A stretch of DNA of 64,000 nucleotides from Bdellovibrionota bacterium (GTDB lineage Bacteria; Bdellovibrionota_C; UBA2361; JBIKUX01), in NCBI GenBank assembly GCA_044347345.1, contig JBIKUX010000002.1, positions 1 to 64,000 on the forward strand. The letters are read 5' to 3'. Positions 1-64,000 of this stretch are shown one piece after another. Made by a program: the position numbers and the translations under genes. The notes below the pieces were generated by a model. That model had not been told where the DNA came from, ran no database searches, and saw nothing but the letters and a program-made list of their open reading frames with translations. Every line of letters starts with the position of its first letter. The first letter of the stretch is position 1.

Positions 1-112
1 TCTACCTGACTCATCACAACCAAAAATCTCTCTAAATTATACTAATAGCTCACTTCTCATTACATCACTGCCTCTTCCTCTCATACCTATCCCTACTCCA
101 ATACACAGCAGC

Positions 113-940
113 CTAGAGACTACGGATTGGTTGGCAGAGGGGGCAGAAGAAGGAGCTTCGATTGGATACGACAGAGCGACAAATTTTAGTTGAGCAGGCT
201 TTACAAGGCTCGCCGTGCCGACCATAAACCATCAGACAATCTTTAAATAAACCAGGCTCACCTTTGCCATTTACATAATCTCGAAGCGTTGTTCCGCCAC
301 TAGCTACAGCTTGGGCAAGAACATCCCGAACCGCTCTACAAACCGCCTCAATCTCAGCACTTGAAAGAGAACTTGCGCTACGACTCGGATTAACACCCGC
401 TCGAAACAAGGCCTCACTCGCATATATATTCCCTACTCCCACCACCACAGCAGCATTAAGCAACAATCCCTTTATCGGTACAGTGGTCTTACGACAATGT
501 GCTGCAAAATAGGAGCTATTAAATTGTTCTGACAATGGTTCAACACCCAAATTCACCAGAAGCGGATGAACCAAAGGATCTCTCCCTCCCCAATGAAGAG
601 ACCCAAACTTTCTCGGATCATAAAAACGCAAAAGCACCTTATCTCCAAATAAAAGCTCTACATGATCATGCCTACGTCGCTCCTCACCAATAGACGCAAC
701 TCTTAAACTTCCAGACATACCAAAATGCCATATCAAAGACCCCTTATCACCAACCATAAGCAAATACTTTGCTCTCCTCGCTATGTTGCGAATGGTTAAT
801 CCCCCAGCCTGCTCAGATATGTTAGCGAGTACCGGCCAGCGCAGTTTGTCATTATGAACCAACAGCTCTGTTATAGTTTCACCCAGAATTATAGGCTTAA
901 GAGAACGACATATAGATTCAACTTCAGGTAATTCCGGCAT
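113..940 (-). CDS. mutM: Formamidopyrimidine-DNA glycosylase (Fpg/MutM)
   Basis: N-terminal MPELPEVE motif (ATG at 940), RRAKYL, HFGMSG, DPRKFG, GVGNIYASE (H2TH), and C-terminal zinc finger CKAC...FCPLCQ. Confidence 0.97.
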   Translation of the reverse strand: MPELPEVESICRSLKPIILGETITELLVHNDKLRWPVLANISEQAGGLTIRNIARRAKYLLMVGDKGSLIWHFGMSGSLRVASIGEERRRHDHVELLFGDKVLLRFYDPRKFGSLHWGGRDPLVHPLLVNLGVEPLSEQFNSSYFAAHCRKTTVPIKGLLLNAAVVVGVGNIYASEALFRAGVNPSRSASSLSSAEIEAVCRAVRDVLAQAVASGGTTLRDYVNGKGEPGLFKDCLMVYGRHGEPCKACSTKICRSVVSNRSSFFCPLCQPIRSL

Positions 941-1676
941 TGTTGTCAACATCCGATCTACTAAATATTGTATTAAGTGCTACGTTATTAATCACACCGC
1001 TAGCATAATCGATTTTAAAACGAGCAAACATGTCCTCACTGTACCAATTTTCCTCTTTAGTACGCTTCACTACTTCAGCATGCTCAGAAGCCTGATAAGC
1101 AAACCTTGTCATAGCTCTTTCTGAACTCCACAAACTTAGGGTAGCCTGCCGTACCCAAGGGTACTCCCCAAATCCAATAGCACATAGCGCCCCACCAGGT
1201 GCACTCAACTGTCTATATACAGGAGGAACCTTACGCCAAAATGAATATAGAGCTTTCATCCTAATAGTAGCTCGCGTTAATACCGCAATGGGGCCTTCTA
1301 CCCTCGATGCTGCATTTTCGCCTTCCCCTATTTCTATAGATTCCCCGCACCATGTACCACTACAACGATAAGGCACCATCCCAATTGCACCCCACTCAAT
1401 AGCAACCCCACTTATTCTACGAAAAAGCTCCAAGGATTCTAATGCTTCAAACCATAGAGCTGCAGATGGCCAAAGGACAAAACAGGCATAACGTGTAAAA
1501 TCTGGAATTGCACTAAAACCACCGCCCGCACCTGTTCCTCCATATCGCACCCACAAAGCTCCAGCATCAAGAATGTGAGCGCTGTCAAAAGCCAAGCTTC
1601 TAAGCCCTACAGATAAAGCTCTCCAAGGATACCGAGCTACAAATACCGATGCATAAGGAGACAGGCTATTTATCAT
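924..1676 (-). CDS. CrtA/spheroidene monooxygenase-like protein
   Basis: C-terminal half GPIAVLTRATIR..FWRKVP..GFGEYPWVRQATLSLW..FAY..H..VVKRT..NWYSEDMFARF resembles the CrtA-like family; overlaps the mutM start. Confidence 0.7.
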   Translation of the reverse strand: MINSLSPYASVFVARYPWRALSVGLRSLAFDSAHILDAGALWVRYGGTGAGGGFSAIPDFTRYACFVLWPSAALWFEALESLELFRRISGVAIEWGAIGMVPYRCSGTWCGESIEIGEGENAASRVEGPIAVLTRATIRMKALYSFWRKVPPVYRQLSAPGGALCAIGFGEYPWVRQATLSLWSSERAMTRFAYQASEHAEVVKRTKEENWYSEDMFARFKIDYASGVINNVALNTIFSRSDVDNNAGIT

Positions 1677-1757
1677 AAACTCAAAACTAATTTCCTATCC
1701 AATATCTGTTGAACAAAGTTACGGTTTGATACTCTTCACTAAGAATTTAAAAAAATT

Positions 1758-3263
1758 TTGATGATGAATCTAAAAGAAGCTTGCGATACTTCACAACTAA
1801 CTGCGATATGCGCAAAATTACATGATTTTTTAAAAGTATCTACTGGTTATCCATTCAATAGTAACCTCTTTACTAGAAACCGCTGGACCATTCCAATTCC
1901 AATTCCAATTTATTGCAACAAAATAATCTCTCAAATAAGCCACTCTCAAATAAGCTGCACTGAAGACTCAATCCATTTACTTAGCTTTTTTGCACATCTT
2001 CGCACAAGACCGACAAAAGAATTCCACCCCATGCTATACCTTAAGACTCCAAACGGCAAAGCTGAGCATATAGCTATCGGGATGATGAACCAAAATGCAT
2101 ACCCATTTACCAGCAAAAGTTATATTGATGAAATTCTTAATAACCATCCTTTTAACTCAAATATTAGATTTGTAATCGGTAGTAGTTTTGACCCAAGTCA
2201 TCCTACTGATATTTTATGGAAAGATTTCTGTACAAAATATCGCTATATTCCACTTATGTGGATAGAAAAAATTGAAAATAATATCCAAGGATGGGTATAT
2301 ATCGATTTTAATGAAGCCTCCACTACTGAATCAATCATCAACAAACTGAAACATCTGCAAATACATAAGTTTAACAAGCCAAAAACAACTATTATCAACT
2401 CAACTTTGCAGAATTTAATAAAAAGAACCGACTTGCCCAATGAATTAGAGTGGAAAGAAAAAGTAGACTTAGCCGTCAAAGCGTTCTCACAACATAAAAG
2501 AGGAAGTAATCCAATTATTTCTAAAATCGTGCTTGCTAGACGCACACATTTACATTTTTTAAACACACCGTCTCCTGAAGAAATAATTTCTCAAATCATC
2601 AGGAATAACTACGGAACAGCTTTTATTTTTTCACCGCTCAATTGTTCTTCTTCACTTTGCGGTATAAGTCCTGAATGCTTAGTTGAAATAGATAAGAACA
2701 CAATTAAATGCGAAGCTGTTGGAGGAAGTATCCCATCAAGCAATATACAAACTGAGCAGATCAAATTCGCGCAAATGCTTTTAACCGACGAAAAACTTCT
2801 CAGAGAGCATGACATAATTGTTAGATACCTAACAAAAGTTATCACCAAAATTACCAAGAATTGCTGCACAATTAGTACTCGGCAAGTTTTAACACTCCCA
2901 ACAATCCAACATTTAAAAACGATTGTAAGCAGCGCAAAATTACCACCGTTTCCACCACACCGATATCCTTTTTTACTTCACCCAACACCAGCCGTTTGTG
3001 GAACACCCACTCGCGCAGCTCGAGCTTTAATAAATTCCATCGAACCATTTAGTCGTGGGTGGTACAGTGGATTTCTCGGATGGGCAAGCAAAGATCGGTG
3101 CTACGCATTTCCAATCCTTCGTTCTATGCTGATTGGTAAACAGAATGTTTATCTATTTGCAGGTGCAGGTGTAGTTTCGGGTTCAGATGCCATGATTGAA
3201 TTAAATGAAATAGAAAAAAAAATGACAGTCAGCCTTAGAGCTCTCACTGGACAATTAAACTAA
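1758..3263 (+). CDS. menF: Isochorismate synthase
   Basis: Chorismate-binding motifs KIVLAR, GISPE, KLLREH, QHL, LHPTPAVCG, RGWYSG, LFAGAGVV; lies directly before menD; N-terminus divergent. Confidence 0.88.
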   Translation: MMMNLKEACDTSQLTAICAKLHDFLKVSTGYPFNSNLFTRNRWTIPIPIPIYCNKIISQISHSQISCTEDSIHLLSFFAHLRTRPTKEFHPMLYLKTPNGKAEHIAIGMMNQNAYPFTSKSYIDEILNNHPFNSNIRFVIGSSFDPSHPTDILWKDFCTKYRYIPLMWIEKIENNIQGWVYIDFNEASTTESIINKLKHLQIHKFNKPKTTIINSTLQNLIKRTDLPNELEWKEKVDLAVKAFSQHKRGSNPIISKIVLARRTHLHFLNTPSPEEIISQIIRNNYGTAFIFSPLNCSSSLCGISPECLVEIDKNTIKCEAVGGSIPSSNIQTEQIKFAQMLLTDEKLLREHDIIVRYLTKVITKITKNCCTISTRQVLTLPTIQHLKTIVSSAKLPPFPPHRYPFLLHPTPAVCGTPTRAARALINSIEPFSRGWYSGFLGWASKDRCYAFPILRSMLIGKQNVYLFAGAGVVSGSDAMIELNEIEKKMTVSLRALTGQLN

Positions 3264-3272
3264 GAATAAAAA

Positions 3273-5075
3273 ATGTCACAACCATCGGTCAGAGGACTTA
3301 ATCACCATTGGTCGCAACTAATTGTCGAAGAATTATCAAGATTAGGCGCTTCATTATTCGTAATAGCGCCAGGCGCCCGCTCAGCCCCACTAACACAGGC
3401 TGTATATGAACTTTCTGAAAGAGAAGGAAGCTCAACTAAAGTTTTGGTTCATTATGACGAGCGAGGTTGTGGTTATTACTGCGCTGGATGGGCTCAAGCT
3501 ACCCAGCAGCTAGCTGTTTGTATTACTACATCCGGAACAGCAGTCGCGAATTTATTCCCATCAGTTGTAGAATCATCTCAAGCAGAGATTCCATGGATCA
3601 TTATCACCGCAGATCGTCCATTTGAACTACGACAAACTGGAGCAAACCAAACCATCAATCAAATTGAAATATTTGGCTCCTATGTGCGCTTTTTCGCTGA
3701 TATTCCACCTCCGAACAAATCAGTTGCATATCAATCACTATTAGCTTTAGTCGACCAAGCAGTATCAGCATCACTCAGCATCTCTCCTGGCCCAGTACAC
3801 CTCAATATTCAATTTCGCAAACCTTTACTTTCCGCGCCAGATTATTTTGGTGATGAAAATCTTCCTCTCACTTTTTGTAAGTGGGAACAACAAACAAAAT
3901 GCTTAACTCAATGGCATCACCCAAAGAAAACTCCAAGTTCAACTGCCATCAGTCAAATTTCTTCGTACCTTAATGAATCTCAAAGAGGTCTAATAATTTC
4001 CGGTAAGCTAAAGTCCTATTCTGAACAACTCTCAGCTTTAGCACTTGCACAATACCTTCAATGGCCAATATTGACCGATGTATCCTCAAATTTACGGTGT
4101 ATTGAATATGATAATAACTCGGTTGAAGTACGCATCGCTCACCACAGCCTGTTTTTAGGCCAACTTCAGTATTCTACAGAACTTGCTCCAGATTGTATTA
4201 TCCATCTAGGAGACCTACCTATAGGTAACTCAGTCAATAATATCCTTGAAACTTGTCAACAACAGATTATACAAATTTCATCTTCTTTCAAACGTTTTGA
4301 TCCATTTGGAATGGTAGCTAATAAATTGATAGCAGATTTATCTGAAGCGTTGCTAGAAATAAAAGCAAACTGCTTAAATCCTAAACGCTCTGCTCTACTA
4401 GAACTCTTACGAAATAAAGATAAACATACCGCTACATCTTTAGATGAAATTTTACTGACAACTGCCGATACAATTCAATTTGGTGTTTCAGACTGGCATC
4501 TAATGGAAATTATATCGAAAGAAACACCGAATGATTGGTGTATTTATCTTGGCAATAGTCTGCCAATCAGAGAGGCAGACGCTCTTTTTCCCTTGTGCAA
4601 CCGCAACTATCATATCGCTGTTCAGAGAGGTGCTAGCGGTATTGACGGCACATTAGCAATGGCTCTTGGCACCGCTGACGCTCTGAAAAAACCTTTAATT
4701 TTGGTTATAGGAGATATTACTTTTCTACATGATGTAAACTCTCTGCCATTATATCGAAATCGTACTGTACCTACTATTATCATAGTGGTTAATAATAATG
4801 GTGGAGCGATATTCTCAAAACTGCCAGAATTAAAGGAATTACCATCAATAACAAAGATGTTCATCGCTCCACACGGCTTATCATTTGAGGGAGCAGCGCA
4901 AATGTGCGCGCTAAAATATGAAAAAATTACCAGCCTTACATTACTACAAGAAAAATTTAGAATTGCACTAAAACATCCCTCTACAACTCTAATTGAGGTC
5001 ATCACCGATACTGAACTCACTGATAAAATTCACGATAATCTCCTCAAAATAATCAAGCAGGAAAATATCACTTAA
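3273..5075 (+). CDS. menD: SEPHCHC synthase (ThDP-dependent)
   Basis: APGARSAPL, HYDER, TTSGTAVAN, TADRP, GANQTI, RGASGIDG, GDITFLHD..NNNGGAIF. Confidence 0.96.
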   Translation: MSQPSVRGLNHHWSQLIVEELSRLGASLFVIAPGARSAPLTQAVYELSEREGSSTKVLVHYDERGCGYYCAGWAQATQQLAVCITTSGTAVANLFPSVVESSQAEIPWIIITADRPFELRQTGANQTINQIEIFGSYVRFFADIPPPNKSVAYQSLLALVDQAVSASLSISPGPVHLNIQFRKPLLSAPDYFGDENLPLTFCKWEQQTKCLTQWHHPKKTPSSTAISQISSYLNESQRGLIISGKLKSYSEQLSALALAQYLQWPILTDVSSNLRCIEYDNNSVEVRIAHHSLFLGQLQYSTELAPDCIIHLGDLPIGNSVNNILETCQQQIIQISSSFKRFDPFGMVANKLIADLSEALLEIKANCLNPKRSALLELLRNKDKHTATSLDEILLTTADTIQFGVSDWHLMEIISKETPNDWCIYLGNSLPIREADALFPLCNRNYHIAVQRGASGIDGTLAMALGTADALKKPLILVIGDITFLHDVNSLPLYRNRTVPTIIIVVNNNGGAIFSKLPELKELPSITKMFIAPHGLSFEGAAQMCALKYEKITSLTLLQEKFRIALKHPSTTLIEVITDTELTDKIHDNLLKIIKQENIT

Positions 5076-5217
5076 CTATAAATTTCATTTTTAAAACGAT
5101 TACATGCTCAAGCACGGTATATTAACTTTGTTTAGTAGTGCCTCAACTCTTTCCAAGAATAATTAAAATAGCTACTTTTAAACGGTAAACATACAGGTAA
5201 TTTGTCGACCACTAGTT

Positions 5218-6054
5218 ATGGAATCAACTCAATCTCACTTGCCCCATTGGAAACTCGCCAAAAATTATACTGATATTGAGTACGAAAAAGCTGAAGGCAT
5301 AGCCAAGATAACAATCAATCGTCCTGAAAAACGTAATGCATTCCGTCCGCTGACAATAAAAGAGTTGCAGAATGCCCTTGAAGATGCTCGCGAGGACTCT
5401 TCAATCGGTGTAATTATTTTGACTGGCAAAGGTGATAATGCTTTCTGCTCTGGTGGAGATCAACATATTAGAGGAACATCAGGATACACTGACGATGGTG
5501 GAATTCAGCGACTAAACGTACTAGATTTGCAGAAGCAGATTCGCTCTTGTCCAAAACCGATTGTCGCTATGGTAGCTGGCTACGCCATAGGTGGCGGGCA
5601 CGTTCTTCATGTAATATGCGATTTGACTATTGCAGCTGATAACGCAATTTTCGGTCAAACTGGGCCAAAAGTTGGGTCTTTTGATGGGGGGTTTGGATCT
5701 TCTTACCTTGCCAGAATTGTCGGTCAAAAAAAAGCGCGAGAGATTTGGTTCCTCTGTCGACAATACTCAGCCTCTGAAGCTTATGACATGGGACTGGTAA
5801 ACAAAGTAGTGCCACTTGCCGAGTTAGAGACAGAAACAATAAAGTGGTGTCGTGAAATGCTAACAAAGAGCCCTCTTGCTTTACGTTGTATAAAAGCGGC
5901 TATGAACGCAGATTGTGACGGTCAAGCAGGGCTACTTGAGCTTGCTGGAAATGCCACACTTCTTTATTACATGACAGAAGAAGCACAAGAGGGGAAAAAA
6001 GCTTTTATTGAAAAACGCTCTCCTGATTTCTCGAAATTTAAACGTGACCCGTAA
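5218..6054 (+). CDS. menB: 1,4-dihydroxy-2-naphthoyl-CoA synthase
   Basis: [45 protein letters not shown]. Confidence 0.98.
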
Positions 6055-6118
6055 TGTTGATCCGTAATGTTCTAGTGTCGCTTGTGGAAAACCCAAAAGG
6101 CAGGGGCTACATCTTAAT

Positions 6119-7444
6119 ATGGAAGCAATTTTAAGTGCTGCAGGAACTACTTACTGGAACGAAATTTTAGACACTAGTCCAGATATTTCAACGTATAATT
6201 TACCAGAGGTCATTTGTAGTAAATCATCCCCCTCCAAAAACGGCACTGAAACAGTCGCCTTCTTAGGATCCGCTTCTCACAATGCAACGAAATTTTTATT
6301 ATCATCTCTAATTAACGGTTATCAAGTTGCTCCACTTTCGACTCTCATACTATCTAATACACAAATTGGTCAGATAAGTGGCTCTTTGGGAGGCCAATTA
6401 AACCCTGACTTCCTAACATACAAGAACTCAATCTCAAAAGTCAGGCGAATTAATGGCTCACTTCTAATCTTTACATCTGGGTCTACAGGAGTTCCGAAAG
6501 GAGTAATTTTAAATTCACAAGCTCTAACAAATGCGGCTATAGCTTCAAATGCTATCACCAAATACTCCTCAACATCGAAATGGCTTTTATCTCTTCCCCC
6601 ATCTCATATCGGTGGGGCATCAATACCTACTCGCGCTATAGTATCGGGTGGCGCTATTGTAATCCCAAATGATAAATCCAATGAGGCTATTATCCAAGCA
6701 ATAAACGTCTGGGGCGTCACTCACTTATCACTTGTATCTTCTCAATTTAGATCTTTAATCCAGAATAGTTCAGCGCGTAAACTTCTTAAATCTTGTCAGT
6801 GCATACTTATAGGAGGGGCTCCTACACCGACTCGTCTTTTACATGAAGCTTGGGATGAGGGATTACCTGTAGCTATTTCCTATGGAATGACGGAAACAGC
6901 CTCACATATTTCTATCGGTTTTGTATCAGAGCCAGAGGTAAGAAATGGAAGCGTAGGAAAAATTTTACCAAATACTAAAATAAGTATACGTCAGGATAAT
7001 CATGTATTAATTACTACAAATCAATGCTTCTCTGGATATATAGAACAAGATGGCACAACTACTTATCAACAAGATAATACTTTTGTCACCAATGACTATG
7101 GCTTAGTGACATCGAATGGCTATCTATATATATCAGGACGCGCAGATGACGTGATCAACTCAGGAGGAGTAAAAGTATCACCTAGATTAATTGAAAAGGC
7201 CGCTGAAGATTTTGGTGTGATAGAATGCTACGCAGTATCTATTCCTGATATTAAGTGGGGCTCTCGTCCAGTTTTGTGGATAGATAACTCCGTATGTCCA
7301 GAATCTCTCCACAAACACCTAAAAAATACTTTGCCGCGCATCAGCTTGCCTGATTATATTTTTGTAACAAACAATTTTCCGAAACTACCATCAGGAAAAA
7401 TTGACCGAAAAGAACTTGTAATACAATCTCAAAATAGAAAATAG
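6119..7444 (+). CDS. menE: o-succinylbenzoate-CoA ligase
   Basis: AMP-binding motifs FTSGSTGVPKG, SYGMTETAS, GRADDVINSGG, KWGSRPV, SGKIDR; men cluster context. Confidence 0.85.
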   Translation: MEAILSAAGTTYWNEILDTSPDISTYNLPEVICSKSSPSKNGTETVAFLGSASHNATKFLLSSLINGYQVAPLSTLILSNTQIGQISGSLGGQLNPDFLTYKNSISKVRRINGSLLIFTSGSTGVPKGVILNSQALTNAAIASNAITKYSSTSKWLLSLPPSHIGGASIPTRAIVSGGAIVIPNDKSNEAIIQAINVWGVTHLSLVSSQFRSLIQNSSARKLLKSCQCILIGGAPTPTRLLHEAWDEGLPVAISYGMTETASHISIGFVSEPEVRNGSVGKILPNTKISIRQDNHVLITTNQCFSGYIEQDGTTTYQQDNTFVTNDYGLVTSNGYLYISGRADDVINSGGVKVSPRLIEKAAEDFGVIECYAVSIPDIKWGSRPVLWIDNSVCPESLHKHLKNTLPRISLPDYIFVTNNFPKLPSGKIDRKELVIQSQNRK

Positions 7445-7455
7445 GATTTTACTGA

Positions 7456-8127
7456 ATGATTAAAGCTTTAATTTTTGACATGGACGGTCTTCTTCTCGAT
7501 ACCGAAAAAGTATCAAAATTTGCCTGGCAAAAAGCTTCTGAAGAATATGGATTTCTCTTAACTGATGATATCTACTTTAAATGTGCAGGACGTTCAAGTC
7601 TTGATGTTGATCAAATCTTAACTGCACAACTAAGTAGCTCCTTTCCAATCAATCAAGTAAGACAAAGACGTTATGAGATAGTCGATACAGTTTTTGAGCG
7701 TGATGGTGTTGAAATTAAGAGTGGTGCTATTGATATTATAAATATCGCTGATTCGTTTCAAGTTCCTTGCTTAGTAGCTACATCTACTAGAAAACAGCGA
7801 GCAATAACTCGCCTTTCTCAAGCTGGAATTCTCAATAAATTTGCAGCTATAATTGCAGGAGATGAAGTATCACGCGGTAAACCAGATCCGGATATCTTTC
7901 TTTTAGCAGCAAAAATGGCAAAAACTGATCCGAAAAATTGCCTAGCCTTTGAAGATTCGGAGGCGGGTATACGGGCTCTATTCGCGGCACATATACCTAG
8001 TTTTCTGATTCCCGACTTAAAGCATCATCCTGAGGAAGTTGTAAAACTGGCAACATATCATTGTAAATCTTTACTAGAAGCAAAACCCATAGTGACTTCT
8101 TTACTACTAGAACGTAATTCAAAGTAA
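7456..8127 (+). CDS. HAD-superfamily phosphatase (beta-phosphoglucomutase-like)
   Basis: FDMDGLLLD, ATST, GKPDPDIF, FEDSEAG motifs. Confidence 0.9.
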   Translation: MIKALIFDMDGLLLDTEKVSKFAWQKASEEYGFLLTDDIYFKCAGRSSLDVDQILTAQLSSSFPINQVRQRRYEIVDTVFERDGVEIKSGAIDIINIADSFQVPCLVATSTRKQRAITRLSQAGILNKFAAIIAGDEVSRGKPDPDIFLLAAKMAKTDPKNCLAFEDSEAGIRALFAAHIPSFLIPDLKHHPEEVVKLATYHCKSLLEAKPIVTSLLLERNSK

Positions 8128-8208
8128 GTCACAAAAAACTTTCATCTATCAGAGTTGTCTATAATAAGTATCAATGTTTGTCTGATTAATTTCCTAAATC
8201 CTTAAGCT

Positions 8209-9129
8209 TTAAAGCGAATAATAGACTGAAAAAAGGACAAATATTGTATAAGCCGCAAAAACTAATCCAGTTCGACTAAGCATACTCTGCCAAAATATCG
8301 AGATTGATAAAGATGAATCATTAGCTACAATGGTATAAAAAAGAGTTTTAATTAACCACATAACAGGTGGCAAAAATAATACTAATCCTAAGAATATCTT
8401 TGGCAAAATGTTAAAATAAGACAGAATAATTAAGAAGACGAAAGGACACAGTAAACAAATTGAATATTCTACTAGTCCAAAGTATCTACCAAAACGAACG
8501 ATTAGAGTTCGCTTACCCGACAGTCTATCCTCTTTTTCATCTCGAATATTATTAACGGTTAAAATCGCCGTAGCAAATAGACCAGAGCAGAAGCCAAAAA
8601 TAAGAACTAAGGGAGTAACTTTATAAGCACTAACGTAAGCTGTGCCCCAAGATGATAAAAATCCAAAAAAAACTATGGTAGCGACTTCCCCCAAACCACG
8701 ATAAGAAAGAGGAAAAGGTCCTCCAGAGTAAGCTACAGAAGTAATTATGGCGGAAATACCAATAATTACGATTGGTAAACCACCACGAATTACTAGCGGA
8801 ATCCCAAGCAAAAAAGCCAGCACAAGTGCTAAGCAAGCAACTAGCTTCATTTGCTCTGGAGCAATAAGACCCGAACTGGTAAATCTTATCGGACCTATTC
8901 TATCCTTAGTGTCGGAACCACGCTCATAATCAATAACATCATTGGCTAAATTGGCCGCAATCTGTAGTAAGATGGCATCAATTAATACAATTAGACTCAC
9001 TAAAAATGAGAATTGTGGCTCATTTCTTACCAACATCGTTGTCACCAGAACTGGTGAAGCCGATGCTATCAATGTTCTGGGACGACAAGCTTGAATCCAT
9101 TTTTTAATATCAAACAATATGCTCACCAC
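8209..9129 (-). CDS. menA: 1,4-dihydroxy-2-naphthoate prenyltransferase
   Basis: RPRTL, QIAANLANDVIDYERGSD, YRGLGE, NNIRDEKED..GKRTL; multiple TM segments. Confidence 0.95.
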   Translation of the reverse strand: MVSILFDIKKWIQACRPRTLIASASPVLVTTMLVRNEPQFSFLVSLIVLIDAILLQIAANLANDVIDYERGSDTKDRIGPIRFTSSGLIAPEQMKLVACLALVLAFLLGIPLVIRGGLPIVIIGISAIITSVAYSGGPFPLSYRGLGEVATIVFFGFLSSWGTAYVSAYKVTPLVLIFGFCSGLFATAILTVNNIRDEKEDRLSGKRTLIVRFGRYFGLVEYSICLLCPFVFLIILSYFNILPKIFLGLVLFLPPVMWLIKTLFYTIVANDSSLSISIFWQSMLSRTGLVFAAYTIFVLFSVYYSL

Positions 9130-9181
9130 CGGTAAAAAAAGATATACTTAAGCAAAGCTTAATTCATATAAGAGTGCCAAG

Positions 9182-10276
9182 TTGGACACAACCTTTTCAC
9201 AAGTCTCTCTCCATGAGATTTCATATCAATACAATGATAATCAAGTATTGACCAAGTTTACTTACTCATTTGAATCAAGAAATAGAACTGTAATCTTAGG
9301 TCCATCAGGCTGCGGTAAGTCAACTATACTGAGAATTATAGCTGGGCTAATTACTCCTAATGAAGGAAGAATCGAGATAGACGGAGTTAATATAACCTCA
9401 CTTCCTCCACATAAGCGTAATATTGGACTTATGTTCCAACAATATGCTTTATGGCCTCATCTTTCAGTAAAAGATCACATCGGCTTTGGTTTAAAATTTA
9501 ATGGTTCACACAAACAAGAACAATCTAAGAGAATTTCGGAGGTAATATCTCTTCTGGGATTAAATGGCCTTGAAGGTCGTTTTCCACATGAGCTATCAGG
9601 AGGTCAACAACAACGGGTTGCTCTTGGCCGTGCAATTGCCCCATCTCCAAAAGTGCTTATGCTGGATGAGCCTTTTGCTCACTTGGAACCATCACTTCGA
9701 GTTGAGTTACTTCAATCTCTTGAAGCAGTCCATAATACCACAAAAAGTACTTTAATTATGGTTACTCATGATACCAATGAGGCATTAGCGATTGCCCAAA
9801 AATTACTGATTATTGGTAAAAGTGGCTCAATTGAAGGGTCTGGAATCCCAGAGATGTTATATCGTACGCCACCATCTCTTGCCGTAGCTAATGCCCTCGG
9901 TGAATGGAATGCCATACCAGGGAAAATTTTATCAAATAGTGAATCAAAAAGAATTTTTCTGACTACTTTCGGTTCATTTAATATGAATAGTTTATCAACT
10001 CCGACCCATATCAACAAAGAAATGACTTTACTAGTTTCTCCAGAGTTTATTTCTTTACAACCCATTAAAACGGAAAATTTCGATGAAACCTTGATACTGA
10101 GCGGGAAGGTTAAAAGAAGAGAATTTCTCGGTTCTTTTTATAAGATTATTGTTGAAATTGAGGACTCAAACTTTACCATAATCATTAAGTTATCAAGCTT
10201 AGAAAACCCACCAGATATCGACCATTTCGTAAAAATGTATATTCCATTAAAGGCTTGTACACTTATTCATCACTAA
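9182..10276 (+). CDS. ABC transporter ATP-binding protein (FbpC/PotA-like)
   Basis: GPSGCGKST, LSGGQQQRVALGRA, MLDEPF, VTHD, C-terminal TOBE-like region. Confidence 0.92.
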   Translation: MDTTFSQVSLHEISYQYNDNQVLTKFTYSFESRNRTVILGPSGCGKSTILRIIAGLITPNEGRIEIDGVNITSLPPHKRNIGLMFQQYALWPHLSVKDHIGFGLKFNGSHKQEQSKRISEVISLLGLNGLEGRFPHELSGGQQQRVALGRAIAPSPKVLMLDEPFAHLEPSLRVELLQSLEAVHNTTKSTLIMVTHDTNEALAIAQKLLIIGKSGSIEGSGIPEMLYRTPPSLAVANALGEWNAIPGKILSNSESKRIFLTTFGSFNMNSLSTPTHINKEMTLLVSPEFISLQPIKTENFDETLILSGKVKRREFLGSFYKIIVEIEDSNFTIIIKLSSLENPPDIDHFVKMYIPLKACTLIHH

Positions 10277-10290
10277 CTTAGAGCAACTTA

Positions 10291-13176
10291 ATGAAGTATC
10301 GTAGTATCTCCTACTTATTTTGGCCTACAACTTTAACATTTGTAACCCTGATTTTTCTAATTTTTTTAGTATTTCCCCTCTATTCTCTTCTCGGTTCAGT
10401 AGGCGAAGTCAGCCAAATATTTCCGATAATCAGAAGAGTGATTTTTTCATCCTTTTATCAAGGTCTAGCATTTCAATCAATTTTATTAGCAATTTTGGTT
10501 ACCACAATTTCTAGTTTAATCTCAGTACCACTGTCATATATTGCTGCGCGTACAGTATCAAAAATAAGTAAATCTATTCCCTTTTGTCTTCTTTTAATCA
10601 CTATACTCCCTCCTTTTGTTGGCGTATTAGGTGCACGAAAAATGCTTGGTCGAAATGGTCTTATACCAACAATACTTATTGATCTCGGTCTAATTGACAA
10701 AGCTCCGCACATATTCGGAGAAGGGTCATTATGGGGCGTAGCCATACTTCAAGCACTGCATCTTTTTCCTCTCTTAACGCTTCTTTTTATAGATGCATGG
10801 CGAAAACAAGATCGTGAACAAGTAGAAGCGGTAATACTTACTACATCTTCTAAATTTGTACGCTTAAAAATGCTGACTATTCCTCTGCTTTTCCCTAGTT
10901 GGCTGTACGGAGCACTTTTAGTAAGCATGGCAAGTATAGCTGATATAGGTACACCTTTGTTGCTGAATTATAGACTACTATTACCAGTATATCTTTATGA
11001 ATCACTTACGGATGCTTTTGAAGCTCAAAATGGTTTTATAATTATTGGATTACTATCTCTACTGAGTCTTATTATGTTTACCTTGGTAAGTAGGTTGTAC
11101 TACCAGTCAAAAATAGATACTAGCGGAAGAAGTGCTCAACCAATTAGACCAAAAGTAATATCTACCTTAAAAAATATTGTTGCTTGTATCTTCGCGGGAG
11201 TAGTTATTACTACAGCATTAATTCCTCACCTAGGGGTAATACTACTAGCTTTTATACCCAAATGGATAACGGCTTATCCTTTTTATATTCCAGAAATTTC
11301 TGCCTTTGGCTTTATTATTCACAATCCGATTGTCATCAGAAGTATTTTTATTTCCTTTGGTCTATCACTAGGGGCGACTATAATTGGTATAATCTTATCT
11401 TTACTTTTAACGTTTCATGCTTATTATTTTCGCAGCAATGTTACTCGCTTCCTTCTAATTATCTCTTTATTACCCTTAGCAGTTCCCGGTATAGCTTTTG
11501 CTTTTGGTTATCTTCAAGGATTCCGTAATTCATTTTTAGATCCGATAAGTTTTCCACTACCCTTGCTACTAATGGCTTACACCATCAGAAAACTTCCTTT
11601 CACGGTAGCCTCAAGCCAAAGTGCTTTATCCTTTATCGCTCGTGAGTTAATTGAAGTCGCTCAGGTGCACGGAGCTTCTTTATGGCAAGTCTGGAGACTA
11701 ATAGTCTTTCCACTTATATGGCGACCGATATTCGGTGGCGCGATACTAACGTTTGCATTCAGTATGCTTGAAGTAAGTGACAGTCTTATCCTAGCTCGAG
11801 AGGAAAAGTTCTACCCAATAGCAAAAGCGATATATGCTCTTGCTCTTCGCCCAGATGGTCCAGCTCCAGCATGTGCGTTTGGGTTCATGCTTGGTGTAGT
11901 TCTTACTGTACTAATACTGTGGTCACATAAGCTATCAAAGCGTTCTTTAACTTTGATTACGACACTAGTCACTCTATGTCTTCCTACATATTTAGTTGCA
12001 GAAAAAAATTCTAATATACAAGAAGAGCTAATAATTCTTTCTCCGCATTGGGATGGTCTTAAGTATGAAATTACTCAAGCGTTTAATGAATATACAGAAA
12101 ATTCTGTAAAAATCCGCTGGCTCGATGTAGGAGGAACGTCAGATATACTAAGATTTGTCGAGGGAGAACAACAGCACATACCGAGAGCAGATGTACTATT
12201 TGGCGGAGGTACCGCTACATTTAGGCAACTCGCGGCAGAAGGTTTTCTTATGAAAGTACCTCTTGCTACTGAAATTCGCAACGCTATTGCTGATAATTTA
12301 CATGGTACTCAGCTTCATGATCAAAATAGTTTTTGGTATTCAGCCATGCTCACTGGCTTTGGTATCCTTTGTAATACCCTCACATTAAAAAAACTAGATT
12401 TGAGCTTACCATCAAGCTGGGCAGACCTTTCAAAACCGGAGTGGCATAGTTGGATATCACTTGCCGATCCCCGTAAAAGTGGCAGCGCTCACGTAATTAT
12501 AGAACTAATTCTTCAAAAGCACGGCTGGAACAATGGATGGAAAATTTTACAAAGAATTAGAAGAAATATCTCGATTATTACATCATCATCCTCAGAGCTT
12601 CCGTGGTTAATTGCCACTGGTGAGGTAGCCTGTGGGGGTGTAGTTGATTCATACGCGTCACACGCAAAATCATATGCTGACACCAATCTAATTTTTATAA
12701 TGCCTTCCGAAGAAACATCCATATTAGGAGATCCAATAGGGGTGCTTAATAATGCTCCTCACCCAATAGCTGCTATTAAATTTTTGAACTTTATTCTTTC
12801 AAATAAGTTTCAAAAACTTTTAATGTCGAGGAAAGGAGCTTCAGATGGCCCCAAAAAATATGAATTATATCATATGAGCGTTATACCTTCCCTTTATGAT
12901 TCACTTGGTCAACAAAAGACCGACATCGGTAACCCATTTTCTTGGCAACCAACGCATAACTATTCAGACTCAATCGCACGGTCACGGTGGCACATTTTAA
13001 ATGATTTAGTGGGAATTTATTTAATTGATGCACCCCTGAAAACAATATCAGTTTCAGAACCACCTATTTCTGAAGAAGAATTAGCTATACTAACTCAAAA
13101 TAAATCATGGTTAACATCATTAGAGAGACAAGAATTTCTCTTTAATTGGCGCGAGATTTTATGGAGCAAACATTAA
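10291..13176 (+). CDS. Fused Fe3+-type ABC permease (FbpB-like, two TM modules) and C-terminal extracellular solute-binding protein
   Basis: Residues 1-545 hydrophobic with two EAA-like loops (EQVEAVIL, ELIEVAQVHGA); residues ~575-961 match the SBP_bac/FbpA pattern (IILSPH, DVGGTSD, ADVLFGGG, SWADL, ADPRKSGS). Confidence 0.85.
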   Translation: MKYRSISYLFWPTTLTFVTLIFLIFLVFPLYSLLGSVGEVSQIFPIIRRVIFSSFYQGLAFQSILLAILVTTISSLISVPLSYIAARTVSKISKSIPFCLLLITILPPFVGVLGARKMLGRNGLIPTILIDLGLIDKAPHIFGEGSLWGVAILQALHLFPLLTLLFIDAWRKQDREQVEAVILTTSSKFVRLKMLTIPLLFPSWLYGALLVSMASIADIGTPLLLNYRLLLPVYLYESLTDAFEAQNGFIIIGLLSLLSLIMFTLVSRLYYQSKIDTSGRSAQPIRPKVISTLKNIVACIFAGVVITTALIPHLGVILLAFIPKWITAYPFYIPEISAFGFIIHNPIVIRSIFISFGLSLGATIIGIILSLLLTFHAYYFRSNVTRFLLIISLLPLAVPGIAFAFGYLQGFRNSFLDPISFPLPLLLMAYTIRKLPFTVASSQSALSFIARELIEVAQVHGASLWQVWRLIVFPLIWRPIFGGAILTFAFSMLEVSDSLILAREEKFYPIAKAIYALALRPDGPAPACAFGFMLGVVLTVLILWSHKLSKRSLTLITTLVTLCLPTYLVAEKNSNIQEELIILSPHWDGLKYEITQAFNEYTENSVKIRWLDVGGTSDILRFVEGEQQHIPRADVLFGGGTATFRQLAAEGFLMKVPLATEIRNAIADNLHGTQLHDQNSFWYSAMLTGFGILCNTLTLKKLDLSLPSSWADLSKPEWHSWISLADPRKSGSAHVIIELILQKHGWNNGWKILQRIRRNISIITSSSSELPWLIATGEVACGGVVDSYASHAKSYADTNLIFIMPSEETSILGDPIGVLNNAPHPIAAIKFLNFILSNKFQKLLMSRKGASDGPKKYELYHMSVIPSLYDSLGQQKTDIGNPFSWQPTHNYSDSIARSRWHILNDLVGIYLIDAPLKTISVSEPPISEEELAILTQNKSWLTSLERQEFLFNWREILWSKH

Positions 13177-13195
13177 ATTTCTTAACAATTTAGGC

Positions 13196-13936
13196 TTACA
13201 TACAAGCAATGGAAAATATCGTGGGTTCTTTATGCGGCAGAAAAAACCCACCATTAAGCTTAGTTGAATCATTATTTTCTAAAGAGTTCTTTTTCCAATT
13301 TTTCACTGATTGAGTGAATATTTTCTCACTGCTAGATGTAAGGTTACTGGCTATAGACAACAAAGTTGTAGGTTTAAGTTCTAACATTAAACTTTGAAAT
13401 CTACTTAGTGTTCTATAGGGAGTCTCTATAAATTGATGAGTGTGTAATCTAGTTCCTTCAATGTAATCAAATAGTTTTATTCGTGCAGAGTTCTCATGAG
13501 GAAAATACCCATGAAAAGTAAACTGCTGTCCTGGAAGTCCGGAAGCCACCAATGCTAAAATTAAAGAAGAAGGCCCAATTAAGGGGATAACTTTCATATT
13601 CATGCAATGAGCCTCATTTATGAGAATAGATCCCGGATCAGCTACGCATGGATAACCGGCCTCAGATAATACGCCACAACTAGAGACATTATTATTTTTT
13701 AATTTTACTAAAATCTCTCTGACCTCTTCTTTAGGATTTGCATGTTTATCAAAGGAATAAAAAGTAACTTCTTTGATTGGAAGAGGATGTTCAACCTCGC
13801 GAAGAAACGCTCGCGCAGTTTTAGCATTCTCCACAAAGAAAATAGATAACGAATAAATAACTTCGATAGTTATAGGAGGAAGTACCCTGAGAGGATTAAC
13901 TGCACAAAGGGGAGTAGGTATCAAATATATGTACAT
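13196..13936 (-). CDS. SAM-dependent methyltransferase, tetrapyrrole methylase/RsmI-like
   Basis: YLIPTPL, VENAKTARAFL, SEAGYPCVADPG, GPSSLILALVASG, FIETPYR. Confidence 0.85.
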   Translation of the reverse strand: MYIYLIPTPLCAVNPLRVLPPITIEVIYSLSIFFVENAKTARAFLREVEHPLPIKEVTFYSFDKHANPKEEVREILVKLKNNNVSSCGVLSEAGYPCVADPGSILINEAHCMNMKVIPLIGPSSLILALVASGLPGQQFTFHGYFPHENSARIKLFDYIEGTRLHTHQFIETPYRTLSRFQSLMLELKPTTLLSIASNLTSSSEKIFTQSVKNWKKNSLENNDSTKLNGGFFLPHKEPTIFSIACM

Positions 13937-13975
13937 ACTAATTTGATAACTGAGCAGGAACCTAGCCCGCTCAAA

Positions 13976-14815
13976 TTAAGCACTTTGTTTTAGAGCTTCG
14001 TCATAAATCCTTTGTGGTGGAACACGCAAATTCCACACGATACCTAGCTTGCGTAAAAACAGTAATACTAAATGAGTTAAATCAATCTCCCACCAATAAA
14101 ATCCTTGTCGTTCTGAGCCAGGATAGCGATGATGATTATTATGCCAGCCCTCTCCTAAGGTAATCAGAGCAAGTATCAAACTATTTCTACTCTGATCTGA
14201 GGTAGCAAAACGTCTCTTCCCAAATACATGCGTTAATGAATTAATCGCAAAAGTTGCATGATATAGAAGTACGGTACTAACAAAAGTCCCCCACACGAAG
14301 AACTGAAGCATAGAAGTCTGCGCCGATGGCAAATACTGTTCAATAAGTACTCCAAGCCCCGCCACCGATAATAAGAAAATAAGAGGCGGAATGTAATGAT
14401 ATTTTTCAAGTAACATCAGCTCAGGATACTTTGTTAAATCTTTGACCAACTCAAGGTCTACTTCATCGTATTCTTTTGATATTACCCAACCTACGTGAGC
14501 CCACCAAATACCACGAATACCTGGAGAATGAATGTCTAACTCTGTATCAGAATGCTTATGATGATGCCGATGGCTAGCTGCCCACCAAAGAGGTCCCTTT
14601 TGAGCACTAGACGCACCTATGAATGCCAACACAAATTGAAAAAAACGACTGGTACTGTAAGACCTATGAGAAAAAAGTCGGTGATATCCGGCTGTAATGG
14701 CAAACATTCTCACCAAGTAAGCCATAAGACAAAAAATTACTGCGACAGCTGAAGCTCCTGTCCATAACGCTGACAGTGCCGCTAAGTGAATTACTACGAA
14801 AAATAACTTATTCAT
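13976..14815 (-). CDS. Delta-9 acyl-CoA/acyl-lipid desaturase
   Basis: His boxes YHRLFSH, HRHHH, WHNNHH; NSLTH motif. Confidence 0.93.
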   Translation of the reverse strand: MNKLFFVVIHLAALSALWTGASAVAVIFCLMAYLVRMFAITAGYHRLFSHRSYSTSRFFQFVLAFIGASSAQKGPLWWAASHRHHHKHSDTELDIHSPGIRGIWWAHVGWVISKEYDEVDLELVKDLTKYPELMLLEKYHYIPPLIFLLSVAGLGVLIEQYLPSAQTSMLQFFVWGTFVSTVLLYHATFAINSLTHVFGKRRFATSDQSRNSLILALITLGEGWHNNHHRYPGSERQGFYWWEIDLTHLVLLFLRKLGIVWNLRVPPQRIYDEALKQSA

Positions 14816-14967
14816 TGAAATTCTCAGCCAAGTGTTTAGTAAATCCCAGACTGCTCACACCTTTAATAGCTTAACACCAGTAGAACAAAGCTGATACAAC
14901 AACAACTCACTATCGAGTACCTAAAGCAAATAAAGCCCAAACCTTTAAACTGGAAATAATAAATTAT

Positions 14968-16869
14968 CTATATCTCAACATGAAATCCAATTTCTATGAC
15001 CTGCTCAGCAGGAATTTCAAAGAAAGTTGTGACTCTTTGAGCATTCTGCATCATAAAACAGAATAGTTCTTCCCGCCACATCGCCATTCCTGGTATTTGT
15101 GTCGCTATGGGTATTGGTCTATCCACAAAGTAACACGCTGTTCTAGCTTCATCTCTACTTAAAATACTACAATGTTCCTGCAAGGTAGATTGAACGTTAA
15201 CACTTTCCATAAAGCCATGATGCCCAATAACTCGATAAAAACCATCACCCAAGTCAAATTGCTCCACTCTTGCAGAGGGCTCAGCTATAAAAGGCACCTC
15301 TTCGGTAACAAAAGATAGAAATACCACTTTCTCGTGTATTATATGATTATGAAGGACATTAAAAATCAAAGCCGGTGGAGTAGCTTGAAGATCCCGAATC
15401 ATAAAAATTGAAACTCCCGGGACTCTTGTAATTTCTGATATATTTAAAGTTTTGCGCCATTGATTAAATGGTATTAAACGTTCCTTTAAATGCGTCCAAA
15501 GAATTTTTCTTCCCCTCCACCATGTAGTCATAACTAGCAACAACAAAATTCCAAGAAATAATGGAAGCCATCCACCATCAAAAAATTTCATGCTATTTGC
15601 GATAAGAAACAATCCGTCTACCACAAGAAATAAAATGAGTACGAGGCTAGTAGTAAATAAGCTCCATTTCCAGCTATCTTTTGCAACTACTGCCATCAAT
15701 AAGGAGGTAATCACCATGGTAGTAGATACAGCTATACCGTATGCCGCAGCAAGATGCGTTGAACTTTGAAAAAGTATAACCAGTGCAATTGTACCAATAA
15801 AAAGTATCCAGTTAACCAATGGAACATAAATTTGGCCTCGCTCACTTGAAGAAGTATGTAATATTTTAAGGCGAGGAAGATATCCCAGATGAATAGCCTG
15901 GCCTGTCATGGAAAAAGCTCCTGAGATCAGGGCTTGAGATGCAATTACAGTAGTTGCTGTAGCAAGTAATACTAATGGTAAAATTAACCAATCAGGAGCG
16001 AGAAGATAAAAAGGATTTTTAACAGTCGACGGATTGCTGAGTATCAGAGCACCTTGCCCCAAATAATTAAGAATGAGTCCCGGCATAACCAAAAAAAACC
16101 AGCCATATCGAATTGGCTTTTTTCCAAAGTGCCCCATATCAGCATATAAAGCCTCAGCTCCTGTTACTGCTAAAAAGACTGAGCCTAAAACATATACAGC
16201 ATGCTTTCCTCCCTCTTTTAAAAAAAGGAATCCATGAATTGGATTAAAGCTTGTTAGCACTTCTAATTTGTTTCCGATGTTAATAATACCTAAAAACCCA
16301 ATAGTTAAGAACCACAAAATAATTATCGGTCCAAAGAATGTCCCTAACATACGCGTCCCTTCTTTTTGAGCTAAAAAAAGAGCTGTGAGGACAAAAACTG
16401 CAATTGGTAAAATGTAAGGCTTCACTGAAGGCGCTATTACTTCAATACCCTCAACTGCGCTAAGTACTGAGATAGCCGGAGTTATTATACCATCACCGTA
16501 TATAAGGGCTCCGCCAAAAAGTCCTAGATAAATTACATATTTTCTTTTAGAAGAATTTTCATCGCCACCTTTTCTTAGGGCATATACCATCAGCGCAAGT
16601 ATTCCACCTTCACCCTTGTTATCTGCTCGCATTACAAATGTTAAATACTTTATACTTACGATTATAATAAGAGACCAAATTACAAGCGACAAAACTCCGT
16701 AAACATTGAAGGATGAAACCTGTAACGCATGATGATCACCAAAACACTCTCGTAACGCATACAAGGGGCTCGTTCCTATATCACCATAAACTACTCCAAG
16801 GGCACCAATAATAAGTGCTATGAGTCTCTTGTGTTGATTATTAAGAGAGGCACTATTACTTTCACTCAC
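14968..16869 (-). CDS. kup: K+ uptake permease Kup
   Basis: GVVYGDIGTSPLY, RADNKGEGG, TPAISVLSAVEG, TGAEALYADMGHF, GQIYVP. Confidence 0.97.
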   Translation of the reverse strand: MSESNSASLNNQHKRLIALIIGALGVVYGDIGTSPLYALRECFGDHHALQVSSFNVYGVLSLVIWSLIIIVSIKYLTFVMRADNKGEGGILALMVYALRKGGDENSSKRKYVIYLGLFGGALIYGDGIITPAISVLSAVEGIEVIAPSVKPYILPIAVFVLTALFLAQKEGTRMLGTFFGPIIILWFLTIGFLGIINIGNKLEVLTSFNPIHGFLFLKEGGKHAVYVLGSVFLAVTGAEALYADMGHFGKKPIRYGWFFLVMPGLILNYLGQGALILSNPSTVKNPFYLLAPDWLILPLVLLATATTVIASQALISGAFSMTGQAIHLGYLPRLKILHTSSSERGQIYVPLVNWILFIGTIALVILFQSSTHLAAAYGIAVSTTMVITSLLMAVVAKDSWKWSLFTTSLVLILFLVVDGLFLIANSMKFFDGGWLPLFLGILLLLVMTTWWRGRKILWTHLKERLIPFNQWRKTLNISEITRVPGVSIFMIRDLQATPPALIFNVLHNHIIHEKVVFLSFVTEEVPFIAEPSARVEQFDLGDGFYRVIGHHGFMESVNVQSTLQEHCSILSRDEARTACYFVDRPIPIATQIPGMAMWREELFCFMMQNAQRVTTFFEIPAEQVIEIGFHVEI

Positions 16870-16932
16870 AGTTCACACTCAATGTTTTTTAATTAAATTT
16901 AACTGATTATACTTTTAAGAAGTATGATTACT

Positions 16933-18069
16933 TTATATGTGCTCAAGATTATTCCTAGGGACTGGAATAGTTGTTTGTAGCCCTTGTTCACCTATTGTAA
17001 CGTGAGCCACTTTCGTAATAATGCCTGAAGGAAGTGACATTGTTTGTTCAGGAAGTTCAACGATAGTTCCTATTTTTCCGAAAAATGGTTCACGAATTAT
17101 TCTAACTGTTTGTCCAATTTTAAGCCGTTCTGATCTTAACAATGTGTCATTAGATATACTTGGTTCCCTCAAATCAGCAGAATTATGTATTATTAATTCA
17201 GGCCGAACAGCTCCAGCACGAACTTGCGTCGTACCGTTAATCGATGCAGATCTTCCAGCTGAATCATTTACTACATCTATTACTCTTTTACTCAAAGGAA
17301 TATTACCAAAACCTTCTGTAATGACCAAAGAGAGAGGTATTTCTTCATCTCCAGTAACAGCTAAACCAACTTCATAGCCCAAAAAACTACTTAAAACATT
17401 ATCAGTGATAGAACCTATTACGATTCCTGATACTCCTGAATCACACGCAGCTCTTAAAAAATCAGTAGTTGGTGTAGTACCTCCTACTAATATTGTACCA
17501 GCTGCCGAGCTTGGAAGGTGTTTTTGAGTGAGCTGTTGATTTGGTTCTACATCAAGAATTAGTATATGACCAAAATGTTCACCTCCGATTCCAAAGGCAC
17601 CTTGTACTAGATTTACCATTCCGCAGATAGTTGCCGATTGCCGTGGGATAACACTATTTACCTGACCGGAAAGATACGCTGTAAGAGAAACCTCTTTAGA
17701 AGGTAAACGAATACCGACATGTCCATGCATTTTTGAGATAAACTCAACTAATCCACTGACGGGCGAGCATACAGTTGAAGACAAAATACCAAATATACCC
17801 TTTAATTGCGCTAGCACTGAGCCTTTCGCTACTGAATCTCCCTCTTTACACCTTAAAACTCGTGTTAATTCATTTCCATTAATACCAAGCGTCTCACCTA
17901 CACGAACAATAACCAACTCACCATTGACGGTAGTACGCCCAATCATTTGACCACTTTCAACCCATTCACCTTGAGAAACAGTAATCTCCCCAGAAAGTGG
18001 TAATTGGCGATGACGAGTAATTGTTATACCACGTGCTACAATGAGTGAAGGGACAAGGGAGCCTGTCAT
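16933..18069 (-). CDS. Uncharacterised soluble protein with barrel-sandwich-hybrid-like repeats and C-terminal KOW-like motif
   Basis: VSQGEWVESG, CKEGDSVAKGSVLA..SPVSGLV (hybrid-motif-like); TEGFG; TQVRAGAVRPE; LKIGQTVRIIREPFFGKIGTIVEL (KOW-like); 2-bp gap after the GlmL-like gene. Confidence 0.75.
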   Translation of the reverse strand: MTGSLVPSLIVARGITITRHRQLPLSGEITVSQGEWVESGQMIGRTTVNGELVIVRVGETLGINGNELTRVLRCKEGDSVAKGSVLAQLKGIFGILSSTVCSPVSGLVEFISKMHGHVGIRLPSKEVSLTAYLSGQVNSVIPRQSATICGMVNLVQGAFGIGGEHFGHILILDVEPNQQLTQKHLPSSAAGTILVGGTTPTTDFLRAACDSGVSGIVIGSITDNVLSSFLGYEVGLAVTGDEEIPLSLVITEGFGNIPLSKRVIDVVNDSAGRSASINGTTQVRAGAVRPELIIHNSADLREPSISNDTLLRSERLKIGQTVRIIREPFFGKIGTIVELPEQTMSLPSGIITKVAHVTIGEQGLQTTIPVPRNNLEHI

Positions 18070-18071
18070 AT

Positions 18072-19970
18072 CTATTCCTCATTAGAAGTAAATGGCATTG
18101 CAAGACTCATACTGTCTATTGCTGAGATGATAGATTTACGAGCTGATACGGAAAAATATGCTTGTGGGATAGGTCTATTTCTTCCATCGCAAAAAACACC
18201 TAAACCACCGCCTACCGTAGCATGTGATACTGAAACCCCAGAACCTCTTCCAATATCAACTTTTGAATTTAACGGTTTAATATTTATCGTAACTTCTCTT
18301 TTCACAGATATCGGAAGAACGAAAAATTCACCAACAGATAAATCTTTTTCCCAAAGATTATCACATTGTATGGAGACAATAGGTTCACCAATTTTAAACC
18401 ACTCTGGATAGATGGGAACAACTGAAAGACCGAGATGAACTAAGCAATCACGTTCAAAAACATCCCAAGCAGCCTCAGCCAATTGACCACTTAAAACACC
18501 TAAATGTGGCATCATAAATATGGAGTCAACAGCTAGTTCTGTTATCCCCTCCAAAGCAAATCCTTCGAGAAGCATGAGTGCTGTTTGCTGTCTTTTTGGG
18601 GCGTGACTTAGCACCCCTCCAGAACCAATTACTACATTAACATCTCGTATCGATCTTCGTGATATAGACTGTGAATTTTGCGAGAAAATCTGAGAAATAC
18701 TCCTTTTACGTTTAATACCGGTAAGGCCAGTAGCTAATGCTAAATGATGATCTAATGAAAGCCGTAGTGCTTCACGACAAACAGCTTGCTCTATAAGAAG
18801 ATCCTGTTCAGTGTATGGAAGCGAAGTGGGACGAATCATCTTATTTAAAAGTTCATCTCTTAGACTATTGAGGTTAATCTCAAAAGGTAACCATCTAGCA
18901 ATAGCCTCTACACCTGCCTCTTTTAGAACGTTAGCGATTGAATAACTCATCCCTAAATTGGCGCTAACAGTGCGATGAAATGTTGCAGATTGCTCTGAAT
19001 CTTTGTGTCCAATATCACCATCAACTACAAAATAACTAAAAATATCAGTAGTTGCGCCGCCAATATCAACGCACAATACAGATTTACCTAAGCGTTCTCC
19101 ATATCCCTCAACCATCTTGCCAACAGCAGCTGGCGTAGGAATAACTTCAGCAGATGTCCAAGTTAAAAGTTTATCGTACCCCGGGGAATGACTCATAACG
19201 TGAGAAAGGAAAAATTCATGAATACCATTACGAGCAGGAGTTAATTGTTCCTTCTCAAGCACTGGTCTGACATTTTCAACTACTGCAATTTGTGCAATAG
19301 GACGAAGGATTTTTACCACCTCCAAGGAAACATCCCTATTACCAGCAAAAATAACTGGCAGCTTTAACGTAGATCCAAAACGTGGCCTAGGAGCAGCATT
19401 TAAGAGTAACTCCGCCATTTCAACAACTGCATGACTTGCTCCTCCATCTGTTCCACCTGCCAACAGAACAATATCTGGTCGCAGATGCCGTAATCGTTTA
19501 AGTCTAGTCAGCTCATCCCGTCCATCATCAGCCGCAAATATATCCATGACAATTGCTCCAGCCCCCAGTGCGGCTCGTGCTGCTGAAGAAGCTGACATGC
19601 CTCCAACTAAGCCAGTGACCACCATCTGAAGACCGCCTCCGGCTGAACTTGTTGAAAGATAAAGATCGATACCATCAGAATCCGAAAGTCTTTGTCGAAA
19701 AATTAGAGGTTCATCCCTAGGTACTGTTACTCCCCGACCGTCATCATGCAAACGCACGATAGAATATGGTAGTGACTGCTGTACTTCCAAAAACGCATTA
19801 CGCAAACCTACGGTAACATCGGCAATAGGATCTTCAACTGTAGTAGGAGCTTCACCACGAGCAATTGTTCGCCAACCTTGAGGAGTTTTGGCAAAAAAAA
19901 GAGCCTTAGTAGTAGTTGAACCACAATCAGTTACTATCACGCGCTCGATATTTACCTCTGCACCCTTCAT
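18072..19970 (-). CDS. Glutamate mutase L (GlmL/MutL)-family ASKHA-fold ATPase-like protein
   Basis: Phosphate-1 TDCGSTTTK, STSSAGGGL, LAGGTDGG, PTPAAV, phosphate-2 VDIGGATTD, RTVSANLGM, adenosine IGSGGVLSH. Confidence 0.85.
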   Translation of the reverse strand: MKGAEVNIERVIVTDCGSTTTKALFFAKTPQGWRTIARGEAPTTVEDPIADVTVGLRNAFLEVQQSLPYSIVRLHDDGRGVTVPRDEPLIFRQRLSDSDGIDLYLSTSSAGGGLQMVVTGLVGGMSASSAARAALGAGAIVMDIFAADDGRDELTRLKRLRHLRPDIVLLAGGTDGGASHAVVEMAELLLNAAPRPRFGSTLKLPVIFAGNRDVSLEVVKILRPIAQIAVVENVRPVLEKEQLTPARNGIHEFFLSHVMSHSPGYDKLLTWTSAEVIPTPAAVGKMVEGYGERLGKSVLCVDIGGATTDIFSYFVVDGDIGHKDSEQSATFHRTVSANLGMSYSIANVLKEAGVEAIARWLPFEINLNSLRDELLNKMIRPTSLPYTEQDLLIEQAVCREALRLSLDHHLALATGLTGIKRKRSISQIFSQNSQSISRRSIRDVNVVIGSGGVLSHAPKRQQTALMLLEGFALEGITELAVDSIFMMPHLGVLSGQLAEAAWDVFERDCLVHLGLSVVPIYPEWFKIGEPIVSIQCDNLWEKDLSVGEFFVLPISVKREVTINIKPLNSKVDIGRGSGVSVSHATVGGGLGVFCDGRNRPIPQAYFSVSARKSIISAIDSMSLAMPFTSNEE

Positions 19971-20665
19971 GTAACAACCTGTTTAACGGCATTCCACCAA
20001 GGATCAAGAAGAAATTGAATTCGCTCAACTAGCAGTGCCATACGAGCCATAATGGTAGATCCAAAGAATGCCCCAAAACACACCATCATTAAAAGCCGAC
20101 CTGCTTTTGAAACTTTTTCAAAGATAGGACGCTTACCCTTTATGGAGAAGAAAAAGTAATACATCACCGAAAATAAAGTAAAAATAAAAACTATATTATT
20201 TATACTCGAGCCAATCTGAAATACGCCTTCTTTTACGACAATAAGAGGCTTAAAGCTGCTTGCAAACTGAGGCATCATCTCAGCAAAAAACCCCTTAAAA
20301 GAAAGTCCAGCAGTATATCCCAATGAAAATCCAATAACGAGTTTGGCTAACCAAGAAATTTTCGGAATATAGAGAGTATAATAAAATAACCCAAACCCTA
20401 GCGGTATTAGGTATAAAAGTGCAGTTAAACTGTAAGGCTCAGAGAGGGTACCATCAGGAAAAGTAGTTATAGAAGCTCCAATCATTGGAGTTATAATATT
20501 AGGCCATAAAAACTCCTTAATCGTAAGAAGCGGCAATAAACCTGCTGCAATACCAATAAAAAGATGTTCAAAGAACCGATAAAAATAATTCTCACCTAGG
20601 AGAAATGAATAAATACCAAGTGAAGCTATTCCGCCAATAAGAATTGTAGCTAATTCCCAAGTCAT
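19967..20665 (-). CDS. Uncharacterised integral membrane protein (about 6 TM)
   Basis: Hydrophobic throughout; YSFLLGENYFYRFFEHLFIG and GRLLMMVCFGAFFGSTIMARMALLVERIQFL; ATGA overlap with downstream gene. Confidence 0.8.
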   Translation of the reverse strand: MTWELATILIGGIASLGIYSFLLGENYFYRFFEHLFIGIAAGLLPLLTIKEFLWPNIITPMIGASITTFPDGTLSEPYSLTALLYLIPLGFGLFYYTLYIPKISWLAKLVIGFSLGYTAGLSFKGFFAEMMPQFASSFKPLIVVKEGVFQIGSSINNIVFIFTLFSVMYYFFFSIKGKRPIFEKVSKAGRLLMMVCFGAFFGSTIMARMALLVERIQFLLDPWWNAVKQVVT

Positions 20666-20675
20666 GAAATACTAC

Positions 20676-21539
20676 CTAAATACGCCATAATTTACCCAAC
20701 TCGCTTATGTTTCCCAATAATATGAGCAGAAGAATCAATAACTGTGTGACTCCCAGAGCAGTGTTAATTCGCACACCACTTCCCCATTGCCTGCTAGGTG
20801 TAGCTTTTGATAAAAGCTCTTCATACCATGCAGCCCCTGATACTCCTTCAAGAAGTCCTGAAAGCTGACCAGAATCTAAATAAATATAAGCTTCAGGAAT
20901 AGTAATAGAGGTACAACCATGCACTAAACTAGGGACATATCCTTTTCGCTGTAAAAATTGTACATAAGCATCAAAAAATCCTACATATCCTGTAAATTGA
21001 CCAACAAGCTTTACCTGATCTAGAGTTAAAACATCCTTAAAAATTGGCATAGAATTAATTTTAGTGCCAAATGCATCTACTCCAAGAAAAGATGGTATAT
21101 CATTTGACTTTGCTAATGCTTGCAGAAACACTGCCATCCCAGGTCGATAACCTAAATTAGCCCAGGCTACACCATATTCATATTTTTTAGTTGGATCTTC
21201 TGATATTAAACGCTTTATAACCCTTTCAGGGATACTTGAAAGAAATCCCCGTCCGTAAGGACTCAAAGTCATCAGCACTACAGGTACTTCTCTCCTGAGT
21301 AGATGCTCAAATACAACTTCAGCTTGAGATTCATTTTCTGCTCTAGTATTCGGACCAAAATCAAAACCAAGAATGGCGATGCTACTTTTATCATTAGCTG
21401 AAATACTTTCAATTGTATTAAATAATCGCTCGGCCGGCGCTAAAGGAGGAGTAGGAGCACGAATAGTGGCAACAAGAGGAATAACTACCGATGCGAATAC
21501 TGCAAAATATATCAGAGCTCGCCCTATTGACTCTTTCAT
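20676..21539 (-). CDS. Uncharacterised membrane-anchored protein (N- and C-terminal TM, central alpha/beta domain)
   Basis: Start placed at MKESIG (ATG 21539) because of an ATGA overlap with the upstream stop; FDFGP..E, YGVAWANLGYRPG, SGQLSGLLEGVSGAAWYE. Confidence 0.78.
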   Translation of the reverse strand: MKESIGRALIYFAVFASVVIPLVATIRAPTPPLAPAERLFNTIESISANDKSSIAILGFDFGPNTRAENESQAEVVFEHLLRREVPVVLMTLSPYGRGFLSSIPERVIKRLISEDPTKKYEYGVAWANLGYRPGMAVFLQALAKSNDIPSFLGVDAFGTKINSMPIFKDVLTLDQVKLVGQFTGYVGFFDAYVQFLQRKGYVPSLVHGCTSITIPEAYIYLDSGQLSGLLEGVSGAAWYEELLSKATPSRQWGSGVRINTALGVTQLLILLLILLGNISELGKLWRI

Positions 21540-22552
21540 TGTTTGTTCCGCTTTATAGAAAAAGAGCCACTTTCTATTGAAAGCCACATTCTAAAGGCCA
21601 TCACTAGACCTGCAATGGCAGCACCAAACTTAATTGCCCTAAAAGCCGCACTATTTGGTACCTCAAGTAACCACAGCCTTATATCACTAAACTGAGGAGC
21701 TATAAGTAACCCTACAAATGTCTGCCCAAGAATTACCAATACGGCGGCTATCATCATCAACAATGAATCAAGTGACCTTACTCTAAATGCTTTAAAAGCT
21801 GCATTAGCAATATACAAAGCTAAAAGCGAAAACATTGCAGCTCCAAGTGAGTTAAATAATCCCTCAACTATAAACTGATTCATATTTCTAATAACGTTAG
21901 CTTCGTATCTAATCCGCGCTAAACCTGATAAAGCAACTCCTGAAGATTCTAACTCCTCTACTAAACTTTTATTAAAAGATGGTTCACGCAATAAAAGAGC
22001 ATTGTCACTGAGTTCTTCCGCCCTTTTTTTCAAAGATAAGCTAATTGTTTCTCCACTTATATTGGGAAACGTTTTATCTATGTCAGTAGCAAACAAATTG
22101 AGCGCATCACTTAGCAAATAAACTCTCTGTTCAAAAGTAGCCTTGGGAGGCAAAGCATTGGCATGCAGATTAGATTCTTTACCATTACTAGAACTTAAAA
22201 CGACCGAATATTTAATTAATGAACGAGCCTTTTGCTGCCAAAAATCTACTTCTGAAGATGCTCGCCAATCTAACCATCCTATTACGAGGGTCATAATTAG
22301 TGCGAATATAAGTACTCCACTAAAAAAAGCCCCGTCTCTTCGAAAAATTATCTTCGCACCGTGATAACGAAGTAGATTAATAATACCGAGTCCAAAAGAG
22401 AGAGAACCTACTGTTATAAATCCATACGAAATATTGTCATGAAACTCAGCTATACCTAACGATTGCATAACAGATTCAGGAAACAAAAACTCTACAACAA
22501 AATAAAGTCCGCCCAAAAATGTTATAAATCTAATCAGCTGAGCTCGTGACAT
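21536..22552 (-). CDS. Uncharacterised integral membrane protein with helical soluble insert
   Basis: Three N-terminal and three C-terminal hydrophobic segments; AMFSLLALYIANAAFKAFRVRS, LGQ, VPNSAAFRAIKFGAAIAG. Confidence 0.8.
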   Translation of the reverse strand: MSRAQLIRFITFLGGLYFVVEFLFPESVMQSLGIAEFHDNISYGFITVGSLSFGLGIINLLRYHGAKIIFRRDGAFFSGVLIFALIMTLVIGWLDWRASSEVDFWQQKARSLIKYSVVLSSSNGKESNLHANALPPKATFEQRVYLLSDALNLFATDIDKTFPNISGETISLSLKKRAEELSDNALLLREPSFNKSLVEELESSGVALSGLARIRYEANVIRNMNQFIVEGLFNSLGAAMFSLLALYIANAAFKAFRVRSLDSLLMMIAAVLVILGQTFVGLLIAPQFSDIRLWLLEVPNSAAFRAIKFGAAIAGLVMAFRMWLSIESGSFSIKRNKQ

Positions 22553-22558
22553 CTGTAC

Positions 22559-23377
22559 TTAATTAAAAAGTGCTACCCAATCTGCGGTAAGCAAGCTCAT
22601 AACCGGTGGTAGAGTAAACCATCCACCGAGAACCTGATTCCAGGTCTCAATAATAACACCACCCGCAATAAGAATTAAAATAGCCAATTTTGCTCTATCT
22701 TGCCCAACTAAACTTCCAAGCTGCACTGGTTCACGACTCAGGTAAGCTGATGCCGCAAAAAGCTCCTCGCCAATAAGAGTGTAATCGCAAGTCGAAACAA
22801 AAAAAGCTACTTGCTCTGGACTCACACTCGCCGCTACTTGTAAGGCTCCAACCTGTTGACCGGCTTCAGCCAAAATCAATGACTCAGCGGCAAATGCTCC
22901 GAACAAGAAAGCTGCGCCAACTTTTTCTCGATGAAGCAACCCAATATATCCCGATGCAAATGCAAACTGATCCTCAGAAAGAAATAAAATATTTTGCGAA
23001 GAAAATGACGACTCTCGACCCACCGAAATATAAGCTTCTCTGGCGACATCTTCTACAATCGCCATTGCATCAGGAGCTGTTTGAGGAACATAGAGAGCAC
23101 AGCGGTAAAGAGCTGAGCGACGTGCCACGAAATAAAGCACTCCCAAGCAAGCATAAAGAACAGGGCCAACTTGAGTAAGCCCAGTTGAAAAAGAAGCTGG
23201 TCGTCCGAGTTCAGCTGCTCGACCAATAGCTTCTTCTATCGCATCTATACCAGAAATGCGCCTAACATAAATGCTCGTAGGATTATTGCGTGCACTCCTG
23301 ATGTAATACAAAACACAAGCGCACAAAGCTATCAAAATAAATAGCATTCCCGGAGTGGCGTGCTCTACCCCTTGCAC
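22559..23377 (-). CDS. DUF6754-like membrane protein
   Basis: YVRRISGIDAIEEAIGRAAELGRP, FLSEDQFAFASG, FAAESLILAEAG, FFVSTCDYTLIGEELFAASAYLS, GSLVGQD; TM at both ends; family recognised from memory. Confidence 0.75.
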   Translation of the reverse strand: MQGVEHATPGMLFILIALCACVLYYIRSARNNPTSIYVRRISGIDAIEEAIGRAAELGRPASFSTGLTQVGPVLYACLGVLYFVARRSALYRCALYVPQTAPDAMAIVEDVAREAYISVGRESSFSSQNILFLSEDQFAFASGYIGLLHREKVGAAFLFGAFAAESLILAEAGQQVGALQVAASVSPEQVAFFVSTCDYTLIGEELFAASAYLSREPVQLGSLVGQDRAKLAILILIAGGVIIETWNQVLGGWFTLPPVMSLLTADWVALFN

Positions 23378-23452
23378 AAAATTTCATCCTAAAAATTCGT
23401 CTTACCCAGCGTAAAAATATCAAACAAATTACACTCACAAACTAACGTAATT

Positions 23453-23731
23453 TTATTGCTGACGTAGCCTATTACAAAGAATCTTTAGTTGCTCTGTACT
23501 GCTAACTTCTGCGTTATCGAACAAAGATATTATTTGATCGCAAAAACTTCTACCGAAAAAGGGCGCTATAACTGGATGCAACGCTATAGCACAATTTTGG
23601 GCTATTTTAGTGAGAGGAGTGTGTGCCTCAATTATAGCCGCTACTATCTGGTTAATACCGAGGTTAATAGTTGTATCGATAAAACTTTGCAAAAAATCTT
23701 CTTTTTGTTTCAGTTCTTCACTAAAATGCAC
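23453..23731 (-). CDS. Small hypothetical helical protein
   Basis: 92-aa ORF, GGTGA RBS-like sequence upstream, co-oriented 75 bp upstream of the DUF6754-like gene. Confidence 0.6.
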   Translation of the reverse strand: MHFSEELKQKEDFLQSFIDTTINLGINQIVAAIIEAHTPLTKIAQNCAIALHPVIAPFFGRSFCDQIISLFDNAEVSSTEQLKILCNRLRQQ

Positions 23732-23899
23732 TTATAATCACCTAATGTTATTTAAATAAACTGTCCGCTTATCAAGCCAAAAATAAGCAACTTAAAAAGG
23801 TCTTAGAACTACTCTACGATTGCAATCAATAAGGTTTTCGTCAATCCATGATGTATGTTAATCGACAATCATTAAATTTTTCAGTAAACAGAACATCCA

Positions 23900-24364
23900 A
23901 TGGCAACTTGTATCGAATATCGTCTACTTGGAAGCATGTATTGTCCTTATGCTTGGTGTGCATGGAGTATTTTACAGTCAGCTTACAAACAGACAGAGGG
24001 GCTCGACGCTAAGGGTAATACTTGGTCTTTAGTTTTTGAGATTTTATTCACTGATTCTCAGACTAAAAAAAAACGTTTTATTTTGGAATTATTTAGAGCA
24101 GACAATACTAAACTCGATGACCTGAGAGCCATCGCTCGATTTGCAAATGACACTTTAAGTAACAATCAATTAGTTCCATCAGAGCCTCATTCTCAAATAA
24201 ATGCTTGGAGTACTTTTGAATTTGCTTTTCAGGATTTATTGTCAAATCCCTCAAAAGTTCATTACTTTGATGATTCAATGATGAAATACTACCAATCTAT
24301 ACCAATTCTAGCGGCTGTTGTTACTTCGATGCAGATAGTTACTTCAGTTCAGAGAAAATTTTAG
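23900..24364 (+). CDS. Hypothetical protein (N-terminal CPYAWC motif)
   Basis: 154-aa ORF, 4 bp before the NUDIX ORF; weak resemblance to the DsbA-family active-site region. Confidence 0.55.
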   Translation: MATCIEYRLLGSMYCPYAWCAWSILQSAYKQTEGLDAKGNTWSLVFEILFTDSQTKKKRFILELFRADNTKLDDLRAIARFANDTLSNNQLVPSEPHSQINAWSTFEFAFQDLLSNPSKVHYFDDSMMKYYQSIPILAAVVTSMQIVTSVQRKF

Positions 24365-24368
24365 TACG

Positions 24369-24953
24369 TTGGTGATAAAAACTTCTGATAATAAGTTAGG
24401 CATGAATAAAAACACGCAAAATCCATGGAAAACTCTTTCAACAAACAAAGTCTACCAAAATTCATGGATTACCGTTCGAGAAGACCAAGTACTAAGACCA
24501 GATGGATCTCCCGGTATATATGGAGTAGTTCAGTGCAGGGTTGCAACTGGAGTAGTAGCTATTGATAATGATACCAAAGTTTGTTTAGTTGGTCAGTATC
24601 GATATCCATTAGGCGAATACAGTTGGGAAATTCCTGAGGGAGGGGCTGAACCAAACGAAAGCCCTATCTTAGCTGCGAAGCGCGAACTAAAGGAAGAAAC
24701 AGGTGTTTTTGCTGATGATTGGCGGCCTCTCGGAGAACGTATTCACTTAAGTAATTGTCACTCTGATGAAGTAGCCTATATTTATCTTGCCACAAATCTA
24801 CAGATTGGTATTAGCAGTCCGGAGCCATCTGAAAGACTCAGTGTTATTTGGAAGCCTCTATCTGAAGTAATGGATATGGTCTCGAGAGGAGAGATTACTG
24901 ATGCTTTATCTATTATCGGTATAATGCGAGCTACTCAGGAAATACTCCGGTAA
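24369..24953 (+). CDS. NUDIX hydrolase (ADP-ribose pyrophosphatase-like)
   Basis: Nudix box EGGAEPNESPILAAKRELKEETG, QYRYP, GEITDA; start may be ATG 24402. Confidence 0.92.
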   Translation: MVIKTSDNKLGMNKNTQNPWKTLSTNKVYQNSWITVREDQVLRPDGSPGIYGVVQCRVATGVVAIDNDTKVCLVGQYRYPLGEYSWEIPEGGAEPNESPILAAKRELKEETGVFADDWRPLGERIHLSNCHSDEVAYIYLATNLQIGISSPEPSERLSVIWKPLSEVMDMVSRGEITDALSIIGIMRATQEILR

Positions 24954-24957
24954 TTAC

Positions 24958-25752
24958 ATGTCTAATTCAAAACCAGCATTAACACCCCAGCAAAAGTATT
25001 TTTCCGAGCTAAAAACATTTGAAGCAATTAAAAAGTACAAAGAGCTATTAGCTGGCCCCACAGCGAGTTGGAGATACTTTTTTGCACTGGAAATATTTCA
25101 ATTTCTCTTAGGTGGTATTCCTGGACTTATTGGTCTCATCTTACGAGGCTTAGTCTATCCCTCTATACTTGGTGCGTGTAGAGGTTTACCAGCAATTGGT
25201 CGTTCTGTAACAATTAAACAATCCAAAAAAATTAAGCTGGGTAAGGGTGTGCTAATTGATGATTTTGTCACACTTGAGGTAAGAGGTGCTAGAGGTTCTA
25301 TTACCTTAGAGAATAATGTAGCGATAGGTAGATTATCTACTATAGTCGCAAAATCTGGAACTATCTTTTTAGAACAAGGAGTCAACATAGCCACTTATTG
25401 CAGAATAGCTACTCAAAGTTCCATTAGTATCGGAGAGAGTACTCTTATAGCCGCTTATTGCTATATTGGACCAGGTAATCATCAGGTAGGAGACGGTTCG
25501 ATTCCCTTAATTGAACAACCTATGGAGATAAAAGGGGGAGTAAGTATTGGAAAGAACGTATGGATAGGAGCTCATACAACCGTACTTGACGGAGTAACTA
25601 TTGGTGATGGTGCAATTATAGGTGCTCACACACTTGTTAAAACTGATATCCCTGCAGGTGCAGTTGCAGTGGGAATACCAGCAAGAATCATTAGCTCATC
25701 TGAAGCTTTAAAGAATCGTTACCGGAGCCTCCCGGACGAGCAGACCTGTTAG
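24958..25752 (+). CDS. Hexapeptide-repeat (left-handed beta-helix) acyltransferase
   Basis: Repeats LGKGVLI, LENNVAI, IGESTLI, IGKNVWIGAH, IGDGAIIGAH, AVGIPAR. Confidence 0.9.
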   Translation: MSNSKPALTPQQKYFSELKTFEAIKKYKELLAGPTASWRYFFALEIFQFLLGGIPGLIGLILRGLVYPSILGACRGLPAIGRSVTIKQSKKIKLGKGVLIDDFVTLEVRGARGSITLENNVAIGRLSTIVAKSGTIFLEQGVNIATYCRIATQSSISIGESTLIAAYCYIGPGNHQVGDGSIPLIEQPMEIKGGVSIGKNVWIGAHTTVLDGVTIGDGAIIGAHTLVKTDIPAGAVAVGIPARIISSSEALKNRYRSLPDEQTC

Positions 25753-26836
25753 ATGGATTTTTTTCAAATCCTCCCTCTTCACTTAGTTTTACTCTCAGAC
25801 GTAAATTATTGGCACTATCTGCATTCTTCAATGCTTCATCTAGACTGATTTTTCCAGCCTTGTACAGCTCAAATAATGCTTGGTCGAAAGTTTGCATACC
25901 TAAGTTATTTGATTTTTCCATGGCATCTTTAAGTTCAGCTATTTGAGCCTTGTGTATTAGATCCTTCACCCTAGGTGAGTCTGTCATAATTTCCATAGCC
26001 GCTACGCGACCGCCGTCAACTGTACGACATAACCGTTGGCTCAATATCCCGCGCAAATTCAAACTAAGTTGCAGATAAATCTGACTATGCCTTTCTGGTG
26101 AAAAAAAGTTAAGAATTCTCTCCATAGCTTGGTTAGCATTGTTACTATGAAGGGTGGCAAGACATAAATGACCCGTTTCCGCAAAATTTAGTGAAGCTTC
26201 CATAGTTTCAGTATCGCGAATCTCACCAATTAAAATTACATCAGGTGCTTGTCTTAAAGCATTACGTAGCGCTATTTCGTAATTCTCAGTGTCTACGCCG
26301 ATCTCTCGCTGACTCACAATTGATTTTTTATGTGAATGAACAAATTCAATAGGGTCTTCAATAGTAACGATGTGGCCAGTTGAATTAGAGTTGCGATAAT
26401 CAATCAAAGCTGCCAAGCTCGTCGATTTTCCTGAACCCGTTGAACCAACGACAAGCACAAGACCGCGCTTAGTCATTGCAATATCTTTCATGATTGGAGG
26501 TAATTGAAGCTCATCAATCGACGGAATTTTTCCACGAATTTGCCTAATGACAATACTAACTGTTCCACGCTGAACCATTATATTAACTCGAAAACGACCG
26601 AGAGCTTTGTAAAAAAGGCCCAGATTCATCTCATTTTTAGCGTAAAACTCAGAGCGTTGCTTGTCATTCATAATGCTCTCAGCTAACTCTTTGGTATCCT
26701 GATCATCAAGACAACGGTTCCCAGCTGGTCGAGTCACTCCGTTTATACGATACATAGGGGGACTATCGACAGTTATGTAAAGGTCAGAAGCGTCGTGCTC
26801 CACCATTACAGTTAACAGCTTAGTAATGTCTAACAT
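25691..26836 (-). CDS. pilU: Type IV pilus retraction ATPase PilU
   Basis: GSTGSGKSTS, TIEDPIE, ALRQAPDVILIGEIRD, TLHSNNANQ, GMQTFDQAL, ADSANNLRL; follows pilT. Confidence 0.9.
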   Translation of the reverse strand: MLDITKLLTVMVEHDASDLYITVDSPPMYRINGVTRPAGNRCLDDQDTKELAESIMNDKQRSEFYAKNEMNLGLFYKALGRFRVNIMVQRGTVSIVIRQIRGKIPSIDELQLPPIMKDIAMTKRGLVLVVGSTGSGKSTSLAALIDYRNSNSTGHIVTIEDPIEFVHSHKKSIVSQREIGVDTENYEIALRNALRQAPDVILIGEIRDTETMEASLNFAETGHLCLATLHSNNANQAMERILNFFSPERHSQIYLQLSLNLRGILSQRLCRTVDGGRVAAMEIMTDSPRVKDLIHKAQIAELKDAMEKSNNLGMQTFDQALFELYKAGKISLDEALKNADSANNLRLRVKLSEEGGFEKNPSNRSARPGGSGNDSLKLQMS

Positions 26837-26876
26837 TGATTAAACCTCTATCTTTCCGCTGTAAATAATATTTCCA

Positions 26877-27974
26877 CTATCGATATTTCGAACCTCTGTT
26901 GTATTTACTACCTGGATTAGCCTCACTACTATCCTGCTCTTCAAACATAGCTGGATTACCTGTTTTTTCTATAGCTGTGTCTCGAGTTATTTGTCGTCTC
27001 TCCACCAAGTCTCTCAAAGACATTTCCATAGTTTGCATACCCTGCCCTTGAGAAGTTTGCATTATACTGGGTAACTGATGAATTTTTCCCTCTCTTATAA
27101 GATTTCTTACAGCACTACTTCCTCTTAGGATCTCCAGTGCGGCACACCGTCCACCACCTATTTTTTTACATAACGTCTGAGTTATAATAGCCTGAATAGA
27201 TTCAGCAAACATTGCTCTTATTTGTCCCTGCTGAGCTGGCGGAAAAACGTCAATAACGCGGTCAACAGTTTTTGGAGCACTAGAGGTGTGAAGAGTTCCG
27301 AAAACTAAGTGGCCTGTCTCTGCAGCAGTTAACGCTAGTTGGATAGTTTCAAGATCCCTCATTTCCCCAACCAAGATGATATCTGGATCCTCGCGCAATG
27401 CCGACTTAAGAGCGGCTGCAAATGATTTTGTATTAGGACCTATTTCTCTCTGATTAACCAAACACTTCTTTGAATAATGAACAAATTCTATTGGATCTTC
27501 GATTGTCAGAATGTGTCCCTCAAATGTCTGATTTAGGTAGTCAACCATTGAGGCTAGTGTAGTTGATTTTCCTGAACCGGTTGGTCCAGTAACAAGTACA
27601 AGACCCTTTTCAGCGTGCGAGATTTCTCGAAGAACAGGGGGCATATTTAACTGTTCTAATGACAAAATTTCAGTAGGTATTTGCCTAAAAACAGCTCCAA
27701 GGCCACGATTTTGCTTAAAACAATTTACACGAAAACGTGCAATATCGCCAAGTTGAATAGAAAAATCTATTTCGAAATACTCCTCAAAAACCTTTCTCTG
27801 AGAATCCCCCATAATGTCATAGACTAAAGTATGAGTATCTTCTGGAGTTAGAGGCGGAGCCTTTAACTTCTTCATATCACCGTGAATTCGAACCATAGGA
27901 GGCTCGCCTGCGCTTATATGCAAATCGGATGCTTTATTCTGAACAGCAAATTCCAGAAGCCGAGAAATATCCAT
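26877..27974 (-). CDS. pilT: Type IV pilus retraction ATPase PilT
   Basis: ASDLH, GPTGSGKSTT, ALREDPD, AAETGHLVFGTLHT, AVRNLIREGK (AIRNLIRE motif). Confidence 0.96.
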   Translation of the reverse strand: MDISRLLEFAVQNKASDLHISAGEPPMVRIHGDMKKLKAPPLTPEDTHTLVYDIMGDSQRKVFEEYFEIDFSIQLGDIARFRVNCFKQNRGLGAVFRQIPTEILSLEQLNMPPVLREISHAEKGLVLVTGPTGSGKSTTLASMVDYLNQTFEGHILTIEDPIEFVHYSKKCLVNQREIGPNTKSFAAALKSALREDPDIILVGEMRDLETIQLALTAAETGHLVFGTLHTSSAPKTVDRVIDVFPPAQQGQIRAMFAESIQAIITQTLCKKIGGGRCAALEILRGSSAVRNLIREGKIHQLPSIMQTSQGQGMQTMEMSLRDLVERRQITRDTAIEKTGNPAMFEEQDSSEANPGSKYNRGSKYR

Positions 27975-28181
27975 CGGCCGTATCTCCCCCTTTAGCCAAC
28001 TCTACATTTTGATAAAAACTCAAAAAACAACCAAACTTAAACTTATTTAAGATGTTTCCTTGGAGCCCTAATAAGAGAGGTCGGCTGATAGTAAATAAAG
28101 ATAAATAGGCTAGATGTAATTATTCCCTTAACTTGGCTAAGAGATTAATGTTTAGCCTAAAAGATAAAAGAACAATACTCA

Positions 28182-31100
28182 ATGAATAACCCCGTCTTAT
28201 CCAACAGCTCGATTATTGAGGGGGTCGTTGCGCCGGCTAAAGCATTATTTTTAATAGATTTAACTAAATCTATAGGGTCGCTCATCGCCATTACTCAATC
28301 AATTAAGGAAGCTGAAGTCCTCACTGCTGACCTAAACTTTTTTGGCATAGGTTCAGATGTTGAAATTAATTATCTGCCACCCTGGGAGACTCTTCCCTTA
28401 GAGCCAGTATCACCTAATATACTAACATCTGCACAACGAATTTATGCTTTACATAAATTAGCAAATAAGTCTCATACCATAACCGTAGCACCTATCGAAT
28501 CAGTACTTCAACGTGTTCTTCCTTATAATCTCATTCTTTCTCAATCTACTAAGATATCGGTCGGTACAAATACAAATAGAGAGAAACTGATCACCCAATT
28601 ACACAAATTGGGTTACGTTCAAACAACTAGAGTAGAGGGAATAGGACAATGCTCTGTCAGAGGAGGAGTAATCGACTTATTTCCTTGCAGCTTAAGTAAT
28701 CCAATCCGATTAACACTTGATGACGATGAAGTAGAGAGTATTTCCCTCTTTGATGCTGAATCTCAAAGATCAATGGGAGAGCTACTTTCATCAATAGTTA
28801 TTCTTCCTCTCACAGAGTCAATACCAGCATATCTTTTTGATAAAATCGGTCTATCGACAAAAGAAGCAGTCAACATAATACGCGAGCGAGGCCTTGCTTG
28901 CGAAACGCCCCCACGAGAGGTAGCACATGTCACAAGTCTAATAAAAAGTGATATACCTTATCCAGGTAGAGAATTACACTCCATGATTTTTACTAAATAT
29001 AACTCGCTTTTAGAGGAATACAAAAATTTTGCCACTTTTATTTGTACGAATGATATTGAAGTAATTAATCGATCTGAAAAATTCCTCGAACAAGTTGCCA
29101 GCAGAGCTCTTCGTTTAAAAGATGGTCAAATCTTAGTCCCTAGCGTAGAGAGAGTCTATGCTTCCACACAAGAAATAATATCATGCCTAGATAAACCGAC
29201 AACCTTAGTCTTTGATAGCTTATCACTAACTAATTACAATAATCCCAGAGTAACTAAACAACGCCGTAATACTCGTTTAATTACTGAATTAAGTTTTCAA
29301 CTTAAAAGAAACAAAGGAAGTGGATATGCTCTTACCCCACTTACTCAAGCTATGGATAAATGGCTTGCTGAGAAACTTTCTATAGCATTTGTGGTAGCTT
29401 CTGAAGAAAGAAGAGAACGTTTAGCGAAAATACTAAGAGAAGAATACGACCGAGAAATTGATTACCATTATCTTTCATCTTATGAATTTGTTTCAAAAAC
29501 AGAGCGGCCAACCATAACTTTTGTATCAGGTGCTTTATCAAATAGCTTTCAAGATAAAGACCGAGGCATCATCTTTGTTGCAGAGCAAGATCTTTTTCCA
29601 ACCAAATCTTTTTCAAAGAAAAGAACAGTTCAGAAAAACACAGCAAAAGTCTTAAATTCTTTGGGAAATCTCAAAGAAGGAGATTTTGTAGTGCATAATG
29701 ATTATGGAATCGGAATTTATCAGGGCTTAAAGACCTTATCAATAGAGGAATCAACAGGGGATTTTCTGCAAATTGCTTATGCCGACAGCACACTATATTT
29801 ACCAGTATTCTCTATAAATAAAGTACATAAATTTGCTGGAGTAGATGGTAAAACTCCAAAAATAGATAAGCTTAGCTCCAATAGATGGCAACAAACAAAA
29901 GAAAAAGTTCGCGAGTCAGTCGAAGAATTAGCAGGAGAACTTATTCGCCTTTATGCTGCAAGAGAGGCTAGCCGAGGATGGAAATTTGACCCCTCTGATG
30001 CTATGGATGAGCTCTTTGCTGAAGCTTTTCCGCATAAAGAAACTGTTGATCAAATAAATGCGGTTACAGAAGTATTTAATGACATGACTTCAGAAAAGCC
30101 GATGGATCGTCTTATAGTAGGAGATGTTGGCTTTGGCAAAACAGAGATCGCAATTCGTGCAGCTTTCAAAGCAACTCAACATAAAAAGCAAGTTGCTGTG
30201 CTAGCTCCAACTACTATTCTAGTAGAGCAACACAAGAGAACATTTCTATCAAGATTTAGTGACTTTGATATTTCAATCTCTGCTCTTAGCCGCTTGTATC
30301 CGAAAAAAGTACAACATGAAACACTTGCACAGCTAGAACAAGGATCAATTGATATAATAATTGGCACCCACTCGCTTCTTAGCTCACAAGTACATTTTGC
30401 TGACCTTGGACTTTTAATCATCGATGAAGAACACCGCTTTGGTGTTAAACAAAAGGAACAGATAAAACAACTTAAACGTCATATTGACGTACTCACGCTT
30501 ACCGCTACTCCAATTCCACGCACACTACACATGGCATTACTAGGAATAAGAGATATATCAGTTCTTCATTCAGCTCCCCATAATAGACTGCCAGTTCACT
30601 CATATTTAGCTCACCGTGATTCTACATTAATTCGCGATGCACTCCTTAGAGAACATAATCGTGGAGGACAAGTTTTTTTTGTTTACAACAGAATTGAAAA
30701 CATTAATTTTCTGTGTGACGAGCTGAAACAATTAGTTCCTGAAATGAGATTTGCCTTTGCGCACGGTCAAATGGATGAACTTACATTAGAGCAAATAATG
30801 ACCCGTTTTCTTAATCATGAGATTGATGTTTTGGTCAGTACTACTATCGTTGAGTCTGGTATAGATGTACCTAATGCTAATACAATTATAATAGATCAAG
30901 CTCATATGTTAGGGCTCGCACAATTATATCAATTGCGAGGTCGAGTCGGGCGTAGTAATCGCCAAGCTTATGCATACTTCCTCATACCAAGAAAAAGAAA
31001 TTTAACAAGAGATGCTCATGAAAGATTAAGAGTACTCCAATCTTTAGACCACTTAGGAGTAGGGTTTGAACTGGCTTTACAAGACCTTCATATACGCGGA

Positions 31101-31685
31101 GCGGGAAATCTTCTCGGTCGTGAACAATCAGGAACAGTAGCGACAGTTGGCTTTGAACTTTACTCTCGAATTGTGCACGATACAGTAGCGCGCCTTCAAG
31201 GAATAGAATCAGAGGAAGCTGAATTTTTTGAACCTGAGGTACGAGTTCCCTTTAGTTGTTACATTTCATGTCTTTACATACCCTCTATTGAGGAGCGGCT
31301 TCTTCTTTATCAGCGTTGCGGAGAAATTACTAGTGAGCAAGAGAGAATAAATATCCTTGAAGAAGCAGAAGAAAGATTTGGTAGACCACCAGTTGAATTT
31401 GAACAATATCTGCACATTATGGAGCTTAAGGCAATTTTACGGAGATTCCGTATTGTCAAATTTGAATTACGACCTACCGAAATTCGTCTTGTTTTAAGCA
31501 AGGATTCACCACTTCATCTAGAAAAACTTCTGGAGTTAAGTAAACTTAATGTTAATAAAATCTCACTAGGAAAGGGTCTAACCCTAACCATAAAAAATAC
31601 AATAGAGGAGGCCGATACAGATTTATTTACAATCCAATCTACAATCAAACGGATAGGGAGTGTGCTTGAATCGATAGCGCTTTAA
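28182..31685 (+). CDS. mfd: Transcription-repair coupling factor
   Basis: UvrB-like RGGVIDLFP, CarD/RID (GDFVVHNDYGIG), GDVGFGKTE, DEEHRFGV, TATPIPRT, QLRGRVGR, C-terminal TRCF domain. Confidence 0.97.
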   Translation: MNNPVLSNSSIIEGVVAPAKALFLIDLTKSIGSLIAITQSIKEAEVLTADLNFFGIGSDVEINYLPPWETLPLEPVSPNILTSAQRIYALHKLANKSHTITVAPIESVLQRVLPYNLILSQSTKISVGTNTNREKLITQLHKLGYVQTTRVEGIGQCSVRGGVIDLFPCSLSNPIRLTLDDDEVESISLFDAESQRSMGELLSSIVILPLTESIPAYLFDKIGLSTKEAVNIIRERGLACETPPREVAHVTSLIKSDIPYPGRELHSMIFTKYNSLLEEYKNFATFICTNDIEVINRSEKFLEQVASRALRLKDGQILVPSVERVYASTQEIISCLDKPTTLVFDSLSLTNYNNPRVTKQRRNTRLITELSFQLKRNKGSGYALTPLTQAMDKWLAEKLSIAFVVASEERRERLAKILREEYDREIDYHYLSSYEFVSKTERPTITFVSGALSNSFQDKDRGIIFVAEQDLFPTKSFSKKRTVQKNTAKVLNSLGNLKEGDFVVHNDYGIGIYQGLKTLSIEESTGDFLQIAYADSTLYLPVFSINKVHKFAGVDGKTPKIDKLSSNRWQQTKEKVRESVEELAGELIRLYAAREASRGWKFDPSDAMDELFAEAFPHKETVDQINAVTEVFNDMTSEKPMDRLIVGDVGFGKTEIAIRAAFKATQHKKQVAVLAPTTILVEQHKRTFLSRFSDFDISISALSRLYPKKVQHETLAQLEQGSIDIIIGTHSLLSSQVHFADLGLLIIDEEHRFGVKQKEQIKQLKRHIDVLTLTATPIPRTLHMALLGIRDISVLHSAPHNRLPVHSYLAHRDSTLIRDALLREHNRGGQVFFVYNRIENINFLCDELKQLVPEMRFAFAHGQMDELTLEQIMTRFLNHEIDVLVSTTIVESGIDVPNANTIIIDQAHMLGLAQLYQLRGRVGRSNRQAYAYFLIPRKRNLTRDAHERLRVLQSLDHLGVGFELALQDLHIRGAGNLLGREQSGTVATVGFELYSRIVHDTVARLQGIESEEAEFFEPEVRVPFSCYISCLYIPSIEERLLLYQRCGEITSEQERINILEEAEERFGRPPVEFEQYLHIMELKAILRRFRIVKFELRPTEIRLVLSKDSPLHLEKLLELSKLNVNKISLGKGLTLTIKNTIEEADTDLFTIQSTIKRIGSVLESIAL

Positions 31686-31724
31686 CATGTTAGTGAGAAT
31701 AATAACAACTACTGGCACAATTAT

Positions 31725-32681
31725 ATGAAACGAAAATTTCTGTTTTCTACTGTTCTTATCATCAACATTAATTTTGTGCTCTCCTCTAGTTTTGCTTGTG
31801 CTGAATCGCAAGAACCAGTTTTAGAGACAGTAATTGCAAGCGTAGACGGCAATCCAATTACTCTTTTTGATCTTTCAAAACGAATTTCTCGGCCTCTCTC
31901 TATACAAGATTTGACAGATGATCGTGCTGCTCGTTCTGCTTTAGACTCCCTGATCTTAGAAAAAGTTCTGGAAGAAGAAGCGAAACAAAAAGGTATCGAT
32001 GTTCCTGAGCTGGAAGTAGACCAGTATGTTGATGAGGTAGCAAAACGCAACAATTTGCCCAGAGAACAGTTTATTTCTGCTTTAATGCAAACTGGTTCAA
32101 CTGAGAGCAAGTACAGAGAACAAGTACGCCTTGAAATTCTTAAATCTAAGGTTACTGCTGCCTCACTCAGAGGAGGAGTAGCAGTTACAGATAAAGAAGT
32201 AGAAGAATATCTAGAGAAGAACAAGGAAGCTCTTAACCAAGGCCCTACCTTATCACTTTCTCAAATTATTCTCGATAGCTCAAAAATTTCAAAAAAAGAA
32301 GCTATCAGTAAGCTTAAAAAATTAATTAAACAAGTAGAAAACGGAGAATCCTTTAGCGATTTGGCTAGAAAATATTCCGATGGACCAGAGGCAAAAAAAG
32401 ATGGTGGATCTCTCGGAGCAGTTGCAGAAAAAGACCTAAGTCCTATAATTTTTGATGCTGTGTTTTCTCTGGATGAAGGAGAAGTCAGCGACATTGTAAT
32501 TTCTGACAAGGGCTATCATATTTTTTATGTCGAAAATAAAAATGAAGATGAGGATGATATACAAGAAAAGCTACGATTAGAAATACGCGAAAAACTCGCT
32601 CGTGAAAAACTTGAATTAAAAATAGCAACTTATGTCAGTGAAGAGCTAATGAAGCTACATTCAGTTGATAAAAAAATTTAG
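31725..32681 (+). CDS. SurA-like periplasmic chaperone/parvulin peptidyl-prolyl isomerase
   Basis: Signal peptide, VIASVDGNPIT (SurA N), FSDLARKYSD..GGSLG, GYHIF; follows mfd. Confidence 0.88.
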   Translation: MKRKFLFSTVLIININFVLSSSFACAESQEPVLETVIASVDGNPITLFDLSKRISRPLSIQDLTDDRAARSALDSLILEKVLEEEAKQKGIDVPELEVDQYVDEVAKRNNLPREQFISALMQTGSTESKYREQVRLEILKSKVTAASLRGGVAVTDKEVEEYLEKNKEALNQGPTLSLSQIILDSSKISKKEAISKLKKLIKQVENGESFSDLARKYSDGPEAKKDGGSLGAVAEKDLSPIIFDAVFSLDEGEVSDIVISDKGYHIFYVENKNEDEDDIQEKLRLEIREKLAREKLELKIATYVSEELMKLHSVDKKI

Positions 32682-32858
32682 TTTTCTCAGAAATAAAACC
32701 TAAGCTTTTTAGTGTAGATTTATCCATACAAAAAATATTGATCTATCCTAAAAAGTTTAAACTGCGGGATCGCACAATACATGAAGTCTGGTGCCGTTAA
32801 TAAAAAAAGTGCATTATAGGTTTCGCTAAATCACAATTTTTGAAGAGCAGATATTATT

Positions 32859-34265
32859 ATGACTCATGTAAACCCCGTAATTTTTCGTGAGTATGACATC
32901 CGTGGTACAGTCGGAGTGGATCTTAACAATACCGTAGCTTACCTCCTAGGTCGAGCATACGGAACTCTTGCCAAGGACAGCGGTAAGAATCGTATTGGCA
33001 TAGGCTTTGATTGTCGCCTCTCTTCAGAGGGTTTTGCTCATGAATTAGCTCGCGGATTATCAGATGAAGGCCTAGATGGAGTCATCACAGGTATGGGGCC
33101 AACTCCGCAGCTGTACTACGCTATCAGAGCTTTGGAATTAGGTGGAGGAATTCAAGTAACCGGCAGTCATAATCCTCCTGACATGAACGGATTCAAGCTA
33201 TGCTTGGGAACTCACACGCTATCTGGCAGTGAAATACAAAATCTTCTTTCTAGGATTCGTTCTCTTCCAGTTTCCTGCACTACACCCAACAGTGCAGAAT
33301 CTTCAAATTCTACAAATCGTGGAAACATAACAACATCACTGATGCGTGATGAGTATATTCAAATGTTAATTGATAAGTCGCGCAATTCGATAGGCAATCG
33401 CAAACTGAAAGTAGTGTGCGACGCTGGTAATGGAGTGGGCGGCTTAGTAGGTCCTGAAGTGCTACGTCAATTAGGCGTTGAGGTTGTAGAGCTATATTGT
33501 GACCCTGATGGACGTTTTCCGAATCATCACCCCGACCCTACTGAAGTAGCAAGCCTTAAAGATTTAATCGCTAAAGTTCGTGAAACTAAAGCTGATGTAG
33601 GTATTGGTTGGGATGGTGATGCTGATCGAATTGGCGTAGTTGATGAACAAGGAAATGTAATTTTCGGAGATATTCTACTTGCTCTTTATGCGAGGCAGAT
33701 TTTACGAGAAGCTCCAGGTGCAACTATCATTGGTGATGTTAAGTGTTCAACTCGTCTGTTTGATGACATCAAAGCTCACGGCGGAAATGCAATCATGTGG
33801 AGAACTGGGCACTCTCTAATTAAAAGTAAGTTGTATGAAACTAATGCGGCTTTAGCTGGAGAAATGAGCGGACACATATTCTTTAACCATCGTTACTTTG
33901 GTTTCGATGATGCCTTACATTCTGCCTGTCGCTTAGTCGAATTATTATCAAATACCTCACTGACACTTTCGCAACTTGTAAGTGACTTCCCATCTGCTTT
34001 TGCTACTCCAGAGATAAGATTAGATTGCCCGGAGGAAGTAAAATTTTTGGTGCCTGAAAAAATCAAAGAATCCTTTAGCGAATATCCCACAAATACCATA
34101 GATGGCGTAAGAATTGAGTTCCCTAATGGATGGGGTTTAGTGCGCGCCTCTAATACTCAACCGGTGTTAGTGTTACGCTTTGAAGCAAACTCACCTGAAG
34201 AGCTTTTGAAATATCAGGAACTAGTTGTCAATAGAGTCGAGCGCATAAAACAACAGTTACTTTAA
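32859..34265 (+). CDS. Phosphomannomutase/phosphoglucomutase (AlgC-like)
   Basis: FREYDIRG, TGSHNP, FPNHHPDP, DGDADR, GEMSGH, RASNTQP. Confidence 0.95.
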   Translation: MTHVNPVIFREYDIRGTVGVDLNNTVAYLLGRAYGTLAKDSGKNRIGIGFDCRLSSEGFAHELARGLSDEGLDGVITGMGPTPQLYYAIRALELGGGIQVTGSHNPPDMNGFKLCLGTHTLSGSEIQNLLSRIRSLPVSCTTPNSAESSNSTNRGNITTSLMRDEYIQMLIDKSRNSIGNRKLKVVCDAGNGVGGLVGPEVLRQLGVEVVELYCDPDGRFPNHHPDPTEVASLKDLIAKVRETKADVGIGWDGDADRIGVVDEQGNVIFGDILLALYARQILREAPGATIIGDVKCSTRLFDDIKAHGGNAIMWRTGHSLIKSKLYETNAALAGEMSGHIFFNHRYFGFDDALHSACRLVELLSNTSLTLSQLVSDFPSAFATPEIRLDCPEEVKFLVPEKIKESFSEYPTNTIDGVRIEFPNGWGLVRASNTQPVLVLRFEANSPEELLKYQELVVNRVERIKQQLL

Positions 34266-34368
34266 CCCTAGTCTTATATTTTGCCTTGTTTTAATTGAGT
34301 GTAAAACTTTTTGATAGGAATAGGAGTGGCTTATTGCAAGTCAATCTGAGCAAATAAAGCTCATTGAT

Positions 34369-36252
34369 GTGTCAGTTGGTACAGGACAAATATATAACCT
34401 TTGTATTCCTAGGAGAGGTTTAACTTTAGTTGAAGGACCATCAGGAAGTGGTAAAACGACCCTCTTAAAAGCAGTGCTTGAGGGAGAAAGCGAAAGAAGA
34501 TCATCTATTCTTTCTGCTCTTTCTCTTTTTAGCGAAGTACCCACTCCTTTGAAAATAACACAGCCTCGGCATTCTTTACTTCATGGAAGTATATTAAATC
34601 TACCGAAATGTAGACTGCTAAATAGAGCTTTAACAACTCATGATACAATCGATTACGCCCTTAAATTATCTGAAAACATAATACCTATTACTTCAGGGGA
34701 AGAAGATATTTCTCACGATTTTCTAAAATACGTGATAGCTACCTATCCTGATGCTAAAGTAGCTATTACTACTCCTACTTATATATTTTTAAATACTAAT
34801 AATCTTCTTTTATATTTTGAAAAATTCGGTATTTCACAAGTAATTATTAATAATAAACTAATTCCTTTAAGAGATATTCTCCCTTCCTATATAGATAAAG
34901 AGCTCAGTGTTGCTTTTGTGGTAGACCGCTGCACGATTTCTAATCGTAATTATGATAGATTAATCGACGCACTAAAACTTTCAGCTCAAATAATGGAAGA
35001 ATTAGAGATACCCGCTAACGATATATGTAAGGGTGATTTATGGCTAAGAGCTGATAAAACATCTGACGTTACAAAAATTAGCTCTGATAATTATACTCAA
35101 TCAAGATTAAGTAATCTTTCTTCCACACCTTCATCTCTAAATGATTGGCTTTTATATTTACAAGCAATCAGAAAACCTACGAATGTTAAATATGCAAGCC
35201 TTATTCAAACTCTCTCTTGGTTAAAAAACTTAGGATTAGCTTCTATTCCTTCTAATACGACAGTAAATTCATTACCACATGCTACTCGAATACTAATTGA
35301 GATTTATAGTGGCTACTTAGATTCTTTTTTTGATGATTCATTTCTTCTTATTGATCTACCAAACAATCCTCTACCTAATTCTATTAACAAGGCCATACTA
35401 GATCTTACTGAGCATTTAATTAAAAAAGAGGTTGGGATTCTTTTAACTAATCCTTCAAGAGAAATAAAAGAAATAACACATACCTTAATCAGACTTACTG
35501 AGCCAAAACCTATCGCACCACCATTTACAGATATATGTGTTGTTCAAAGAGAACATAAATTAACACCCAACCTTTTATCTCCAACTCTTCAACTAGACCA
35601 ATCTATTTACAAAATAAACCTCGAGCGATTACAAGAAATACCTTACAAACTCAATCAACAGCATAATTTTACTCGTCCGATTCTTATTAGCGATGAAACT
35701 AAAGATAATAGTTCCTTAACTTTAAAGTGGAGTGAAGATTTTGTTATTCCATCCTCTTCTTTAATTAAGCTAGGCAATCTTTTAAAAATCACGACTCATA
35801 TCCGTGATTCTTTTGTTGCGCTGCCACTAGCTCGTCAGCGAGGTGTTAGTCGTAAAGATTTTTATTCTCGTAAACAAAGTAATAACTCTTGCGTAAAAGA
35901 GCTTTACCTTAGAGGATATTCCTATGATGCAATAATGTCCGCGACTCTAGCCGAAGTAAGTGAGTTATTTTGTAATCACCCTAAACTACATCATATCTTT
36001 CCATTATTAGCCTCGCACAATCTCCTTCATCTTTCACTCAAACGTCCATTTATAACTTTAAGTAGTGGAGAACAACACAGAGTAAATCTTTTGCGTATTG
36101 CCCTTAACTTAAAAGACAATCAAGTATGGATCATTGAAAATTTTGATTGGGAACTAACTGAAATCCAGAAAAAAAATTTATGTAAGATATTTTCTACTAA
36201 ACTTCCGGCTACCTCGGCAGCTATTATAAGAACCAGTCCTAATAATTCATAA
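34369..36252 (+). CDS. Degenerate, shortened UvrA-like ABC protein
   Basis: Colinear UvrA-like segments IPRRGLTLVEGPSGSGKTT..ESERR, VVDR..RLIDAL, LLIDLP, LPLARQRG, TLSSGEQHRVNL; frame is open from 34324, so the start is uncertain. Confidence 0.7.
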   Translation: MSVGTGQIYNLCIPRRGLTLVEGPSGSGKTTLLKAVLEGESERRSSILSALSLFSEVPTPLKITQPRHSLLHGSILNLPKCRLLNRALTTHDTIDYALKLSENIIPITSGEEDISHDFLKYVIATYPDAKVAITTPTYIFLNTNNLLLYFEKFGISQVIINNKLIPLRDILPSYIDKELSVAFVVDRCTISNRNYDRLIDALKLSAQIMEELEIPANDICKGDLWLRADKTSDVTKISSDNYTQSRLSNLSSTPSSLNDWLLYLQAIRKPTNVKYASLIQTLSWLKNLGLASIPSNTTVNSLPHATRILIEIYSGYLDSFFDDSFLLIDLPNNPLPNSINKAILDLTEHLIKKEVGILLTNPSREIKEITHTLIRLTEPKPIAPPFTDICVVQREHKLTPNLLSPTLQLDQSIYKINLERLQEIPYKLNQQHNFTRPILISDETKDNSSLTLKWSEDFVIPSSSLIKLGNLLKITTHIRDSFVALPLARQRGVSRKDFYSRKQSNNSCVKELYLRGYSYDAIMSATLAEVSELFCNHPKLHHIFPLLASHNLLHLSLKRPFITLSSGEQHRVNLLRIALNLKDNQVWIIENFDWELTEIQKKNLCKIFSTKLPATSAAIIRTSPNNS

Positions 36253-36267
36253 TAAATTAATAAAGTT

Positions 36268-36927
36268 ATGATTAGTGTTGATAAAATCAAAGAAGGAATA
36301 AATAGATTTTTAGAGGGATTCTCTCTAGAGCGCTTAAATGAAGTATTTACAACAGTAAAATCAATAATTTTTTCACCAAAACAATTTCTATCAAATAACG
36401 CTTTAGCTCAGATTGAGCCCTCTCAAATTTTATTACGTTTTACAGCTGTAATTTCAACTATTAGCTCAATGGTATCAGCTTTGATTATTCTATTTATTGG
36501 AGTTCCACAATCAGGAACTGATATTCTTGTGAGCGTACCAGTACTTAATTTAATAATGGGAGCTTTTTATGAAATCGGGATGACTGTCGGTATAACTTAT
36601 CTCACTGTAGAGTTTATCATAAAGTGGGCACAACTATTATCCTTGCAAATTAAATCGGAAACAGTCCTTCCTGTCCTAGCATTTTCACTAACTCCAACAA
36701 TTCTAAGTAGAGTTATTTACGCTGTTCCATCTATCTGGATGCTAGCAATACTCGGCCTAAGTTATACTGGCATACTCCTTTGGCACGGGATAATTCAACA
36801 AAATTTAGTTGAACCAACAGAACAACCAATCATAAAAACAATAATCTTTAAAATTGGCACGATCTTAGGTGTTTTAGCCTTAATTATTTTTATTTTTTCA
36901 ATTACAGAAGGAATGCGCTTACCGTAA
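36268..36927 (+). CDS. Yip1-like integral membrane protein
   Basis: IIFSPKQF near the N-terminus, about 5 TM, AFSLTP and YTGILLWHGI motifs. Confidence 0.6.
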   Translation: MISVDKIKEGINRFLEGFSLERLNEVFTTVKSIIFSPKQFLSNNALAQIEPSQILLRFTAVISTISSMVSALIILFIGVPQSGTDILVSVPVLNLIMGAFYEIGMTVGITYLTVEFIIKWAQLLSLQIKSETVLPVLAFSLTPTILSRVIYAVPSIWMLAILGLSYTGILLWHGIIQQNLVEPTEQPIIKTIIFKIGTILGVLALIIFIFSITEGMRLP

Positions 36928-36933
36928 GTTAAA

Positions 36934-36953
36934 AGGCTACTTTCTAGTAGCCT
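36934..36953 (-). terminator. Rho-independent terminator-like hairpin between convergent genes
   Basis: AGGCTACT-ttct-AGTAGCCT perfect 8-bp stem; adjacent A-run gives a short U-tail on the minus (metK) strand. Confidence 0.6.
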
Positions 36954-37012
36954 ATATCTATAATCTTGTAAGCTACAAAAAACCTACTCTTATGGTTAGA
37001 TAAATCTATAGA

Positions 37013-38200
37013 CTAAAGATTAAGCTTTTTACGAAGTTCTTCAACTTTATTAGTAGCCTCCCAACTAAATGCGCCTCCTTTACCTGGTGAACGGCCAAAA
37101 TGCCCGTAAGCAGCTGTTTGCCTATAAATAGGCTGCAATAAATGAAGAGACTCTATAATACCGCGAGGAGTAAGAGTAAAAATTTCCTTTATTGCATTAG
37201 CAATCTTGACATCTGAAATCTTACTCGTACCGAAAGTATCAACACGAATAGATACCGGTTCAGCAACTCCTATTGCATAGGCAACTTGAACCTCACACTT
37301 AGAAGCAATCTTTGCAGCTACAACATTTTTAGCAATATACCGAGCAGCATAGGCGGCTGAGCGATCTACTTTAGATGGATCTTTTCCTGAAAAAGCTCCA
37401 CCCCCATGACGGCCATAACCACCATAGGTATCTACAATTATCTTACGACCAGTAAGACCACAATCTCCAACTGGTCCTCCAATAACAAAACGTCCAGTAG
37501 GATTGATCAAAAAGCGAGTCGTCGAGTCAACCAAATTAACTGGTAAAACCTGACGTGCAATGTCATTTACCACATAGTCATGTAGCTCACTAAGAGAAAT
37601 ATCCTCACTGTGCTGAGTAGATAGTACCACCGTATCTATGTGGCAAGGCCTACCATTTTCATACTTTACGGTCACCTGGCTTTTAGCGTCGGGCTTCAAA
37701 AAAGGAGCCGCGCCTGATTTTCGCATACGAGCAGCAGTCGCAACAAGTTGATGAGATAAGGAAATAGGTAGAGGCATTAGTTCAGGAGTCTCATCACAAG
37801 CAAATCCAAACATTAACCCTTGATCACCTGCACCTTGCTCTTTAAATGTTCCTTCACCTTCATTTACACCCATACTGATGTCGGGTGATTGTTGGCTTAA
37901 AAATGAAAGGTATGTGAATGTCTTGCTATCGAATCCAAGACTAGGTTCATTGTAACCAATTTCTTCTACAACTTTTCTGGCTACCGATTCAAAATCCACC
38001 TTACCTTTAAATGTCACCTCTCCGGCAACAATCAAAGTGTTATTTTTCACTAAGGTTTCACATGCTACTCTACCATTTGGATCAATGGTGAGGACAGCAT
38101 CAAGAATAGCATCGCTAACTTGATCGGCAATTTTATCTGGATGTCCCTCTGAGACCGATTCTGAAGTGAAGAGCGATTGCTCATCAGTTAGTTCATTCAT
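37013..38200 (-). CDS. metK: S-adenosylmethionine synthetase
   Basis: [47 protein letters not shown]. Confidence 0.99.
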
Positions 38201-38250
38201 ATTGCTGCCTATTTAGCTGATGGTTAAAAGTGAAAAACTCTCAGGCTAGT

Positions 38251-38279
38251 AGTATTTATTTGACGGCCACTAAGGTCAA
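38251..38279 (-). promoter_or_regulatory. Putative sigma70 promoter for metK
   Basis: Minus strand TTGACC-N17-AATACT about 50 bp upstream of the ATG. Confidence 0.35.
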
Positions 38280-38301
38280 GTTTTTTGCCATAAAAGTTAT
38301 G

Positions 38302-39216
38302 CTAATCAAGTGCTACATCTCGATGAAAGCAATTAAGAAGATACCCTGACTGACACTCACTACTAAGTCGACTGGCAAGCGCCTCCACAATAGAAACTGA
38401 TCTATGTTTACCCCCAGTACAACCTATTCCTACAGTTAGATAAGACTTACCCTCTCGCACATAACGGGGCAACAGAAATAAAAGAAGAGCCGAAACTTGA
38501 TTGAGAAATGTCCTTGTATCTTCAGAAGATAACACAAATTCTCTCACCTCAGAATCAAGACCAGTCTTGAGTTGCAATTTCAAATCAAAAAATGGATTTG
38601 GTAAAAATCTAACATCGAAAAGAAGGTCACAATCTCGTGGTGCTACATACTTAAAGCCAAAGGATACAAGATTTACTCGCATCTGAGGGATATCCTCATT
38701 AAGCACGTGAGTTACAATTCGCTCCATCTCTCTTTTGAGGTCGTGCACAGTAAGAGAAGTTGTATCAACAACGATGTTGGCGATAAATTTAAGAGACGAG
38801 AGTTGAGCACGCTCCTTAACAATAGCATCAGAGATAGTGCCATGAATATTACTATCAAAGCGGGGATGAGGTCTTCTAGTTTCACTGTAACGTTTTAAAA
38901 TGATTGAATCTTCGCAATCAAGAAAAATTATAGATAACCTCTTTCGTCCCTCCTCAATAGAATTAACTAAGTCTATTACTGATTGTACACTCTTTTCCTG
39001 AGAATCTATATTTAGACTAACTCCCGCCTTACGGCGCTCAACCGGTAGCTGCCGAGTAAATTCGATAAACTGGCCGAATAATTTAACTGGTAGATTGTCA
39101 ACTATAAAAAAGCCGTGATCTTCTAACTTGTTTAGCGCTGTTGAGCGACCGGCTCCAGAGATACCAGACAAAATAACTAGGGAGTTCAGATGATCTATGG
39201 CTAAACTTCCCGTCAT
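38302..39216 (-). CDS. rapZ: RNase adapter RapZ
   Basis: SGISGAGRS, VDNLP, RYSETRRPHP, SFGFKY, DVRFLPNP, GCTGGKHRS. Confidence 0.95.
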   Translation of the reverse strand: MTGSLAIDHLNSLVILSGISGAGRSTALNKLEDHGFFIVDNLPVKLFGQFIEFTRQLPVERRKAGVSLNIDSQEKSVQSVIDLVNSIEEGRKRLSIIFLDCEDSIILKRYSETRRPHPRFDSNIHGTISDAIVKERAQLSSLKFIANIVVDTTSLTVHDLKREMERIVTHVLNEDIPQMRVNLVSFGFKYVAPRDCDLLFDVRFLPNPFFDLKLQLKTGLDSEVREFVLSSEDTRTFLNQVSALLLFLLPRYVREGKSYLTVGIGCTGGKHRSVSIVEALASRLSSECQSGYLLNCFHRDVALD

Positions 39217-39296
39217 TTGCTTACCTTGCCTTTGATTTAACCACCAATTAAACTCTCTCCTAAAATTAGATCTAACTTAAGAAATCTCTTCTACTT

Positions 39297-39608
39297 TTAA
39301 GAATGCTTTGTGAGCTTTTCTTTATGCTTTCTTAATTGCTGAGATAGCGTATGAGCTAACGCGTCAATAGAAGCGTATAAGTCATTACTTTCTTCTGTTA
39401 CCTTAAAATCAGCACCATCCATGTGGAGAGCGACTTCAGCTATGTGGCGCTTTTTTTCCACTATTAAAACCAAATGAGCCTCGGTATCTTGATGAGAAAA
39501 TTTACGGATTGAGTTACCTATTTTCTCAGAAGCATACGCCTTAAGAGGCTCTGTTGCTTCAGTATTTCGAAAAGTAATCAGTACATGAACAGCCACTTCG
39601 CTCGACAT
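39297..39608 (-). CDS. hpf: Ribosome hibernation promoting factor (short HPF/RaiA family)
   Basis: ITFRN, DLYASID, QQLRKHKEKL; directly downstream of rpoN; ATG 39608 follows a GGAGA RBS. Confidence 0.9.
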   Translation of the reverse strand: MSSEVAVHVLITFRNTEATEPLKAYASEKIGNSIRKFSHQDTEAHLVLIVEKKRHIAEVALHMDGADFKVTEESNDLYASIDALAHTLSQQLRKHKEKLTKHS

Positions 39609-39847
39609 TTTTTCTATCTCCAACAACTAGGATTTTCAGCCGTGAAAAAATTGAAGCACTTCACCTAAAATGGAGGTTTGATGACCAACTTTTTATTACT
39701 AGCACAGGGTAATTTTTACCTATTTCGAATCATACTAAATCATTACAATCTCAGTCTATACCGCTTCAATTTAATACTGTACTACTATCTGTAAAAGCTT
39801 TCTTAAATTTTTGTCTGTTTATCCCACAACTGATTCACTGCTAGCTA

Positions 39848-41338
39848 TTAAAAAATCTTTTTTCTCTGAGAAGAAGCTGGAATTCCCAACGCTTCTCGGT
39901 ACTTTGCTACTGTTCTTCTCGCAATCATAACTTGACCTTGCTTAAGTATTTCAACAATTTTTTGGTCGCTTATTGGATCCTCAGGTATCTCTTGCGCTAT
40001 CAAACTCCTGATTTTTTCTTTAATTGCTGAGGATGAAACTTCTCCTTCGCCACTTCTAATTCCGGTTGTAAAGAAAAATTTCAGTTCAAAAAGCCCTTGC
40101 GGGGTATGCATAAATTTATTGCTGGTTACTCTACTTACAGTAGATTCATGCATTCCAATATCGTCTGCTACTTCCTTGAGAACTAATGGCTTTAGCCGCG
40201 AGATTCCCTCACTTAAGAAATCTCGCTGAAACTTCACGATACTTTCAGCAACCTTGCGAATAGTATTTTGTCGTTGTTGAATACTTTTTATTAGCCATGT
40301 TGCGGCCTTCAGACGCTCTTGTAAATAAGCGCGATTCTTATCATCACCACCACCACTACTACTACCACCACCTTCTTTAAGGAGCTGCTGATAATAACGA
40401 CTAATTCGCAGCTTGGGTAATCCATCATCATTGAGAATTACCACAAACTCTCCAGCAACTTTCTGAACATAAATATCGGGTATAATGTATCGGGTATTAT
40501 CTTCAAAAAATGGTCTACCAGGATAAGGCTCAAGCTTTTGAATAGCTTGCACGGCCTTATAAACGTCTTGCAAAGTAACATTCTCTTTCTTTGCAATCTG
40601 GTCATAACGCTTATCTTGAAGTCTATCTAAGTAATTTTTAACGATTGCGCCTTCAAGAGCTTCTACTTTACCGAGACGATCTAACTGAATCAGTAAACAT
40701 TCCTTTAAATTTCGCGCAAAAACACCATGTGGTTCAAGGGTGGTAAGCTGTTCTGCTACTGTCTCAACCAAAGTGAGTGTACAGCCAGTACTCTCAGCAA
40801 CTTCTTCGTATTCAACACAGAGATAACCTCGCTGATCTAAATTTCCCACCATAGTTAGAGCTATCGTCCTTTCCTCATGAGAAAGATCAAGTAAACGAAT
40901 CTGAGATAATAAAGAATCCTCTAAACTCTGTCCCTGCGATAAACGAGACTCAGATGATGGTCGTTCTTCTGATTCCTCTAACGCAAAATTAGAAGACCCT
41001 CGGTATTCACTAAAAATTTCAAGATATTGCTCCCAATCCGCATCCGGTGTACTAGCCAATAAATCTTTTGATGAATCAGGAGAAAAATCAATTATTTCAA
41101 GTGATTCTACAGATTGATCACTGTTTGTGAGTTCAAAATTTTCCTCCTTACTATGATTGTCATCTCCACCACCATCTTCTCTTAGTTCCTCTAATATTGG
41201 ATTTTCTAAAAGCTCCTGCTCTATCGCTTCTTGATATTCCAAACGGCCGAGCTGCAACAGCTTAATTGCTTGCTGGAGCTGAGGAGTCATCGTTAAATTC
41301 TGACTTAATTTTTGAAGGAGCTTTGGTTGTAAAGCCAT
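39848..41338 (-). CDS. rpoN: RNA polymerase sigma-54 factor
   Basis: MTPQLQQAIKLLQ, NPILE, HESTVSR, RpoN box ARRTVAKYR. Confidence 0.98.
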   Translation of the reverse strand: MALQPKLLQKLSQNLTMTPQLQQAIKLLQLGRLEYQEAIEQELLENPILEELREDGGGDDNHSKEENFELTNSDQSVESLEIIDFSPDSSKDLLASTPDADWEQYLEIFSEYRGSSNFALEESEERPSSESRLSQGQSLEDSLLSQIRLLDLSHEERTIALTMVGNLDQRGYLCVEYEEVAESTGCTLTLVETVAEQLTTLEPHGVFARNLKECLLIQLDRLGKVEALEGAIVKNYLDRLQDKRYDQIAKKENVTLQDVYKAVQAIQKLEPYPGRPFFEDNTRYIIPDIYVQKVAGEFVVILNDDGLPKLRISRYYQQLLKEGGGSSSGGGDDKNRAYLQERLKAATWLIKSIQQRQNTIRKVAESIVKFQRDFLSEGISRLKPLVLKEVADDIGMHESTVSRVTSNKFMHTPQGLFELKFFFTTGIRSGEGEVSSSAIKEKIRSLIAQEIPEDPISDQKIVEILKQGQVMIARRTVAKYREALGIPASSQRKKIF

Positions 41339-41600
41339 CTTTCTCGTTTTTTACTAATTAGCCCTTAATTTTTTCAGTCAATTAATTAAATAACTTAGTT
41401 TTATTATTAAAATGATTAAAATATCGCTTAACCAATATCACTGTAAGACGCCTCTCTATTGTATCTCGGTAAGAACTACTACTGATTTAACTATTCTCTT
41501 GAGATGATTATGAAGGGCACGTTTACTCGAATAGATTGAGTAGAATGATTAAACAACAGACGAACTTGAAATTTTCTTAAAAATCACCGGTTACTGAAAG

Positions 41601-42410
41601 TCACAATGAAAAATCATCACCTAAATAGTAGCGTCTCGCTCGGTCGCTATTAGCTATTACTTCTGGAGTTCCTTCTTCAAGAACACTACCATCCACCAGA
41701 ATATAAGCTCTGTTACAAATAGTAAGTGTTTCCCGTACATTATGATCAGTAATCAAAACGCCGATATTTTTAGCCTGTAAAACTTCAATAATTCCCTGGA
41801 TGTCTCTTATGGCTAGTGGGTCAATCCCTGCAAATGGTTCATCTAAGAGAATAAAATAAGGCGAACGCACTAACGCTCGAGTAATTTCTACTCGACGTCG
41901 CTCCCCTCCTGATAAAGCTGCAGCTATGGTACGTGCAACTTTAGTTAGCCCAAGTTCCTCCAACAATTGTTCAACACGCTCTCGGCGTGCTTTACGAGAA
42001 GAAAAGGGCATAGTTTCAGCAATACCCATAACATTGTCATATACCGTGAGCTTGCGAAAGACAGATGGCTCTTGAGGCAAATATCCGATCCCAAGACGAG
42101 CTCGCTCAAACATCGGTGCATGAGAAATATCTTGACCATTAAAAATAATAGTGCCGGAGTCTGGCGCAACTAATCCCACGAACATATAAAAAGTGGTAGT
42201 TTTACCAGCACCGTTAGGACCGAGAAGTCCAACAACCTCCCCTCCTTTCACCGCTACTGACACATTACTTACGACTTTTCGACCACTGTATGACTTAACG
42301 ATATTTTGTGAAGCTAGCTCCGGCAATCCAAAACTACGCTCACTAGATGTAATGGATTGCAAAGGCAGCTCTTCTCTTTGAATTGAGGAAATCGTTTCAT
42401 TTAAAACCAT
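41601..42410 (-). CDS. lptB: LPS export ABC ATPase LptB
   Basis: GPNGAGKTTTF, YLPQEPSVFRKL, LSGGERRRVEI, DEPFAGIDP, ITDHNVRETL, YLGDDF. Confidence 0.97.
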   Translation of the reverse strand: MVLNETISSIQREELPLQSITSSERSFGLPELASQNIVKSYSGRKVVSNVSVAVKGGEVVGLLGPNGAGKTTTFYMFVGLVAPDSGTIIFNGQDISHAPMFERARLGIGYLPQEPSVFRKLTVYDNVMGIAETMPFSSRKARRERVEQLLEELGLTKVARTIAAALSGGERRRVEITRALVRSPYFILLDEPFAGIDPLAIRDIQGIIEVLQAKNIGVLITDHNVRETLTICNRAYILVDGSVLEEGTPEVIANSDRARRYYLGDDFSL

Positions 42411-42445
42411 TTTTTCTACTTTATTAAAAGCAATTGAGGATGGAG

Positions 42446-43006
42446 TTAATTTTTAGGCTTTTCAGTAACTTTATTGAGCTTAACTCTAACTTGACCTTCA
42501 GCTTCACTACGAGACTCTTGTAAGTAGACCTTTACCACATCAGCCGTTAATGAGCTTTTTTCTTGATGAATTTCAGGGTTCTCAGTTAAAGTTACAATCT
42601 CAGTTTTGGCATCATACACAGCCTTGTTACTCGTTGCTTCTATATTTTCTCCTTTAATAATTTTTACGTTACTCCTAGCTACAAGACGGTCTATTTCATT
42701 TTGCTCTGTGTAGGTACCTTCAAGAATATCTGATGTTAAAGTCATATCTCCTCGCTTTACCGTAACATTTCCGGTATACACGAATGCCCTTCCAGCTGAG
42801 TCAACTTGAAGAGCATTTGAGGATATATATGTAGGCTCATTTGGATCGGATTTATTTACACTATCTAGTAACGAGCCCCTCTTTACTGAATCCTTCGATA
42901 ATTTTTCTGCTCCCACATTATCAGATTTTTTTTGAGCACTGCTCAGTGTGGGCAATAGCAAATAAAAGTAGAAAAGTAACAAGGGAAAATTGAAAATCCG
43001 TTTCAT
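42446..43006 (-). CDS. lptA: LPS transport periplasmic protein LptA
   Basis: Signal peptide; beta-jellyroll motifs YTGNVTVKRG, LTENP, GQVRVKL; between lptC and lptB. Confidence 0.88.
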   Translation of the reverse strand: MKRIFNFPLLLFYFYLLLPTLSSAQKKSDNVGAEKLSKDSVKRGSLLDSVNKSDPNEPTYISSNALQVDSAGRAFVYTGNVTVKRGDMTLTSDILEGTYTEQNEIDRLVARSNVKIIKGENIEATSNKAVYDAKTEIVTLTENPEIHQEKSSLTADVVKVYLQESRSEAEGQVRVKLNKVTEKPKN

Positions 43007-43012
43007 GTTTGG

Positions 43013-43651
43013 TTATTGCTTGGAATAAAAAATACTATTTACCTCATTTTCAAGTCGTATGATGCGACGCTTTATATCAACATTCATCTTTTTACCAGTA
43101 ATCTTAAATGATTTATGCTCAAACACAGCTGGCCCATCTGAAGTTATTACACCAGCCACTCCATCATAGACCGCCATTGGAGTGGTAACTTTTATATTTC
43201 CACCGTAATCTACTTCTACAGAACCTTCTTCTAAACGGCCTTCTTCTAAAGGGTCGCGAGTTACTGGTGCTCCTCCTAGCTCAGCTTTCACAAGTTCATT
43301 GCCATTTAAAAAAAGAGTCGCTATTGGAGCACGCAACTCAACTAAACCATTTTCTTCTTCTCGGTAAAAATTAAGCCTCGTACCGTATACTTTAGCGGTT
43401 TGAGTGCTCGGTGCATACTCACCTCGACTGGCAAAGACTTCCCACTGCTTACGCCCTTCTTTAGTTTCACTGCGGTGAAAATTTTCCAGTATAAAAGTCG
43501 ATTCTCCGTTATTACTACCGGGCTGAGGAATACTAACTTCAGATCCAGAGCCTCTACTCTCACTTAAATAAAGTAGAGCTAAACCAATTACAAAAAATAG
43601 CCCGATGATGATTAGTGCTATCAAAAAACTCAGACGTCGCGTTACTCTCAT
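43013..43651 (-). CDS. lptC: LPS export protein LptC
   Basis: Single N-terminal TM, GRKQWEV, beta-rich domain; first gene of lptCAB. Confidence 0.8.
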   Translation of the reverse strand: MRVTRRLSFLIALIIIGLFFVIGLALLYLSESRGSGSEVSIPQPGSNNGESTFILENFHRSETKEGRKQWEVFASRGEYAPSTQTAKVYGTRLNFYREEENGLVELRAPIATLFLNGNELVKAELGGAPVTRDPLEEGRLEEGSVEVDYGGNIKVTTPMAVYDGVAGVITSDGPAVFEHKSFKITGKKMNVDIKRRIIRLENEVNSIFYSKQ

Positions 43652-43680
43652 TTAAAAAAGTTAGACTTTTTTTGTATGTT

Positions 43681-43709
43681 AGACTACCCAAGCAAAACAA
43701 ATCTTGCAA
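43681..43709 (-). promoter_or_regulatory. Putative sigma70 promoter for lptCAB
   Basis: Minus strand TTGCAA-N17-TAGTCT, 30 bp upstream of the lptC ATG. Confidence 0.45.
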
Positions 43710-44091
43710 AATTTATTAGATTATTTGTTTTAATTGGCTGTATATTTCTGACATAATACTTAACCTATTGGTCGATTATTGCTCGCAAGTGTGCAAATTA
43801 AACAATCTAAGATGTAATAAAATCTAATAAGTAGGCGACCTATCTATCTATATATCCATATATCTAGCTACCTATCTAAACTGCAATTATTTTAACCTCA
43901 ATTATTCTATAAATAGTTTAGGTAACATTGTTATTAAAGACACCATAACTCCAGAAGTTAGGGCTTTAATCAACGATTAGACCCCTGACGATCTCGCCCT
44001 TAAATTGTATATACCGCTAGTGTAATTAAAAAGTGAGTTTAAAAAAATTGGGGCGTAAAGACCATTTAGGTCTAATTTAAGAACCACCGAC

Positions 44092-45286
44092 TGATCTTTC
44101 CCCGAATTAATTGATGATTTAAGCAGCAACCTTCAAGTTATTAAAATCTTCCGTTTCGAATTGCTCTAGCGAGCGAAATCCACAAGCAGAGTGTTTTCTA
44201 TTTGTATTGTAAAAGTGTTCGATGTAATCGAAAACTTCTACCTCTATCTTTCGTCTTATGACAAAGTCTTCACCATAAATAGCTTCAACTAATAGCTTCA
44301 ACTTTGAACGAGTTAAAGAAACTCGCTGCAACAGCATTGTCGTAACAGTCACCAGTAGTACCCATACTTTGCCGCACATTCGCACTCTGCAACGTTGAGC
44401 GAAACAAGTCTTAGACATACTGGCTCCCCTGATCCGTGTGCACTATAAGTCCAGCCTTTGGCTGTCGTTTTACCTTAACCCTCACAAATGCACTCGTTAC
44501 AAGAGAAGCTTCCATACGATTCGATGTTGCCCAACCTACTACCTTTCTTGAATAGAGATCCAAGAATATAGCCAAATACACCCAACCCTCTTTGGTATAA
44601 AGGTACATGATGTCCCCAACTCAAACTTGATTCGGGGCTCTGGCAGTAAAGTCTCTGTGTACCAAATCCGGAGCTACTCTCTTTCCATGCTTGGAACGGT
44701 AGTAACCTTAAACTTTCTCGCCGCTTTCGCTCGTAACCCTTCACGCTGCATCAGTCTTGCTACTCTGTTCTTTCCACACCAGATTCCCTTATCTCTCAGT
44801 TCGCTGATGATCCGAGGACTTCCGCACCGTCCCTTACTCTCTGCATATACAACTCGAATCTGTGCAGAGAGCTTCTGGTTCTCTTGATAGCATCGACTCG
44901 GCTCTCTTCGCCTCCACACATAGTACCCTTAAGTCGTTACTCCAAGAACTCGACACAACATGGTCATTGGGTAATTACCAGACCGCTCCTCTTTCAGCCT
45001 TTGGTTCTCGAGTCTTAATCGACGATTCTCTTCCTCTAATGGCGTTCGGTTACCGTTTCCTCGAAACGTTTCTGCTCCTTCCTCGGTAAGCGTCCTCTTC
45101 CATTGATACAGTAGCGATTACTCGATCCCTAAACTCCTCGAGGCTTCCGATGCTCCTCTCAACCGCAATAGCTCGACTGCTTCTATCTTATACTCCTTGC
45201 TGAATCCTCTTCTTCCTTTTCTTACCTTTCTCCATCGGAGAAGGCTACTCCTTTAACTCTCTGTCAAGCAAATCGGGGTAAGTTCA
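44092..45286 (-). mobile_element. Decayed IS3-family insertion sequence (1195 bp)
   Basis: TG...CA ends; imperfect TIRs TGATCTTTCCCCGAATTAATTGA (44092) and revcomp TGAACTTACCCCGATTTGCTTGA (45286), 18/23 identical; flanks GAC/TAC. Confidence 0.9.
44119..45235 (-). pseudogene. IS3 transposase pseudogene (orfA/orfB fragments)
   Basis: OrfA FSKEYKIEAVEL..LYQWKR; OrfB LCRVLGV, CGSPRI, RVARLMQREGL, GWVYLAIFLDLYSRKVVGW, HTDQGSQY, YIEHFYN..RKHS; several in-frame stops and frameshifts. Confidence 0.92.
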
Positions 45287-45328
45287 TACTGCCTCGCAGT
45301 GGAATAAATCTATTAACCACAATAACGA

Positions 45329-45352
45329 TTGAGGCAGCTTTGAGGCAGCTTT
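45329..45352. repeat. Tandem 11-bp direct repeat TTGAGGCAGCT x2
   Basis: Seen directly: ttgaggcagct ttgaggcagct tt. Confidence 0.8.
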
Positions 45353-45398
45353 AAGCCGAATTTGATGCGACCTTAAAAATTGTAAATGGAGAGGTTTT

Positions 45399-45647
45399 AT
45401 GAGTGCAGAAGATAAGCAAACTTGTGACATGATAAATGAGATTAGTGAGCTTTTCAAAAAAGTTGAGGATAAAAGCGACTCTATTGATAAAATATTTCGT
45501 CCACTTGAAATAGAAGTTGCTACCAAATCTCAGCTTGCTCATATAATGAGTGGCCTTTTTGAGGGGTCAATAAGTTCACTGCTAAGTGTTAAAGAGCGCG
45601 TTGGAACACTTATAAACGGCCTGATAGCTGACCAGCTTGAAAAGTAG
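45399..45647 (+). CDS. Small hypothetical helical protein
   Basis: 82 aa; strong GGAGAGG RBS just upstream of the ATG. Confidence 0.6.
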   Translation: MSAEDKQTCDMINEISELFKKVEDKSDSIDKIFRPLEIEVATKSQLAHIMSGLFEGSISSLLSVKERVGTLINGLIADQLEK

Positions 45648-45710
45648 GTAAGTTAATAGAGGCTTACTCAAGCTATACAAATCTTACTAGTCAAGTTTTT
45701 AGCTGAAATT

Positions 45711-46079
45711 TCAACCGCCATCACCATAATTATCACAATGATAAGCTTCTACTACATAAGCCGATAACTTTTTATTCCAAGACGCTCTGTTTATCCGTAA
45801 AGCTAAGCCTTGCATGCTAAGAACATTCGTTTTAGTTTCGCTGTGTTTATGTGGTATCAAATAAACATTGACTAGTACTCCATCTGAACGGTCAACATTA
45901 AAGCCTGATCCGCCGAAGTTTTGACTATCAGCTGGAGTCACTAGAATCTTCCAAAACGTGTACTTTTTACCATTAAGAGTTATATTCTCCTCTGGGTGAT
46001 AAACCTGAACATAAGCTTCACGCTCTATCAGATCAGGGGGGAAGTTGAGTCTTTCAGGACGAGGAAAAAGTGAGCTCAC
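45711..46079 (-). CDS. Hypothetical protein
   Basis: 122-aa ORF, beta-rich composition, downstream of kdsA. Confidence 0.55.
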   Translation of the reverse strand: MSSLFPRPERLNFPPDLIEREAYVQVYHPEENITLNGKKYTFWKILVTPADSQNFGGSGFNVDRSDGVLVNVYLIPHKHSETKTNVLSMQGLALRINRASWNKKLSAYVVEAYHCDNYGDGG

Positions 46080-46207
46080 GATAATTACACTACTAATCTT
46101 TATAATAATAAAGTTAAGGATTGAGTTGCCCCAATTTAATTTAGTGCGCTACTCAAGCCAATCAGTGTACAAAAACCGTTACGGCTCTTTTTTTTCGTAA
46201 CTAGGGC

Positions 46208-48771
<2,564 letters not shown>

Positions 48772-48832
48772 TTATCTCTCCAAAAAAAGATTTCTTTCTA
48801 CTTTACCTGTTTAAATTAAGTATTTTGTGTCC

Positions 48833-50209
48833 CTACAAGCTTGAGCCATTACATACTTCAGAATTGTGACGGCCTCGCTTGGAGCTTCGACGGCGTCTAC
48901 TATTATTATTCCGCCGTGATTTTACTTCTCCTCCCATTGGATCACTTAAGTCTTGAGCACCTTTTTCAAAAAGTCTTCGGCACCTGCTAAAAATGTCTCG
49001 GTCGCGTGACCCATCAGGAAGTACCTTTAAAAAATCCTTAACCTCACTAGTGATGCGAAAGATTGTACGATTACTTAAACCACAATCTATATCGTGATAA
49101 AGTCCCCACCAAATTTGTAAAATCGCCTCCAATCGCTCACGCTCCCTGCGAGGGACAGTAAGCAAAGGAAACGCATCAGTAATATGCGCAATGAGCGCTT
49201 CTTGACTTACAAAAGGCATTTCCTCCTCAAGAGATAATGGCACTGATTGTGCCGTCTCTGACTTAGTAATTTCTTTTTTGTTCAGATTCTTATTCTGACA
49301 AAATCTTGCGATTATTGCCAAACCCACCGTGGTTGAAATGGGATGAGTTGCGCTCTCGATTAAATTATCAAAACGTCTAATTGTTTCAGAAAAGTGGGAA
49401 CCAGCAACTAATTGATTAGATTCGATGTTTGGGAAAATATATTGCAAAAGATTAGTCTTTTGGAGCTGCTCAAGAAAATCTAAAAAATTACCTGATAAAA
49501 TATCTTTACGAACTTCCTCAAAAATTCTTACTTGCGAAGCCGCTTGTAGTAGCTCTCCGCTACGTAGTACTGCATCATAAGTATCTGAATCTATGACAAA
49601 TCCACTACGAGCAGCGTGTCGTGCAACCCTCAGAAGCCTAACTGGATCTTCTACAAAACGTACTGGCGGGTTACCTATTACCCTTATAGCTCCACGCTGA
49701 ATGTCATCCATGCCACCCACATAATCAATTATGCATTCACTGGCAGGATCGAAAAAAAGTCCATTAATTGTAATATCTCGGCGCAGAGCATCAGTCATTT
49801 CAGTACCAAAGTTATTATCATCTACTAGCTGCTCCTCACCACCTAACTCTATATTATCTCCGTCTTCAACAGGCTCAGCATTAGCCCTAAAAGTAGCTAC
49901 TTCAATATTCTTATCTTTACCGAAAAAAACGTGCGCAAGCTTAAATCTACGACCTATAATTCGACTATTTCTAAAAATTTTTCTTATATCACTGGGTCGA
50001 GCATCAGTTGCTATATCAAAGTCTTTTGGCTGCTTTCCTAAGAGCAAATCTCTAACTCCACCACCTACTACATGAGCTTTATATCCAAAGCGAGCAAGAC
50101 GTGCTGTAACTTTTAGAGCATCCTCATCAACCATAGAAGCTCGTAACGGATGTTTATCTCGTTCGTAAACAATAGGAAAATTCTGTGCAGATTCAACTAC
50201 TTGACCCAT
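48833..50209 (-). CDS. pcnB: Poly(A) polymerase I
   Basis: VGGGVRDLL, PKDFDIAT, PAP signature IIGRRFKLAHV, EVATFR, RRDITING, EDPVRLLR; Arg-rich C-terminal tail. Confidence 0.92.
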   Translation of the reverse strand: MGQVVESAQNFPIVYERDKHPLRASMVDEDALKVTARLARFGYKAHVVGGGVRDLLLGKQPKDFDIATDARPSDIRKIFRNSRIIGRRFKLAHVFFGKDKNIEVATFRANAEPVEDGDNIELGGEEQLVDDNNFGTEMTDALRRDITINGLFFDPASECIIDYVGGMDDIQRGAIRVIGNPPVRFVEDPVRLLRVARHAARSGFVIDSDTYDAVLRSGELLQAASQVRIFEEVRKDILSGNFLDFLEQLQKTNLLQYIFPNIESNQLVAGSHFSETIRRFDNLIESATHPISTTVGLAIIARFCQNKNLNKKEITKSETAQSVPLSLEEEMPFVSQEALIAHITDAFPLLTVPRRERERLEAILQIWWGLYHDIDCGLSNRTIFRITSEVKDFLKVLPDGSRDRDIFSRCRRLFEKGAQDLSDPMGGEVKSRRNNNSRRRRSSKRGRHNSEVCNGSSL

Positions 50210-50462
50210 AGAATGTACATTTGCCTTATTTTAAATAGCCAACTCGACGTCGAGCTTAGCATAAAACAAGTAAAGATTGCTTGCTCCCTGTTAAGTGACT
50301 AATTGTCATTGACGATGAGATTAATATGTGTGGCAACCTCGTCTCTGTTGAAAGCGTGATGAGGTTTTTAGAAGTGAGGTAGTTGAAGTGTACGCAGTAA
50401 ACAGCTGTTTATTACTATTTGTACTACTCACGGACGAGTAAAGGGTCAAGGAAGAAACCAGT

Positions 50463-50672
50463 ATGGCACGCCCTATATATTCTCATGAACTCATAGATCC
50501 AGACTTCGCCTGGCTAATTGCAAGTTTTCAGGAGGAAAATCCAAACTATGCACTCGTTGATGCTGTTGGTCTTCCTCTTGTTCTGATTTGTCGGCCAGTG
50601 ATAGATAGTTTAGCACTATTACCAATGCTACCAGAACCAGAAGCAATTGATTCTGAAGATACGCCTCTATAA
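50463..50672 (+). CDS. Small acidic hypothetical protein
   Basis: 69 aa; AAGGA RBS-like sequence; divergent from pcnB. Confidence 0.55.
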   Translation: MARPIYSHELIDPDFAWLIASFQEENPNYALVDAVGLPLVLICRPVIDSLALLPMLPEPEAIDSEDTPL

Positions 50673-50777
50673 TTGGAACATAACAAAATTAACCAACTAT
50701 ATTTATCGAAATACCAATATCAAAAACGTTTTCTAAAATTTACTAAAAGCTACCTCTATCAATTATTGACCTTAAGT

Positions 50778-50987
50778 TTATTTTCGAGCCGGAAGAACAA
50801 ATTTATTGCCTCCTTCACTTTGTTGTATTGTTAAATTATCTCCCTCCACATACCCACGACGCTCTAAATTCATGTTTTTTATCCAGCCATTACATGAAAG
50901 AATTAAACTGAATAATCCTACAATTATTAAAACAGTTATTACCAAGCGAATATCACTAGCTCCACGCTGTGAAAGGATGTTTATCAT
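50778..50987 (-). CDS. Small single-TM protein
   Basis: 69 aa; SQRG followed by a hydrophobic stretch. Confidence 0.5.
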   Translation of the reverse strand: MINILSQRGASDIRLVITVLIIVGLFSLILSCNGWIKNMNLERRGYVEGDNLTIQQSEGGNKFVLPARK

Positions 50988-51072
50988 TTTTTAATAACCG
51001 AATTTGCAATAACTTATACGCTAAAAAAGATGTCAATTTTTTTCTGAAATAAGTTAATAGTTAATGAAGATA

Positions 51073-51516
51073 TTACCTATACCTATTTCCCAATGTTGGC
51101 CCAAGATATTTACGCTCCGGCGGATAAGGAAGCTCGATAACTGGTCTTTCAGCCTCAATCTCCCTCCTAAACTGCTCAATCCTACGTTCACGGGTAAAAA
51201 TAAGTGCTTGTCGTGCCCATATTTGCTCAATTCGCCGCTTTTCTTCAGCCTCCTTGATTTCTTCCTTAATGACCCCGTAGGCAACGCCTACAGGAAAACC
51301 TATTGCAGCACCAAGCCCTGCACTTCGTCCAACAACACCTCTTGAAATTATCTTAGCGACTCCTGCTCCAACAACAGCTCCTCCTACAGCTCCTCCTACT
51401 CCATACTGAACAGGTTGCGGTAGAGATACCGAACATCCGGCGGCAAGAACCGCGATTAGACATAACAGAACAGAAACAAAGGTGGTTTCACATAAAGTTG
51501 TAAATTTTACTACCAT
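51073..51516 (-). CDS. Glycine-zipper lipoprotein
   Basis: Lipobox LAAGC; GVGGAVGGAVVGAG and GRSAGLGAAIG glycine zippers; C-terminal coiled coil. Confidence 0.75.
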   Translation of the reverse strand: MVVKFTTLCETTFVSVLLCLIAVLAAGCSVSLPQPVQYGVGGAVGGAVVGAGVAKIISRGVVGRSAGLGAAIGFPVGVAYGVIKEEIKEAEEKRRIEQIWARQALIFTRERRIEQFRREIEAERPVIELPYPPERKYLGPTLGNRYR

Positions 51517-51765
51517 AATCCGTTACTTTTGAGTCCATAATTTTTAGAGCAAGAAGAGCCTAACAGTGTTATGTAATTACAGGCTACTTAGTTGAGTAAC
51601 TTAATCATCTTTTATACTTCGGCACTAGTAACGGTCAAAATAAACAAGAAGCGCGATTCAAGATAACCTAATAATAAAACTGCAACAAAAACTAACATGT
51701 TCATGCTTGTCGCCGTTTGGCTAGGCGTAGTAGCTTAGGGGTCGAAACGAGATGAATGGACTAAA

Positions 51766-53772
51766 ATGTCATACTTCGTGCCCCTTTCTACAGCAGCAAC
51801 TGAGGCGGCTTCATGGTCAAAAAAAGAATGGCTTGAAACCGATGGCTTAGGTGGATACGCAATGGGCTGTGGCGATGGTATCCCTCGTCGCAGATACCAT
51901 ACTCTCCTCACAGTTGCTATGAGCCCTCCAGTTCGACGTACTGTAATGGTAAATGGTGTTGAAGTATTTCTCACAGTGACCTTTGAAGCAGGAAACGTCG
52001 CCAAATATCCTTTGAGTTCTTTTCAATTCCCAGGACCAGTTTTTCATCCAAACGGTAAAAGTTTTTTATCTTCATTCACTGAAACCCCATGGCCCCAGTG
52101 GCATTTTTACTTATCAGATCACTTATCGATTTATAGTGAAATGTTTATGACCAAGGGAGCTCCCATAACAGTGATGAGATGGTGGCCGGAAATAAAAAAA
52201 GATTCGCCCACCATAGCCTCTCTCTCTCTTCAGATACGTCCATTTTTTTCATGTCGTAACCACCACGGACTACATCACAAAAATGATCAATTATCATTTC
52301 AAGCACAAAATACCCCAAGAGGAGTATTATGGAAACCTTATCTATCAATGCCTGAAATTGCCGTTCTAACCACAGCTGAGTATGTACATGATCATTTGTG
52401 GTTTGAGCGAGTTAGTTATGAATTCGATGAAGCACGCGGATTTGAAGCAAAAGAAGATCTAGCCTCACCGGGATACGTAAAATCCGAACTATTACCTCAG
52501 GGAATTTCACTTGCGTTTACTGTGCCTCAACTTATTCCAGATAATTTCATTCTTGACGGTGATGCCACAAGTATTTGTCAACAACTGCGAAAGCAAGAAC
52601 TTGAAAGAAGAAATACCTTTACTGATAAGTGGGAGAGAGCGGCTGATGCATATATAGTGTCTCGTGGAGAACGTAAAAGCATAATTGCTGGATATCCATG
52701 GTTTAGCGACTGGGGACGAGATACTTTTATCGCAATTCGTGGGCTATGCATTTCTTGTCACCGATGGAGGGATACCACTGATATTCTGCTTGAATGGCAA
52801 CAAGCAATATCTGCTGGGATGATTCCCAATCTTTTCCCTGAAGAGAGCGATGGACGACCTTTATACAACTCTATTGATGGTTCACTTTGGTTTGTAATTG
52901 CGGCCTATGAATTCATTTCTTCAGCTCCAAAAGCAGCCAGATCAGAGGATGAATATAAGATTATTTGCCAATCGATTAAGGAGATTATTGACGGATACAG
53001 TAAAGGAACAAGATTCAATATCCGTCTTGATAGTGATGGCCTTTTGCAAGGGGGTATAACTGGTACTCAACTAACTTGGATGGATGCAAAGGTTGGAGCA
53101 CTAGTAGTTACTCCTCGTATCGGTAAAACAGTTGAAGTGCAGGCTTTATGGCTAAATGCTCTATATATACTGGAAACACTAGGAGATTCTTCTTACCAAG
53201 AAATAAGAATAAAAGGAGAGAAATCTTTCGCGGAAAAATTTTGGAATAATGCTCAACAGGAATTGTACGATGTCATAGACGTGGACTACCAAATTGGAGT
53301 AAATGATCCTACTTCTAGGCCAAATCAAATATTTGCCATAGGTGGGTTACCCTTTCAAATACTAAAGGGAGAGCAAGCCTCTCGCGTTGTGGCAAAGATA
53401 GAACAAAATCTGCTTACGCCTCATGGGCTTAGAACATTAGATCCTAGTGATAGTCGCTTTACACCTATTTATTCTGGAGGACCTTTTGAAAGAGATAGAG
53501 CTTATCATCAAGGTACCGTTTGGCCATGGCTTTTAGGAGCCTTTATTGAGGCCTGGCTCCGGGTTCGTGAAGATTCTGAATTAGTCAAACGCGAAGCCAT
53601 TAATCGATTTATAATTCCACTACAAGAATCAATTATGGTGCAATACGGTGGGCACATTGCAGAAATAGCGGATGCTACCTCACCGTTTTTACCCCGTGGG
53701 TCACCCTGTCAAGCTTGGTCTTTAGCTGAACTTATACGATTACGTGTTCGTCTTGGTTTATCCAAACGGTAG
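51766..53772 (+). CDS. Amylo-alpha-1,6-glucosidase (glycogen debranching enzyme, GH133-like)
   Basis: EWLETDGLGGYA, RRYH, IIAGYPWFSDWGRDTFI, LTWMDAKV, RPNQ, AYHQGTVWPWL, QAWS. Confidence 0.93.
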   Translation: MSYFVPLSTAATEAASWSKKEWLETDGLGGYAMGCGDGIPRRRYHTLLTVAMSPPVRRTVMVNGVEVFLTVTFEAGNVAKYPLSSFQFPGPVFHPNGKSFLSSFTETPWPQWHFYLSDHLSIYSEMFMTKGAPITVMRWWPEIKKDSPTIASLSLQIRPFFSCRNHHGLHHKNDQLSFQAQNTPRGVLWKPYLSMPEIAVLTTAEYVHDHLWFERVSYEFDEARGFEAKEDLASPGYVKSELLPQGISLAFTVPQLIPDNFILDGDATSICQQLRKQELERRNTFTDKWERAADAYIVSRGERKSIIAGYPWFSDWGRDTFIAIRGLCISCHRWRDTTDILLEWQQAISAGMIPNLFPEESDGRPLYNSIDGSLWFVIAAYEFISSAPKAARSEDEYKIICQSIKEIIDGYSKGTRFNIRLDSDGLLQGGITGTQLTWMDAKVGALVVTPRIGKTVEVQALWLNALYILETLGDSSYQEIRIKGEKSFAEKFWNNAQQELYDVIDVDYQIGVNDPTSRPNQIFAIGGLPFQILKGEQASRVVAKIEQNLLTPHGLRTLDPSDSRFTPIYSGGPFERDRAYHQGTVWPWLLGAFIEAWLRVREDSELVKREAINRFIIPLQESIMVQYGGHIAEIADATSPFLPRGSPCQAWSLAELIRLRVRLGLSKR

Positions 53773-53910
53773 ATTAAAATAGCTAAAAACTCAGTTAATC
53801 AATTAACTAACAACAAGACTCGAAAATTTTTTTCGCAAATTACAGACTCTTTTCGTCAAGCCCTTAGCTTGTCATACTAAGATATATTTACGAAATTTCT
53901 CGAGACACTT

Positions 53911-56655
53911 ATGTCAAATATCAGTGAGAGTCTGGCTAACTCTGATGAACGCGAAGTTCAAACAACTACAATGAGCAAAGAGCGTCGTCGCTTGCGAGAA
54001 AGCGAACATAGGTTAAAAAACTGGTCTAGATGGGGTCCATTTCTTAGTGAAAGACAATGGGGTACTGTTCGAGAGGACTACTCCAATGATGGTTCTTGTT
54101 GGAATTATTTTCCGTATGATCATTCAATAAGTCGCGCATATCGGTGGGGAGAAGATGGATTACTTGGAATAACAGATCGTCAATGTAGACTGTGCTTTGG
54201 TTTTGCGTTCTGGAATCTTTCTGACTCACATTTAAAGGAACGTCTCTTTGGTCTTACAGGTCCTGAGGGAAATCACGGTGAAGACGTAAAAGAGTGTTAC
54301 TACTATCTTGACTCAACACCTACTTATTCATACTTTTCTTCACTATACAGATATCCTCAAAGTGCATTTCCGTATGAGCAACTACGAGTAGAGAATAGAA
54401 AACGAAGCAAACTGGATAATGAGTTTGAATTAACAGATACAACTGCATTCAATGAAAATAGATTTTTTGACATTCTAGTTGAATATGCAAAAGAATCTCC
54501 TGAAGACATTCTAATTAGACTTACCGTTACAAATAGAGGACCAGATTCATCATCATTATTTGTTATCCCACAATTATGGTTTAGAAATACCTGGTCGTGG
54601 GGCCGAGCTGGCGAGGGATATCTAAAAGATCCCCCTTCAATAACTAAAGGTCATCTAACAGGTTTATTCGTAGCTACTCACCCAACCCTTGGAACACGCT
54701 ACTTTTATGATGGGATAAACTCAAACGTAGATGAGTCTGGTAACTCTTTTGGCGAAGAGCTATTTACCGACAATATCACTAATATGGAGCGCCTATTCCA
54801 ATATGACTCTCCGTCTCCATACGTTAAAGATAGTTTTCATAGATATGTAGTTGAAGGCAAACGAGAATCAGTAAATCCTGAATTACAAGGTACAAAACTC
54901 GGAATAGTGCATCAATTAAATGTACCATCTGCTAGCTCTTTTGAACTCAAATTCAGATTGAAAAATTCGTGTGAACTCGAGCCAAAAAAATTATTTGACA
55001 CAAGTTTTACCGATACTTTTTCGCAACGTATAAAAGAGGCTGATGAATTCTATGATGAAATACTTCCGGCAAAATTAAGTTTAGATGATAGGCGCATAAT
55101 GCGGCAATCTTATGCTGGCCTACTTCATTCAAAACAATTTTATTATTTTTCTGTTAAGGAATGGCTGGAAGGAGATCCCACCCAACCAGCTCCTTCACCA
55201 GAGAGAAAAAAAGTCAGAAATACTCAATGGCGCCATCTCTATAACCGCGACTTAATTTCGATGCCAGACAAGTGGGAATACCCGTGGTATGCCGCATGGG
55301 ATCTTGCATTTCACATGATACCATTCGCTCGAATAGATCCTAATTTTGCAAAACGTCAATTAATTTTATTTCTTAGAGAATGGTATCTTCATCCTAATGG
55401 ACAAATACCCGCTTATGAGTTTGCCTTTTCTGATGTAAACCCGCCTGTACATGCTTGGGCATGTTGGCGTGTATACAAGATGACTTCACCTCAAGGAAAA
55501 CGGGATAAAACATTCTTATCCCGAGTCTTTCATAAACTCCTGGTTAACTTTACTTGGTGGGTAAATCAAAAAGATCTACTCGGAAATAACCTATTTTCCG
55601 GAGGCTTCTTAGGGCTGGATAACATAGGAGTGTTTGATCGGTCAGCTCCACTTCCTACAGGAGGCCATCTCGAACAAGCTGATGCAACCGCATGGATGGC
55701 ATTTTATTGTGGCACAATGTTATCAATGGCCTTGGAATTAGCTCGTGAAGATCCCGCTTACGGTGACGTAGCTTCAAAATTTTTTGAGCACTTTGTTGGT
55801 ATTACAGATGCTATTAATCATTTTTCAGGAACAGGGCTATGGGACCAACTAGATGGCTTTTATTATGATCAACTAAATGTTGAAGGTAGAGGAACACCTC
55901 TTCGCATTAGATCTCTTGTTGGATTGCTACCACTGATAGCTGTTGAAGTTCTTGACCACAGTGTTATAAAACGTCTATCAGGATTTCGTCAAAGAATGGA
56001 ATGGTTTCTTTCTCATCATTCTGAGCTTCGCCAACATGTTTCATTTACAAAGAATGAATTTTTTCCTGACGGTATATCTCTGCTTTCCATTCCATCAAGA
56101 GAACGACTTGAGCGCATGCTAAGATACCTATTTGATGAGCACGAGTTCTTTTCTCCTTACGGTATACGTTCTCTATCAAAAATTCACTCAAAATATCCTT
56201 ATATTTTTCAATTCAAAGATTCGCAATATTCCGTGCAATATACTCCTGGCGAATCTAACACCACAATGTTCGGTGGAAACTCAAATTGGCGTGGTCCGGT
56301 ATGGTTTCCAATAAATTATCTAATCATTGAAGCACTAGAGCGATATCATTATTTCTATCGTGATTCATTTATGATTGAAGTTCCACTAGGTTCAGGAAAT
56401 TTTATAAATCTCTTACAAGCATCTAAAATGCTCGCTTCAAGATTAACTAATCTTTTTAAAATTTCTGATGCCGGCTATAGGCCGTTTCAAGGAAATAATG
56501 AAAGATATAATTCAGATCCATTATGGAAAGATAACATCCTTTTTCATGAGTATTTTCATGGCGACACTGGTAAAGGTTTAGGTGCGTCTCATCAAACCGG
56601 CTGGACCGCTCTAGTAAATCGATGCTTTGAAAAGTTAGTAAAAGATAATTTATAG
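53911..56655 (+). CDS. GH63/MGH1-like alpha-glucosidase
   Basis: WGPFLSERQWGTVREDYS, SMPDKWEYPWYAAWDLAFH, FLGLDNIG, GGNSNWRGP, GLGASHQTGWT. Confidence 0.92.
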   Translation: MSNISESLANSDEREVQTTTMSKERRRLRESEHRLKNWSRWGPFLSERQWGTVREDYSNDGSCWNYFPYDHSISRAYRWGEDGLLGITDRQCRLCFGFAFWNLSDSHLKERLFGLTGPEGNHGEDVKECYYYLDSTPTYSYFSSLYRYPQSAFPYEQLRVENRKRSKLDNEFELTDTTAFNENRFFDILVEYAKESPEDILIRLTVTNRGPDSSSLFVIPQLWFRNTWSWGRAGEGYLKDPPSITKGHLTGLFVATHPTLGTRYFYDGINSNVDESGNSFGEELFTDNITNMERLFQYDSPSPYVKDSFHRYVVEGKRESVNPELQGTKLGIVHQLNVPSASSFELKFRLKNSCELEPKKLFDTSFTDTFSQRIKEADEFYDEILPAKLSLDDRRIMRQSYAGLLHSKQFYYFSVKEWLEGDPTQPAPSPERKKVRNTQWRHLYNRDLISMPDKWEYPWYAAWDLAFHMIPFARIDPNFAKRQLILFLREWYLHPNGQIPAYEFAFSDVNPPVHAWACWRVYKMTSPQGKRDKTFLSRVFHKLLVNFTWWVNQKDLLGNNLFSGGFLGLDNIGVFDRSAPLPTGGHLEQADATAWMAFYCGTMLSMALELAREDPAYGDVASKFFEHFVGITDAINHFSGTGLWDQLDGFYYDQLNVEGRGTPLRIRSLVGLLPLIAVEVLDHSVIKRLSGFRQRMEWFLSHHSELRQHVSFTKNEFFPDGISLLSIPSRERLERMLRYLFDEHEFFSPYGIRSLSKIHSKYPYIFQFKDSQYSVQYTPGESNTTMFGGNSNWRGPVWFPINYLIIEALERYHYFYRDSFMIEVPLGSGNFINLLQASKMLASRLTNLFKISDAGYRPFQGNNERYNSDPLWKDNILFHEYFHGDTGKGLGASHQTGWTALVNRCFEKLVKDNL

Positions 56656-56719
56656 ATCTATTAACATTGCTCATTTAGTACTAGAGACTACAAACAATTT
56701 AAAACTACTCTGGATAATT

Positions 56720-57964
56720 CTAAACAATGGTAGATGGAAAAACATCTAAAGCCTGACTAAGAAAAAGAATCTGCGTTGCTTTCCATATACTATTGGTATC
56801 ATATTTACCATGCAAAGCCCTTTCAATCTCCTCACCACAAATGAACGTGCCTTGCTTTTCCGCTAGTACCTGTACCAAATTCAAAAATACGTCACCTTGA
56901 AGTTGCGCTCGCCTTAATGACGAACCGGTAACTTCTATCATATCGGGAGAGATAATTCTTATGTCATGAGCCGCTAACCTAAAATGAAGGTCTCGCATCG
57001 AGCTAATCTGTAAAATAGCATCAGAACCCTCAATAGGATTCCTTTGAGAGAAAGAACGATTGAAGTCATCGCTCTTCACAAATAAAGACCTTCTAAAAGA
57101 TCGATCTTGCAAAAAATCTGCAATATTTTCTCGTTCCATCCAGTTATCACTTAAAGACTCTACTTTTTGAATATCTGCTTGACCTAGAGTATATCTCCAA
57201 TGAGTCCAAGGACGAGCATCACCAATATAAGCTAAATTCTTCTTCCAAGCTCGTTCAACAACATTTTTAAATTCAAAACCTATATTAACTGGAGCAAGAT
57301 ACTCATGAGCGATATAAGACAGAGGTTTCTGAGTCAAATTAGCGAGCTCACGCGAAAGTTGTGGACAAATACCAGGGCCATCTCTAAAAATTATTTCATA
57401 TTCTCTGGCAATCTGCTGTGCCAGTTCTACTCGTAATTTCAAATTGGACTTTAATTTTGCCGTTTTTGATAGAAGAAACTGTCTTACTGTTCCTTTTAAA
57501 TTCCAACCAGCAGCAATGTTGTAACTTAGAAATAAAACACCGCCACTTACAAGAGACTCTTTGGCAATATTTAAAATTGCTCTCTGAATATTTAAAGGCA
57601 CCCAGGAATATACTCCGTGCACGATGATAACATCGTAAGAGTTTGGTGGAAATTTATGTTTGTCTATATTAACTTTTTCAAAATGTAAATTAGATAAATT
57701 GGCCTGTTTTTTTCTCTGCTCAGCTTCTTCGAGCTGTTTGTATGAACAATCAACTCCGAAGACTGTTGCTTCCGGCATTGATTGGGCTATAATATGACAA
57801 TTTAGCCCCTTACCACATCCTAATTCTAAAATGCGGAGATTATCTTTATCTAAATCTGCCACTCCCCCATACATTTTTGTAAGAGTCCTTATCCAACGAG
57901 GAAAGGTCTCTGGAAAAGCAAATGATTCATACGGAAGCTCATCGTAGGTATTAGTTGCACCCAT
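56720..57964 (-). CDS. Class I SAM-dependent methyltransferase with methyltransferase regulatory domain
   Basis: YDELPYES, ILELGCGKG, DVIIVHGVYSWV, SYNIAAGW, YIAHEYL, DFLQDRSFRRSL. Confidence 0.85.
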   Translation of the reverse strand: MGATNTYDELPYESFAFPETFPRWIRTLTKMYGGVADLDKDNLRILELGCGKGLNCHIIAQSMPEATVFGVDCSYKQLEEAEQRKKQANLSNLHFEKVNIDKHKFPPNSYDVIIVHGVYSWVPLNIQRAILNIAKESLVSGGVLFLSYNIAAGWNLKGTVRQFLLSKTAKLKSNLKLRVELAQQIAREYEIIFRDGPGICPQLSRELANLTQKPLSYIAHEYLAPVNIGFEFKNVVERAWKKNLAYIGDARPWTHWRYTLGQADIQKVESLSDNWMERENIADFLQDRSFRRSLFVKSDDFNRSFSQRNPIEGSDAILQISSMRDLHFRLAAHDIRIISPDMIEVTGSSLRRAQLQGDVFLNLVQVLAEKQGTFICGEEIERALHGKYDTNSIWKATQILFLSQALDVFPSTIV

Positions 57965-58023
57965 AACTTTCTCATTCCTGTGGAATTAAAAAACACACAA
58001 AAGTACTATTTACTACTTTATTT

Positions 58024-60351
58024 CTAACCAGCTGCTGCTATTTTTCTTACTTGAGTTAAGTCGGTATGTCCCTCAACAAGCTTTAATAATCCGTCCTGTA
58101 GTAGAGTCCTCATACCCTCATTAATAGCTAGAGCTCTAAGCTCCTGTACAGTAGCTTTATGATAAATAAGTCGTCTCATAGTAGGACTTGTAGTAAGTAA
58201 TTCATGAATCCCCATACGACCACGGTACCCTGAATTACCACATAAATCACATCCCATGGGACGATAAAGTTGAGACTTACCAGGTGAAATTTTTAATTCT
58301 GATGAAATATCTTCCCCGTAGAGTCGAATTAACGTCTCATACTCTTTGTCACTTATTAAGTAAGGCTCCTTACACTTACTACATAAAGTTCTCACAAGTC
58401 TTTGAGCTACTACTCCAAGTAATGCATCTGAAAAACTAGCTGGATCAAGTCCGAGATCAAGAAGCCGAGTTATCGTTTCAGGAGCAGAATTTGTATGTAA
58501 TGTTGAAAGAACCAAATGGCCTGTTAATGAAGCTTCAACTCCAATATGAGCAGTCTCATGATCACGCATCTCACCAATCATAACTACATCAGGGTCAGCA
58601 CGAAGAAATGCCCTAAGAGCCGCAGCAAAATTAAATCCTATCTTTGGCGCTACAGCAACCTGACACAAGCCAGCTTGAGATATTTCAACTGGATCTTCAG
58701 CAGTCCATATCTTTCTTTCAGAAGTATTAAGATAACCTAGCACTGCATGAAGTGTTGTGGTCTTTCCTGACCCTGTAGGCCCAACTACCAAGAATAGTCC
58801 GTGCGGTATATTTATTAAATCCTTGAGCTTACGAAAATTCACTGAGCTAAGTGAGATCTTATCTAATGGTAGTGGTTCACCAGAAGCTAAAAGACGAAGT
58901 ACCGCAGCTTCTCCGGAAACAGTGGGAATAGTGGCAACACGAAGTTCAAGTAATTGACCACCAATCTTTAAAGACATTTTTCCATCTTGTGGCTTACGCC
59001 TTTCTGAAATATCAAGCTTGCTCATAATTTTAATTCGCGATATGAGAGCTCGTAAATGCGAAGGAGGAATTTGGGTAAGAACACGACATACACCATCAAC
59101 ACGTATTCTTATCTCAGCTGGAGATTTCCCATTTCCTGGCTCAATATGAATATCTGATGCTCGCGCCTCTCGTGCTTCAATAATTATCTGATTTGCAAGT
59201 TTAATAATCGTAGCATGGTTTTCTTCTTCAGTTATTTCTTCCTGCTGATCAACATCTAAGCTAATTCCCGTTTCCTCAGCAAGCTTTGTAACTAGAGATG
59301 ATGCTGACTTATTGAGATCTTCTCCTCCTGAAATCTGAGAAAGATAGCGATGAATATCCTCAATAAAGCCGACCTTAAATACATATCCTTCGGCGCTTAT
59401 TTGTCGCTGTATTTCCATCAAAAGCTGTGCACTTGATGGATCGTCAACTAAAATTGTAGCTTCGCCCGAAACAAAGGATATTGGTACCCATTTAAGAGTT
59501 TTTAAATAGCTAGATGACATCCCTTGGAAAAGTTCTGTTGGAACTTTAATTCTTGGATCAAAATCCATAAAAGGCACTTGGTAATATTGCTCCAGAGAGA
59601 GACCAAGTTCTTTTTTTGTTACTTTTCCTGAACGCAATAAAGCATCACGAATTGAGATTGATTCTCTTCGTGCGACTGCCTCAATCTCATTTAATTGTTC
59701 TTTATTTATTATTCCTTTTTGTAGCAAATACTCAAAAGGAGTTGATGTAGCACTAAGCTCAGAGCGGAATCGTTGAGCGATATGTCGAGCAATAAGCTCT
59801 GATTGATGAAAATCTGTCCTAGTAAATGAACCTCCACCGCGCTTGTTTAGAACCTGTAAAACACCTAGTAGCACATCGCGGTATTTAATAGGAATACAGA
59901 TTACAGATTCGGTACGAAATCCACTTTTTTTATCGAAAGAATGATTAAACCTTAAAAGTGGATGAATTTGCTTGAGGAACTCTACTTTACTTACATCGCT
60001 GATAAGCAACGGGCTTTGACTTAAGGCTACATATCCGGCAATTGATGAGGCATTTAATGGTACCCTAACCTCTGTTGGACGCTTATACTCACCAGAAATA
60101 AATTTTGAAACAATCTCTCGGTCATTTTTTCCCTTTTGATAGATGGTAAACCGCTCAGCATCCATTATTTTTAAAAGAGGCTCTTCTAATTTTCCTAATG
60201 CTTCAACAAAGTTATATGCCTCTTGAATCTGCCCCATAAGAATACTTAGATCCTCTATGGTGCTGTTAAGGTTTTCTAGTCTTTTAGTTTCTCGATGATT
60301 ATGTTCATCAGAACCAGAAGGGGTCTCTGTGCTTTGTGTATCTGACGTCAT
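58024..60351 (-). CDS. PilB/GspE-family secretion ATPase with N-terminal GAF domain
   Basis: GAF (SIAGYVA, FDKKSGFRTESVICIP, GVLQVLNK); ASDIHIEP, RKPQDGK, GPTGSGKTTT, FLRADPD, CSKC/CDLC Zn motif; ATG 60351 follows GAGGGG (ORF open from 60408). Confidence 0.92.
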   Translation of the reverse strand: MTSDTQSTETPSGSDEHNHRETKRLENLNSTIEDLSILMGQIQEAYNFVEALGKLEEPLLKIMDAERFTIYQKGKNDREIVSKFISGEYKRPTEVRVPLNASSIAGYVALSQSPLLISDVSKVEFLKQIHPLLRFNHSFDKKSGFRTESVICIPIKYRDVLLGVLQVLNKRGGGSFTRTDFHQSELIARHIAQRFRSELSATSTPFEYLLQKGIINKEQLNEIEAVARRESISIRDALLRSGKVTKKELGLSLEQYYQVPFMDFDPRIKVPTELFQGMSSSYLKTLKWVPISFVSGEATILVDDPSSAQLLMEIQRQISAEGYVFKVGFIEDIHRYLSQISGGEDLNKSASSLVTKLAEETGISLDVDQQEEITEEENHATIIKLANQIIIEAREARASDIHIEPGNGKSPAEIRIRVDGVCRVLTQIPPSHLRALISRIKIMSKLDISERRKPQDGKMSLKIGGQLLELRVATIPTVSGEAAVLRLLASGEPLPLDKISLSSVNFRKLKDLINIPHGLFLVVGPTGSGKTTTLHAVLGYLNTSERKIWTAEDPVEISQAGLCQVAVAPKIGFNFAAALRAFLRADPDVVMIGEMRDHETAHIGVEASLTGHLVLSTLHTNSAPETITRLLDLGLDPASFSDALLGVVAQRLVRTLCSKCKEPYLISDKEYETLIRLYGEDISSELKISPGKSQLYRPMGCDLCGNSGYRGRMGIHELLTTSPTMRRLIYHKATVQELRALAINEGMRTLLQDGLLKLVEGHTDLTQVRKIAAAG

Positions 60352-60549
60352 GTCACCCCTCATTAATCTTCCGTTAAAACTGATCTCATAAAAACAGTCT
60401 TTGCTCACTTATTTGCAAGCTAAAAACCTTAGTTTTTAGTACTTTTTATTTTTTATCTTTTAAATAATACTTACCAATCTCGTCAGCTTCCATATTATTC
60501 AGTCGAACAAGTAGTAACTTATCTTAACCCCTCATTATTGCTTTATTGG

Positions 60550-60581
60550 ATTTATAAGCTTTACTAAAAAAGCTTATAAAT
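60550..60581. repeat. Perfect 13-bp inverted repeat (terminator or operator)
   Basis: ATTTATAAGCTTT-actaaa-AAAGCTTATAAAT between the cyclase stop and the ATPase start. Confidence 0.7.
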
Positions 60582-60626
60582 ATTTTTAGGAAATTAAAGG
60601 CTTAGATAAAGATATTATCAGTGATA

Positions 60627-61553
60627 TCAAGAGGAAGAGGGAGAAACCCCGTAAAGAGTTACAGGCTCACTTTTCCCCTTTAACAAAACAAGCCCAAATG
60701 AAGTGAATACGAATAAATCTGAAACATGATCAAACACCTCTCCTGTAAGGAGAAGAGGACAACCAAGCTCTTTACATGTAGCTTCTACCCTAAAAGCAGT
60801 GTTTACTGCATCTCCCATAATGCTACTATCGCGCTGGGAGCTCCCTCCAACATTACTACTAGCAACTACACCTTCATGAATACCAATTCCAATTTGAAAA
60901 TTAAAAGCTTCTTTTGTAGATAGCTTCATTTCCTCAACTTTTTTCAATAGGTTCATCGCTACGGTAATGGCAGTTCGAGAAGCAGCCGACGGCGCCTTTT
61001 TATCGACGCGCCAGTACGCCATAAATGCATCACCTATGTATTTATCAACAACACCACCAGACTCGCTTACAATATCGTAAACCTCTCTAAACCAGCTTCC
61101 TAAAAAACGGGCAAGCTCTTCAGGAATTAAAAGCTCACTTAGGCGAGAAAAATTTCGTATATCACCAACCATCACTACAACTTGAGATACTCGCACTCCT
61201 ACCATAGTACGAAGCTCAATGTTACCTTTTAAAAGCTCTGATTTATGAACTTGCTGCTCAGGAAATTTAAAACGAAAAAGTACGGCACCAAGCAAAATTT
61301 CATCACCGTGATGCAAGGATGTCGGGGATATTAGAAGTTTAGAATTAAGATACGTGCCATTGGAGCTACCCAAATCAATAAGCACAAATTCATCTGCACC
61401 TTGTCGTCGTATCAGTGCATGCTGCCGTGATATCAAAAGGTCATCAGGAAAACTAATAGTGTTTTGTTTCAACCGACCAATCGTAGTTGAGCTTCCGAGC
61501 TCTATTTCGGAGTTTTTATCTTTTGAGACTAGTATTTGTAGGCTTGGTGCCAT
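60627..61553 (-). CDS. FHA-domain class III adenylate/guanylate cyclase
   Basis: FHA: IGR, ISRQHA, DLGSSNGT; cyclase: GDIRNFS, DKYIGDA, GDAVNTAFRVE, LKGK. Confidence 0.93.
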   Translation of the reverse strand: MAPSLQILVSKDKNSEIELGSSTTIGRLKQNTISFPDDLLISRQHALIRRQGADEFVLIDLGSSNGTYLNSKLLISPTSLHHGDEILLGAVLFRFKFPEQQVHKSELLKGNIELRTMVGVRVSQVVVMVGDIRNFSRLSELLIPEELARFLGSWFREVYDIVSESGGVVDKYIGDAFMAYWRVDKKAPSAASRTAITVAMNLLKKVEEMKLSTKEAFNFQIGIGIHEGVVASSNVGGSSQRDSSIMGDAVNTAFRVEATCKELGCPLLLTGEVFDHVSDLFVFTSFGLVLLKGKSEPVTLYGVSPSSS

Positions 61554-61623
61554 GCTTGTCTAAGCCCTTCTCTCATCAATGGAGTAGTGACTGACTCCCA
61601 TGGCATATCGAACGATAGTAAAA

Positions 61624-62493
61624 TTAACTCAAGAAAAACGATCGCTTCTTAGAATCTGGAACAAAAATCATAATCAAACCACTTAAAGCATACGCTAGTG
61701 ATAATACAAATAATCCAACCTTATTATTATACCACAAAAGTCCTATTGCTACAGCAATAACAACTTGAGCAAAAGGGCGAGCTGAACGAAATCTAAACTG
61801 TTTAATACTAAGATATTCAATTCGAGAGACCATTAAAAAAGAAAGCGATAATAACAGTGCCGAAACAGCGCCAAGAACCGCAAGTGAGGAATGCCAAGTT
61901 GGTTGAAAGTGAACCATAGCTGCTACTACTCCAGCTGCGCCAGGAGAGGGGAGTCCATGAAATTTATCTAAATTCGGATCACTTATATTAAAACGAGCAA
62001 GCCGCGTAGCAGCTGCAACAGAAAAGAGAAATGTAACAAGAACTCCAAATTCATCCGCTGCTATGCGATAGCACCAATGGTAAACTAAGATAGCTGGAGC
62101 CAATCCAAAAGATACGAGATCACAAAAAGAATCAAATTCTACTCCAAACTTAGACGTAGCATTTAAACGGCGTGCTACTCTTCCGTCTAAGCCATCGAGC
62201 AATATTGCTATGCCTATCGCTACCGAGGCCTGAAAAAATCGCCCTGATGCAGCATAAACTATGGCAAGAAATCCGCAGAACATATTACCGACGGTAACAC
62301 TGTTTGGAATAAGATATCGTCGACGATAAAGGGTGTCAGCCAGTTGCTGCCGCCTCACCCTTTGACCCTGACGATTCCGATTTTTGAAACGTTCGGATTC
62401 TTGATTCGCTTCACTGGTTGACGATGATAATGATGAGACTGTTAAAGTCATTGAAGGTTTTGACGTTTGAATATTTGAAGGTAACACAGTCAT
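61624..62493 (-). CDS. pssA: CDP-diacylglycerol--serine O-phosphatidyltransferase
   Basis: IPNSVT, DGLDGRVAR..S.FGVEFDSFCDLVSFG, RLARFN, FHGLPSP. Confidence 0.93.
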   Translation of the reverse strand: MTVLPSNIQTSKPSMTLTVSSLSSSTSEANQESERFKNRNRQGQRVRRQQLADTLYRRRYLIPNSVTVGNMFCGFLAIVYAASGRFFQASVAIGIAILLDGLDGRVARRLNATSKFGVEFDSFCDLVSFGLAPAILVYHWCYRIAADEFGVLVTFLFSVAAATRLARFNISDPNLDKFHGLPSPGAAGVVAAMVHFQPTWHSSLAVLGAVSALLLSLSFLMVSRIEYLSIKQFRFRSARPFAQVVIAVAIGLLWYNNKVGLFVLSLAYALSGLIMIFVPDSKKRSFFLS

Positions 62494-62531
62494 GATTCTT
62501 TTCTCATCTTAAATTTAAGGTTTGTCGCCTA

Positions 62532-64000
62532 TTAACCAAAATTTACTGTTACCTGCCCAGTAATGTTAATAACAGACCTCCAACTAGTATAAACTACAGC
62601 AATACCGTACTCTGGAAGACCGGCTAGTGCAAAAATAAGCCTCTCCTGTTGCTTAGGAGATAAATCACTTAAAAAATGATCGCATACTAAAAAACTTCTA
62701 ATGCGGGTGATTTGTTTTCCCAGCCTCCGTACACGGCGACTATTAGTCGAGGCAACTTTAGTACTCCTAGAAGAGGAATCAAATGATGCGCATAGGTGCA
62801 ATCGGTTCGGCAATGCACGAGCAATTATTGCTAACCGCTGAAGTACCGGATCTACTGTAATTAATTTAGAGCACAATGTTATCTTGCGAGCATTAAGAAG
62901 GTCATCTTCTATACTAAGAATCTCAGTATAATTATCATCTAACTTATCCTTACCGTGAATAGCTCGAAAAAATAGTTTTAATATTGGATCAAGCTCGGTA
63001 AATGAATGCGCTAGAGTAACAAATTCCCAGAGGGAAATCTGTTTCCCAATCAAGTTTTCATACAAAGTAGAGTCATAAACTCTTATGGTTACTAAAGAAT
63101 TTTCAAGGCCGCTAAAAGCACCGAAAGTTTCATCTCTTACTGCATCTTCCGGCCAATATGATAAATACCGCCCGGGAATACTCAAGGGGGTATAGCGATT
63201 ACTTCTGCCAGACTTTGGACGCTCTTCTTGCCACTTCAATATTCCTTCATCAAAATTTGATTCTCTGGCAAGAGCTTTTGCCAAAAGTGTTTTACCTGAA
63301 CAAGGTGGTCCTACGAGTGCAACTACCCAAACTGAGGAAAATTCTGGCATCACTAAAGTTAACGAGGCTTCATTATCTACTACAAAACCGGAACAATTTA
63401 AGCCTCCTTTTACATTTATTTCACAAAATTTAATTGACTCCCTTTGTTGACAATCAAGTTTTACTAATCGGTTGTTAGCACTAATTTGTAGGAACAGGTT
63501 TGGAACCTTATTGATAAGATGTGGAAAATAATCCGAGCAGAATGGGAGGAATATATCACTTTCTTCTATTTGCAGAGTGTTAAGAATAGCAAATGACCAC
63601 AATAATCGTTCAGTCCATGAGAGTATATCAAATGAAGAAGATAAAAAATGTCTTTTTAGCGCAGGATAAATACTGTTTAAAAATTTGGATTGAGAGGACT
63701 CAGGAAATAATTCTTTAATCCATTTTGTCGCTTCATCAACGGTCATAATCGGAATATGGAAAATATATTTTCCTCCGAGAGTTGGATAATCAGAATTTTG
63801 TTTGACACCAGACCTGATAATTTCCCCGATGCTAGTGCCGAGAGAATCTGTGGGAGGCTTATCAATAAACCAACCTTCTTGAAAATATCCGACGTTTTTT
63901 ACAAAAGACCGACGAACATCAAGTAGAGAAAGTGCAAAAGTTAGATTAGATTGCCCAAATCTCTGCCGCAATGAATCAAGTTGTTTAATATAAGTTTCTG
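62532..64000 (-). CDS. Second degenerate UvrA/ABC-like P-loop protein (5' end beyond window)
   Basis: Frame open to the window edge (..ETYIKQLDSLRQRF); LVGPPCSGKTLL; C-terminus FLVCDHFLSDL..QQERLIFAL..GIAVVYTS..VTVNFG parallels the UvrA end. Confidence 0.55.
   Translation of the reverse strand, partial: ETYIKQLDSLRQRFGQSNLTFALSLLDVRRSFVKNVGYFQEGWFIDKPPTDSLGTSIGEIIRSGVKQNSDYPTLGGKYIFHIPIMTVDEATKWIKELFPESSQSKFLNSIYPALKRHFLSSSFDILSWTERLLWSFAILNTLQIEESDIFLPFCSDYFPHLINKVPNLFLQISANNRLVKLDCQQRESIKFCEINVKGGLNCSGFVVDNEASLTLVMPEFSSVWVVALVGPPCSGKTLLAKALARESNFDEGILKWQEERPKSGRSNRYTPLSIPGRYLSYWPEDAVRDETFGAFSGLENSLVTIRVYDSTLYENLIGKQISLWEFVTLAHSFTELDPILKLFFRAIHGKDKLDDNYTEILSIEDDLLNARKITLCSKLITVDPVLQRLAIIARALPNRLHLCASFDSSSRSTKVASTNSRRVRRLGKQITRIRSFLVCDHFLSDLSPKQQERLIFALAGLPEYGIAVVYTSWRSVINITGQVTVNFG

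Follow-up and report, generated by a model that had tools for sequence, protein, structure and literature searches.

A seven-gene set encoding a candidate ATP-driven membrane machine with a GlmL/MutL-like ATPase and a DUF6754 protein in Bdellovibrionota

In the diol and glycerol dehydratase reactivases (DdrA/DdrB and GdrA/GdrB), the large subunit carries both an ASKHA ATPase domain and a swivelling beta/beta/alpha domain, and ATP serves to force a partner protein open. Other ASKHA proteins, as in PilM-PilN, FtsA and MreB-RodZ, dock on bitopic membrane proteins. In the window, i.e., the whole stretch of 64,000 nucleotides from a Bdellovibrionota bacterium that was analysed here, an ASKHA ATPase of the Pfam family MutL is encoded together with a DUF6754 protein, three further membrane proteins, a soluble partner and a small soluble protein. 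A literature search on DUF6754, PF13941 and TIGR01319 found no paper. As predicted from the genes and from structure models, the set probably specifies a real, widely conserved and undescribed ATPase-plus-membrane complex.

The gene set and its products

The genes of the set, named G and A to F as are their products, are the following.

23732-23802, minus strand: possible 5′ operon leader, a weak feature drawn from RNA-library contig ends
23453-23731, minus strand: G, small soluble protein of 92 aa, head gene of the set
22559-23377, minus strand: A, DUF6754 protein of 272 aa, GTG start
21536-22552, minus strand: B, 338 aa
20676-21539, minus strand: C, 287 aa counted from the ATG (an alternative GTG start at 21587 would give 303 aa)
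19967-20665, minus strand: D, 232 aa
18072-19970, minus strand: E, ASKHA ATPase of 632 aa
16933-18069, minus strand: F, soluble partner of 378 aa

From A to F the spacings are 6 bp, an ATGA overlap, 10 bp, an ATGA overlap and 2 bp. A first-pass annotation of this DNA had given the same six minus-strand ORFs, and its coordinates, its spacings to the base pair and its domain descriptions of all six proteins were reproduced here; the set drawn there, however, had overlooked a seventh gene, G, whose ORF lies 75 bp upstream of A. G is a divergent member of a family of ~95-120 aa with the conserved core PAI.FLE..KPL. With a profile made from 48 locus ORFs, the window being left out, it was matched at an E-value of 5e-7 over 10,023 ORFs (6.9e-8 when the profile was restricted to GABCDEF-type loci), and it was the sole ORF of the window matched by the small-protein profile built without the window. 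In other genomes the gene lies directly upstream of A or of E, and by its sequence G belongs with the gene set A-F. RNA-library contigs are deepest at G, and one of them reaches from G into the start of A; in three runs of a single study the contigs stop at 23798, 23802 and 23798. A sigma-70 pattern scan returned sites no more frequent than expected by chance.

A matches DUF6754 (PF20539) with an E-value of 2.4e-81 and 273.1 bits, the Pfam gathering cut-off being 27, while B, C and D matched no family in Pfam or NCBIfam, and D matched only unnamed clusters in Atlas. The topologies of A, B and D were predicted from hydropathy, and for A also from K/R counts on the alignment. A is predicted to consist of a TM helix, a conserved cytoplasmic domain of ~200 aa and a second TM helix, with both ends outside the cell; in relatives, domains of an outside type are attached at either end, a beta-propeller at the N-terminus or PKD/Ig domains at the C-terminus. 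For B six TM helices are predicted, with a loop of ~135 aa between TM3 and TM4 that would be periplasmic; B falls into two length classes, and the loop is missing in the ~220-aa forms of other phyla. C is bitopic, with an N-terminal TM helix, a Rossmann-like three-layer alpha/beta domain (44-246) and a long C-terminal TM helix (model pLDDT 91.9, pTM 0.90). D has about six predicted TM helices, and N26, E33, Q133, R208 and R215 are invariant in its alignment, the glutamate being located where a TM helix begins. Together, A-D would contribute about 16 TM helices.

E matches PF13941 (MutL) with an E-value of 2.1e-115 and 386.5 bits over profile positions 1-450 of 450; the match stops at residue 509 and is followed by a C-terminal extension of about 120 aa. 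The protein is below the NCBIfam cut-offs for GlmL (NF040745, 213.8 vs 475 bits) and Or-4 (NF040744, 210.1 vs 600 bits), and it is also below that for the GlmL family (TIGR01319, 167.9 vs 204.05 bits). Weak Hydantoinase_A matches were also observed; no MreB, FtsA or PilM match was found in Pfam, and no P-loop ATPase family in Pfam or NCBIfam. Mean column identity across phyla is 61%, and three stretches do not vary at all among 23 sequences taken from many phyla: T14-K22 (TDCGSTTTK), D302-D309 (DIGGATTD) and G449-G452 (GSGG), which we read as the phosphate-1, phosphate-2 and adenosine motifs of ASKHA proteins. In some lineages E is fused to F (P0265, 995 aa; P0361, 1003 aa). In some Bacillota E is membrane-anchored, its ATPase part being preceded in turn by a signal peptide, an extracellular domain (M1-peptidase-like or TSP3) and a single TM helix.

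F, modelled with a pLDDT of 85.5, consists of a barrel-sandwich hybrid domain (49-123), a putative swivelling beta/beta/alpha domain (130-297) and a KOW/SH3-like domain (313-378). In Pfam it matches the RnfC_N/NqrA_N barrel-sandwich hybrid families weakly, under their cut-offs, and RnfC_N was found in 18 of 23 family members, mostly below the cut-off; other matches outside the hybrid and KOW domains are scattered and weak (1-2 of 23 members each), and among all of them there is no flavin, NADH or Fe-S family. The fold matches of F and C (Z 7-9.5) are middling, in a range that is common for models without true relatives: the hybrid domain of F matched NqrA 4u9o_A (Z 8.1, rmsd 2.0, 64 aligned, 28% identity) and 8ahx_C (Z 7.8, rmsd 2.5, 64 aligned); its swivelling domain matched PTS enzyme I 2wqd_A (Z 9.4, rmsd 2.6, 105 aligned), and F matched RraA 3c8o_A (Z 8.5, rmsd 3.2, 125 aligned), both little above the background of the tool; its KOW-like end matched the NusG C-terminal domain 1m1g_A (Z 8.7, rmsd 2.2, 57 aligned); and the top VIA match of C was 1kjn_B (Z 9.5, rmsd 3.5, 142 aligned), followed by generic SDR/KTN Rossmann folds at Z about 8. 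A Foldseek search with the model of C gave nothing at an E-value of 0.001 or below. The conserved motifs of F are QGIFGVGGE, TEGFG and GATQ(I/V)RAG. No histidine is present in its invariant or near-invariant columns, and F therefore lacks a conserved phospho-accepting histidine of the kind found in the PEP-utilising mobile domain. At the hairpin turn, where biotinyl and lipoyl carrier domains have their modified lysine, the residue varies among 23 sequences (K, R, H, M, V, S, Y, P and further residues), and therefore a role as biotin or lipoyl carrier is not expected.

The first-pass annotation had supposed that the ATPase energises or gates a membrane complex, and a confident interface is predicted between E and the cytoplasmic domain of the DUF6754 protein. 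The model of E with residues 28-232 of A scored 0.75, against 0.00 for the best of three controls. Of 157 solved complexes 116 attained this mark, as did 2 of 215 mismatched pairs; since the alignments were made for this analysis, these counts apply only approximately here. At least 86% of contacts are shared between runs, with a partner pLDDT of at least 77, and the predicted docking site on A comprises residues 49-59, 87-93, 177-179 and 194-200. Interface residues are slightly better conserved than the others, but without significance, both in E (0.77 vs 0.64, p 0.055) and in A (0.72 vs 0.64, p 0.074). No solved structure matches A or E by sequence, so that recall of a known complex by the model is unlikely.

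Linkage and distribution

Homologues of the proteins occur together in other genomes, as the first-pass annotation's single-complex reading would have it, both linked and unlinked, with the qualification for all counts that follow that related genomes are not independent and that co-occurrence counts overstate the support. Of 80 loci with E, from many phyla, 33 have all five of the genes A, B, C, D and F within 7 kb of it, arranged as G-ABCD-EF or G-EF-ABCD; these loci are labelled Bdellovibrionota, Binatia, Dadabacteria, Thermodesulfobacteriota, Gemmatimonadetes, Latescibacterota and Nitrospira. In five genomes with unlinked genes, both DUF6754 and F turned up at other places in all five, the A-B-C-D block was likewise unbroken in all five, and in the two Armatimonadota among them G heads the block. 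Among 101 genomes of Planctomycetota, 26 have E, exactly these 26 also have F, and all of them are inside the 28 with A; two genomes thus have A without E or F, and in the other 73 all three are absent.

In the phylum of the window, DUF6754 was found in 117 of 124 genomes, which include 72 of the 73 of high quality and represent 63 of 64 genera. All seven genes were recognised by profiles in 5 of 10 loci of this phylum; F is not beside E in two of the ten (L105 and L107), and only G and A were recognised in another (L104). Two tandem ABCD sets accompany one E and one F in four genomes (G004, G141, G169 and G206), as would suit an energising module that both sets share. Some genomes have further E/F-like pairs that lack ABCD, and E/F may serve other partners besides ABCD. 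Records with the set are labelled Armatimonadota, Nitrospira, Gemmatimonadetes, Latescibacterota, WOR-3, Binatia, Planctomycetota (including an anammox genus) and Bacillota. The set is absent from all 14 well-known control genomes, which is probably why it has never been studied.

The window was said in the first-pass annotation to hold no B12-dependent mutase, and this extends to the whole genome (2.53 Mb, 95.8% complete), in which the mutase E subunit (Met_asp_mut_E, PF06368) gave no match. Its sole B12-binding match falls within a 1238-aa frame, which by length alone is read as methionine synthase. None of 124 genomes of the phylum has a glutamate mutase match above the cut-off, and no mutase gene lies in the flanks of nine varied loci; the clade of E does not follow a B12 mutase in its distribution.

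A proposed machine and its alternatives

We favour, with modest confidence, the reading that G-A-B-C-D-E-F form one inner-membrane, ATP-driven machine in which E acts on A to move or assemble an envelope component. In this machine A, B, C and D would build the membrane part, with B and D as its polytopic subunits, A would supply the strongly conserved cytoplasmic domain held by two TM helices, and C and a loop of B would face the periplasm. E, the actin/Hsp70-fold ATPase, would be seated on the cytoplasmic domain of A with F bound to it, as the fusions suggest, and G would be a small cytoplasmic accessory protein. We infer that ATP binding and hydrolysis in E alter the shape of the cytoplasmic domain of A, and that this change would travel via the membrane subunits to the outer face, where envelope material would be moved or assembled; the coupling to ATP, the direction of action and the cargo are all parts of this inference. 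The most likely task would be export or insertion of an envelope component. No subunit among A-D and their partners is like a known channel, permease or secretin, and the transport reading therefore draws on architecture alone. Neither G nor A-F matched ABC, PTS, TRAP or other ATP- or PEP-driven transporter families in Pfam or NCBIfam, and PADLOC defence models gave no family for any of the seven proteins at an E-value of 0.01 or below.

Among the alternatives, a transmembrane sensor or regulator that moves no cargo, with outer domains detecting the state of the envelope and E/F acting as an ATP-dependent cytoplasmic switch, is unlikely. The outer domains meant are C, the loop of B and the PKD/Ig/propeller add-ons on A of other lineages. 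Such add-ons are of binding type and change from one lineage to another, in contrast to the inner parts, which hardly vary, and the lack of resemblance to known channels would also suit a sensor; however, none of the seven proteins has an output domain (kinase, HTH, GGDEF or receiver) in Pfam or NCBIfam, four membrane proteins with this many TM helices are many for a sensor, and the near-universal, single-copy presence in the phylum better suits a housekeeping machine.

It is rather improbable that E is a polymer-forming actin-like protein and the set a cytoskeletal or morphogenetic complex anchored in the membrane, in the manner of MreB with RodZ/MreCD or of FtsA with the divisome. The fold family of E, its predicted docking on the cytoplasmic domain of a membrane protein and the core status of the system in some phyla are all consistent with this reading, but E has no Pfam match to the actin-like proteins of those complexes, and its closest family, GlmL/MutL, is to our knowledge not among the filament-forming actin families.

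We regard as very improbable a membrane-bound enzyme or energy-converting complex in which F would be a peripheral subunit of the NqrA/RnfC kind and A-D would translocate ions. The fit of the first domain of F to the N-terminal hybrid domain of NqrA/RnfC, the Rossmann-like domain of C and the invariant glutamate of D point in this direction; against it, the likeness is confined to one domain of 70 residues, F carries none of the cofactor families named above, B and D match no Nqr/Rnf membrane subunit in Pfam, and we know of no ASKHA ATPase in such complexes.

That E is a genuine GlmL/MutL reactivating chaperone of a B12 mutase encoded elsewhere, in a merely incidental neighbourhood of membrane genes, is hardly credible: Pfam does assign E to the MutL family, but the helper role is contradicted by the absence of a mutase from genome, phylum and locus flanks, by the scores below the cut-offs and by the co-occurrence of E with F and A.

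Returning to the envelope machine, a broader claim is held only tentatively, namely that it represents a new class in which an actin/Hsp70-fold ATPase with F, rather than a P-loop ATPase, powers a four-subunit complex by gripping DUF6754, for a core envelope task in phyla without a studied representative. The most conserved parts of the set are an ATPase labelled 'glutamate mutase L' in databases and a domain of unknown function. If an actin-fold motor does drive such a machine, it would be a new kind of membrane energiser, and a widespread annotation would be corrected.

Comparison with known systems

To ABC and ECF transporters the set bears a functional analogy only: a cytoplasmic ATPase module stands beside multi-subunit membrane modules, and one E/F pair can accompany two tandem ABCD sets, whereas the fold of E is actin/Hsp70-like, E matches no P-loop ATPase family, and no subunit matches an ABC family. 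With NqrA and RnfC the set shares the N-terminal hybrid domain of F, by fold and weakly by sequence; the rest of F, a putative swivelling domain and a KOW domain, differs, and no other Nqr/Rnf family was found in F, nor any in A, B, C or D, in Pfam.

As with PilM, FtsA and MreB, a membrane partner would keep an actin-fold protein at the inner membrane face, as predicted by the complex model and as in the anchored fusions of Bacillota, but E has no Pfam match to these three, and A-D are unrelated in Pfam to PilN/O, RodZ or divisome proteins. The pair of E and F, which some lineages have as a fusion, would share both fold types with the large subunit of the DdrA/GdrA reactivases; here, no sequence or fold match to the reactivases was returned for E or F, and the predicted partner of E is the cytoplasmic domain of a membrane protein, not a B12 enzyme. 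Finally, E matches PF13941 end to end and thus has the ASKHA fold family in common with GlmL/MutL, but it falls below all three NCBIfam cut-offs, carries an extra C-terminal region within its 632 aa and, in place of a mutase partner in genome or phylum, is accompanied by F and a four-protein membrane module.

Composition of the gene set

The first-pass annotation had described a six-gene operon encoding a candidate ATP-driven membrane system. The six minus-strand ORFs were confirmed at their coordinates, as were the spacings between them (6 bp, an ATGA overlap, 10 bp, an ATGA overlap and 2 bp), and both ATGA overlaps could be read directly in the sequence. In the order of transcription the genes are termed A to F, and a small gene upstream of them, G, is described below. 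B and D are polytopic membrane proteins and C is a bitopic protein with an alpha/beta domain; the other members are as follows.

23453-23731, minus strand: G, a 92-aa ORF 75 bp upstream of A, recognized by a profile match
22559-23377, minus strand: A, a DUF6754 protein (PF20539, E 2.4e-81)
18072-19970, minus strand: E, an actin/Hsp70-fold (ASKHA) ATPase (end-to-end match to Pfam MutL PF13941, E 2.1e-115)
16933-18069, minus strand: F, a soluble protein with weak matches to RnfC_N and NqrA_N, under their cut-offs

No Pfam or NCBIfam family was found for the B, C and D proteins of the window, and their relatives (18 each, Pfam at E <= 1) gave only scattered matches in one or two members. Profile-profile comparison of B with D and of A with C revealed no hidden homology (probabilities <1%). 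When solved structures were searched by sequence, A, B, C, D and E gave no match, and F gave only a weak match to the NusG KOW domain (E 0.007). An Atlas look-up returned only DUF6754 clusters for A and only unnamed clusters for D. A literature search, conducted mostly without subscription journals, yielded no paper on DUF6754, PF13941 or TIGR01319, and none of the titles listed by searches of the same scope on GlmL, alone or with actin-like membrane proteins, dealt with the family of E; a search on glutamate mutase together with GlmL gave a single paper, which served as background only. A role as a defence system was rejected, given that there was no PADLOC match.

The model of F (pLDDT 85.5) has three domains, whose fold-match Z values are modestly above the stated background of the tool. 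Residues 49-123 form a barrel-sandwich hybrid domain, which matched NqrA (4u9o_A, Z 8.1, rmsd 2.0, 64 residues aligned) and RnfC (8ahx_C, Z 7.8, rmsd 2.5, 64 aligned); residues 130-297 form a swivelling beta/beta/alpha domain, as in PTS enzyme I (2wqd_A, Z 9.4, rmsd 2.6, 105 aligned) and RraA (3c8o_A, Z 8.5, rmsd 3.2, 125 aligned); and residues 313-378 form a KOW/SH3-like domain, similar to that of NusG (1m1g_A, Z 8.7, rmsd 2.2, 57 aligned) and, by Foldseek, to an SPT5 KOW domain (TM 0.80). F was discarded as a biotin/lipoyl carrier and as a phospho-histidine protein, the lysine and the histidine, respectively, not being conserved. Within the set, conservation is highest in E, which has a mean column identity of 61% across phyla and three nucleotide-binding stretches that are invariant across them.

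The topologies of the membrane proteins were predicted from hydropathy and K/R counts on alignments. A is predicted to carry a cytoplasmic domain between two TM helices, with both ends outside, and this topology was confirmed by the additions found in its relatives, i.e., a PQQ/BamB-like beta-propeller of ~500 aa N-terminal to the domain in some of them, and PKD or Ig domains C-terminal to it in others. B is predicted to have six TM helices and a 135-aa outer loop that is missing from short forms, and D about six TM helices. The model of C (pLDDT 91.9) shows a TM helix, a Rossmann-like domain, which is probably outside, and a long TM helix, with only generic structural matches.

The seventh gene was recognized by comparison with other genomes, where an ORF of 95-120 aa immediately precedes the first gene of the set, be it A or E. 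A profile of such ORFs from 48 loci, with the window excluded, detected the window ORF at E 5e-7 (10,023 ORFs searched), and a profile from loci with the gene order of the window detected it at E 6.9e-8; no second match was observed among the window ORFs. G of the window is divergent, yet it can be aligned across the conserved core, and a recognizable G precedes A in 8 of the 10 own-phylum loci.

Contigs matching short parts of all seven genes with at least 99% identity were present in three metatranscriptome runs from a single freshwater study. These were deepest over G, the depths and the uncovered stretches not being interpretable. One contig covered part of A, the intervening gap and G, and three ended at 23798-23802, a pattern compatible with, but no proof of, transcription from a start near 23800; DNA carry-over is possible. 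The scans for promoters (19 promoter-like sites vs 18.7 expected) and terminators (2 terminator-like sites vs 5.0 expected) were uninformative, because the counts were near or below expectation.

Conservation and neighbourhood of the set

Scanning one genome per species recovered 594 relatives of E, from which 80 loci were retained. Profiles detected F in 46 of them, D in 38, C in 37, B in 36 and A in 35, and all five partners together in 33; many of the E loci without the full partner set are short contigs. Two gene orders recur, G-A-B-C-D-E-F and G-E-F-A-B-C-D. Furthermore, in the five inspected genomes in which E lies without some or all of its neighbours, both DUF6754 and F were found elsewhere in all five: G-A-B-C-D, E and F occupy three separate places in two Armatimonadota genomes, in a WOR-3 genome G-E-F lies apart from two ABCD sets in tandem, in a Latescibacterota genome F-A-B-C-D is separate from G-E, and in a Brocadia genome A-B-C-D is separate from G-E-F.

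In a sample of 101 Planctomycetota genomes, each at least 90% complete, A was present in 28, and E and F in an identical 26, all among those 28, so that A was alone in 2 and none of the three was present in 73; being related, the genomes do not count independently, and the result is given as a pattern rather than a statistic. This phylum also has a second E-like gene that is more distant, at 41-44% identity to E (G140:C95, G151:C4, G175:C106 and G211:C308, the first part of each handle naming the genome). The F-like stretch that adjoins it is shorter, covers only profile positions ~53-312 and has one in-frame stop, and DUF6754 was not found beside the pair, which may be a paralogue serving another partner or may be decaying.

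In the phylum of the window, DUF6754 was detected in 117 of 124 genomes (72/73 high-quality genomes, 63/64 genera), nearly always as a single copy, and it was absent from 14/14 well-known control genomes. Ten own-phylum loci were analyzed with profiles: all seven genes were present in five and at least five genes in nine, only G and A were recognized in one, and F was not found beside E in two (L105 and L107). At L105 (genome G006, 1.2 Mb, of the same class) E is only 536 aa long and G was not found, and the system may have been reduced here along with a small genome.

The family of E is associated with B12-dependent glutamate mutases in the first-pass annotation. A role of E as a B12 reactivase was rejected, and this reading is contradicted by its scores against the NCBIfam curated cut-offs (GlmL, 213.8 vs 475; Or-4, 210.1 vs 600; GlmL family, 167.9 vs 204), by the lack of a mutase among the flanking genes of nine varied E loci, and by the lack of a mutase E subunit in the genome of the window and, above cut-off, in any of the 124 own-phylum genomes.

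The flanks vary between phyla and within the own phylum, with no conserved extra neighbours, and the set does not include the Kup, desaturase, NUDIX or PilT genes. The flanking features are:

13976-14815, minus strand: fatty-acid desaturase
14968-16869, minus strand: Kup-type potassium transporter (PF02705, E 9.5e-185)
23900-24364, plus strand: 154-aa ORF, divergent from the operon head, no Pfam or NCBIfam family
24958-25752, plus strand: hexapeptide acetyltransferase ORF
25691-27974, minus strand: two tandem PilT/PilU-family type IV pilus retraction ATPases (381 and 365 aa; TIGR01420, 446 and 487 bits)
25691-26836, minus strand: first PilT ORF

On the same strand as F, and immediately downstream of it, come the Kup gene and then the desaturase gene. 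Kup is not a companion of the set at other loci, and the desaturase is left out of the set on the evidence of the 10 own-phylum loci. On the other side, a NUDIX hydrolase gene and then the acetyltransferase gene come after the 154-aa ORF; near the operon, at varying distance, NUDIX was found in 1 and the acetyltransferase in 4 of the 10 own-phylum relatives. The acetyltransferase and first PilT ORFs are convergent and overlap by ~60 bp as called, so that one start or end may be miscalled. The PilT pair adjoins the A-F genes in the relative L099, and not in the nine other own-phylum loci.

Links between E, F and A

Two of the 150 top-ranking F-family representatives (995 and 1003 aa) are fusions of E with F; the family has 3661 representatives at E <= 0.001. 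In addition, four Bacillota-type proteins of 1304-1334 aa consist of a signal peptide, an extracellular region, one TM helix and then E. The extracellular region is M1-peptidase-like in three of them (P0241, P0243 and P0244, ~1330 aa), with the HEXXH motif kept in P0241, and carries TSP3 repeats in the fourth. In this lineage, an active M1-like peptidase would hint at a role of the system in handling extracellular peptides or proteins.

A complex model of E with residues 28-232 of A, the cytoplasmic domain, scored 0.75, and the best of three controls 0.00. This mark is reached by 116/157 solved complexes and 2/215 mismatched pairs, counts that are only rough because our own alignments were used for the E-A model. 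The runs agreed in at least 86% of the contacts, with a partner pLDDT of at least 77, and, as there is no solved relative of A or E by sequence, it is unlikely that the model passed as a memory of a known complex. The predicted interface includes the invariant residues G52, R53, E56, G58, D198, Y199 and T200 of A and G172, G173, G176 and G177 of E; the interface as a whole showed no significant excess of conservation over the remaining residues (p 0.055 and 0.074).

A candidate machine of the envelope

These results fit a model in which the seven genes encode one machine. The four proteins A, B, C and D would form its membrane part, the actin-fold ATPase E would dock on A with F bound to E, and the small protein G would also belong to it; we infer its coupling to ATP, its direction of action and its cargo. 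The set could possibly act as a sensor, as a cytoskeletal anchor or as an energy-converting complex. Our preferred reading is a role in transport or assembly at the envelope, because the complex would cross the membrane and expose domains on either side, because its outside parts vary by lineage and the inside is nearly frozen, and because some genomes carry two membrane sets per single E/F pair.
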